Virus record (IMG/VR): IMGVR_UViG_2706794673_000008
Source: a virus
Taxonomy: Duplodnaviria; Heunggongvirae; Uroviricota; Caudoviricetes
Length of the DNA stretch: 4,927 bases
Strand: one strand, 5' to 3'
In this document: positions 1 through 4,927 of the stretch, piece by piece
Position numbering within the stretch: the stretch's first letter is position 1
Layout of the letters: each line of letters begins with the position of its first letter
Notes under the pieces: model-generated
What the model saw: only the letters and a program-made list of their open reading frames with translations
Databases searched by the model: none
What the model was told of the DNA's origin: nothing
Program-made: the position numbers and the translations under genes

Positions 1-110
1 TGAGGCAGCACCTGGCACGGCTGGGACGGAAGTCGCTGTCGTTCTCAAAATCGGTGGAGCTGCATGACAAAGCCATCGGGCATTATCTGAACATAAAACA
101 CTATCAATAA
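1..110 (+). CDS. insB: IS1 transposase InsB, C-terminal fragment (5' end outside window)
   Basis: Frame with codons starting at 3 reads ...[35 protein letters not shown] then TAA at 108-110, the recalled InsB C-terminus. Confidence 0.8.
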
Positions 111-125
111 GTTGGAGTCATTACC
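1..125 (+). mobile_element. IS1 right end (3' portion including the right terminal inverted repeat); the rest of the element lies outside the window
   Basis: Sequence 1-125 matches the 3' end of IS1 as I remember it, ending ...CAATAAGTTGGAGTCATTACC at 125. One difference from the canonical copy I recall (AAAGCC vs AAAGTC near position 73). Confidence 0.9.
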
Positions 126-132
126 CCAATTT

Positions 133-146
133 TTTACGTACGTAAA
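133..146. promoter_or_regulatory. Perfect 14-bp palindrome TTTACGTACGTAAA, 8 bp from the IS1 end and about 155 bp upstream of the porin start
   Basis: Read directly: positions 133-146 are self-complementary. Function unknown; candidate dimeric-regulator site. Confidence 0.2.
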
Positions 147-214
147 CCACTAAATGATATTTGCGAGAATGCTACCGAGTATTGAAAACACCACTACAAA
201 TACATAAGCAAATC

Positions 215-235
215 CCAACAAATAACCAACAAATA
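215..235 (+). repeat. Tandem direct repeat CCAACAAATA x2 with 11-bp period upstream of porin gene
   Basis: CCAACAAATA at 215-224 and again at 226-235, separated by one A. Spacing of one helical turn, 67-87 bp upstream of ATG 302; resembles response-regulator direct-repeat sites in general architecture only. Confidence 0.3.
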
Positions 236-301
236 GATTAGATGAATATTTATCGCGCAATGACATCATTTTTTAATAATAGTTCAAAAAAAGGGCTCAC
301 G

Positions 302-1384
302 ATGAAAAAATTAACAGTGGCAATTTCTGCTGTAGCTGCATCAGTACTGATGGCGATGTCTGCTCAGGCAGCTGAAATTTATAATAAAGACAGTAACAAG
401 CTGGATCTGTACGGGAAAGTTAATGCTAAGCACTACTTCTCCTCTAATGATGCAGATGATGGTGATACTACTTATGCCCGTCTTGGCTTCAAAGGTGAAA
501 CCCAAATCAACGATCAACTGACTGGTTTCGGTCAGTGGGAATATGAATTCAAAGGCAACCGCGCTGAATCTCAAGGTTCCTCCAAAGATAAAACCCGTCT
601 TGCCTTCGCTGGCCTGAAATTCGGTGACTACGGCTCCATCGATTACGGCCGTAACTACGGTGTAGCATACGACATCGGTGCGTGGACTGACGTCCTGCCA
701 GAATTCGGTGGTGACACTTGGACTCAAACAGATGTGTTCATGACTGGTCGCACCACTGGTGTTGCAACTTATCGTAACAACGACTTCTTTGGTCTGGTTG
801 ATGGTCTGAACTTTGCTGCTCAGTATCAGGGTAAAAATGACCGCACTGACGTAACTGAAGCTAATGGTGATGGTTTCGGTTTCTCCACTACTTATGAGTA
901 TGAAGGATTCGGTGTAGGTGCAACCTATGCTAAATCTGACCGCACTAATAATCAGGTTATCTACGGTAACAACAGCCTGAATGCATCTGGTCAAAATGCT
1001 GAAGTATGGGCAGCTGGTCTGAAATATGATGCGAACAACATCTATCTGGCTACCACCTATTCTGAAACCCAGAACATGACTGTTTTTGGTAATAACCATA
1101 TTGCCAACAAAGCACAAAACTTCGAAGTAGTTGCACAATATCAGTTCGACTTCGGTCTGCGTCCGTCCGTTGCTTACCTGCAATCTAAAGGAAAAGACTT
1201 GGGTGCGTGGGGTGATCAGGACCTGGTTGAATATATTGATGTAGGTGCAACCTATTACTTCAACAAAAATATGTCCACTTTTGTTGATTACAAAATCAAC
1301 CTGATTGATAAGAGCGATTTCACGAAAGCATCTGGCGTTGCTACCGATGATATCGTTGCTGTAGGTATGGTTTACCAGTTCTAA
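302..1384 (+). CDS. nmpC: Prophage-encoded general porin, NmpC/Lc (OmpC/OmpF/PhoE) family, 360 aa, apparently intact
   Basis: ATG 302 with AAGGG at 291-295. Signal peptide [23 protein letters not shown] then mature AEIYNK..., and C-terminal ...AVGMVYQF with terminal Phe typical of beta-barrel porins. Strongly resembles NmpC/Lc lambdoid porins from memory. The ORF-track start at 242 adds 20 non-signal residues and is not favoured. Confidence 0.9.
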
Positions 1385-1399
1385 TTTGATTACTAAAAG

Positions 1400-1455
1400 A
1401 TATGTTGCGGGAGGCTTTGCCTCCCCAACATATAAGTGGCTCCCTCAAGCCACTT
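1400..1455 (+). other. Two adjacent stem-loops in porin 3' UTR
   Basis: ATATGTTGCGGGAGGC / GCCTCCCCAACATAT (about 15-bp stem with one bulge, short loop) followed by AAGTGGCT-CCCTCA-AGCCACTT (8-bp stem). Read directly. Confidence 0.5.
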
Positions 1456-1520
1456 CCTTTAGGAGCACAACCTTGCTTCTAACTATATAAACCTTCTGTT
1501 ATATATTACCCTTTATTTTT

Positions 1521-1545
1521 GGGGGCGTTGCAACGCCCCATTTTT
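1521..1545 (+). terminator. Rho-independent terminator for the porin transcript
   Basis: Perfect GC-rich palindrome GGGGCGTTGCAACGCCCC (1521-1539; 7-bp stem around a TTGCAA centre) followed by ATTTTTAATAATTTTT. On the minus strand the stem is followed by A-rich sequence, so it is not a terminator in that direction. Confidence 0.65.
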
Positions 1546-1572
1546 AATAATTTTTAGTAAACAATTGGCATA

Positions 1573-1956
1573 TTAATTAGAGTTATTAACAACGATATCC
1601 ATCTCTAACCGGATATCTAATGCCATTAACATCCCTTCAATTATGCCCTCAGCCTTCTGTAACCTTTTCCCGATATAACCATCAGAGCAGCAATGCTTAC
1701 CTGCCAGTGACATGAATGTCATACCGACTACATAATAATCTACTAATAAATCGTGCAAATCGCTGTTGTTCTTTTTCAGACGGGCCATGCACCCGCAAAT
1801 AATCATCGCGTCATCGTCACAACATTGCGGGCGAGATTTTACTTTTGAAGTAATTAATCCCTTAAAACCGGCGGCAATGGACGACCAGGTCACATCTTCA
1901 TGATTATTAGCCGCCCACGCTCCCCAACGCTCAAGAACCATCTGAATATCACGCAT
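1573..1956 (-). CDS. quuD: Lambdoid late-gene antiterminator Q (QuuD-like), 127 aa
   Basis: ATG at 1956 with GGAG 7 nt upstream on the minus strand. Protein [24 protein letters not shown]... with Cys-rich CCDDD/CGC/HCC motifs, matching my recollection of DLP12 QuuD. The ORF-track TTG start at 1971 is rejected. Confidence 0.85.
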
Positions 1957-2041
1957 CAACTTACTCCACAAAAATCAGACCAGAACGCCAATTACAAGCA
2001 AAAATCAACAAAACAGTATTAGTTGATTGTTATCTCTGACT

Positions 2042-2182
2042 TCATACTCCTGCTCCTGTCAGGGTTTTGGCGTAATTCTTCAGTATTCGGTAATCGGTCA
2101 AAACAGAACCGGGGAAACGATATAAGCGCAGATGCCCCCAGCGGTGGCGAAGAAGTTCTGCCATATAAAACTCAAACATCAT
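2042..2182 (-). CDS. ylcG: Small nin-region protein YlcG-like, 46 aa
   Basis: ATGATG start at 2182 overlapping the rusA stop (ATGA); translation [46 protein letters not shown]; TGA at 2042-2044. Sits between rusA and Q as in DLP12. Not in the supplied ORF track (below its length cut-off). Confidence 0.6.
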
Positions 2183-2541
2183 TCATTCCCCATTTCGGTG
2201 ATGGTCAGTTCCAGCCTCCCACCTTTGGTAACAGGCATCTTCACAACGCGGTAATCAACGACCTGAGCATCATCCAGCCAGAAACCTGCTTTGGTGAGTG
2301 CGTCAAAAGCGGCTTTTTGCAGATTATCCAGGTCACGGCGACGGCGATCCGGCATGTGGCACTCAATACGGATTTTCACTGGCATAGCCAGGCCGATATC
2401 CAGCATTGCGTTTTTAATGATTCGGGTGACGTTATCGCGGTATGCCTGCCCTTCTGCGCTGATGTGTGTGCGCCCGCGATTATGGCGGTAATAGCGGTTA
2501 TTGCTCGGAGGCCAGGGTAATGTGATGCTGTAGGTATTCAC
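2179..2541 (-). CDS. rusA: Holliday-junction resolvase RusA, 120 aa
   Basis: GTG start at 2541 overlapping the ybcO stop (GTGA). Protein [26 protein letters not shown]...[13 protein letters not shown] matches recalled RusA essentially along its length. Confidence 0.9.
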
Positions 2542-2828
2542 GCCTTAATAACCCCCTCTTTCAGCCAGATAACCTGCGTTCTCGCCATACCTTCCAGCGC
2601 GCATTCTTTTGCATACTCAGCATCGACAAAATATGTGCGGCGGTCGATTTCGTCGTGACAGGCAGAACATGCAATGGTGGCAATCAGGTCTGGCGGTTTG
2701 ATACCGGTACCGCACAATCCAGCCAGCCGGATATGTGCCAGTACTGACGTTTCAGGATTGCCATTACATACGCCAGGGATTCTTACCTGGCATTCCCGAC
2801 CACGCGCTGCTTTTCTCAAATCAGCCAT
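2538..2828 (-). CDS. ybcO: YbcO-like nin-region protein (Cys-rich, putative nuclease, DUF1364-type), 96 aa
   Basis: ATG at 2828 preceded by AGGAGG; protein [37 protein letters not shown]...[11 protein letters not shown]... The ORF-track upstream start at 2867 is a TTG inside ninE and is rejected. Confidence 0.8.
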
Positions 2829-2991
2829 GATTCCTCCTTGCTGCCAGTCGCAACCATTTTTTATCAACCAGGCTAGCGGTATATCCGAGCAGTGTTGGTA
2901 TTTCGGATGGCTTCAGCTCAGGCTTACGCTTACGACGATTTGATACTCTGTAGATGTGCCCGTTCATGACACGAATAAGCGGTGTAGCCAT
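2821..2991 (-). CDS. ninE: NinE-family protein, 56 aa
   Basis: Hand translation of the minus strand: [56 protein letters not shown], stop TGA at 2821-2823. GGAGG upstream; start shares one base with the ybcN stop (TAATG); 8-nt overlap with the ybcO start. Not in the supplied ORF track (below its length cut-off). Confidence 0.75.
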   Translation of the reverse strand: MATPLIRVMNGHIYRVSNRRKRKPELKPSEIPTLLGYTASLVDKKWLRLAARRNHG

Positions 2992-3446
2992 TACGCCTCC
3001 TGCTTATCGCGCAGCTGCTGGTATTCACAGCTCTGCGGAATTGTCAGGTGGCAGCCGATATTCATCGCCCAGGCTTCGACTTTGCACAGGAAGATGTACA
3101 TCTCGCCGGTTTCCAGCTCTGACGTATGGCGGAGGGATTGGACGGTGGTGACCTCGCCGGACACGACATCTACACGGTCTTTGCTTTCGTAGCCGAGATA
3201 GGTGTGCTTCATCGCGTCTTTGACCCACTCAGGCGTAGCGAAGGTCTTGCCGCGGGCGATGAGATATTCGCTGATCTCCGTGTACCACATGTGGCTGAGC
3301 GCGTTCTGCGACAGGCTGCGCTTCTCGCGCCACGGCTTAACCTGCAGGCGTAAGCATTGCCCGGCATCCAGCAATGGCTGAATCTGCTGGCCGATGGCCG
3401 CGAAGTTACCGCGATGGAGTTTGATGCCGTCTACTGGCAGAGTCAT
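2991..3446 (-). CDS. ybcN: YbcN / NinB(Orf)-family recombination protein, 151 aa
   Basis: ATG at 3446 with GGGAGG upstream; contains an RSLSQNALSHMW motif resembling lambda NinB/Orf; position immediately upstream of ninE as in lambdoid nin regions. Confidence 0.85.
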   Translation of the reverse strand: MTLPVDGIKLHRGNFAAIGQQIQPLLDAGQCLRLQVKPWREKRSLSQNALSHMWYTEISEYLIARGKTFATPEWVKDAMKHTYLGYESKDRVDVVSGEVTTVQSLRHTSELETGEMYIFLCKVEAWAMNIGCHLTIPQSCEYQQLRDKQEA

Positions 3447-3538
3447 ACGGCCTCCCTAACGGAAACCGCAGAATGCAGAAAATCGCAGGTGCATTTCTGC
3501 ATCTGTGACAAGGTGATGAGTTCAGATTGTGGTCGCAT
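3443..3538 (-). CDS. 31-aa leader ORF translationally coupled to ybcN (possibly YlcH-like)
   Basis: Minus-strand ATG at 3538 directly after an in-frame TAA, with AAGGGGA upstream; translation MRPQSELITLSQMQKCTCDFLHSAVSVREAV; its TGA overlaps the ybcN ATG (ATGA). Identity with ylcH not verified. Not in the supplied ORF track (below its length cut-off). Confidence 0.35.
   Translation of the reverse strand: MRPQSELITLSQMQKCTCDFLHSAVSVREAV
3473..3502 (-). other. Inverted repeat ATGCAGAAA-N12-TTTCTGCAT inside the leader ORF, just upstream of the ybcN ribosome-binding site
   Basis: Perfect 9-bp arms read directly. On the minus-strand RNA it is followed by moderately U-rich UCUGCGGUUUCC; candidate attenuator or weak terminator. 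Confidence 0.3.
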
Positions 3539-3557
3539 TTAAGTCCCCTTAAATGCG
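3534..3557 (-). promoter_or_regulatory. Stem-loop (10-bp stem, 4-nt loop) enclosing the SD and start codon of the leader ORF
   Basis: CGCATTTAAG-TCCC-CTTAAATGCG on the + strand. On the minus-strand RNA the leader-ORF ATG (3538-3536) lies in the stem and its SD (GGGGA) overlaps the loop. Confidence 0.3.
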
Positions 3558-3594
3558 CAGAAGTCACCGGAGTTGTTCAGGCTCCGATGAGAGG

Positions 3595-3623
3595 ATTATG
3601 GCGGATTGATTACGATAAATCAA
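3595..3623 (-). promoter_or_regulatory. Candidate sigma70 promoter for the minus-strand nin operon
   Basis: Minus-strand -35 TTGATT (3623-3618), 17-bp spacer, -10 CATAAT (3600-3595). Would place a transcription start about 50 bp upstream of the leader ORF. Confidence 0.3.
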
Positions 3624-3645
3624 AACTATCTTGAAGCCAAAACAG

Positions 3646-3674
3646 TGATCTTCGCTTTAAAAACCTTGTATACT
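3646..3674 (+). promoter_or_regulatory. Candidate promoter for the + strand cargo operon (divergent from the nin promoter)
   Basis: -10-like TATACT at 3669-3674 with TG immediately upstream; -35 poorly matched (TGATCT at 3646-3651). Weak call. Confidence 0.2.
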
Positions 3675-3710
3675 TTCACCTAATCACAGCCAGAACTATG
3701 GATCTAACCA

Positions 3711-4088
3711 ATGACCAACAAAGAAAACAAAGATAAATATATTAACAAGTTCAAGAAAGAGCTTTCAAAATATATACAACCAACTGCTGGAGTGGACATT
3801 CAATTATTTAACTCTAAGGATGGTGGTGGTGTAATTAAAGCCACTTTGAATAGAAGTGGAAAAAGAAAATCATCTATTGCTGGTAATTTTACTAAATTAG
3901 GTGAGGCAATTACCTCGAGTGGGCAGAGGGTTTTTGGTGGTGATCTATCAAATGTGAATTTTTACGGAACAAATACGATTTTTGATGGAGATACAATATT
4001 TTTAATTAAATCACCTGATTCAGAGGAGTGGTCATCACAAAAAGCTTCCAAAGACGTAGAGGGCATCGTATTTGGAGGGAAAAAATGA
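3711..4088 (+). CDS. Hypothetical protein, 125 aa, soluble, Lys-rich N-terminus and Gly-rich beta-like core; AT-rich codon usage
   Basis: ATG 3711 to TGA 4086-4088; no signal peptide or TM segment; region is visibly much more AT-rich than the flanking nin genes. No family recognised. Confidence 0.6.
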   Translation: MTNKENKDKYINKFKKELSKYIQPTAGVDIQLFNSKDGGGVIKATLNRSGKRKSSIAGNFTKLGEAITSSGQRVFGGDLSNVNFYGTNTIFDGDTIFLIKSPDSEEWSSQKASKDVEGIVFGGKK

Positions 4089-4132
4089 TTAACATTACTA
4101 CTAAGGATGCACTCAAGTCAGTGGTGAAGTAA
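4085..4132 (+). CDS. 15-codon micro-ORF (MINITTKDALKSVVK) with a strong SD, overlapping the stop of the upstream gene; possibly the true 5' end of the downstream membrane-protein gene broken by a frameshift
   Basis: GGAGGG at 4073-4078, then A6, then ATG 4085 overlapping TGA 4086-4088 (ATGA); stop TAA at 4130-4132. Overlaps the open part of the downstream gene's frame between 4105 and 4129. Confidence 0.25.
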   Translation: MINITTKDALKSVVK

Positions 4133-4170
4133 GAGATCTAGTAATTCTTCTTGAAACTGATGGAAAAACG

Positions 4171-4512
4171 GTGTCTGATTATTTGCAGCCAATCCCTCCC
4201 AAAAAAGATACACACTGGAGCATGATTTTCATTCCGGTAGCAATTTATATACTACTTAATCTTGTATACATTATTGCTCACCCATTATTTCCTGAAAAAT
4301 ATCTAAAAACATCAACATCTATATTTCTATTCATTTCCTTCATATTAAGTGCAATAGTAGCATATTTTGTTTTCCATAAGCATAAATCTGCCACTCGATC
4401 CATATGCAGCTTAGTGTTCTTAGTGTTAATTGTAGGTGCTAACGTAGGGTTTATCAGTTACAGCGACCTAACACAAAAAGCGACGCAAAAATTAGATAGT
4501 TTGTCTAAATAA
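4171..4512 (+). CDS. Hypothetical small integral membrane protein (about 3 TM helices), 113 aa as drawn; start uncertain
   Basis: Three hydrophobic stretches (IFIPVAIYILLNLVYIIAHPLF, IFLFISFILSAIVAYFVF, ICSLVFLVLIVGANVGFISY). The GTG start at 4171 has only a weak SD; alternative in-frame ATG at 4222, or an upstream start at 4085 if a frameshift is assumed. TAA at 4510-4512. Confidence 0.55.
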   Translation: MSDYLQPIPPKKDTHWSMIFIPVAIYILLNLVYIIAHPLFPEKYLKTSTSIFLFISFILSAIVAYFVFHKHKSATRSICSLVFLVLIVGANVGFISYSDLTQKATQKLDSLSK

Positions 4513-4619
4513 TTATGTTGCCATGCGAAGTATGCATGGCTGCATGTCTGCCTTCCATTTAAAATGGGCTAAGACCTATAACCCTAAATATTATTCTTTA
4601 TTATCTTCTTTACCACTTC

Positions 4620-4850
4620 GGTGATGCTGCCAACTTACTGATTTAGTGTATGATGGTGTTTTTGAGGTGCTCCAGTGGCTTCTGTTTCTATCAGCTGTCC
4701 CTCCTGTTCAGCTACTGACGGGGTGGTGCGTAACGGCAAAAGCACTGCCGGACATCAGCGCTATCTCTGCTCTCACTGCCGTAAAACATGGCAACTGCAG
4801 TTCACTTACACCGCTTCTCAACCCGGTACGCACCAGAAAATCATTGATAT
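4620..4850 (+). mobile_element. IS1 left end (left inverted repeat plus 5' part of insA), truncated internally at about 4850
   Basis: GGTGATGCTGCCAACTTACTGATTTAGTGTATGATGG... matches the recalled IS1 left end. Similarity to IS1 stops after ...AAAATCATTGATAT (4850), where IS1 continues GGCCATG but the window continues TGTCAGCGCC. Confidence 0.9.
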
Positions 4851-4878
4851 TGTCAGCGCCAGTGATATAAGACGGTAA
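4675..4878 (+). pseudogene. insA: insA' : IS1 InsA truncated after about residue 58 and fused to 9 unrelated codons
   Basis: GTG 4675; [58 protein letters not shown] matches InsA, then IVSASDIRR and stop; the native InsA C-terminus is absent. Confidence 0.75.
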
Positions 4879-4927
4879 TTCGCCATTTGGATTGTCCGCT
4901 CCACCCAACATGTTGTTTCCTTAAGGT

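Follow-up and report, generated by a model that had tools for sequence, protein, structure and literature searches.

The window, the whole 4,927-nucleotide stretch that was analyzed, is very probably the middle part of a decayed lambda-like prophage of Shigella sonnei, located beside the sucrose (csc) locus. In all likelihood, four separate insertion sequence (IS) events shaped this locus, and the window represents a whole short-read contig of the decayed prophage segment; because the events were separate, the two IS1 copies in direct orientation would be products of unrelated events and not the arms of a transposed unit. The evidence consists of observed sequence identities, junctions, target duplications, and collinearity with intact Escherichia coli prophages. 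Over its whole length the window matches, byte for byte, contig CWTL01000212.1 (4927 bp) in the draft S. sonnei assembly GCA_001253255.1. Its proteins carry the S. sonnei name at NCBI, in agreement with the Shigella origin suggested by the initial annotation, which was made from the window alone. Because the window is an entire contig, the limits of the assembly account for its truncated ends: on either side the assembler met multi-copy insertion sequences and extended the contig no further, and both apparent IS1 fragments are most simply explained as assembly breaks in repeats. The assembly containing the window is fragmented, and the history of the locus was rebuilt from other S. sonnei genomes, which are closed and contain all three IS junctions of the window. 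As reference for the flanks, the closed genome of S. sonnei 2015C-3566 was used (CP022457.1, locus L003; name from PMC6456863), which is 99.94% identical to window positions 230–4927. The E. coli ETEC1747 prophage (L001) and E. coli CEA224S (L011) served as references for the ancestral layout. The three IS junctions were found exactly in six S. sonnei loci and were missing from the E. coli loci; among 5426 E. coli genomes, none spans the window beyond position 126 or 4620 at one place. The following features were assigned.

1–125, + strand: IS1 nucleotides 644–768, with the insB 3' end and the right inverted repeat; the contig begins inside the repeat; 124/125 identical to the full IS1 at L003 4470–5237.
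126–133, no strand: CCAATTTT, the 8-bp target duplicated by the left IS1, right copy; the copies at L003 4462–4469 and 5238–5245 flank the 768-bp IS1.
234–236, no strand: junction of a 205-bp deletion private to the window contig, 67 bp upstream of the porin start codon; L003 5350–5554 (about L001 12111–12318) is missing.
302–1384, + strand: prophage-borne OmpC/NmpC-type porin gene, 360 aa; Pfam Porin_1, E = 3e-153; "porin OmpC" in the E. coli prophage annotation.
1573–1956, − strand: late antiterminator Q (quuD), from the annotation of the 99.4% identical E. coli prophage and Pfam Phage_antitermQ.
2042–3446, − strand: nin-region genes ylcG, rusA, ybcO, ninE, and ybcN (NinB-like), collinear with L001 14131–15535; Pfam RusA, YbcO, and NinE; NinB, E = 3.6e-5.
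3711–4088, + strand: cargo gene 1, 125-aa soluble protein, low G+C, function not assigned; phrog_18061 (unknown function).
4085–4512, + strand: cargo gene 2, a pseudogene here, for a 142-aa protein with three predicted membrane helices; intact in L001 16174–16602; phrog_16940.
4591–4619, − strand: last 29 bp (9 codons and stop) of replication gene P; RSGKEDNKE plus stop equals the C terminus of P, L001 16681–17394.
4620–4850, + strand: IS1 nucleotides 1–231, with the left inverted repeat and insA codons 1–58; 231/231 identical to the full IS1; Pfam InsA N-terminal domain.
4847–4850, no strand: ATAT, left copy of the 4-bp target duplication of an IS21-family element; L003 10173–10176 and 12307–12310 flank the 2130-bp element.
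4851–4927, + strand: first 77 bp of the IS21-family element (TGTCAGCGCC...), continued in L003 as the 2130-bp element; the contig ends inside the repeat.

The window is collinear with and 99.4% identical to L001 12001–16710. It follows the lambdoid order P-(ren slot)-ninB/ybcN-ninE-ybcO-rusA-ylcG-Q-porin-holin of a DLP12/PA-2-like Q-nin-porin module. Measured by integrase, immunity, and replication genes, the prophage is incomplete, with no O, cI, N, exo, or bet between P and cscB in the closed S. sonnei genomes, and by its gene content the locus is a prophage remnant and not an intact prophage.

IS1 sequences in direct orientation at both ends of the window, as described in the initial annotation, were confirmed. 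Both pieces lie on the + strand with 4494 bp between them, and BLAST E-values of 1e-59 and 1e-121 exclude a chance match. The only mismatch of positions 1–125 to the complete 768-bp IS1 is at position 73, and this piece is closed by the right inverted repeat ...GTCATTACC at 103–125. Full IS1 copies in L003 are exactly 768 bp long, with terminal inverted repeats of about 23 bp (GGTGATGCTGCCAACTTACTGAT ... GTCATTACC). A full copy contains a 91-codon insA (nucleotides 56–331) and the insB frame; DDE_Tnp_IS1 was called in L004. Target duplications of the 8–9 bp expected for IS1 were found, 8 bp (CCAATTTT) at the left copy and 9 bp (CGCTTGCAG), inverted, at the right copy and an opposed twin. In L003 the left IS1 is complete and lies between the holin and porin genes with CCAATTTT on either side, and the empty site is uninterrupted in E. 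coli ETEC1747 (about L001 11993–12000). On either flank of the left IS1, the DNA aligns collinearly with intact prophages; to the left of this IS1, L003 has the holin, lysozyme, and Rz genes, followed further left in S. sonnei locus L014 by the Nu1, terminase, and portal genes. In the closed genomes, the left IS1 is a simple insertion with an 8-bp duplication and nothing deleted. Removal of the lysis genes by IS1 had been proposed in the initial annotation. Since the closed S. sonnei genomes still have lysis and packaging genes just beyond the left IS1, no such removal by IS1 occurred; intact prophage continuing beyond an IS1, which had been named as evidence against that annotation, was found on the left side. 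Extension of the flanks through the closed genomes, the check it had proposed, recovered the missing IS1 portions and the 8-bp duplication at the left copy.

The right IS1 piece opens with the left inverted repeat GGTGATGCTGCC (window 4620–4642). Its insA has a GTG start at 4675 (Pfam Zn_ribbon_InsA, E = 1e-21, window 4675–4878) and is broken within codon 59; the end at 4850 inside insA had been placed exactly. The further claim that this copy lacks its right end was not upheld. In L003, the right IS1 runs from 9946 to 10176 and is followed by the IS21-family element and then, 2.13 kb downstream, by the remaining 537 bp up to 12847; with the halves rejoined, this copy is 768 bp long. In the closed genomes, the right IS1 is therefore not truncated but split by an IS21-family insertion in insA after nucleotide 231. 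The inserted element in L003 is 2130 bp long (TGTCAGCGCC...GGCGTTGACA), has TG...CA ends and the ATAT duplication, and encodes IstA (390 aa; rve, Mu-transpos_C_2) and IstB (266 aa; IstB_IS21). With an E. coli copy annotated as "IS21-like element IS21 family" it shares 99.86% identity. In its size of about 2.1 kb, its termini, its istA and istB genes, and its short duplication it corresponds to the IS21 family in L003, of which 77 bp lie in the window. The 77-mer of window 4851–4927 is present in 2382 of the 5426 E. coli genomes.

No target duplication surrounds the right IS1, which has ...ACCACTTC on its left and CGCTTGCAG on its right. Beyond it, the closed S. sonnei genomes carry the sucrose locus (cscK tail, cscB, torI) in place of the replication and early genes. 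E. coli CEA224S, the layout of which is presumed to be the ancestral arrangement, has an intact lambdoid prophage after cscB, arranged as torI ... exo, bet, gam, N, cI, cro, cII, O, P, ren, ninB ... Q, porin, essD. The ancestral prophage was pieced together from E. coli relatives of mosaic makeup, its nin/cargo/P side from L001 and its csc/torI side from L011 and L012, with no single genome having both. By comparison with intact E. coli prophages, also proposed initially, exo-bet-gam, N, cI, cro, cII, and O were probably lost, together with P except for its last 29 bp. The right IS1 marks a real boundary of prophage truncation and rearrangement. The initial claim that IS1 shaped the boundaries of the segment holds on the right (P cut to 29 bp, no duplication, csc DNA beyond), including the loss of replication genes, which together with the early genes are replaced by csc-locus DNA; it does not hold on the left, where IS1 made a simple insertion.

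The DNA beyond the right IS1 carries a further trace of IS1. L003 12848–16416 matches L011 9000–12568 (cscK tail, cscB, torI, and two hypothetical genes), and L003 17185–17475 matches L011 9008–8718 in reverse orientation. The two L011 matches overlap by 9 bp, CGCTTGCAG, the cscK target, which is read directly at both IS1 junctions: next to the right IS1 and, in inverted form, next to an opposed IS1 at a distance of 3.6 kb. Inverted 9-bp target copies at opposed IS1 copies are a signature of IS1-driven inversion. The inverted-duplication pattern is described in PMC4471558 as the signature of intramolecular replicative transposition "in trans", and Turlan & Chandler 1995 is cited there for the IS1 case.

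The following history is proposed, probably in this order. A clean IS1 insertion between the genes for holin and porin would have produced an 8-bp duplication and no deletion. Another IS1 would have deleted adjacent DNA comprising exo-bet-gam, N, cI, cro, cII, O, and P except for its final 29 bp, which became fused to the left end of this IS1. This deletion-linked IS1 would then have transposed within the chromosome into cscK and inverted the 3.6-kb cscB-torI block, leaving two opposed IS1 copies and, beside each, a 9-bp target copy in inverted orientation to the other. Finally, an IS21-family element would have inserted with a 4-bp duplication into insA of the right IS1 of the window and inactivated that copy's own transposase. 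The breakage of the S. sonnei sucrose locus, in which cscK is split and cscB is parted from cscK, would be due to the IS1 inversion.

The inversion may also have occurred in two steps, by insertion of IS1 into cscK with a direct 9-bp duplication and subsequent RecA-dependent recombination of the opposed IS1 copies. This route yields the same end product, opposed IS1 copies with inverted 9-bp targets, and the same ambiguity is discussed for IS26 in PMC4471558. It is a real possibility, though not the probable one: fewer events suffice for the one-step route, and work cited in PMC4471558 documents intramolecular replicative events of IS1, while no observation discriminates between the routes. 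The left and right IS1 copies of L003 differ by 1 nucleotide, which is required by neither route. With one-step replicative inversion as the preferred mechanism, the locus resembles the "in trans" inversions of IS26 and Tn4401 (PMC4471558) in that opposed IS copies bracket an inverted segment with an inverted target at each junction (CGCTTGCAG). It differs in that a chromosomal IS1 would have acted after an adjacent deletion, and in that insertion plus homologous recombination is also possible.

The flanks of the window strain presumably resemble those of the closed genomes. A different neighborhood in the window isolate, for example through further IS1-IS1 or IS21-mediated recombination, would fit the private 205-bp deletion and private SNPs of the window contig, the other joins found after the IS in two drafts, and the variation of IS sites among S. 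sonnei strains (PMC7373316). It is improbable, however, because all three visible junctions are identical to those of the closed genomes, and the odd joins fall at a scaffold gap or a collapsed repeat. The two drafts have other DNA after the IS, from the mutS side in L005 and the solA side in L007; L007 has a scaffold gap (N at 5242) at the join, and L005 jumps from IS21 nucleotide 60 to mid-IS1. These right-hand contexts were put down to scaffold or gap-fill joins (N gap; collapsed repeat), although they may reflect a real strain difference.

It is very unlikely that IS1-mediated deletions cut both boundaries of the 4.5-kb segment, removing lysis genes on one side and replication genes on the other, with a truly truncated right IS1. 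Inside the window only partial IS1 is visible, and the right boundary truly is a deletion junction within P. However, the window is a whole contig with end truncations set by the assembly, every longer S. sonnei locus with identical junctions has a 768-bp left IS1, the 8-bp duplication, and the lysis genes, and the rest of the right IS1 was found past the IS21 insertion.

Movement of the porin, nin, and cargo genes together by the direct IS1 pair, as in a Tn9-like composite transposon, is extremely improbable: the direct copies are 4.5 kb apart, their outer ends are intact in closed genomes, and transposase from other copies could act in principle, but the 8-bp duplication surrounds the left IS1 alone, the outer flanks differ (CCAATTTT versus CGCTTGCAG), both flanks of the left IS1 run collinear with intact prophages, and the unit occurs at no second site in the 5426 E. 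coli genomes or the S. sonnei loci. A composite-transposon origin was rejected on the duplication pattern and collinearity, and the initial view that the segment probably does not now move as such a transposon was borne out. The locus shares with Tn9-type elements the direct IS1 pair around about 4.5 kb. It is not a member of this type, since no single duplication surrounds the unit (CCAATTTT left, CGCTTGCAG right), the cargo is in situ prophage DNA, neither foreign nor found at a second locus and collinear with the prophage DNA preceding the left IS1, and IS21 interrupts one of the IS1 copies.

DLP12, a defective prophage of E. coli K-12 at the argU site, has the gene order ybcN-ninE-ybcO-rusA-ylcG-quuD-nmpC-essD, with nmpC interrupted by IS5. 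The S. sonnei remnant has the same gene order and names (quuD, rusA, ybcO, ninE, ybcN, essD, rrrD, and rzpD in the annotation of close relatives) and is, like DLP12, a lambdoid prophage in decay with IS insertions. Unlike DLP12, it lies beside csc/torI, its porin gene is intact, its early region appears to have been lost through IS1, and its two cargo genes stand where ren or ybcL/ybcM would.

In Shigella, 42–59% of IS insertion sites are due to IS1, and the IS of S. sonnei 53G include IS21 (PMC7373316). Within 20 kb, the locus contains three IS1, one IS21-family, two IS3-family, and one IS4-family element. It shares with the Shigella IS decay of Hawkey et al. 2020 (PMC7373316) the dominance of IS1, the presence of IS21 in S. 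sonnei, and IS-mediated gene interruption, deletions, and rearrangements; there is no difference in kind, and here one locus is described at the base-pair level. Every kind of event at the locus is already known, and the IS1 architecture holds nothing new. As a base-pair-level example of known IS1 behavior at one S. sonnei locus (simple insertion, adjacent deletion, inversion, and nested IS21), it has little scientific weight. It also illustrates that "truncated" mobile elements at sequence ends may be short-read contig ends, from which no deletion should be inferred.

All other loci have the 205 bp deleted from the window contig, and 0 of 14 loci contain the junction string. Promoter-consensus scans around this deletion and over the whole window gave promoter-like sites at or below the shuffle mean, and terminator-consensus scans of the same regions gave sites roughly one standard deviation above it. 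These counts are about as shuffles predict and therefore uninformative.

The cargo genes, with a G+C content of 32–39%, overlap each other, are transcribed against the nin genes, and occupy the slot of lambda ren. For cargo gene 1, no match was found in Pfam, PADLOC, the PDB, or by tblastn against the phage collection. Its AlphaFold model is unusable (mean pLDDT 38) because the homologues at hand are 98–99% identical. Cargo gene 2 is frameshifted in the window by the loss of one G near position 4109. It is conceivable, though rather unlikely, that the 125-aa soluble protein and the three-helix membrane protein form an uncharacterized prophage module for superinfection exclusion or abortive infection; if so, this module would already be decaying in the window strain through its frameshifted membrane partner.

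The window proved base-for-base identical to contig CWTL01000212.1 (4927 bp, assembly GCA_001253255.1) and is therefore the entire contig of a fragmented draft assembly. The contig was found by an exact-protein look-up with a 113-aa remnant ORF, which carries a substitution at window 4397, as query, and its proteins carry the NCBI name Shigella sonnei. The following features were assigned in the window:

1-125, + strand: 3' end of IS1
302-1384, + strand: OmpC/NmpC-type porin gene (Pfam Porin_1, E = 3e-153)
1573-3446, - strand: Q antiterminator, ylcG, rusA, ybcO, ninE, ybcN
3711-4088 and 4085-4512, + strand: two low-G+C genes, function unassigned (cargo genes 1 and 2)
4591-4619: last 29 bp of replication gene P
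4620-4850, + strand: first 231 bp of IS1
4851-4927: 77 bp of an IS21-family element

Both window ends fall in multi-copy repeats, IS1 on the left and the IS21-family element on the right; the right-end 77-mer was present in 2382 of 5426 complete E. coli genomes. Partial IS sequences at such ends are the pattern expected of repeat-induced assembly breaks, and the 77-bp overhang presumably reflects the k-mer length of the assembler. The apparently "broken" IS ends are assembly limits combined with a nested IS21 insertion.

The flanks, which in the isolate itself lie outside the window, were reconstructed from S. sonnei relatives, including the closed chromosomes of strain 2015C-3566 (L003, CP022457.1; name from PMC6456863) and CP049179.1 (L014). 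All three IS junctions of the window were exact in six further S. sonnei loci, two of them these closed chromosomes. In two draft relatives other DNA follows the IS, and there the joins coincide with a collapsed repeat (L005) and a scaffold gap (L007). Both IS1 pieces were aligned to the complete 768-bp IS1 at L003 4470-5237. Window 1-125 corresponds to IS1 nt 644-768 (+ strand) with one mismatch, and window 4620-4850 to nt 1-231 (+ strand) with zero mismatches; insA starts at window 4675 and the cut falls in codon 59. The two pieces had been placed correctly in the initial annotation. The mismatch, at window 73, sets this piece apart from all IS1 copies in L003 by a single C/T difference. It stems either from a variant private to this copy or from the consensus drawn from collapsed IS1 reads where the contig ends.

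The complete left IS1 of L003 is flanked by CCAATTTT on each side, and the prophage of E. coli ETEC1747 (L001), at 99.4% identity, has the site uninterrupted (...CATAACCAATTTTTTACG...). Immediately to its left lie the holin, lysozyme and Rz genes, and further left the Nu1, terminase, gpW and portal genes. This arrangement refutes the proposal that IS1 had removed the lysis genes. The left IS1 is a simple insertion by which nothing was deleted.

The right IS1 had been read as lacking its right end. In L003 the remainder was found beyond an inserted element:

L003 9946-10176: IS1 nt 1-231
L003 10177-12306: 2130-bp IS21-family element, TGTCAGCGCC...GGCGTTGACA, with istA (390 aa) and istB (266 aa)
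L003 10173-10176 and 12307-12310: ATAT, 4-bp duplication flanking the 2130-bp element
L003 12311-12847: remaining IS1

The 2130-bp element shares 99.86% identity with a copy in E. coli whose annotation reads "IS21-like element IS21 family." Without the insertion and one ATAT, the right IS1 comes to 768 bp, with a one-base difference from the left copy; it is thus interrupted by the IS21-family element rather than truncated. In L003 insA is disrupted and both ends of the IS1 are intact.

No duplication was found around the right IS1 of L003, which has ...ACCACTTC on its left and CGCTTGCAG on its right. To its left, P is reduced to 29 bp translating RSGKEDNKE*, the C terminus of P in the ETEC1747 prophage. 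To its right follows DNA of the sucrose (csc) locus: L003 12848-16416 matches 9000-12568 of E. coli CEA224S (L011) at 99.5%. This block carries the 3' tail of cscK, which the CEA224S record annotates as aminoimidazole riboside kinase, together with cscB, torI and a further two hypothetical genes. An opposed IS1 occupies L003 16417-17184 and is followed by the 5' part of cscK; L003 17185-17475 matches L011 9008-8718 in reverse. The two L011 matches overlap by 9 bp, and CGCTTGCAG adjoins the right end of the window's IS1 while its reverse complement adjoins the left end of the opposed IS1. Beyond cscB, CEA224S carries an intact lambdoid prophage, in the order torI, exo-bet-gam, N, cI, cro, cII, O, P, ren, ninB ... 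Q, porin, essD, lysis, packaging. Compared with this layout, S. sonnei has lost the whole stretch that separates the torI block from the end of P, and the cscB-torI block is inverted between two opposed IS1 copies. In the proposal of a segment with IS1-shaped boundaries, the loss of the replication genes to IS1 is thus supported and stands together with the two IS1 pieces, whereas lysis-gene removal and a truncated right IS1 do not.

In the simplest history, an IS1-adjacent deletion would first have removed the early and replication region of the prophage. The same IS1 would then have moved into cscK by transposition within the chromosome, which would have left an inversion bearing an inverted 9-bp target signature. 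PMC4471558 describes the inverted-target pattern for replicative elements and cites Turlan & Chandler 1995 for the IS1 case. An ordinary IS1 insertion in cscK followed by recombination between the opposed copies would yield the identical product; we regard this two-step route as a real but somewhat less probable origin of the inversion. A composite transposon was rejected: the 8-bp duplication is confined to the left IS1, prophage DNA runs collinear on both sides of that copy, the two outer flanks of the IS1 pair differ, and no second location of the IS1-bracketed unit was found, with 0 of 5426 E. coli genomes showing single-site coverage of the window that extends past 126-4620. That the two copies share one orientation results from unrelated events. 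The 4.5-kb segment could be deleted by homologous recombination between the copies.

Outside the window, at L003 17185-19131, cscK is broken at two points, by the IS1 inversion junction and by an IS3-family insertion of 1249 bp (L003 17476-18724), after which an IS4-family element follows. Several IS events have inactivated the S. sonnei sucrose locus. The 20-kb neighborhood in L003 holds three IS1, one IS21-family, two IS3-family and one IS4-family element. In Shigella, 42-59% of IS insertion sites belong to IS1, and twelve IS, IS21 among them, were found in S. sonnei 53G (PMC7373316). The locus represents an ordinary, already-known kind of IS-mediated prophage decay in S. sonnei.

The two overlapping cargo genes (window 3711-4512) have a G+C content of 32-39%, compared with 50-59% in the nin genes, and run opposite to these at the position of lambda ren. 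Gene 1 encodes a 125-aa soluble protein (phrog_18061) and gene 2 a 142-aa product with three predicted membrane helices (phrog_16940). The pair had no match in Pfam (above cut-off), PADLOC, PDB or the phage collection, and the AlphaFold model (pLDDT 38) was too low for use. In this contig, gene 2 has become a pseudogene through loss of a single G from a GG pair at ~4109 (codon 9). The same loss occurs in L003 and L005, and the gene is intact in L004, L006 and E. coli. The substitution at window 4397 is a Leu-to-Arg change otherwise present only in two draft S. sonnei contigs (L007, L009). In the same prophage type of E. coli CV839-06 (pig), a separate IS1 (L002 11947-12713) is inserted in cargo gene 1 at the equivalent of window ~3847-3856, with flanks overlapping by 9-10 bp. 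The AT-rich cargo has therefore been struck by IS1 more than once.

At window 234-236, 205 bp of AT-rich DNA (L003 5350-5554) are absent from this contig only, whereas every other relative, whether S. sonnei or E. coli, retains them; the loss stops 67 bp short of the porin start codon. On visual inspection, the missing DNA includes the motif cttacatcttgaaataatcaca, which resembles an OmpR box/ompC promoter. If this reading is right, the porin promoter may have been lost in this strain; the loss is possibly an assembly error. Downstream of the porin gene and before Q, window 1522-1539 forms a strong, GC-rich hairpin with a T run after it (GGGGCGTTGCAACGCCCC ATTTTT), which is likely an intrinsic terminator of the porin transcript, as predicted from the sequence.

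Follow-up and report, generated by a model that had tools for sequence, protein, structure and literature searches.

An intact NmpC-type prophage porin gene with an incomplete promoter region on a Shigella sonnei draft contig

The analysis of the studied window suggested that its prophage porin gene is intact and that the promoter of this gene has been crippled by a private deletion of 214 bp; we estimate the probability of this reading at about 55%. The window, 4,927 bases in length, is the entire contig CWTL01000212.1 of the short-read draft assembly GCA_001253255.1 of Shigella sonnei (L017 in our comparisons). Both contig ends lie inside IS1: positions 1–125 are the 3′ end of one copy, and positions 4619–4849 are the start of another. 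The host prophage is a decayed, IS-bounded, DLP12-like lambdoid remnant. For comparison, we used seven further S. sonnei assemblies that share the IS1 junction of the window, namely the complete chromosome CP049179.1 (L007) and the drafts L016 and L020–L024. The upstream region was also aligned with that of four relatives in which it is uninterrupted by IS1, namely ETEC1747, NDM1, UPEC536, and K-12 DLP12.

The porin gene was located at positions 302–1384 of the plus strand as an open frame of 360 aa, with the signal peptide encoded at 302–370, the mature protein starting from 371, and the stop codon at 1382–1384. The deduced protein matched the Pfam family Porin_1 (PF00267) over the full length of the profile (E = 3.1e-153; profile positions 1–337 of 337, residues 29–360). 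In the NCBIfam “porin OmpC” subfamily it scored 518 bits versus a cut-off of 484, and its scores were under the cut-offs of the OmpF and PhoE equivalogs; “porin OmpC” is also the label given to the protein by the NCBI pipeline. Residue 24 (AEIYNK...) was aligned with residue 1 of the mature OmpC, OmpF, and PhoE chains from PDB, and therefore the signal peptide should comprise 23 residues; the PDB matches extended over residues 24–360 with E values from 1e-137 to 1e-116. The protein ended in ...VYQF, that is, with a terminal Phe. From these matches, we infer that the product is a precursor of the OmpC/OmpF family, predicted to form a 16-stranded beta-barrel trimer with pore activity.

When the protein was compared with the K-12 NmpC, rebuilt by in silico removal of IS5, 329 of the 365 aligned positions were identical (90%), and the first 148 residues were the same in both. 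It was also 100% identical to “OmpD” of the complete phages PhiR34_1 and PhiR68_2 and equal to the product of genes annotated as WP_000737275.1 (porin OmpC) in several E. coli genomes. The exact protein is extremely common and occurs in 17,488 indexed blocks of the genome collection. At the nucleotide level, the S. sonnei gene differed from the E. coli copies at 11–17 positions, with zero amino acid changes. In the comparison with K-12 NmpC and the phage and E. coli copies, no frameshift, missing segment, or decay of the porin ORF was found. Thus, the full-length ORF with a signal peptide and a C-terminal Phe, noticed in the initial annotation, was borne out by the 360-aa frame, the Porin_1 match, the alignment with PDB chains, and the ...VYQF terminus. 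The distribution of silent changes was uneven: all 16 differences between the window and the ETEC1747 gene were synonymous and fell within positions 409–724, a stretch of 316 bp, and other loci with the identical protein had differing subsets of synonymous changes. Such a pattern is suggestive of mosaic recombination between alleles that are subject to strong purifying selection.

The genes around the porin were those of a lambdoid prophage. The prophage marker quuD, encoding a Q-type late antiterminator, was found at positions 1573–1956 of the minus strand, convergent with the porin gene, and was followed on the same strand by ylcG, rusA, ybcO, ninE, and ybcN (2042–3446) in the order known from K-12 DLP12. 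On the L007 chromosome, the porin gene is flanked by quuD on one side and by the holin-lysozyme-Rz genes on the other, the latter being located beyond IS1. The same Q-porin-S-R-Rz layout, with the porin on the opposite strand, was present in ETEC1747, K-12, and phage PhiR34_1, and the temperate phages PhiR34_1 and PhiR68_2 both carry the porin allele of the window between Q and S-R-Rz. Together with the 90% identity to K-12 NmpC, the DLP12-like gene order supported the assignment of the gene, also made in the initial annotation, to the NmpC-type porins of lambdoid prophages, with an intact ORF.

The spacer between the porin gene and quuD (1385–1572) was 96% conserved with K-12 and UPEC536. According to the terminator scan, transcription of the porin gene likely ends at an intrinsic terminator at positions 1522–1548 of the plus strand, consisting of a G+C-rich hairpin (1522–1539) and a T run; the spacer also contained a long hairpin at approximately 1400–1433. 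A Q-dependent late promoter is presumably located in this spacer on the minus strand, and in K-12 the small RNA IpeX is encoded just 3′ of nmpC. No RNA family was recognized anywhere in the window, the porin-quuD spacer included, when it was scanned against Rfam with a threshold of E ≤ 1.

In the distal part of the window, a gene for a 125-aa protein (3711–4088) is followed by the gene for a membrane protein of 142 aa in E. coli relatives (4085–4512); the pair is located on the strand opposite to ybcN and the replication gene P. In the window, the second gene was frameshifted by a 1-bp deletion near position 4109, which left an ORF of 113 aa (4171–4512). This exact form occurred on only three contigs, the window being one of them, and it was named only from Shigella sonnei, as “Uncharacterised protein”; the contig was assigned to this species on that basis. 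For the gene pair, no significant match was found in Pfam, NCBIfam, or PADLOC, and the 142-aa protein gave only a sub-threshold match to 7TMR-DISM_7TM. The second IS1 began at position 4619. As judged by comparison with ETEC1747, it interrupts the prophage replication gene P approximately 30 bp before the 3′ terminus of this gene. This IS1 is in turn truncated after approximately 230 bp by one end of an IS21-family element; the IstA gene of the latter starts just past the contig in L007 and L016.

The IS1 fragment upstream of the porin gene (1–125, plus strand) included the end of insB′, with the stop codon at 107–109, and the right inverted repeat, which ended with ...GGAGTCATTACC at position 125. 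It matched the 3′ ends of complete 768-bp IS1 copies, at 5886–6011 in L016 and at 9487–9611 in L007; a single base, at position 73, differed from L016. IS1 transposase Pfam domains were called in both of these copies. Given the insB′ stop codon at 107–109, IS1 transcription is directed toward the porin gene. Positions 126–133 held a copy of the 8-bp target-site duplication CCAATTTT, which was found on both sides of the 768-bp IS1 in L007; the window has the right-hand CCAATTTT copy only, because the contig begins within IS1. The uninterrupted target site was present in ETEC1747, NDM1, UPEC536, and K-12. The IS1 junction was found in every sampled S. sonnei assembly covering the essD-nmpC spacer and was absent from the complete E. 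coli genomes. An exact-match scan of the species-representative genome collection recovered neither the IS1 junction nor the deletion junction described below, as would be expected if that collection subsumes Shigella under E. coli.

IS1 is a clean insertion into the spacer between the holin gene (essD) and the porin gene, 390 bp 5′ of the ATG. Position -390 is outside the region from -199 to -1, whose removal in K-12 eliminated the PnmpC-dependent effect (PMC11677980). The element by itself probably does no harm to the nmpC promoter, which, judged by position, it would leave untouched. As a separate observation, the IS1 copy of L007 (region 8652–10001) lies between the origin of Q-dependent late transcription and the holin-lysozyme-Rz genes, and the S. 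sonnei IS1 may act as a polar block on the expression of the prophage lysis genes.

The distance from IS1 to the ATG was 176 bp in the window (126–301) versus 390 bp in each of the seven other S. sonnei assemblies, which share the identical junction. The alignments revealed the origin of this difference. Positions 126–235 corresponded to the distal part of the native essD-nmpC spacer, from -390 to -281 relative to the ATG, and positions 236–301 to its proximal part, from -66 to -1. The 176 bp are thus a composite of these two parts joined at 235–236, and the native stretch from -280 to -67, 214 bp with a GC content of 28%, is absent. This segment was kept in K-12 DLP12, ETEC1747, NDM1, UPEC536, and 7/7 of the other S. 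sonnei assemblies. Hence, the deletion was private to the assembly of the window among the S. sonnei assemblies examined; none of 5,426 complete E. coli genomes contained its junction. Outside IS1, the 214-bp gap was the sole difference between the window and the sister isolate L016, the remaining bases being a perfect match. Within the proposed scenario, a further deletion of 214 bp in one isolate would have fused the distal spacer to the 66 bp that immediately precede the ATG.

These results also bear on the claims made about IS1 in the initial annotation. The IS1 end at position 125 was confirmed by the match to complete IS1 copies and by the right inverted repeat. The spacing of 176 bp was counted correctly, but it does not represent the native upstream region, from which the composite differs by the lack of 214 bp. 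The alignment with K-12 nmpC including the upstream region, which had been proposed there as a check, was run, showed no coding lesion, and exposed the 214-bp gap. The annotation had further supposed that IS1 may have removed or altered the native control sequences. The region does appear altered, by the separate 214-bp deletion, whereas IS1 itself is a simple insertion at 390 bp. An explanation in which the control region was truncated or replaced by the insertion of IS1, leaving 176 bp, can draw only on the raw spacing in the window; it is contradicted by the other assemblies, and we regard it as extremely improbable: the same junction lies 390 bp from the ATG in the seven S. sonnei assemblies, the insertion is a simple one with an 8-bp target duplication and both flanks intact, and the missing DNA is located 110 bp from the IS1 end and is not adjacent to it.

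The analysis of the breakpoint at 235|236 revealed neither microhomology nor N. Two mechanisms of deletion were considered and ruled out. An IS1-mediated adjacent deletion was rejected because IS1 and the breakpoint are separated by 110 bp of native DNA, and repeat slippage was rejected because of the lack of microhomology, the nearest shared 7-mer predicting a different product.

The evidence for the deletion comes from one short-read draft contig, and an artefact of assembly or gap closing has a lower but appreciable probability. In that case, the true genome would have the 390-bp spacer and a normal promoter controlled by CRP and OmpR, with IS1 located harmlessly upstream. The draft nature of the assembly, the low GC content of the absent stretch (28%), and the retention of the segment in 7/7 other S. 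sonnei assemblies are consistent with this explanation. In addition, L025, an S. sonnei draft whose accession prefix is similar and which apparently belongs to the same submission series, has an N-gap (112–568) that spans the AT-rich region upstream of the porin gene, the same stretch that appears deleted in the window; in the drafts L018 and L024, runs of N occur in other parts of the locus. Short-read coverage of this AT-rich stretch is therefore evidently poor, which makes a mis-join possible. However, the junction contains neither N nor the shared breakpoint sequence that a k-mer or overlap mis-join normally needs, unresolved joins in these assemblies are marked by N (as at position 5242 of L016), and elsewhere the contig is base-perfect when compared with the sister isolate. 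On balance, we prefer a real deletion.

The possible effect of such a deletion can be judged from what is known about the nmpC promoter, PnmpC. In the work of Onstead et al. (PMC11677980), deletion of the region from -199 to -1 in K-12, or a terminator block, decreased IS5 transposition by about 2.5-fold, and this drop was attributed to the loss of PnmpC-driven transcription of ins5A, the IS5 transposase gene. In the same article, 5′ RACE of nmpC, with a product of 1.4 kb, placed the start of a sigma-70 promoter at a “G” within -199 to -1, in agreement with earlier mapping, and PnmpC is described as activated by CRP and repressed by OmpR, IHF, and MprA (PMC11677980). Repression of nmpC by OmpR was also noted elsewhere (PMC5438342), and nmpC was listed among the CRP targets (PMC3105977). 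From the 1.4-kb RACE product and the K-12 geometry, we calculated that the leader is well under 100 nt.

A hexamer scan of the native spacer gave TTGAAA (-82), separated by 18/19 bp from GAATAT/AATATT (-58/-57), as the best pair, with G residues downstream of it at -47 and -45. The best CRP-like site, AGAGATCTACTTCACA, starts at -126; its center at about -71.5 from a start at -47 would be at a standard class I position. The sequence CTTACATCTTGAAATAATCA at -90 resembled an OmpR box. The matches from this looser scan for hexamers and for CRP, OmpR, and FNR sites are weak evidence; the stricter consensus promoter scan detected no sigma-70 site with at least 9/12 matches in either the window or the native spacer, and the FNR matches in the spacer reached only 7/10 and were unconvincing. 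The block from approximately -93 to -10 was nearly invariant among the four divergent relatives. The -35, -10, and start positions of the nmpC-type promoter were thus assigned putatively, from hexamer matches and conservation.

The deletion from -280 to -67 takes away the probable -35 hexamer TTGAAA together with the sequences resembling a CRP site and an OmpR box. In the window, the former position of the -35 hexamer is now occupied by AAATAA/ATAACC, a poor match. The retained candidates lie within 236–301 of the plus strand and comprise the -10 hexamer GAATAT/AATATT (244–250), the G starts at 255 or 257, a leader of about 45 nt, and the Shine-Dalgarno sequence AAGGG (291–295). The conserved regulatory region of PnmpC is therefore incomplete in the window, which bears on the regulation of the gene and not on its identity. 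The proposed mechanism thus assumes that the -35 hexamer and both putative regulator sites would have been lost and the -10 hexamer, start, leader, and ribosome-binding site kept. The predicted outcome is at most low, unregulated transcription via weak fortuitous promoters or IS1 read-through.

It can also be supposed that the deletion is real and that the porin is nevertheless made, free of both CRP activation and OmpR repression; we consider this unlikely, and less probable than an artefact. Transcription would then proceed from the retained -10 hexamer, paired with some hexamer that happens to lie upstream, from the weak promoter-like sequence TTTACG-17-GATATT (133–161, plus strand), which is now 214 bp closer to the gene, or by read-through from IS1. 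The -10-like hexamer, the leader, and the Shine-Dalgarno sequence are still present; the combinations ATAACC-17-AATATT and TTTACG-17-GATATT provide weak matches; IS1 is oriented toward the gene; and the OmpR-like repressor box was lost along with the activator site. However, the substitute -35 matches are poor, with 7–8/12 matches (8/12 for TTTACG-17-GATATT) in DNA of 30% GC, where such matches are common. Moreover, since PnmpC is reported to be CRP-activated (PMC11677980), the loss of the CRP-like site should reduce its output.

Read-in transcription from IS1, which the initial annotation had also raised, fits the orientation of the element, and the terminator scan predicted no plus-strand intrinsic terminator between IS1 and the porin ORF. 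The IS1 promoter, however, has been described as extremely weak, and InsA represses it (PMC12428005); therefore, read-in should be slight. A literature search yielded no report of nmpC expression for S. sonnei or for this isolate. Low expression from a crippled promoter remains our preferred reading.

A separate question is whether such a loss could have been selected. The 214-bp loss might be real and, rather than neutral decay, a selected event in this isolate, either silencing a surface-exposed porin that can serve as an antibody target, a phage or colicin receptor, or a route of antibiotic entry, or freeing the gene from CRP and OmpR control; we consider this improbable. If true, it would represent regulatory rather than coding pseudogenisation, which is overlooked by ORF-based surveys of Shigella decay.

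Most of the background to this locus is already known, including the porin family, its prophage location, the K-12 copy broken by IS5, the functional phage copies, the control by CRP and OmpR, and heavy IS1 activity in Shigella. The apparent strain-level loss of 214 bp in the promoter region is what is specific to the window. Transcription of nmpC with FNR-dependent induction has been described in S. flexneri (PMC4229854), and the protein was put forward as an antigen of this species (PMC7809897); therefore, a strain-level loss of the promoter would matter to those who rely on its expression. The locus also illustrates that an ORF that looks “intact” can be disabled by a deletion in the promoter region that is visible only against relatives, and that the spacing between an IS element and a gene on a single draft contig can mislead. 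Otherwise, the importance of the result is small, amounting to bookkeeping on the well-described nmpC-type porins and Shigella IS activity.

Among the known systems, PA-2 is an active lambdoid phage whose Lc porin (protein 2) is expressed in the lysogen, and in 1986 Blasband and colleagues (cited in PMC11677980) reportedly described lc and nmpC as homologous phage porin genes. The PA-2 record was absent among the phage matches listed (the best 25 of 42). Unlike PA-2, the prophage of the window is an IS-bounded remnant, and the promoter region of its porin gene appears damaged. A role as a functional lysogenic-conversion porin, which the initial annotation had considered feasible for this copy, is thus doubtful in this isolate, because the prophage is a remnant bounded by IS elements and the -35 and activator sites have likely been lost.

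The porin resembles the chromosomal OmpC, OmpF, and PhoE, as well as OmpK36 and OmpK37 of Klebsiella, in its full-length Porin_1 domain, mature N-terminus, and C-terminal Phe. Unlike the genes of chromosomal OmpC, OmpF, and PhoE, the gene of the window is located in a prophage late region, outside the ompC locus. The window also shares features with the IS1 insertions and IS-driven decay of Shigella, where IS expansion is well documented (for example, PMC7373316): it has an intergenic IS1 with a short target duplication, and neighboring genes are cut by IS1 and by the IS21-family element. In this respect the locus showed no unusual feature. It differs from such decay in that the lesion with the likeliest effect on the porin is located away from any IS element.

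The closest counterpart considered here is nmpC of K-12 DLP12. The position and orientation of the two porin genes relative to quuD-ylcG-rusA-ybcO-ninE-ybcN are the same, the downstream spacers are 96% identical, and the upstream segments 126–235 and 236–301 are near-identical to their K-12 counterparts. The porin of the window has 360 aa, compared with 365 aa in K-12, and the differences between them cluster in a few variable stretches of the C-terminal two-thirds. The lesions of the two loci are distinct: the K-12 gene is interrupted by IS5 near its 3′ end and has kept its promoter, whereas the window has an intact porin ORF without 214 bp of the promoter region and with IS1 further upstream.

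Follow-up and report, generated by a model that had tools for sequence, protein, structure and literature searches.

CpxQ, MicL, DapZ, and SroC are enterobacterial small RNAs (sRNAs) that are derived from mRNA 3′ UTRs and share the terminator of the parent mRNA. The prophage sRNA locus ipeX is listed in textbooks, and according to the literature the 3′ part of a porin transcript accumulates as IpeX, is driven by the porin promoter, and lowers OmpC and OmpF post-transcriptionally. The published length of the IpeX RNA is 167 nt (PMC12197685), and ipeX is also ascribed to phage PA-2 (PMC8065619). In one review IpeX is stated not to base-pair, a view that goes back to the 2006 IpeX paper and recurs in a 2013 review; another source holds that its mechanism is not reliant on complementarity alone, and IpeX has been described as Hfq-independent.

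The locus investigated here resembles the CpxQ-type sRNAs in that IpeX comes from an mRNA 3′ end with a shared terminator, and in that a conserved putative seed lies before the terminator, together with a U-rich tract and a poly-U tail. It differs from them in being phage-borne and longer, with three extra 5′ hairpins, and in having a parent mRNA that encodes a porin replacing the porins silenced. To the listed locus, the present analysis adds a structure resolved by strand and linkage, two diverged homolog classes, a pairing model, and a caveat on expression.

Layout of the window and identity of the 3′ UTR

The window (the whole stretch of 4,927 nt analysed) corresponds to the nin-Q-porin segment of a lambdoid prophage resembling DLP12; its features are listed in Table 1. 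The porin ORF ended with a TAA stop codon at 1382–1384; its protein shared 90% identity with Lc of PA-2 and 100% identity with the porin of phage PhiR34_1. As evidence for IS1, 103–125 contained a terminal inverted repeat that paired with 4620–4642, the sequence of 1–125 was multi-copy in E. coli, and InsA domains were found in the right-hand copy; the identity of 1–125 also leans on the known IS1 sequence. A frameshift was observed in one neighbouring ORF, and IS1 copies were located on both sides of the segment.

Table 1. Features of the window, with the pairing blocks given as predicted
Feature	Position	Strand	Basis or description
IS1 copy, right (3′) end, abutting the porin upstream region	1–125	+	Inverted repeat, multi-copy sequence
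Rearranged porin upstream region	126–301	+	Comparison with PA-2
Lc/NmpC-type phage porin, 360 aa, ORF intact	302–1384	+	Pfam Porin_1, E = 3e-153
Porin 3′ UTR, IpeX region, 161 nt	1385–1545	+	K-12/PA-2 alignment, folding
Hairpin 1, 8 + 7 bp, one bulged C	1400–1433	+	Folded alone, −22.2 kcal/mol
Hairpin 2, 8 bp	1434–1455	+	Folded alone, −10.4 kcal/mol
Hairpin 3, 9 bp including one G-U	1459–1482	+	Folded alone, −9.1 kcal/mol
Hairpin 4, all A-U, weak	1484–1505	+	Folded alone, −1.3 kcal/mol
Pairing block A, AACCUUCUGUUAUAU, UTR nt 106–120	1490–1504	+	Predicted duplex
Pairing block B, CCUUUAU, UTR nt 126–132	1510–1516	+	Predicted duplex
Rho-independent terminator, stem-loop 1522–1539 plus A-U5 tail	1522–1545	+	Terminator scan; stem kept in all classes
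QuuD-type antiterminator Q, convergent neighbour outside the element	1573–1956	−	Pfam Phage_antitermQ, E = 3.5e-53
ylcG	Between Q and rusA	−	
rusA	2179–2541	−	
ybcO, ninE	Between rusA and ybcN	−	
ybcN	2991–3446	−	
Two ORFs	Past ybcN	+	
Second IS1, left end, same orientation as the first	From 4620		Terminal inverted repeat 4620–4642

An earlier note, made from the letters of the sequence, had regarded the region behind the porin gene as the equivalent of IpeX, and this was borne out by alignment. The UTR had 98% column identity with the spacer between the nmpC stop and quuD in prophage DLP12 of E. coli K-12 MG1655, and 96.6% identity with the phage PA-2 lc record (J02580.1); overall, its identity to published ipeX copies was about 97–100%. 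Alignment with ipeX, through Rfam or the literature, had been put forward as a check. The K-12 and PA-2 loci matched, but Rfam 15 contained no matching family: with cmscan run over the whole window, none, MicC and MicF included, reached E ≤ 1. The K-12 and PA-2 loci named in the literature were therefore used as the identity anchor.

The order of parts was that of IpeX, with an nmpC/lc-type porin stop followed by the UTR and a rho-independent terminator. The distance from the stop to a strong terminator, previously put at about 160 nt, was measured at 161 nt to the end of the first U-run, compared with 162 nt in K-12, and this span, its ends being predicted, agrees with the IpeX length of ~167 nt. 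All hairpins and the terminator of the DLP12/PA-2 IpeX were retained in the window copy, and the differences lay in loops, at unpaired bases, or in G-U/A-U exchanges. Judged by sequence, the region 1385–1545 is an ipeX ortholog, the structured 3′ UTR of a lambdoid-prophage Lc/NmpC-type porin gene. The ipeX element itself is already known, very common, and an ordinary find.

Of the 5,426 complete E. coli genomes, 2,510 contained the UTR sequence, as did 36 phage records. Every phage and prophage copy examined had the layout Q (−), element, porin (+). The UTR variant of the window was the commonest among the viral contigs compared and was identical in PhiR34_1, PhiR68_2, and Chlobot; six IMG contigs were left out of the alignments because their UTRs showed homopolymer noise. 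Both micC and micF are annotated in the RefSeq record of MG1655, in which an ipeX feature is absent, and the ipeX region carried no annotation in the RefSeq/PGAP records listed. With neither a RefSeq/PGAP annotation nor an Rfam model, ipeX is easily overlooked. A tool used in one paper tags ipeX as 'REP'. A REP or other dispersed palindromic repeat was ruled out for the UTR element, since it occupied a median of 1 place and a maximum of 3 places per E. coli genome, that is, it is a single-copy element.

Taken as one explanation, an ipeX ortholog that would silence by pairing with ompC, in a copy that would be expressed poorly or not at all, is considered likely for this locus.

Fold of the 3′ UTR and the strand that carries it

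The RNA fold of 1385–1550 had an energy of −61 kcal/mol, compared with −32.2 ± 3.6 kcal/mol for 200 dinucleotide shuffles (z = −8.0), and none of the 200 shuffles folded as well. At least two stem-loops in addition to the terminator had been noticed from the letters; folding gave three robust hairpins and one weak one. The terminator had the form GGGGCGT-TGCA-ACGCCCC, with 7 pairs (6 of them G-C), followed by ATTTTT at 1540–1545, and its hairpin alone had an energy of −12.5 kcal/mol.

In lambdoid phages, the late promoter and terminator sit just downstream of Q, and the strand to which the structure belongs was therefore tested. The spacer might be the late-gene leader (pR′-tR′, lambda 6S-like), with hairpins that work mainly on the opposite strand and a porin-strand fold that is incidental. 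The lambda pR′-tR′ region (6S RNA region) is indeed a structured region of similar size immediately downstream of Q, and the spacer lay directly downstream of Q in each lambdoid copy. On the minus strand hairpin 1 was followed by CUUUUAG, and the Q-to-blc spacer of the related Lambda_2E9 class contained promoter-like hexamers, a −10-like repeat, and a clean Q-strand terminator. Unlike the lambda region, the structure and terminator of the window were on the opposite (porin) strand and were linked to the porin.

Across the phage collection (35 complete genomes and the PA-2 fragment), Q allele, spacer, and porin showed perfect linkage and could not be separated; Q homologs of other genera and P7 were used instead. 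Thirty Q homologs from other genomes were compared, and porin and spacer accompanied only 3 of them, all with a 100%-identical Q. The other 27 (36–87% identity; from Citrobacter, Trabulsiella, Pantoea, Xenorhabdus, Providencia, Morganella, and Shigella) had neither porin nor spacer. Conversely, P7 and related P1-type plasmids carried an nmpC homolog (82% aa identity) beside ssb, without Q. The 3′ UTR of the P7-type nmpC went undetected by blastn; folded independently, it showed the same order of elements as the lambdoid UTR (z = −5.7), with hairpin 1 as AUAUG...CAUAU and hairpin 2 as GUGGC-CCCUCA-GCCAC, then hairpin 3 and the terminator.

A covariance model was built from 12 lambdoid variants only, and the window scored 205.5 bits with it. 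The model matched the P1/P7-type nmpC UTRs at full length on the porin strand (E = 4e-21 to 1e-19), and gave nothing significant at the Q-only loci of the 27 Q homologs. A third class, L162, was obtained by a hairpin-2 pattern scan of viral contigs; it had 78% identity, and the inner stem of its hairpin 1 was wholly rewritten with the pairing kept. Six further matches to the hairpin-2 pattern were due to chance, with no porin nearby, and a porin-based scan of viral contigs revealed near-identical loci only. The 'porin' of Salmonella phage SPF_0923 proved to lie in an ompN-uspF chromosomal-type region, where the model found no IpeX-like element.

Because the stems were shifted out of register in the MAFFT class alignment, model-based alignments were used. 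In the model-based alignment of 19 sequences, 97.9% of cells were paired. Two-sided changes were found in 19 pairs, compared with 0–6 for slid partners and 0/500 for shuffles, where the sequences amount effectively to three clades and the alignment is fitted to the model. In the outer and inner stems of hairpin 1, compensatory changes were seen for the P7 class and for L162. Pairs of hairpin 2 changed from A-U to G-C and from U-A to A-U in the P7 class, and its loop CCCUCA was unchanged in every class. Hairpin 3 had double changes in three pairs and G-U variants, viable on the + strand only, in three. For hairpin 4, conservation in the P7 class was not convincing and the 19-sequence alignment gave no support; from the folding model, it is probably open in the RNA. 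Substitutions among the lambdoid copies avoided the stems (8 of 92 stem columns and 18 of 69 other columns, p = 0.004). G-U, which is tolerated on the porin strand only, occurred at 9 pair positions, and A-C, which is tolerated on the Q strand only, at 2.

We conclude from these results that the structure is a feature of the porin-sense RNA and is linked to the porin gene, not to Q. A late-gene leader as the main role of the spacer is very improbable, as the same architecture was present beside ssb in the P1/P7-type nmpC loci without Q and at none of the 27 other Q homologs, and one E. coli copy (L125) retained the UTR although its Q was deleted. The model matches fell on the porin strand, as did the excess of wobbles (9:2), and a proper U-tract followed the terminator stem on the + strand only; no promoter-like site or terminator was called on the minus strand of the spacer. 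The late leader seems to lie beyond the porin, to judge from a strong Q-strand terminator that PhiR34_1 carries ~140 nt upstream of the holin gene. The minus-strand sequence TAATAT-GCC-AATTGTTT at the Q stop fits the published description of the pause element of phage 82 pR′; this lead was dropped because the Q of phage 82 (229 aa) is unrelated to the QuuD-type Q of 127 aa.

Predicted pairing with host porin mRNAs

Identity of the UTR between the classes was 54% overall, and two stretches, one in hairpin 2 and the other the unpaired GUUAU(A/U)UAUUACC, were identical at 13 of 15 positions. Since the unpaired stretch is similar to the MicC and MicF seeds, the ompC, ompF, and ompA leaders of K-12 were compared with the UTR. 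Pairing was scored as the windowed duplex energy plus the opening energies, with micC and micF as positive controls (Table 2). Full-length RNAduplex was tried and gave unrealistic whole-molecule duplexes; windowed energies replaced it.

Table 2. Predicted duplex energies (kcal/mol) of the UTRs and of the control sRNAs
Pair	Hybrid	With accessibility
MicC × ompC (positive control)	−22.1	−16.2
MicF × ompF (positive control)	−20.3	−15.3
Window/K-12 IpeX × ompC −29..−7	−24.3	−12.0
Window/K-12 IpeX × ompF −15..+10	−18.6	−10.2
P7-class UTR × ompF −15..+10	−23.4	−15.9
P7-class UTR × ompC −7..+13	−15.7	−11.4
Window IpeX × own porin leader	−8.0	−4.3
Window IpeX × ompA	−23.0	−8.8

Block A would form 15 contiguous bp (one G-U) with ompC mRNA −21..−7 (AUAUAACAGAGGGUU), a stretch that includes the Shine-Dalgarno GAGGG, and block B would form 7 bp with ompC mRNA −29..−23. 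Block B is the start of the U-rich tract at 1510–1521, upstream of the terminator. The mean unpaired probability was 0.5–0.7 for 1490–1516 and 0.69 for block B. Block A was fixed in the lambdoid variants save for one C-to-U change by which the pair becomes a wobble, and the pairing segment of L162 had one C to U. Prediction thus found in the UTR an accessible, conserved segment complementary to the ompC translation-initiation region, and, in the order CCCUUUAUUUUU, hairpin, AUUUUU (1510–1545), a predicted 3′ module of the Hfq type.

The 15-bp run with ompC was reached by 12 of 3,000 dinucleotide shuffles (p = 0.004), and the 17-bp run of the P7-class UTR with ompF by 5 of 3,000 (p = 0.002). 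The z values of the energies were −2.5 for IpeX with ompC, −2.8 for P7 with ompC, and −3.8 for P7 with ompF; the IpeX-ompC energy was beaten by 1 of 60 shuffles, which is a moderate significance, and the opening cost of the target site in the ompC leader was high (8.3 kcal/mol). Pairing of the lambdoid IpeX with ompF was not significant against shuffles (z = −1.5, run-length p ~0.5). For the duplex with ompA, the terminator stem of IpeX would have to melt; in the original IpeX study, OmpA was reportedly unaffected by IpeX.

MicC binds the ompC leader (−30..−15) where the predicted blocks B and A together would also pair (−29..−7), and its GUUAUAU and CCUUUAU(U) motifs stand in the same order as in IpeX. 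MicC, however, is an independent gene beside ompN with a 5′ seed, whereas IpeX is a 3′ UTR with a putative seed before the terminator, and the IpeX duplex would reach across the Shine-Dalgarno with a 5-nt internal loop. Rfam gave no match to the MicC family, and IpeX is thus placed outside it. The P7-class segment UAUUUAUUACC matches nt 18–28 of MicF, and the P7-class UTR is predicted to pair with the same region of ompF as MicF, at a closely similar energy (Table 2). IpeX differs from MicF in that the two are not homologous overall and no Rfam MicF match was found, and in that the ompF pairing of the lambdoid variant is interrupted and indistinguishable from shuffles.

In the model proposed here, the porin transcript would stop at the intrinsic terminator, and its 3′ part would be IpeX. 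The segment 1490–1516, between hairpin 3 and the terminator, would pair with −29..−7 of the ompC leader; the duplex would mask the Shine-Dalgarno, so that translation initiation would be blocked and the ompC mRNA would be open to decay. A weaker, interrupted pairing with the ompF start region may also occur. Hairpins 1–3 may be stabilising or processing structures, and the U-rich tract with the terminator may serve as the Hfq-type 3′ module. Direct pairing of IpeX with ompC is slightly favoured by these predictions. In the original study, repression of ompC is said to have been Hfq-independent and that of ompF Hfq-dependent, and a long ompC duplex together with an interrupted ompF duplex would fit that split.

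The predicted ompC pairing disagrees with the accepted description of IpeX, and is offered as a testable revision of it. IpeX could instead work without pairing to ompC or ompF, for example by protein titration or through its hairpins, and the complementarity could be a by-product of an AU-rich sequence. The statements in reviews and the term Hfq-independent agree with such a mechanism, as do the lambdoid IpeX-ompF complementarity, which was no better than shuffles, and an energy z of only −2.5 for ompC. In addition, hairpin 2 with its invariant CCCUCA loop was conserved as much as the pairing segment, so that it could be a candidate protein-binding site. A mechanism without pairing nevertheless seems rather unlikely, given an antisense match of 15 + 7 bp that is centred on the ompC Shine-Dalgarno (run p = 0.004) and falls in the sole accessible segment conserved between the classes. 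The homologous segment of the P7 class matches the ompF and ompC starts, differently but equally strongly, and the ompA leader and the own porin leader were unmatched.

The broader reading, given about an even chance, is that IpeX is a conventional antisense sRNA and that the 3′ UTRs of nmpC-type phage porins hold a retargetable seed against host porins. The seed would be aimed at ompC in the lambdoid class (an interrupted duplex of 22 bp) and at the ompF/ompC start in the P1/P7-type. An sRNA described as 'not base-pairing' now has a concrete pairing model that can be tested. With its ompF-aimed putative seed, the P1/P7-type UTR points to a general strategy whereby phage porin genes bring along a silencer of host porins. 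If this is true, the seed in the phage porin 3′ UTR means that porin expression would automatically silence the porins that are replaced. Such a porin-linked silencer would be relevant to superinfection exclusion by phages and to antibiotic permeability that depends on porins.

The porin upstream region in this copy

The earlier note had taken the intact porin as a reason to consider the element potentially functional. The ORF was intact as stated, but all but ~66 bp of the canonical upstream region was lost and the CRP sites were gone; an intact ORF is no guarantee of an expressed unit. Comparison with PA-2 showed that 126–235 of the window corresponded to PA-2 1101–1210, and 236–301 to PA-2 ~1425–1491, which places a deletion of ~214 bp with its junction at ~235/236. 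The only canonical sequence left before the ATG was 236–301 (66 bp). The deletion took out the PA-2 CRP site 1363–1383 and a TTGAAA −35-like hexamer, and IS1 stood in place of all sequence that precedes PA-2 1101, the CRP site 1067–1087 with it.

The deletion junction was found in none of the 5,426 complete E. coli genomes. A consensus promoter scan of the + strand at 126–301 gave no promoter-like site, and it also gave none in the intact PA-2 upstream region. Because IpeX is reported to be expressed from the porin promoter and both CRP sites are lost, expression of the porin and of IpeX is doubtful here. Going by the sequence of the upstream region, IpeX RNA is probably made poorly or not at all from this copy, barring read-in from IS1.

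A stronger form of this reading takes the element as an inert relic, in which the porin-ipeX unit would be untranscribed, its regulatory region having been deleted and replaced by IS1. We hold it tentatively, at somewhat less than an even chance. The ~214-bp deletion and IS1 together remove both annotated CRP sites and the TTGAAA hexamer; the absence of the junction from the 5,426 genomes and the blank promoter scan are in line with a relic, and the frameshifted neighbouring ORF with the flanking IS1 copies fits a decaying prophage remnant. However, viable phages carry copies identical to the porin ORF and to the entire UTR, both of which are intact here, the IS1 in the same orientation could give read-through transcription, and the consensus promoter scan is insensitive, as its blank result on the intact PA-2 region shows. 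The reading preferred here is poor or absent expression of IpeX. The DLP12 copy of K-12 has a different lesion: there nmpC is split by IS5, whereas in the window the ORF is intact and the ~214-bp deletion and IS1 lie upstream of it.

Diverged classes and annotation of the IpeX region

Annotation of ipeX was sought for the window 1385-1545 region. No ipeX feature was present in the RefSeq record of MG1655 (NC_000913.3 574340-574528), where micC and micF are annotated; full-length matches to the region had no feature underneath in the PGAP annotations listed, and Rfam 15 contained no family matching it.

Diverged UTR copies fell into a P1/P7-type class, present in 116 plasmid records, and a third class. 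The nmpC 3' UTR of the P1/P7 type had a conserved segment with near-perfect antisense complementarity to two sites, the start region of ompF and positions -7 to +13 of ompC. In the third class, which is adjoined by a diverged Q gene, the inner stem of hairpin 1 was wholly rewritten and the pairing was kept.

Coordinates of diverged UTR copies, IS1 copies and ORFs
Feature	Location	Strand or orientation	Remarks
Diverged IpeX-like nmpC 3' UTR	L041 3117-3296		phage P7
Diverged IpeX-like nmpC 3' UTR	L122 and L123 1518-1699		P1-type plasmids
Third UTR class	L162 1779-1940		IMG/VR contig 2623620492_000008; 78% identical
IS1 copies	window 103-125 and 4620-4927	same orientation	flank 126-4619 on both sides
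Two ORFs	window 3711-4088 and 4171-4512	+	between ybcN and IS1
280-aa ORF	window 341-1183	-	antisense to porin gene

Other Q loci and late-operon signals

In phage Lambda_2E9 (L006 3383-3538), a related Q gene had 87% identity and a different 3' end. Behind it lay a compact unit on the Q strand, consisting of TTGCTG-17 nt-TAATGT, then TGTTAGAAT and a terminator (CCAGCC...GGCTGG-T8); the convergent blc lipocalin gene came next. The layout of Q followed by a convergent cargo gene was common to Lambda_2E9 and the window, while the cargo differed. In phage PhiR34_1, a strong intrinsic terminator (AAACCCGCCGTCGAGCGGGTTT followed by a T-run) was located on the minus strand (L005 1468-1489), with the holin gene about 140 nt further downstream, and is a candidate for the tR' of the QuuD-type late operon. 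The window lacks that region.

IS1 copies and signs of prophage decay

The porin upstream region met the right end of IS1 at window 125/126. Within window 1-301, a deletion of about 214 bp at approximately 235/236 had removed both CRP sites annotated in PA-2, and the junction was found in none of 5,426 complete E. coli genomes. The right-hand IS1 copy, with InsA domains at 4675-4878, ended at about 4849 and was followed by a different multi-copy sequence, mostly plasmid-borne.

At about 4108, the loss of 1 nt relative to E. coli ETEC1747 shifted the frame of a hypothetical 142-aa ORF (4085-4512), leaving a 15-codon stub and the 113-aa downstream ORF with a GTG start (4171-4512); this frameshift is a further sign of decay in the prophage remnant. 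Pfam gave no convincing family for the two ORFs between ybcN and IS1, one of which had a weak, sub-threshold match to 7TMR-DISM_7TM.

Antisense ORFs and the flanking inverted repeat

The 1986 PA-2 record includes a 69-aa "ORF1" (L002 2428-2637, minus strand) that overlaps hairpin 1 and the 3' end of lc in antisense orientation. This ORF is probably not a gene, since the equivalent position in the window contained no ORF of at least 40 aa. The 280-aa antisense ORF is presumably an artefact of the porin codon composition. An 18-nt inverted repeat (83% complementary) lay on both sides of the IpeX element, with one arm in the 5' tail of the UTR (1386-1403) and the other just past the terminator (1547-1564); the arms could pair only in read-through transcripts.

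Follow-up and report, generated by a model that had tools for sequence, protein, structure and literature searches.

A probable portable promoter-plus-leader cassette at the head of the ybcN-rusA gene string in an enterobacterial lambdoid phage sequence

We analysed a stretch of 4,927 nt of viral DNA (IMG/VR record IMGVR_UViG_2706794673_000008, hereafter the window) and conclude, with a probability that we put at roughly 60%, that positions 3444-3623 on its minus strand are one copy of a conserved and portable promoter-plus-leader cassette of enterobacterial lambdoid phages. We hold it just as probable that this cassette combines an active promoter with low, gated output and that it heads the genes ybcN-ninE-ybcO-rusA-ylcG, possibly together with quuD. 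The gene layout and the putative promoter are not new, as the layout is already annotated in the DLP12 prophage of K-12 and the putative promoter in a 1996 phage 82 record; the added value lies in the link between three independent data sets, namely comparative genomics, 5′-end mapping in K-12 and 3′-end mapping in K-12. The leader RNA motif appears to be uncatalogued, and we found no description of a promoter or leader in the literature on ylcH and ybcN.

All genes of the string lie on the minus strand. The leader open reading frame (uORF; 3443-3538, 31 aa, ATG start), which is the counterpart of K-12 ylcH and phage 82 orf33, is followed by ybcN (2991-3446, 151 aa, NinB/Orf family; NCBIfam PRK09741, 261 bits), ninE (2821-2991, 56 aa; NCBIfam NinE, 141 bits), ybcO (2538-2828, 96 aa; Pfam YbcO, 1.6e-42), rusA for a Holliday junction resolvase (2179-2541, 120 aa; Pfam RusA, and NCBIfam at 279 bits), ylcG (2042-2182, 46 aa; NCBIfam YlcG family) and quuD for a Q-type antiterminator (1573-1956, 127 aa; Pfam Phage_antitermQ, 3.5e-53). 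The Pfam scores for ybcN and ninE fell at the threshold for NinB (24.0 against a cut-off of 23.8 bits) and just under it for NinE (23.8 against 25 bits), whereas the NCBIfam subfamily models for both genes scored far over their cut-offs. Protein identity to K-12 was 81% for YbcN, 96% for NinE, YbcO and YlcG, 98% for RusA and 100% for QuuD. Neighboring genes overlap by 4 nt (uORF/ybcN, ATGA), 1 nt (ybcN/ninE, TAATG), 8 nt (ninE/ybcO), 4 nt (ybcO/rusA, GTGA) and 4 nt (rusA/ylcG, ATGA), and quuD is separated from ylcG by an 85-nt gap in which significant structure was absent (z +0.76) and a terminator scan of the window found no terminator-like site. A preliminary description of this DNA had proposed this layout of overlapping genes with quuD as the exception, along with a GTG start for rusA, and our gene calls agree on both counts. 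The geometry of the overlaps suggests that the string may be translationally coupled.

Gene content and order (NinB/Orf, NinE, YbcO, RusA, YlcG, Q) are those of a ninR (P-to-Q) region of the DLP12/phage 82 type. The overlap pattern of K-12 DLP12 ylcH-ybcN-ninE-ybcO-rusA-ylcG-quuD (RefSeq) was identical to that of the window, and phage 82 (orf33-orf151-orf56-orf96-rus-orf45-Q; GenBank X92588, Mahdi et al. 1996) has its genes in the same order. Common to all three are the five overlaps, the GTG of rusA, the hexamers TTGATT-17-CATAAT, a leader hairpin (H1) and a leader ORF that ends on the ybcN start. The window nevertheless carries a different leader allele, with another stem family in its second hairpin (H2) and a uORF that is 31 aa long instead of 33 (48% identity); relative to K-12, the differences lie in the spacer, H2 and the uORF. 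The 85-nt gap of the window has no counterpart in phage 82, where orf45 and Q share 4 nt. Upstream of the -35 the DNA is unrelated, with ybcM in K-12 and a divergent two-ORF insert in the window, and a PADLOC search of the two divergent ORFs found nothing. Gene P is truncated by IS1, unlike in DLP12 and phage 82: homology to the intact prophage ETEC1747 stops at 4620, in the 3′ end of this replication gene, where the left end of IS1 begins. The earlier statement that the upstream phage genes are gone therefore stands. An exact search for the IS1/P junction came back empty across a collection with one genome per species, and coverage of the window by any complete E. coli genome did not exceed 91%. 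The order in the ETEC1747 relative is O, P, insert, ybcN...quuD, porin and essD-rrrD-rzpD.

The -35 hexamer TTGATT (3618..3623, minus strand) and the -10 hexamer CATAAT (3595..3600, minus strand), with a 17-nt spacer, match the sigma-70 consensus (TTGACA/TATAAT) at 9 of 12 positions. A hexamer scan of the window returned 10 such sites against 10.6 ± 2.9 expected from shuffles, so that a bare match is at chance level and support for the promoter rests on comparison and on published K-12 data. Hexamers and spacing are kept among homologues. Of 121 unique homologues, 104 have TTGATT as the -35 and 113 have a spacer of 17 nt; parts of the spacer sequence vary, and the -10 column holds CATAAT (96), TATAAT (9), CATACT (8), AATAAT (5), CAATAT (2) or TATGAT (1), with A2 and T6 retained in all six types. 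The phage 82 record annotated the same hexamers as a putative promoter, with TTGATT as its -35, in 1996, and the comparison with K-12 DLP12 upstream of ybcN that the preliminary description had proposed found the same hexamers and spacing.

Similarity to other phages starts abruptly at the -35, upstream of which the information content is ~0 bits (93 to 121 unique homologues). The module of ~180 nt adjoins 129 different, unrelated upstream contexts in enterobacterial lambdoid phages, and its edge is one of the sharpest mosaic junctions in these phages. In 14 of the 129 contexts an intrinsic terminator abuts the -35. Where the upstream DNA has been replaced, the spacing between H1 and a -10-like hexamer is kept, and in some of these variants the hexamer takes the form TGnTATAAT. 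The cassette stands directly in front of a Q-family antiterminator gene in L175, other copies precede a pyocin/colicin-like cassette and an antirepressor-like gene, and in some phages it is present twice.

Overlapping the -35 and half of the spacer is a palindrome, TTGATT-N6-AATCAA (3606..3623, minus strand), which is a candidate regulator-binding site and the sole TTGAT-N8-ATCAA in the window. In the 121 unique homologues the two arms are conserved around 6 variable bases; variant arms come in pairs (TTGATA with TATCAA), and 8 variants place the palindrome at an 11-bp greater distance from the -10. Searching for additional copies yielded 52 TGAT-N8-ATCA sites where about 27 were expected, none of which made a coherent second site, and no binding protein was identified. 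Compared by eye with consensus sequences, the palindrome did not fit FNR, CRP, IHF, Fis or DnaA sites in spacing or key bases. Its sequence suggests that it may have a regulatory role.

Published RNA ends place a transcript at this promoter in K-12. In the TSS-seq of Kim et al. (2012), performed on TEX-enriched RNA from mid-exponential cells, MG1655 has a primary 5′ end at 571,542(+) in NC_000913.2 (572,319 in.3) with 247 reads, against a dataset mean of 107.8. The TSS sequence listed for it ends in CATAATTATGTCA, the predicted +1, and the end falls exactly on the seventh nucleotide after CATAAT in the K-12 orthologue; the equivalent base in the window is A 3588 (minus strand), the predicted transcription start. 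The sigma70-like promoter named in the preliminary description is thus present and conserved, with a TEX-resistant 5′ end at the predicted base of its K-12 orthologue, and we consider the TTGATT-17-CATAAT promoter very likely to be real. Term-seq tables for MG1655 list 3′ ends at 572,349 (LB OD 2.0) and 572,350 (the third sheet, which by its order corresponds to M63 glucose), which is 5-6 nt past H1 in two of three conditions, and the table for LB OD 0.4 lists no 3′ end after H1. Reads at both ends were about 1,600-1,900, which is low compared with many other ends in the tables. The predicted 3′ end of the resulting RNA of ~31 nt (3588 to 3558) lies in the conserved linker CUUCUG (3558..3563, minus strand), and the linker GACTTCTGCGC is at least 90% invariant among homologues. 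Termination and trimming would look alike in these tables, and since H1 has no proper U-tract the K-12 3′ ends after it may be processing products. By orthology with K-12, the window's strain would be expected to form the same 5′ and 3′ ends.

Folding of the window leader placed H1 (3564..3590, minus strand), with arms TCATCGGAG and CTCCGGTGA around the 9-nt loop CCTGAACAA, at the extreme 5′ end of the RNA. Across its 46 sequence variants the stem of H1 changes in a compensatory way and the loop, yyUGAACAm, is conserved. Its stem is G+C-rich but the tail, UUCUGCGC (UUCUG), has no U-run, and the scan did not call H1 as an intrinsic terminator. The phage 82 record labels H1 a 'possible regulator-binding site' (Mahdi et al.), which would suit a site in double-stranded DNA. 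The second hairpin, H2 (3534..3557, minus strand; CGCATTTAAG-GGGA-CTTAAATGCG), equals 'IR4' of the phi80 record and holds the Shine-Dalgarno sequence of the uORF in its GNRA-type loop and the AUG within its 3′ arm. It was found in 11 variants and about 6 stem families, with the GGGA loop conserved and double changes at 6 of 10 pairs. All 121 leaders formed both hairpins in independent single-sequence folds, and the window leader had an MFE of -56.5 kcal/mol (z -4.84).

A covariance model (R1) of H1, linker, H2 and uORF start matched the window at 3508..3594 (minus strand) with 107.4 bits (E 1.4e-22). A gapped pattern run genome-wide proved too loose, with 72 chance matches among the 80 loci listed; these 72 served as a negative control for the model, which matched only the 8 enterobacterial-type loci among those 80. 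In the covariance-model alignment 97.5% of cells were paired as against 82.8% in shuffles (0 of 500 reached it), a statistic that overstates independence because covariation was counted on a structure-fitted alignment of phages related by recombination. Double changes were present at 14 of the 20 pairs, and slid partners were only 25-47% paired. RNAalifold on a MAFFT alignment recovered H1 and missed H2, since MAFFT misaligned the stem families, and alignment to the covariance model instead resolved H2. A compact RNA motif with strong covariation is thereby defined; a search of Rfam 15 gave no family match in the window at E <= 1. The gene for Q, the activator of the late genes, follows within a few genes of the motif (immediately in L175), so the motif may affect how far cryptic and intact prophages silence or leak their early and late genes. 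Further downstream, H3 (3472-3503) showed one-sided changes only, as its 5′ arm had been fixed by the search anchor.

An open uORF is present in every one of the 118 unique elements. It spans 31-38 codons in all except one (46 codons), and in 115 it ends in ATGA or GTGA on the start of the next gene; in the window its stop overlaps the ybcN start as ATGA. Searches of Pfam, PHROG and NCBIfam assigned it no family. In the fold, a hairpin that is suggestive only, H4 (3446..3470, minus strand), pairs the ybcN Shine-Dalgarno sequence (GGGAGG) with an upstream anti-Shine-Dalgarno sequence within the uORF, and an equivalent hairpin arises in each of the three sequence types found for this segment. 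The ybcN Shine-Dalgarno sequence was at least 75% paired in 83 of 86 cases, with shuffled controls similar. The arrangement suggests that ybcN may be coupled to translation of the uORF.

We suggest the following explanation for the cassette. Sigma-70 RNA polymerase would use TTGATT-17-CATAAT and start at A 3588, and the first RNA nucleotides would fold into H1. Part of the transcripts would stop 5-6 nt after H1, by weak termination or by trimming back, and yield the RNA of ~31 nt. Read-through RNA would carry H2, with the uORF Shine-Dalgarno sequence exposed in the GGGA loop and the AUG buried. Translation of the uORF would then open H4, which would otherwise mask the ybcN ribosome-binding site, and would terminate on the ybcN start codon, from where translation could continue across each overlap of 1-8 nt until it reaches ylcG. 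The net result would be an active promoter whose output is low and gated. Couplings of an upstream ORF or of overlapping genes are familiar from mok/hok and from many phage and ribosomal-protein operons, and the cassette would resemble them in its uORF stop on the next start, its ribosome-binding site in a hairpin inside the uORF and its chain of overlaps. Attenuation at H1 would be one step of this scheme, with a share of short RNA detectable in K-12, and may explain why rusA is poorly expressed. Against this scheme stands the danger that a constitutive promoter lying so close ahead of Q, immediately so in L175, should pose to a lysogen unless strong attenuation or repression keeps it in check. 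The explanation gives no account of the conserved H1 loop or of the palindrome.

In K-12, rusA is poorly expressed without IS insertions, and IS2 or IS10 upstream activate it (PMC10956419; PMC4118853), which is the background that the preliminary description had given. Low, gated output fits this behavior, in that the K-12 promoter fires and rusA still needs IS insertions or the regulator HusR. Two expectations of the preliminary description need correcting. The local promoter had been seen as a stop-gap after loss of the upstream genes; it is instead a conserved component of lambdoid phages that are intact, and the phage 82 record of 1996 already has it as putative. Expression of the operon had been proposed to depend on this promoter, yet in K-12, where the promoter is present and active, rusA expression is still poor; initiation therefore gives no guarantee of operon expression. 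This challenges the usual account in which rusA is silent for want of an active promoter, and it moves the question past initiation.

It is conceivable, although on balance we doubt it, that rusA-ylcG is expressed mainly by a stationary-phase route through the LysR-type regulator HusR (YnfL), with the local promoter minor and at least two transcription units. According to a 2026 paper, HusR activates a rusA-ylcG unit in K-12, with its strongest genomic SELEX peak between ybcO and rusA, boxes CAGGTAAGAATCCCTG and CGGGCGACGTTATCGC in ybcO and rusA, and a HusR-dependent rise of rusA-ylcG mRNA of more than 5-fold in stationary phase (PMC12844172). Both boxes are found in the window, CAGGTAAGAATCCCTG in ybcO as an exact match (2774..2789, minus strand) and CGGGTGACGTTATCGC in rusA with 1 mismatch (2423..2438, plus strand). 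A low-count K-12 TSS (3 reads) that lies where rusA joins the 5′ end of ylcG, upstream of quuD, also speaks for this route. Against it, the exponential-phase K-12 TSS table has no start between ylcH and ylcG, we found no mapped start site in PMC12844172, and HusR bound within a gene could just as well influence RNAs that begin further upstream. Because rusA overlaps ybcO by 4 nt, has a weak Shine-Dalgarno sequence and starts with GTG, its translation appears to depend on that of ybcO. The HusR route and the gated cassette are compatible. In view of the HusR-activated rusA-ylcG unit and its boxes, the seven genes, which the preliminary description had seen as one operon, are probably not a simple single transcription unit.

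A bolder reading, which we regard as unlikely though worth stating, is that the leader is a dedicated RNA device and no passive 5′ UTR, in which a factor (protein or RNA) recognizes H1 with its conserved loop and H2, and toggles between the stop after H1 and read-through to the nin genes and Q. By analogy with pR′-tR′/Q or HK022 put, such a device would be an N-independent gate. It is favored by the loop yyUGAACAm and the linker, which are conserved while the stems covary; by the promoter-proximal 3′ end mapped in K-12; by the placement of the cassette before a Q-family gene, a pyocin/colicin-like cassette and an antirepressor-like gene, with two copies in some phages; and by the palindrome, which keeps the same helical face in two promoter layouts. 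No factor has been identified, however, the palindrome lacks a clear second site, and conservation of the loop could instead reflect some other role, for example in the stability of the RNA or its recognition by an RNase. In lambda, pR′ is followed by the early terminator tR′ (6S RNA, ~194 nt), which Q releases. The cassette shares with pR′-tR′ an active promoter and a promoter-proximal RNA 3′ end that uncouple initiation from downstream expression. Unlike pR′-tR′, it lies upstream of ninB and Q rather than downstream of Q, its short RNA is ~31 nt, its H1 tail is UUCUG and not a U-run, and neither a Q-binding element nor a sigma-dependent pause signal was identified in it. We know of no antiterminator that acts on the cassette. 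The put sites of HK022 are cis-acting antiterminator RNAs with two stem-loops just downstream of pL and pR, and in the cassette, likewise, a promoter of the early region of a lambdoid phage leads straight into two conserved stem-loops; R1 (H1 plus H2) nonetheless had no match anywhere in the complete HK022 genome, put sites included (filters off, E <= 1). The leader also has no Rfam family, and a search of 3444-3623 for a lambda-type nut site found no boxA (CGCTCTTA-like) at up to 1 mismatch. In contrast to a nut boxB, the H1 loop has 9 nt and is not a GNRA-like pentaloop.

Taken further, and at a similarly low probability, the cassette could belong to an as yet uncatalogued family of phage cis-regulatory RNA, a self-promoted, promoter-proximal attenuator that a factor reads as an N-independent gate, and this gate rather than a missing promoter would silence rusA in K-12. 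The elements read by the factor would be the H1 loop yyUGAACAm, the GNRA loop of H2 and the -35 palindrome, and the gate would lead to recombination genes, Q or cargo such as bacteriocin cassettes of enterobacterial lambdoid prophages.

Less plausible still, H1 could be a tR2-type terminator that makes nin and Q N-dependent for pR transcripts, with the block serving as a recombination 'linker' and the operon essentially silent in the IS1-truncated remnant. Lambda tR2 sits between the replication genes and ninB, and the element resembles tR2 and other nin-region terminators in this position and in having a hairpin with RNA 3′ ends. The very sharp mosaic boundary with its 129 upstream contexts, the stable hairpin followed by UUCU with 3′ ends mapped in K-12, and the silence of rusA in K-12 would all agree with such a terminator. 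Unlike tR2, the element has its own promoter (mapped in K-12), a conserved loop, a second hairpin and a predicted coupled uORF, and it has no U-tract. The K-12 TEX-resistant 5′ end, with above-average reads exactly 7 nt after the -10, also argues against this reading, as does the -10-like hexamer that every independent replacement of the upstream DNA has put back at an unchanged distance. Moreover, 14 contexts have a separate strong terminator directly upstream, which would make a second terminator redundant and a restart promoter sensible. Terminator and promoter roles are not mutually exclusive.

It is very improbable that H1 and H2 are double-stranded DNA palindromes for dimeric proteins rather than RNA structures: symmetric changes in a palindrome do look identical to compensatory pairs, and the window's H2 arms ATTTAAG/CTTAAAT are what we take to be the consensus half-sites of the P22 c2 operator, but the arms differ freely from copy to copy (46 versions of H1), pairs of the G-U type, T-G for instance, occur often, the conserved parts are the asymmetric centers (CCTGAACAA and GGGA), a pattern that is typical of RNA and opposite to that of a protein operator, and the K-12 RNA ends bracket H1.

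A preliminary description of this DNA had reported a nin operon of seven genes on the minus strand (a 31-codon leader ORF, ybcN, ninE, ybcO, rusA, ylcG and quuD), translationally coupled through overlaps at every junction except that of quuD. The overlaps are present: the leader ORF and ybcN share 4 nt (ATGA), ybcN and ninE 1 nt (TAATG), ninE and ybcO 8 nt, ybcO and rusA 4 nt (GTGA), and rusA and ylcG 4 nt (ATGA), with an 85-nt gap ahead of quuD and GTG as the start codon of rusA. The geometry is identical from ylcH, the K-12 counterpart of the leader ORF, to quuD in the RefSeq annotation of K-12 DLP12, and it recurs in the phage 82 record, except that Q overlaps orf45 there. Protein identity between the window and K-12 is 96-100% from ninE to quuD but lower for YbcN (81%) and the leader peptide (48%). 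The operon is an ordinary representative of the DLP12/phage-82 nin region, and the finding as first written was already known. Judging from the geometry and from the weak ribosome-binding site and GTG start of rusA, it is reasonable to suppose that translation is coupled along the gene chain. What is new here is a conserved, uncatalogued promoter-leader RNA module, of which the K-12 copy initiates transcription strongly yet yields an RNA of ~31 nt.

The module, which we call the cassette, comprises the promoter, the leader RNA and the leader ORF (approximately 3623-3444, minus strand). The proposed promoter TTGATT-17-CATAAT does lie at 3623-3595 (minus strand), upstream of the leader ORF (3443-3538, minus strand). 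Taken alone the hexamer pair is unremarkable: one scan counted 10 sites of this kind in the window, and shuffles predict 10.6. The promoter was already annotated in phage 82 (GenBank X92588; Mahdi et al. 1996), where TTGATT at 50-55 is a putative -35, CATAAT at 73-78 a putative -10, and an inverted repeat at 82-110 a "possible regulator-binding site" followed by orf33. The comparison with K-12 DLP12 that had been proposed found no relation upstream of the -35, and similarity starts exactly at TTTGATT. Conservation marks the promoter as one edge of a module.

We performed two exact-pattern scans of IMG/VR, anchored in the first leader hairpin (H1) and in the leader ORF, which found at least 120 loci each. 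Among the matches listed, the information content of 93 unique H1-anchored sequences was ~0 bits upstream of the T before TTGATT and near 2 bits from that T onwards. Likewise among the matches listed, the -35 column was TTGATT in 104 of 121 unique elements, the spacer was 17 nt in 113 of 121, and the -10 column read CATAAT in 96, TATAAT in 9, CATACT in 8, AATAAT in 5, CAATAT in 2 and TATGAT in 1. Leader-anchored elements carry quite different DNA upstream of H1, with a -10-like hexamer kept at the same distance; eight of those among the matches listed have a perfect extended -10, TGTTATAAT or TGCTATAAT. The distinct upstream contexts number at least 129, and 14 of these have a strong intrinsic terminator (GGCCTCTTCGGAGGCC and a T-run) that stops where the -35 starts, which would be a sensible layout if transcription restarts at the cassette promoter. 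In the viral contig L110, at least 10 tandem copies of GTTTGATT, the octamer of the -35 region, precede the element at 4617-4703 (minus strand) by ~80 nt.

Support for the promoter comes from terminator-exonuclease-resistant RNA 5′ ends of mid-exponential MG1655 in glucose M9 (Kim et al. 2012, PLoS Genet 8:e1002867, Table S1). In that table, ylcH is given a start at 571,542 (+) that has 247 reads, a 49-nt 5′ UTR and a sequence ending ...TTTTGATTTTGGGAAATCAACACGGCATAATTATGTCA. The 3,746 sites average 107.8 reads, with 267 for talB and 192 for carA; the ybcM start has 2 reads and the quuD start, at the ylcG 5′ end, has 3. Position 571,542 is 572,319 in current coordinates and is the same A, 7 nt after CATAAT, that we had predicted as +1 before looking it up; the equivalent A in the window is 3588. 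With this mapped start and with hexamers and spacing shared, the promoter call is well supported for the K-12 orthologue, and from the shared sequence we infer it for the window strain.

The leader is a structured RNA. Folding placed two hairpins, H1 and H2, downstream of the -10 in all 121 unique leaders among the matches listed. H1 (3590-3564, minus strand) occurs in 46 sequence variants with a conserved loop, yyUGAACAm, on stems that vary widely (GTCATCGGAG/CTCCGGTGAC, GTCGCAGTCGG/CCGGTTGCGAC and GCTGATGG/CCATTGGT, with CTGCCAGCGG/CCCTGGCAG in phi80). H2 (3557-3534, minus strand) has 11 variants in ~6 stem families and a conserved GGGA loop; it holds the Shine-Dalgarno sequence of the leader ORF in the loop and the AUG in the 3′ arm. 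For the window leader (3590-3435) the folding energy is -56.5 kcal/mol (z = -4.84), and Rfam 15 has no family at the leader. A covariance model, R1, covering H1, the linker between the hairpins, H2 and the leader ORF start, was trained on 47 sequences and gave 95 matches in 88 sources. In the R1 alignment, 14 of 20 pairs show changes on both sides, and standard pairs fill 97.5% of cells compared with 82.8% in shuffles, none of 500 of which attains 97.5%, a figure that is generous, given related sequences and an alignment made to fit the structure. When partners are slid by 1-3 columns, pairing falls to 25-47%, and these slid controls and single-sequence folds agree with the R1 pairing result. 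R1 had no match among 72 chance-pattern loci. In contigs from one genome per species, 8 loci were found among the matches listed, of which 7 are from Enterobacteriaceae (two in Enterobacter and one each in Lelliottia, Huaxiibacter, Citrobacter, Trabulsiella and Escherichia). The eighth, L239 (344-430), is a perfect-scoring copy on a 1,115-nt contig labelled as an assembly of the actinobacterium "Kocuria sabuli" and is likely contamination of that assembly.

Several further features of the leader were observed. A 23-nt stretch in the leader ORF, CACAGATGCAGAAATGCACCTGC, has nucleotides that are nearly invariant across otherwise divergent alleles; it can pair either with the downstream UUUCUGCAU, forming hairpin H3 (3472-3503, minus strand), or with the conserved H1-H2 linker UUCUGCG, and these predicted pairings may be alternative structures. 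In one variant, L115 (5685-5771, plus strand), the H2 loop is TCCC instead of GGGA, so the Shine-Dalgarno sequence is lost, and a strong intrinsic terminator (AAACCCGCTTCGGCGGGTTTTTTT) follows ~45 nt past the leader; together they would make a free-standing RNA of ~115 nt. The H2 arms of the window allele (3534-3557, minus strand), ATTTAAG-N4-CTTAAAT, presumably match the half-site consensus of the operator bound by the c2 repressor of phage P22. This match is probably a coincidence, since the arms of other alleles are unrelated.

All 118 unique elements among the matches listed keep the leader ORF open, at 31-38 codons in 117 and 46 in the other; ORF types differ in length by multiples of three. 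In 115 of the 118, the ORF stop and the start codon of the gene that follows overlap (ATGA in 78, GTGA in 37); this following gene is nearly always a NinB/Orf subtype, of several kinds (151, 149 or 145 aa). The Shine-Dalgarno sequence of the next gene sits within the last codons of the leader ORF. In a hairpin predicted at 3470-3446 (H4), it pairs with an upstream CCUC-like stretch in 3 of 3 sequence types, which is only suggestive because shuffle controls gave similar results.

We considered how this promoter relates to the expression of rusA. As the preliminary description had noted, K-12 rusA is poorly expressed and is turned on by insertions of IS2 or IS10 upstream (PMC10956419), and Curtis et al. 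concluded that insertions bringing an active promoter were required at the locus (PMC4118853). In contrast, the 5′-end signal of the K-12 cassette promoter is above average. Term-seq of MG1655 (Adams et al. 2021, eLife 10:e62438) reports RNA 3′ ends at 572,349 (+) in LB at OD 2.0 (1,585 reads) and at 572,350 (+) in what is M63 glucose by sheet order (1,859 reads), flanked by ...CTCCGGTGACTTCTG|CGCTAAACGG and 19 nt ahead of the ylcH start. These ends fall 5-6 nt past H1 and 31-32 nt past the mapped start, indicating that a short RNA of H1 plus UUCUG accumulates. They lie in the linker GACUUCUGCGC, which is almost invariant, and K-12 predicts an equivalent window RNA with ends at 3588 and 3558. 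The short RNA would arise by weak termination at H1 or by trimming of longer RNAs as far as H1; our scan did not call H1 terminator-like and its tail is not a U-run. Under termination or trimming, the cassette promoter initiates without matching expression of the operon, which reconciles the K-12 promoter signal with the silence of rusA. The promoter-leader module thereby offers a concrete, testable explanation for that long-noted silence. During 1,200 days of stationary-phase evolution an IS2 insertion in K-12 ybcN was fixed in one lineage (PMC7858067), reminiscent of rus-1, an IS2 insertion by which rusA is activated.

For rusA, a further route of expression has been published. The LysR-type regulator HusR (YnfL) has its strongest genomic SELEX peak between ybcO and rusA, and rusA-ylcG mRNA rises >5-fold in stationary phase in a HusR-dependent manner (PMC12844172, 2026). 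The window carries both boxes, an exact match to the published K-12 box in ybcO (2774-2789, minus strand) and one with a single mismatch in rusA (2423-2438, plus strand). The "seven-gene operon" is therefore unlikely to form one simple transcription unit. Folding and a scan found no significant structure and no terminator in the 85-nt gap ahead of quuD, so read-through from ylcG into quuD is possible. Overall, the observation in the preliminary description is confirmed and its interpretation is supported only in part.

By analogy, the cassette may be likened to a promoter-proximal attenuator with a coupled upstream ORF. Lambda pR′-tR′ is similar in that initiation and expression downstream are uncoupled, and HK022 put in that two stem-loops come directly after the promoter, but the cassette belongs to neither family. 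Membership in the put family was rejected as R1 had no match in the HK022 genome. No boxA was found in the cassette and no Q-binding element was identified in it. It occupies the place that tR2 has in lambda.

Some phage contigs (L175, L083, L076, L025, L181 and L022) hold two cassette copies 2-4 kb apart. In L175 (6847-6936 and 10950-11039), one copy lies directly ahead of a Q-family antiterminator gene (Pfam Antiterm, 1.1e-50) and the other precedes a tail-fibre-like gene by ~0.7 kb, with an S-type pyocin/cytotoxic-domain gene coming next. The first of the two copies in L083 (506-593 and 2969-3056) is followed by small ORFs and a P22-antirepressor-like gene. With neighbours this varied, the cassette behaves as a portable unit of promoter and leader. 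Overlapping the -35 is a palindrome, TTGATT-N6-AATCAA. Its arms vary symmetrically (TTGATA with TATCAA), and in extended -10 variants it is shifted 11 bp, one helical turn, further upstream. The symmetric changes and the shift suggest a candidate site for a bound regulator; a second site and a candidate binding protein were sought, and neither was found.

In the window lies a remnant, 4.5 kb long, of a lambdoid prophage like DLP12 and phage 82. Of the complete E. coli genomes, ETEC1747 is closest to it (99.4% identity over 126-4620) and has an apparently complete prophage in the order repressor region, O, P, two divergent ORFs, ybcN to quuD, porin, essD-rrrD-rzpD and head genes. The upstream phage genes are gone, as had been stated: beyond the last ~30 nt of P, IS1 replaces everything in the window. 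Upstream of the leader and divergent from the nin genes are two plus-strand ORFs to which no function was assigned (3711-4088 and 4085-4512), which match phrog_18061 and phrog_16940 (function unknown) and had no match in PADLOC. The ETEC1747 version of the second ORF encodes 142 aa and shares ATGA with the first; in the window this second ORF is probably a pseudogene, because a 1-nt deletion near 4108 shifts the frame. An intact OmpC-family porin gene of 360 aa (302-1384, plus strand; Pfam Porin_1, 3e-153) corresponds in position to nmpC of K-12 DLP12, which is interrupted by IS5. The right end of IS1 lies at 1-125 and the left end begins at 4620; both have the same orientation, giving a composite-transposon-like layout around the porin gene and the nin/rusA/quuD genes. 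The right-hand IS1 spans 4620-4849 and is broken at ~4849, where a different repeated sequence takes over, one that ~2,500 E. coli genomes carry, most often on plasmids.

What the first reader, a model, noticed from the sequence alone, without database searches (positions are those of the whole stretch)
3560..4619. AT-rich two-gene cargo (125-aa soluble protein plus small 3-TM membrane protein) beside the nin region, on the opposite strand
Seen: a roughly 1-kb stretch that is visibly far more AT-rich than the adjacent nin genes carries two co-oriented ORFs (3711-4088 and 4171-4512, or starting 4085) with their own putative promoter, transcribed divergently from the nin operon. Neither protein matches a family I can name; the second is a small polytopic membrane protein. 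Established: lambdoid prophages carry morons at such junctions, and many encode membrane-associated superinfection-exclusion or abortive-infection functions (lambda SieB and RexB, T4 Imm, P22 SieA are examples). Inference: this pair is a candidate undescribed prophage accessory module (exclusion, abortive infection or small toxin-like system). Function is not demonstrated by anything in the sequence.
Basis: partly seen in the sequence, partly recalled or inferred. Interest (0 to 1): 0.7.

Follow-up and report, generated by a model that had tools for sequence, protein, structure and literature searches.

The report
Unannotated two-gene prophage cargo, decayed copy
The AT-rich insert beside the nin genes is a real, strictly paired two-gene operon (a small soluble protein plus a three-helix membrane protein) that recurs from enterobacterial prophages to Bacteroidetes and has no annotation anywhere; it is probably a phage-exclusion or toxin-like module, and the copy in this window is already broken.

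Summary
Window 3626-4590 is a 34.8% GC insert between the nin genes (51-58% GC) and the phage P gene, and it carries two co-oriented genes antisense to the early-right operon.

One correction is needed. The second gene is properly 142 aa. It starts at ATG 4085, which overlaps the stop of gene A (ATGA). In this window one G is missing at 4109, so only a 15-codon stub and a 113-aa GTG remnant are left, without the near-invariant N-terminal domain. An IS1 fragment has also replaced P.

The intact pair is in 46 of 5,426 complete E. coli genomes, always at this slot. Both genes are under strong purifying selection (dN/dS about 0.07-0.10).

Gene A belongs to a family of 111 clusters spread across several phyla. 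In 83 of 85 related loci with room downstream, a homolog of gene B follows it, usually with the same 4-nt overlap. No third gene is conserved.

Pfam, NCBIfam, PADLOC, PDB and fold searches name neither protein, and PHROGs lists both as unknown. There is no homology to RexA or RexB.

The best reading, which is inferred, is a self-contained conflict module with a cytosolic sensor/regulator and a membrane effector, working like Rex. A toxin-antitoxin function is the main rival.

The parts
3626..4590 (.). AT-rich insert (moron-like cargo) between the conserved lambdoid orf33/ninB upstream region and the stop codon of phage P
   Evidence: GC is 0.348, against 0.51-0.58 for the nin genes. Homology to phages and prophages that lack the insert stops at about 3625. 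The P stop codon maps to 4591 by alignment with E. coli 536.
3669..3674 (+). Candidate -10 element (TATACT) of the module's promoter. There is no good -35.
   Evidence: It sits at the same alignment position as TATGAT in the 76%-identical copy L017. The consensus scan does not call it. Unproven.
3711..4088 (+). Gene A: a 125-aa soluble basic protein (pI 9.5), intact in this window
   Evidence: ORF. Its protein is identical to that of E. coli 536, with 3 synonymous differences. It matches PHROG 18061, function unknown. The family has 111 clusters at 50% identity. The AF2 model is an alpha/beta two-layer fold, pLDDT 58. Maximum 17-residue hydropathy is 0.44, so no membrane segment.
4085..4512 (+). 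Gene B, frameshifted here. The intact form is a 142-aa inner-membrane protein with a conserved 36-aa cytosolic N-terminal domain and 3 TM helices. ATG 4085 overlaps the TGA of gene A (ATGA), and GGAGGG lies 5 nt upstream.
   Evidence: One G is missing at 4109 relative to E. coli 536 and 45 other genomes. It matches PHROG 16940, where the window ORF covers only profile positions 30-142 of 142. The N-terminal 36 residues are almost invariant among enteric copies. Structure model; topology.
4085..4132 (+). 15-codon stub left of gene B before the frameshift-induced stop
   Evidence: Read directly from the sequence.
4171..4512 (+). 113-aa GTG-initiated remnant ORF of gene B: the TM part only, without the conserved N-terminal domain
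   Evidence: Annotated as 'Uncharacterised protein [Shigella sonnei]'.
4515..4545 (+). Stable hairpin just after the gene B stop (terminator-like, with a poor U tail)
   Evidence: Inverted repeat I7. The 4505-4575 stretch folds at -22.4 kcal/mol, z = -3.0.
4591..4620 (-). Last ~10 codons of phage replication gene P; the rest has been deleted
   Evidence: Alignment to E. coli 536, where P is intact and converges on gene B.
4620..4850 (+). IS1 left end with a truncated insA. It marks the break of the prophage backbone.
   Evidence: Pfam InsA N-terminal domain, E 1e-21. The junction is seen in the alignment. A second IS1 copy in L006 matches window 4617-4850.
3534..3623 (-). Backbone element next to the insert: a putative leftward promoter (TTGATT 3623-3618, CATAAT 3600-3595) and the palindrome 3534-3557, upstream of orf33-ninB
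   Evidence: Scan hit and inverted repeat I4. The homologous stretch of phage 82 is annotated as putative -35/-10 plus a possible regulator-binding site.

Best explanation
Shown.
- The insert is a self-contained, horizontally mobile two-gene operon.
- Gene A encodes a ~125-aa cytosolic alpha/beta protein.
- Gene B is translationally coupled to gene A through an ATGA overlap and its own strong ribosome-binding site. It encodes a ~125-142-aa inner-membrane protein with a small conserved cytosolic N-terminal domain (beta-hairpin plus helix), three TM helices, and a conserved basic TM2-TM3 loop (RFK, or HKHK in the enteric copies).
- In DLP12/lambda-like prophages the operon sits in the slot that holds ren in lambda, between P and orf33-ninB. 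It points against the early-right (pR) transcript.

Inferred.
- Because of that position and orientation, it would be expressed on its own, most plausibly in the lysogen.
- It is a conflict module that works like lambda RexAB. The soluble A protein binds the cytosolic N-terminal domain of B and acts as sensor or regulator.
- On a trigger such as infection by another phage, B oligomerises through its small-residue-rich third helix and makes the inner membrane leaky. That aborts the infection.

This window. The copy is of the Shigella sonnei type and is a decaying remnant. B has lost its invariant N-terminal domain to a 1-nt deletion, and IS1 has removed the neighbouring P gene. The module is probably non-functional here.

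The confidence given applies to the inferred function. The shown parts (real, paired, mobile operon, broken here) I hold at above 0.9.
For: Real genes, kept as a pair.
- dN/dS is 0.07-0.10 for both genes.
- Of 85 related loci with a gene A ORF and at least 400 nt downstream, 83 have a gene B homolog next to it. The other two carry only truncated A fragments. 55 of the 83 share the 4-nt overlap.
- The pairwise identity matrices of A and B correlate, r = 0.89, Mantel p = 0.001.
- Enteric and distant B proteins are homologous by hhalign: probability 96%, E 4.9e-9.

Mobile and accessory.
- The pair is in 46 of 5,426 complete E. coli genomes.
- Its composition is foreign.
- Relatives occur in Gamma-, Beta- and Deltaproteobacteria, Nitrospira, Acidobacteria, Myxococcales and Bacteroidetes.
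- No third gene is conserved.
- Neighbourhoods vary. They include prophages, a toxin-antitoxin-rich islet, BrxA directly downstream in one MAG, and AbiTii and OLD/Gabija-like ATPases nearby.

Topology.
- 58 of 64 B proteins have three hydrophobic segments.
- The TM2-TM3 loop is net positive (K+R 1.76, D+E 0.21), which puts the N terminus inside the cell.
- The N-terminal 36 residues are the best-conserved part of B among the enteric copies.

Modularity of A. One relative fuses the A domain to an HNH nuclease.

Neither gene seems lethal alone.
- Natural strains carry A knocked out with B intact: an IS1 insertion and a frameshift.
- Others carry B knocked out with A intact: this window, L006 and L014.
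- That fits a trigger-dependent system better than an addiction module.
Against: - The gene A model is poor (pLDDT 58), so the fold is not settled.
- Most neighbours of distant homologs are housekeeping genes. Only a minority are defence or mobile-element genes, and no enrichment statistic could be computed.
- The promoter is not convincing, so expression in the lysogen is assumed.
- The HNH fusion is a single metagenomic protein.
- The A-B interaction and pore formation are pure inference.
Confidence: 0.4

Rival explanations
1. Toxin-antitoxin (addiction) module. B is a membrane toxin held in check by the soluble A protein (or by A acting on the B mRNA), as in GhoS/GhoT or CptB/CptA. It would stabilise the prophage or island that carries it.
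For: The layout is typical of TA operons: a small soluble gene first, a small membrane gene second, and a 4-nt overlap. The module is self-contained and patchily distributed. One relative sits among BrnA and Gp49/HTH TA genes.
Against: Two E. coli strains carry a disrupted gene A with an intact gene B. One has an IS1 insertion and one has a frameshift that should not stop transcription. That is unexpected if A were an essential antitoxin. There is no match to GhoS/GhoT, CptA or any other TA family in Pfam or NCBIfam. At 125-142 aa with 3 TM helices, B is larger than the usual membrane toxins.
Confidence: 0.2
2. Superinfection exclusion at the envelope. B, helped by A, blocks DNA entry or a membrane receptor used by incoming phages, as P22 SieA, T4 Imm or HK97 gp15 do.
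For: It is prophage cargo on the strand opposite the lytic operon and encodes a small inner-membrane protein.
Against: Most family members are chromosomal, lie outside prophages, and occur in phyla with unrelated phages. A strictly co-inherited cytosolic partner is not a feature of the known injection blockers. No isolated phage in INPHARED carries gene A.
Confidence: 0.1
3. A non-conflict accessory membrane function, such as ion or metal homeostasis or an envelope-stress response, that happens to ride on mobile elements.
For: Many relatives sit between housekeeping genes. One source auto-names B as a 'VIT1/CCC1 family predicted Fe2+/Mn2+ transporter'.
Against: Pfam finds no VIT1 or any other transporter family for B, in the enteric or the distant copies. 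The pair is present in fewer than 1% of E. coli genomes and has foreign composition. It is repeatedly knocked out in nature.
Confidence: 0.15
4. Not a functional feature: chance ORFs in AT-rich junk DNA.
For: AT-rich DNA has few stop codons in some frames. The copy in this window is in fact broken.
Against: dN/dS is about 0.07-0.10 at high dS. Both proteins are conserved as a pair across phyla.
Confidence: 0.01

Closest known systems
Lambda RexA/RexB exclusion system
   Same: A two-gene prophage cargo with a soluble protein followed by a small polytopic inner-membrane protein (RexB is 144 aa, gene B is 142 aa). It lies outside the lytic programme. The proposed logic is the same: a sensor plus a membrane effector that aborts infection.
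   Different: There is no sequence relationship: hhalign probability is 0.04% for A against RexA and 0.2% for B against RexB, and the PADLOC Rex models do not hit. A is 125 aa, RexA is 279 aa. B has 3 predicted TM helices plus an N-terminal cytosolic domain, whereas RexB is described with 4 TM helices (my own knowledge). The genomic position differs: the ren slot, not the immunity region.
PHROG families 18061 and 16940
   Same: The window proteins are members: E 9e-85 and 1e-73.
   Different: Both families are labelled 'unknown function', so membership gives no mechanism.
Membrane-toxin TA pairs: GhoS/GhoT (type V) and CptB/CptA = YgfY/YgfX (type IV)
   Same: A small soluble protein is encoded first and a small inner-membrane protein second, in a compact operon (comparison from my own knowledge of these systems).
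   Different: There is no Pfam or NCBIfam match to those families. Natural gene A knock-outs with gene B intact exist.
Mycobacteriophage prophage defences with a cytosolic plus a membrane protein (Sbash gp30/gp31, Butters gp30/gp31)
   Same: Prophage-expressed two-protein systems in which one partner is a polytopic membrane protein (recalled from the literature, not tested here).
   Different: They come from Actinobacteria phages. No sequence comparison was made, and no PADLOC hit was found.
Lambda ren and other cargo of the P-ninB junction
   Same: The same genomic slot in the lambdoid backbone.
   Different: ren lies on the same strand as P and is a single soluble protein. The module here is antisense and has two genes.

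Membership tests
Lambda RexAB | Sequence or profile homology of the soluble partner to RexA and of the membrane partner to RexB | tested here: not met
   hhalign of A5 against RexA gives probability 0.04%; A9 against RexB gives 0.2%. No PADLOC hit.
Lambda RexAB | Two-gene prophage operon: a soluble protein plus a small polytopic inner-membrane protein | tested here: met
Lambda RexAB | Expressed in the lysogen and excludes other phages by membrane depolarisation | not testable with these tools
   Needs transcript mapping and phage challenge.
Moron (independent cargo unit in a phage genome) | Base composition different from the flanking phage genes | tested here: met
   GC 0.348 against 0.51-0.58; GC3 0.26-0.29 against 0.76.
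Moron (independent cargo unit in a phage genome) | Inserted between backbone genes | tested here: met
   The 70-93 nt stretch left of the insert is shared with phages 82, HK639, lambda-like phages and about 2,100 E. coli records that lack the insert. In carriers it always lies between P and orf33-ninB or within the nin region.
Moron (independent cargo unit in a phage genome) | Own promoter and terminator | tested here: inconclusive
   Only a conserved -10-like hexamer with no consensus promoter. There is a stable hairpin after gene B, but without a good U tract.
Known or candidate anti-phage defence systems (PADLOC-DB v2.0.0) | A significant hit of either protein, or of family members, to a defence-system HMM | tested here: not met
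   Gene A has none. Gene B's best hit is E 0.046, to a generic 4TM effector. The 72 family members of A give only scattered hits at E of 0.002 or weaker. Systems described after 2023 were not covered.
Toxin-antitoxin systems with membrane toxins (GhoST, CptAB, type I toxins) | Homology to the toxin or antitoxin families | tested here: not met
   No Pfam or NCBIfam family passes threshold.
Toxin-antitoxin systems with membrane toxins (GhoST, CptAB, type I toxins) | The antitoxin cannot be lost while the toxin stays intact | tested here: inconclusive
   Gene A is disrupted with gene B intact in E. coli CV839-06 (IS1, which may be polar) and in Es_ST80 (a frameshift, which may be a sequencing error). 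This points against a TA function but is not decisive.
Holins (class I, 3 TM) and superinfection-exclusion proteins (SieA, SieB, Imm, Cor) | Homology to the described families | tested here: not met
   No Pfam holin or Sie family is hit. The PHROG categories are 'unknown function'.
VIT1/CCC1 Fe2+/Mn2+ transporters (an automatic name given by one source) | Match to the VIT1 family profile | tested here: not met
   No VIT1 hit in Pfam at E up to 0.1 for the enteric B, or at E up to 0.01 for the distant B proteins.

The most novel reading that the evidence does not exclude
The pair is a previously undescribed anti-phage abortive-infection system that spans several phyla. It is built from two protein families that have no Pfam entry: a new ~125-aa cytosolic sensor domain, which can also be fused to an HNH nuclease, and a dedicated 3-TM membrane effector with a tiny cytosolic docking domain.
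Probability: 0.35. Interest if true: 0.7.

Novelty: new variant of a known kind. Interest (0 to 1): 0.45.

Why it matters
If the intact pair protects against phages, it would add a compact defence system of about 0.8 kb, made of two families that no database describes. The soluble partner would be a candidate new infection-sensing domain, and the membrane partner a minimal effector.

The system would be easy to test, because an intact copy sits in the well-studied uropathogen E. coli 536.

It would also mark the P/ninB (ren) junction of lambdoid prophages as a cargo slot worth mining.

For this particular window the point is smaller. The Shigella sonnei-type prophage remnant carries a broken copy, which is one more example of IS-driven and frameshift decay in that lineage.

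Tried and rejected
Family and defence-system searches.
- Pfam, NCBIfam and PADLOC scans of both proteins, of 72 gene A relatives and of 16 distant gene B relatives gave nothing above threshold. The TM-rich hits (7TMR-DISM and similar) are compositional.
- PDB sequence-profile searches with three alignments gave nothing.

Structure.
- AF2 models: gene A is poor (pLDDT 58); gene B is fair in the TM part only.
- Foldseek against BFVD gave no hit at E 0.001 or better.
- The AFDB library was not available.

RNA and repeats. The Rfam scan of the whole window gave no hit. No meaningful repeats were found in the insert.

Collections.
- Isolate phage genomes and plasmids do not carry gene A.
- The first scan of species-representative genomes, with enteric patterns, found nothing.

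Literature. Searches by protein accession and by topic found no description of this pair.

Ideas dropped.
- A Roadblock/LC7-like fold for gene A occurred to me from the predicted alpha-beta-beta-alpha-beta-beta-alpha order. No search supports it, so it is not claimed.
- The pentapeptide-repeat hit (P0013) is most likely an assembly chimera on a 1.1-kb contig.
Full report
What the window is. It is a fragment of a DLP12/lambda-like prophage, seen in reverse orientation:
- a prophage porin at 242-1384 (+);
- antiterminator Q at 1573-1971 (-);
- ylcG at about 2045-2182 (-);
- rusA at 2179-2541 (-);
- ybcO at 2538-2867 (-);
- ninE at 2821-2991 (-);
- ninB/ybcN at 2991-3446 (-);
- a short orf33 homolog at 3458-3538 (-);
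- the AT-rich insert;
- an IS1 left end from about 4620.

Observation. The insert, 3626-4590, is 34.8% GC, against 51-58% for the nin genes. Its third-codon-position GC is 0.26-0.29, against 0.76 for ninB. Alignment with E. coli 536 shows that the second gene really starts at ATG 4085. That ATG overlaps the TGA of the first gene (ATGA), and a GGAGGG ribosome-binding site lies 5 nt upstream. The window has lost one G of a GG pair at 4109. The intact product is 142 aa. Here only a 15-codon stub (4085-4132) and a 113-aa GTG remnant (4171-4512) are left. PHROG 16940 says the same thing independently: the remnant covers only profile positions 30-142 of 142. The frameshift is not a read error. An independent assembly that is 99.94% identical over 4.7 kb has it too (L006), and the 113-aa remnant is deposited under Shigella sonnei accessions. 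To the right, only the last ~10 codons of the replication gene P survive (4591-4620) before IS1 begins. IS1 is itself cut at 4850/4851.

Where the intact module lives. 46 of 5,426 complete E. coli genomes hold the full stretch at 99.4% identity or more. They include the uropathogenic strain 536. In all of them, and in 17 viral-contig loci, the order is P (-), gene B (+), gene A (+), orf33-ninB (-). The pair therefore lies antisense inside the early-right operon, in the slot that holds ren in lambda. The 70-93 nt left of the insert is ordinary lambdoid backbone. It is found in about 2,100 E. coli records and in phages 82, HK639 and others that lack the insert. In the phage 82 record it is annotated as a putative promoter plus a possible regulator-binding palindrome for orf33-orf151. 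The same elements are at window 3595-3623 and 3534-3557. The module proteins stay 100% identical where the flanking ybcN is only 79-83% identical, which points to mosaic exchange around a recently spread cassette. A more distant copy (76% and 66% protein identity, L017) lies elsewhere in the nin region of a different prophage, again antisense. No isolated phage in INPHARED and no PLSDB plasmid encodes gene A.

Are they genes? Comparisons between enteric copies give dN/dS of 0.07-0.10 for both genes at dS 0.55-2.5. One gene B pair is higher, at 0.19.

Family breadth. An exhaustive profile search with gene A found 111 clusters at 50% identity, nearly all 120-135 aa and aligned end to end. Scans of species genomes and metagenomes place members in Gamma-, Beta- and Deltaproteobacteria, Nitrospira, Acidobacteria, Myxococcales, Bacteroides and Flavobacteria.

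Strict pairing. I examined 100 related loci:
- 83 have gene A followed by a gene B homolog.
- 9 end less than 400 nt after gene A.
- 6 have no complete gene A ORF.
- 2 have room downstream but no gene B, and these carry only truncated fragments of gene A.
The stop/start overlap is exactly 4 nt in 55 of the 83. The distant downstream proteins are homologous to the enteric gene B: hhalign probability 96%, E 4.9e-9 over 112 columns. They share the same plan: an N-terminal soluble segment (consensus MKxG..EGtpEEv.dlF.n.GLdl..YiEkP), three hydrophobic helices and a basic TM2-TM3 loop (RFK). The pairwise identity matrices of A and B across 66 unique pairs correlate, r = 0.89, Mantel p = 0.001. An all-against-all comparison of neighbours finds no third conserved gene.

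Known families.
- Pfam, NCBIfam and PADLOC-DB v2 give no significant hit for either protein, for 72 relatives of A, or for 16 distant relatives of B.
- PDB profile searches are empty.
- PHROGs 18061 and 16940 contain the two proteins but are of unknown function.
- Every source name is 'hypothetical' or 'uncharacterised', except one automatic 'VIT1/CCC1' label that Pfam does not support.
- Direct profile comparison with lambda RexA and RexB is negative.
- Full-text literature searches by accession and by topic found no description. A paper outside the held library, or a system named after 2023, cannot be excluded.

Context of relatives. Neighbourhoods differ from locus to locus. Examples:
- a temperate-phage region with integrase, lysozyme and holin;
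- a toxin-antitoxin-rich islet with BrnA, Gp49/HTH and a Ymh protein;
- a position just after ligA;
- BrxA immediately downstream in one MAG;
- among 133 neighbours from 35 metagenome loci, two AbiTii, two OLD/Gabija-like ATPases, two integrases, a filamentous-phage replication protein and a cytosine methylase.
Otherwise the neighbours are mostly housekeeping genes. This is the pattern of a small mobile accessory cassette. It is compatible with defence, but I could not compute an enrichment. One metagenomic protein fuses the gene A domain to an HNH nuclease. One gene B is fused to a 310-aa extension with no Pfam match.

Natural knock-outs.
- Gene B is frameshifted in the S. sonnei-type copy (this window and L006) and, independently, in L014.
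- Gene A is interrupted by IS1 in E. coli CV839-06, frameshifted in Es_ST80, and truncated in one more E. coli protein, in the first two cases with gene B intact.
Either gene can be lost alone. That argues, with caveats about polarity and sequencing errors, against a classical addiction pair in which A is indispensable.

Mechanism. The shown steps are the architecture, the coupling, the co-inheritance, the topology prediction, the mobility and the position in the prophage. The inferred steps are as follows. The operon is expressed independently of the lytic programme. The cytosolic A protein docks on the conserved cytosolic N-terminus of B, with matched amounts ensured by translational coupling. 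A phage-derived cue then turns B into a membrane-permeabilising oligomer, which aborts the infection. In logic this is a Rex-like system, but by sequence it is not a Rex family member. I put this at about 0.4. The rivals are a toxin-antitoxin function (0.2), a non-conflict membrane function (0.15) and envelope-level superinfection exclusion (0.1).

Signals. A stable hairpin follows gene B (4515-4545; the 71-nt stretch around it folds at -22.4 kcal/mol, z = -3.0), but it has no good U tract. The only promoter evidence is a -10-like TATACT at 3669-3674, conserved as TATGAT in L017, without a recognisable -35. No Rfam family matches anywhere in the window.

Verdict. The new findings are these:
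- The second gene is broken in this window.
- The pair is an ancient, strictly linked, un-annotated two-gene module that extends far beyond prophages.
- It belongs to no described defence, toxin-antitoxin, holin or exclusion family that could be tested here.
It is a reasonable candidate for a new defence or toxin-like system of a familiar kind, and it should be tested with the intact E. coli 536 copy rather than with this remnant.

Noticed in passing
window 4620-4927: An IS1 left end with only the N-terminal part of insA has replaced phage gene P. IS1 is itself cut at 4850/4851 by an unrelated sequence that occurs at more than 3,000 places in E. coli genomes, mostly on plasmids, under varied transposase annotations. 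This looks like nested IS events that truncate the prophage.
   Followed up: partly
window 3534-3623 (- strand): TTGATT-17-CATAAT plus a perfect 10-nt palindrome (CGCATTTAAG/CTTAAATGCG) upstream of orf33-ninB. The homologous stretch of phage 82 (X92588) is annotated as a putative promoter and a possible regulator-binding site. It is conserved in about 2,100 E. coli records. It could be a nin-region promoter independent of pR.
   Followed up: partly
L043 (E. coli CV839-06), L044 (E. coli Es_ST80), L014:6375-6800: Independent natural knock-outs of the module: IS1 inside gene A, a frameshift in gene A, and a separate 1-nt deletion in gene B. They are useful as natural single-gene mutants.
   Followed up: yes
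P0104 (447 aa, metagenomic): The gene A domain (residues 7-119) is fused to an HNH endonuclease domain (191-231) and a ~200-aa tail. This hints that the A domain is a portable regulatory or sensor module.
   Followed up: partly
L096:3198-4523: A gene B homolog fused in frame to a 310-aa C-terminal extension that contains an RCLLVH (Rx4H, HEPN-like) motif and has no Pfam match. The sister contig L097 has the normal 129-aa gene.
   Followed up: partly
P0013 (127 aa, 1.1-kb ENA contig): Pentapeptide-repeat sequence joined to the last 48 residues of gene A at a shared DLSNVNF motif. It is most likely an assembly chimera.
   Followed up: no
L004, L005, L006, L018 compared with L001: The module proteins are 100% identical while the adjacent ybcN/ninB is only 79-83% identical and P is 96-99% identical. 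The backbone has recombined around a recently spread cassette.
   Followed up: partly
window 242-1384: The prophage porin ORF runs 380 aa from the first ATG, but the annotated homolog in E. coli 536 (named OmpC there, an NmpC-like prophage porin) is 360 aa and corresponds to a start at 302. The gene is intact here, unlike the IS5-disrupted nmpC of K-12 (the K-12 point is from my own knowledge).
   Followed up: no
window 1-239 compared with L006 and L019: The first ~240 nt of the window match L006 and L019 at displaced or inverted positions relative to the rest. This suggests a rearrangement or insertion just upstream of the porin gene in related assemblies.
   Followed up: no

Follow-up and report, generated by a model that had tools for sequence, protein, structure and literature searches.

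A single-base deletion in a prophage cargo gene of Shigella sonnei, very probably a young pseudogene

The second gene of a two-gene cargo cassette (genes A and B in what follows), carried by a prophage remnant of Shigella sonnei, very probably bears an authentic, lineage-specific 1-bp deletion that makes it a young pseudogene in a region that IS1 and IS21 elements are taking apart. It had originally been predicted, from the letters of the sequence, that the two overlapping reading frames at the start of gene B are the remains of a frameshifted gene; this main reading is borne out by the relatives, in which gene B is a single 142-aa open reading frame, the DNA studied here being one G short at position 4109. 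The whole stretch of DNA that was analysed (the window; 4,927 bp, position 1 being its first letter) is contig CWTL01000212.1 of the S. sonnei assembly GCA_001253255.1, as found by exact-protein look-up of its 113-aa product, which in the source is named 'Uncharacterised protein [Shigella sonnei]'; the contig (4927 bp) is a short one in a short-read draft assembly. The features discussed below are collected in Table 1.

Table 1. Coordinates of the features of the window and, in the last three lines, of the remote A+B loci in their own contigs.
Feature	Position	Strand	Remarks
IS1 right end	1-125	+	matching sequence in the IS1 of L003 and L004; precedes the porin gene and takes the place of the lysis region of the prophage
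Prophage porin	302-1384		part of the window gene order
quuD, ylcG, rusA, ybcO, ninE, ybcN	1573-3446	-	
Genes A and B	3711-4512	+	after the ybcN side of the gene order
Gene A	3711-4088	+	intact, 125 aa, soluble, phrog_18061; from the ORF list
GGAGGG Shine-Dalgarno element of gene B	4074-4079	+	spacing of 5 nt to ATG 4085; lies within the last codons of gene A
ATGA overlap	4085-4088	+	start of gene B and stop of gene A; RefSeq annotation of the intact gene begins here
15-codon stub	4085-4132	+	MINITTKD plus out-of-frame ALKSVVK; 5' end of gene B to the premature TAA 4130-4132
1-bp deletion site	4109	+	window GAT-G-CAC, all intact alleles GAT-GG-CAC; codon 9, Gly, GGC
Gene B remainder	4111-4512	+	intact codons 10-142, out of frame with their start; covers the last part of the conserved N-terminal segment plus the three transmembrane helices
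Second lesion, T>G	4397	+	CTA to CGA, Leu105Arg (codon 105 of intact gene B)
IS1 left end, 231 bp	4620-4850	+	IS debris in place of the prophage replication genes
IS21-family element end	4851-4927	+	cuts the right-hand IS1 after 231 bp
Remote A+B locus, L022	510-1174		4-nt overlap
Remote A+B locus, L025	213-996		17-nt overlap
Remote A+B locus, L027	6001-6767		2-nt gap

The prophage remnant and its borders

The window is a DLP12-like lambdoid prophage remnant with IS1 and IS21 debris at its borders, and its homology to E. coli prophages starts at position 126. In the E. coli relatives, lysis genes precede the porin gene and the replication genes P and O follow the cassette (gene P being found there in strains A7 and 536), whereas both flanks of the cassette region of the window hold IS elements instead of the lysis and the replication genes; the prophage is left without lysis genes on one side, and on the other it has lost P, O and anything that followed them. 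In L004, a longer contig of S. sonnei, the IS debris adjoins the chromosomal genes solA-bssS-dinI-pyrC, a further IS1 lying beyond the IS21 end and before these genes (L004, 5243-6010). Since both sides are replaced by IS elements and chromosomal genes adjoin them in L004, the region is to be regarded as the remnant of a decaying prophage.

The porin (OmpC/NmpC-like, 360 aa; region 126-1384) is intact; its start is now preceded, at a distance of 177 bp, by the IS1 end, in the place where E. coli relatives have a spacer of about 570 bp and the lysis gene essD, and this could alter porin expression. The remaining genes of the window have the same lengths as in the E. coli relatives, so that decay by point mutation is so far confined to gene B.

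Reading frames at the junction of genes A and B

Gene A, whose length equals that of WP_000182282.1 of E. coli, gives a full-length profile match to phrog_18061 (E=9.3e-85 over 1-125 of 125), a family without assigned function. Its last codons end with AAAAAA at 4080-4085, before the stop TGA at 4086-4088, and the C-terminal GGKK codons are the source of both the Shine-Dalgarno-like GGAGGG and the run of six A, the latter corresponding to the two C-terminal Lys codons; in the family alignment G122, G123 and K124 are invariant, and the A run is broken in the homologue L015 (AAAATAATG). The string GGAGGG-AAAAAA is thus accounted for by two ordinary constraints, namely the invariant C-terminal Gly-Gly-Lys(-Lys) of A and the ribosome-binding site of gene B. 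In divergent loci the latter reads GGAGGG, GGAGGA or GGTGGA, and the overlap of the two genes takes the form ATGA, GTGA or TAATG, with a single continuous B frame in each. As far as can be read from the sequence, the ATGA overlap points to translational coupling of A and B.

The stub opened by ATG 4085 reads ATG ATT AAC ATT ACT ACT AAG GAT GCA CTC AAG TCA GTG GTG AAG TAA, its first eight codons being identical to those of the intact protein. The downstream frame has its last stop at 4102-4104, is open from 4105 and ends at 4510-4512, so that the two frames co-exist over 4105-4129; its only start codons are GTG 4171, TTG 4183 and ATG 4222. No well-placed Shine-Dalgarno element precedes GTG 4171, and the GGAG before ATG 4222 is separated from it by just 1 nt. 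Of this frame, 4171-4512 (113 aa, from the GTG) is all that gene callers report. All that the original prediction had stated about the sequence (the Shine-Dalgarno element, the A run, the ATGA, the 15-codon frame, the frame open from 4105 and GTG 4171) proved exact, and its description of a downstream membrane-protein frame without a good start holds for GTG 4171 and ATG 4222 alike, neither of which has a well-placed Shine-Dalgarno element.

Comparison with intact alleles

The cassette is carried by 46 of 5426 complete E. coli genomes, at an identity of at least 99.5%, and in each of these 46 genomes the segment corresponding to 4070-4150 has 82 bases versus the 81 of the window; the two differ by one gap and are otherwise identical. 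The intact E. coli allele reads GATGGCAC where the window has GATGCAC (4106-4112), and the gap is placed at GATG-GCAC; apart from it, the junction alignment, 182 columns long, differs by one SNP, found in strain 536. In RefSeq the intact gene is annotated as a 429-nt CDS encoding WP_000608370.1 (142 aa), whose start ATG overlaps the stop of A and whose translation begins MINITTKDGTQVSGEVRDLVILLETDGKTVSDYLQP; 46/46 E. coli genomes have a single 429-nt CDS here, as does every divergent homologue compared at the DNA level.

On these alignments, the two-frame arrangement is best read as the trace left by the loss of one particular base next to 4109, and not as the outcome of chance. The original prediction had anticipated a fused protein of roughly 140 aa starting MINITTKD, arising from an indel within 4105-4129, and had proposed that the junction be aligned with homologous loci: a 142-aa ORF starting MINITTKDGTQ is indeed found in all 46 genomes, the missing G lies inside that interval, and the frames are fused in every E. 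coli genome and divergent homologue. The case that would have spoken against it, homologues with the same two frames, was encountered in none of the E. coli genomes, family clusters and divergent loci examined.

The deletion within S. sonnei

The allele was checked at the DNA level in loci L001-L010 and L019-L021, and the deletion was found in seven of them, L004-L010 (L005 being the window's own contig), which come from three independent kinds of source: assemblies of 2015 (GCA_0012...), recent NCBI assemblies (GCA_047...) and Logan assemblies of SRA runs. By exact-protein look-up, the 112-aa call from GTG 4171 was read in a total of 15 contigs, and the 113-aa 'Uncharacterised protein' calls of S. 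sonnei assemblies should be read as truncated annotations of the 142-aa gene. An exact-pattern scan of a species-representative genome collection, which apparently includes no S. sonnei genome carrying the allele, did not find it.

Two further S. sonnei contigs keep the G: L020 corresponds to window 275-4331 (4057 bases), the extra G being the sole difference, while L019 corresponds to window 2251-4454 and differs only by the kept G and by a T at 4397. Since these contigs match the window and yet keep the G, the deletion arose within S. sonnei. Compared with the window, four of the loci with the deletion allele (L007-L010) show changes at two positions only, 2155 and 4397, the latter being the site of the second lesion of gene B; the residue affected, Leu105, is invariant in 18/18 aligned members of the B family, and the substitution to Arg is confined to three assemblies of 2015, the window included, and always occurs on the deletion background. 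The order of events that follows from these sequences is the loss of the G from the ancestral sequence, followed by the T>G change at 4397 in the sublineage of the window; both changes are potential lineage markers.

The ends of several S. sonnei and metagenome contigs coincide in gene B: those of L020 and L021 fall at window positions 4331 and 4330, respectively, and those of L007-L010 at 4508-4511, at the gene B stop codon. The shared ends could reflect independent hits on gene B in other isolates, either by insertion of an IS or by a deletion that an IS mediated.

Conservation of gene B and consequences of the frameshift

The B family comprises 17 clusters at 90% identity, distributed among Escherichia, Enterobacter and Klebsiella, with identities down to 63%; 12 of the 17 clusters are exactly 142 aa long, the rest being longer start calls or shorter variants. 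The intact protein gives a full-length profile match to phrog_16940 (E=2.3e-96 over 1-142 of 142), which, like the family of A, is without assigned function. The best-conserved part of the family is the N-terminus, 31 of residues 1-36 being invariant, and over codons 1-36 in the frame of ATG 4085 the synonymous to non-synonymous counts against E. coli A7 are 12:5, 19:4 and 15:5; the invariant residues and these counts show purifying selection, in the relatives, on the N-terminus that has been lost here. In a hydropathy analysis with a window of 19 residues, B has three hydrophobic segments, for which the windows begin at 43-52, 74-82 and 100-111, and the AF2 model (pLDDT 72) places helices at 46-68, 71-100 and 103-141 after a short N-terminal hairpin-plus-helix; B is accordingly modelled as a conserved segment of about 36 residues followed by three predicted transmembrane helices.

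In the intact gene, ribosomes would start at ATG 4085, coupled to the termination of A via the ATGA overlap and the GGAGGG element. In the S. sonnei sublineage they would still start at this codon, but pass out of frame once codon 8 has been read and terminate at TAA 4130-4132, which is codon 16; the outcome would be a peptide of 15 residues, the remaining part of gene B having no efficient start. A product initiated at GTG 4171 would be devoid of residues 1-29 and one initiated at ATG 4222 of residues 1-46, in either case most of the family's best-conserved part. From this conservation we infer that the function of gene B is lost; the downstream frame is probably not expressed.

Alternative explanations

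Among the three origins that the original prediction had left side by side (an authentic inactivating frameshift, an error and a programmed event), it is the first that is supported, its inactivating effect being deduced from conservation. Were the frameshift an error of sequencing or assembly, the true sequence would have GG at 4109, with the 142-aa gene intact; the origin of the window from a short contig of a short-read draft, and the occurrence of intact alleles in further S. sonnei records whose background is otherwise identical, would be in keeping with this. The deletion, however, recurs in seven loci, the window's own contig included, from the three assembly sources, and the truncated 112-aa call was read in 15 contigs; a GG doublet does not count among the homopolymers on which short-read chemistry is error-prone, and the confinement of Leu105Arg to the deletion background is what is expected of a real lineage. 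Judged from its recurrence in independent assemblies, the deletion appears to be real and an artefact very unlikely. Programmed recoding, by which a -1 frameshift within 4105-4129 or slippage on the A run would restore the full-length protein, has in its favour the GGAGGG immediately before the run, which had suggested an analogy with dnaX, and the -1 position of the downstream frame relative to ATG 4085. Programmed -1 frameshifting of the dnaX type relies on a slippery A AAA AAG, on a Shine-Dalgarno element about 10 nt upstream and on a downstream stem-loop. The junction shares with it a Shine-Dalgarno-like element followed by an A run and a second frame at -1, but here the run has six bases only, precedes the start codon, lies outside the overlap of the two frames and is not in slippery register, it encodes the Lys-Lys of A and is interrupted in L015, and the Shine-Dalgarno element is the ribosome-binding site of gene B; the analogy therefore fails. 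Programmed frameshifting was in fact rejected on three scans: no X XXY YYZ heptamer occurs in the ATG 4085 frame within 4085-4132, the only two nearby (4077 and 4080) being upstream of the start codon and in the register of neither gene; the predicted RNA fold of 4070-4200 is no better than that of shuffled sequences (MFE -28.4 versus a mean of -25.2 kcal/mol, z = -0.89), so that no stimulatory structure is apparent; and an Rfam scan of the window matched no family. The two-frame arrangement, moreover, is conserved in none of the homologues examined (46 E. coli genomes, family clusters and divergent loci), and the allele is recently derived from an intact gene within one species; the chance that the junction is a programmed event is next to nil.

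The deletion might also have been selected because it yields a functional shortened B, initiated at GTG 4171 or ATG 4222 and perhaps deregulated or dominant-negative. The 113-codon frame is indeed still open, many isolates of S. sonnei have come to carry the allele, and GTG 4171 lies just 39 nt past the stop of the stub, which makes reinitiation conceivable; at a low level, this could give rise to a membrane fragment with the three helices. Against such a product stand the poor initiation signals already described for both codons and the loss of most of the conserved N-terminal segment; a radical change at the invariant Leu105, acquired after the deletion, fits relaxed rather than maintained constraint, and selection is not needed for an allele to spread in a clonal pathogen. 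We see in a selected, shortened B a slim chance, and regard gene B as a pseudogene produced by an ordinary deletion.

The A+B cassette

Genes A and B are adjacent in every case. In enterobacteria their place is in lambdoid prophages, where the replication module lies to one side and the nin region to the other; they are on the opposite strand, their neighbours vary, and their G+C content (0.32-0.39) is lower than that of the adjacent nin region (0.51-0.59). Prophages and metagenomic or chromosomal contigs were the only places where the cassette was observed; a tblastn search of A and B against deposited phage genomes gave no match. A scan for promoters over 3440-4625 found 6, compared with 4.5 expected from shuffled sequences, and no cassette promoter is claimed.

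By profile search the A family extends to 111 representatives at 50% identity, and in the three remote members examined, all from metagenomes, a B-like gene lies directly downstream (3/3; see Table 1 for coordinates); the B-like proteins have a head of about 30 residues with the motif S/C/N-[DE]-Y-[LF], followed by three hydrophobic helices. The presence of a B-like gene after each remote A makes A+B a conserved two-gene module well beyond the Enterobacteriaceae. The L027 pair is found in a non-prophage setting, next to PIN and DUF4160/DUF2442 genes, which are toxin-antitoxin-like.

Searches for function gave little. With Pfam, only sub-threshold transmembrane noise was obtained for the cassette proteins; the PADLOC-DB 2.0 defence-system models had no match to A or B at E<=1, NCBIfam and PDB sequence profiles gave no meaningful matches, the AF2 model of B had no match in BFVD at E<0.001, and a literature search on the RefSeq and PHROG identifiers of the cassette found nothing. 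The sole functional hint for the A family is P0118 (L023, 246-1589; 447 aa), in which an A-like domain (7-119) is fused to an HNH endonuclease domain (191-231). In L015 (3297-4980) the cassette stands beside a pair of genes whose weak Pfam hits are to colicin and colicin immunity, in the same prophage cargo region, which fits the idea of the cargo site as a hot spot for accessory modules. It was also observed that the 125-aa A and the 142-aa B fall in the same 90%-identity cluster (197 members; P0001) despite having no shared sequence, probably a clustering artefact, arising perhaps from a record that spans both genes.

It is a tentative suggestion, and one that we hold with some doubt, that A+B is an uncharacterised, widely scattered module, in which a soluble protein of ~125 aa is translationally coupled to one of ~130-142 aa with a short conserved head, cytoplasmic in this view, and three transmembrane helices, and that it may act in phage exclusion or abortive infection or have a toxin-antitoxin-like role. 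The suggestion of a novel module draws on the 111 A representatives, the B-like partner in 3/3 remote loci, the mosaic cargo position on the opposite strand and the HNH fusion. If it is true, the S. sonnei deletion allele and the isogenic intact allele would constitute a natural knock-out pair, and isolates of S. sonnei that match the sequenced stretch except for one base would be possible natural controls for studies of A+B.

Comparison with known systems

In its intact form, the A+B pair does not differ from other ATGA-coupled gene pairs of phages and prophages, with which it has in common the shared ATGA and the Shine-Dalgarno element inside the upstream gene; the difference lies in the window, where the coupling would now lead ribosomes into a dead end of 15 codons. 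A resemblance, and only a resemblance, can be drawn with RexA/RexB of lambda, a two-gene exclusion module of the prophage made of a soluble and a membrane partner: A+B likewise pairs a small soluble protein with a small multi-pass membrane protein and is low-G+C cargo whose strand is opposite to that of the phage early genes next to it. Unlike RexA and RexB, the A and B proteins are much smaller, and they have no sequence or fold similarity to defence models, the fold searches being uninformative.

The closest parallel is with the decay of Shigella genomes in general, in which frameshift pseudogenes and reductive evolution accompany the expansion of IS elements, the genomes of S. sonnei being rich in IS1 (Hawkey et al. 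2020, PMC7373316). Like the frameshift pseudogenes of Shigella, gene B has a single-base indel in its coding sequence, polymorphic in the species and fixed in a sublineage, lies in a region dismantled by IS1 and has then undergone a further degenerative substitution; nothing substantive sets it apart, except that gene B is prophage cargo and not a metabolic gene. In itself the finding matters little, as it adds one more young prophage pseudogene of S. sonnei, such as annotation pipelines mark as 'frameshifted', and beyond the frameshift the only question of some interest is the role of the A+B module. The locus fits the pattern of IS-driven decay of S. sonnei completely, and represents ordinary gene decay.
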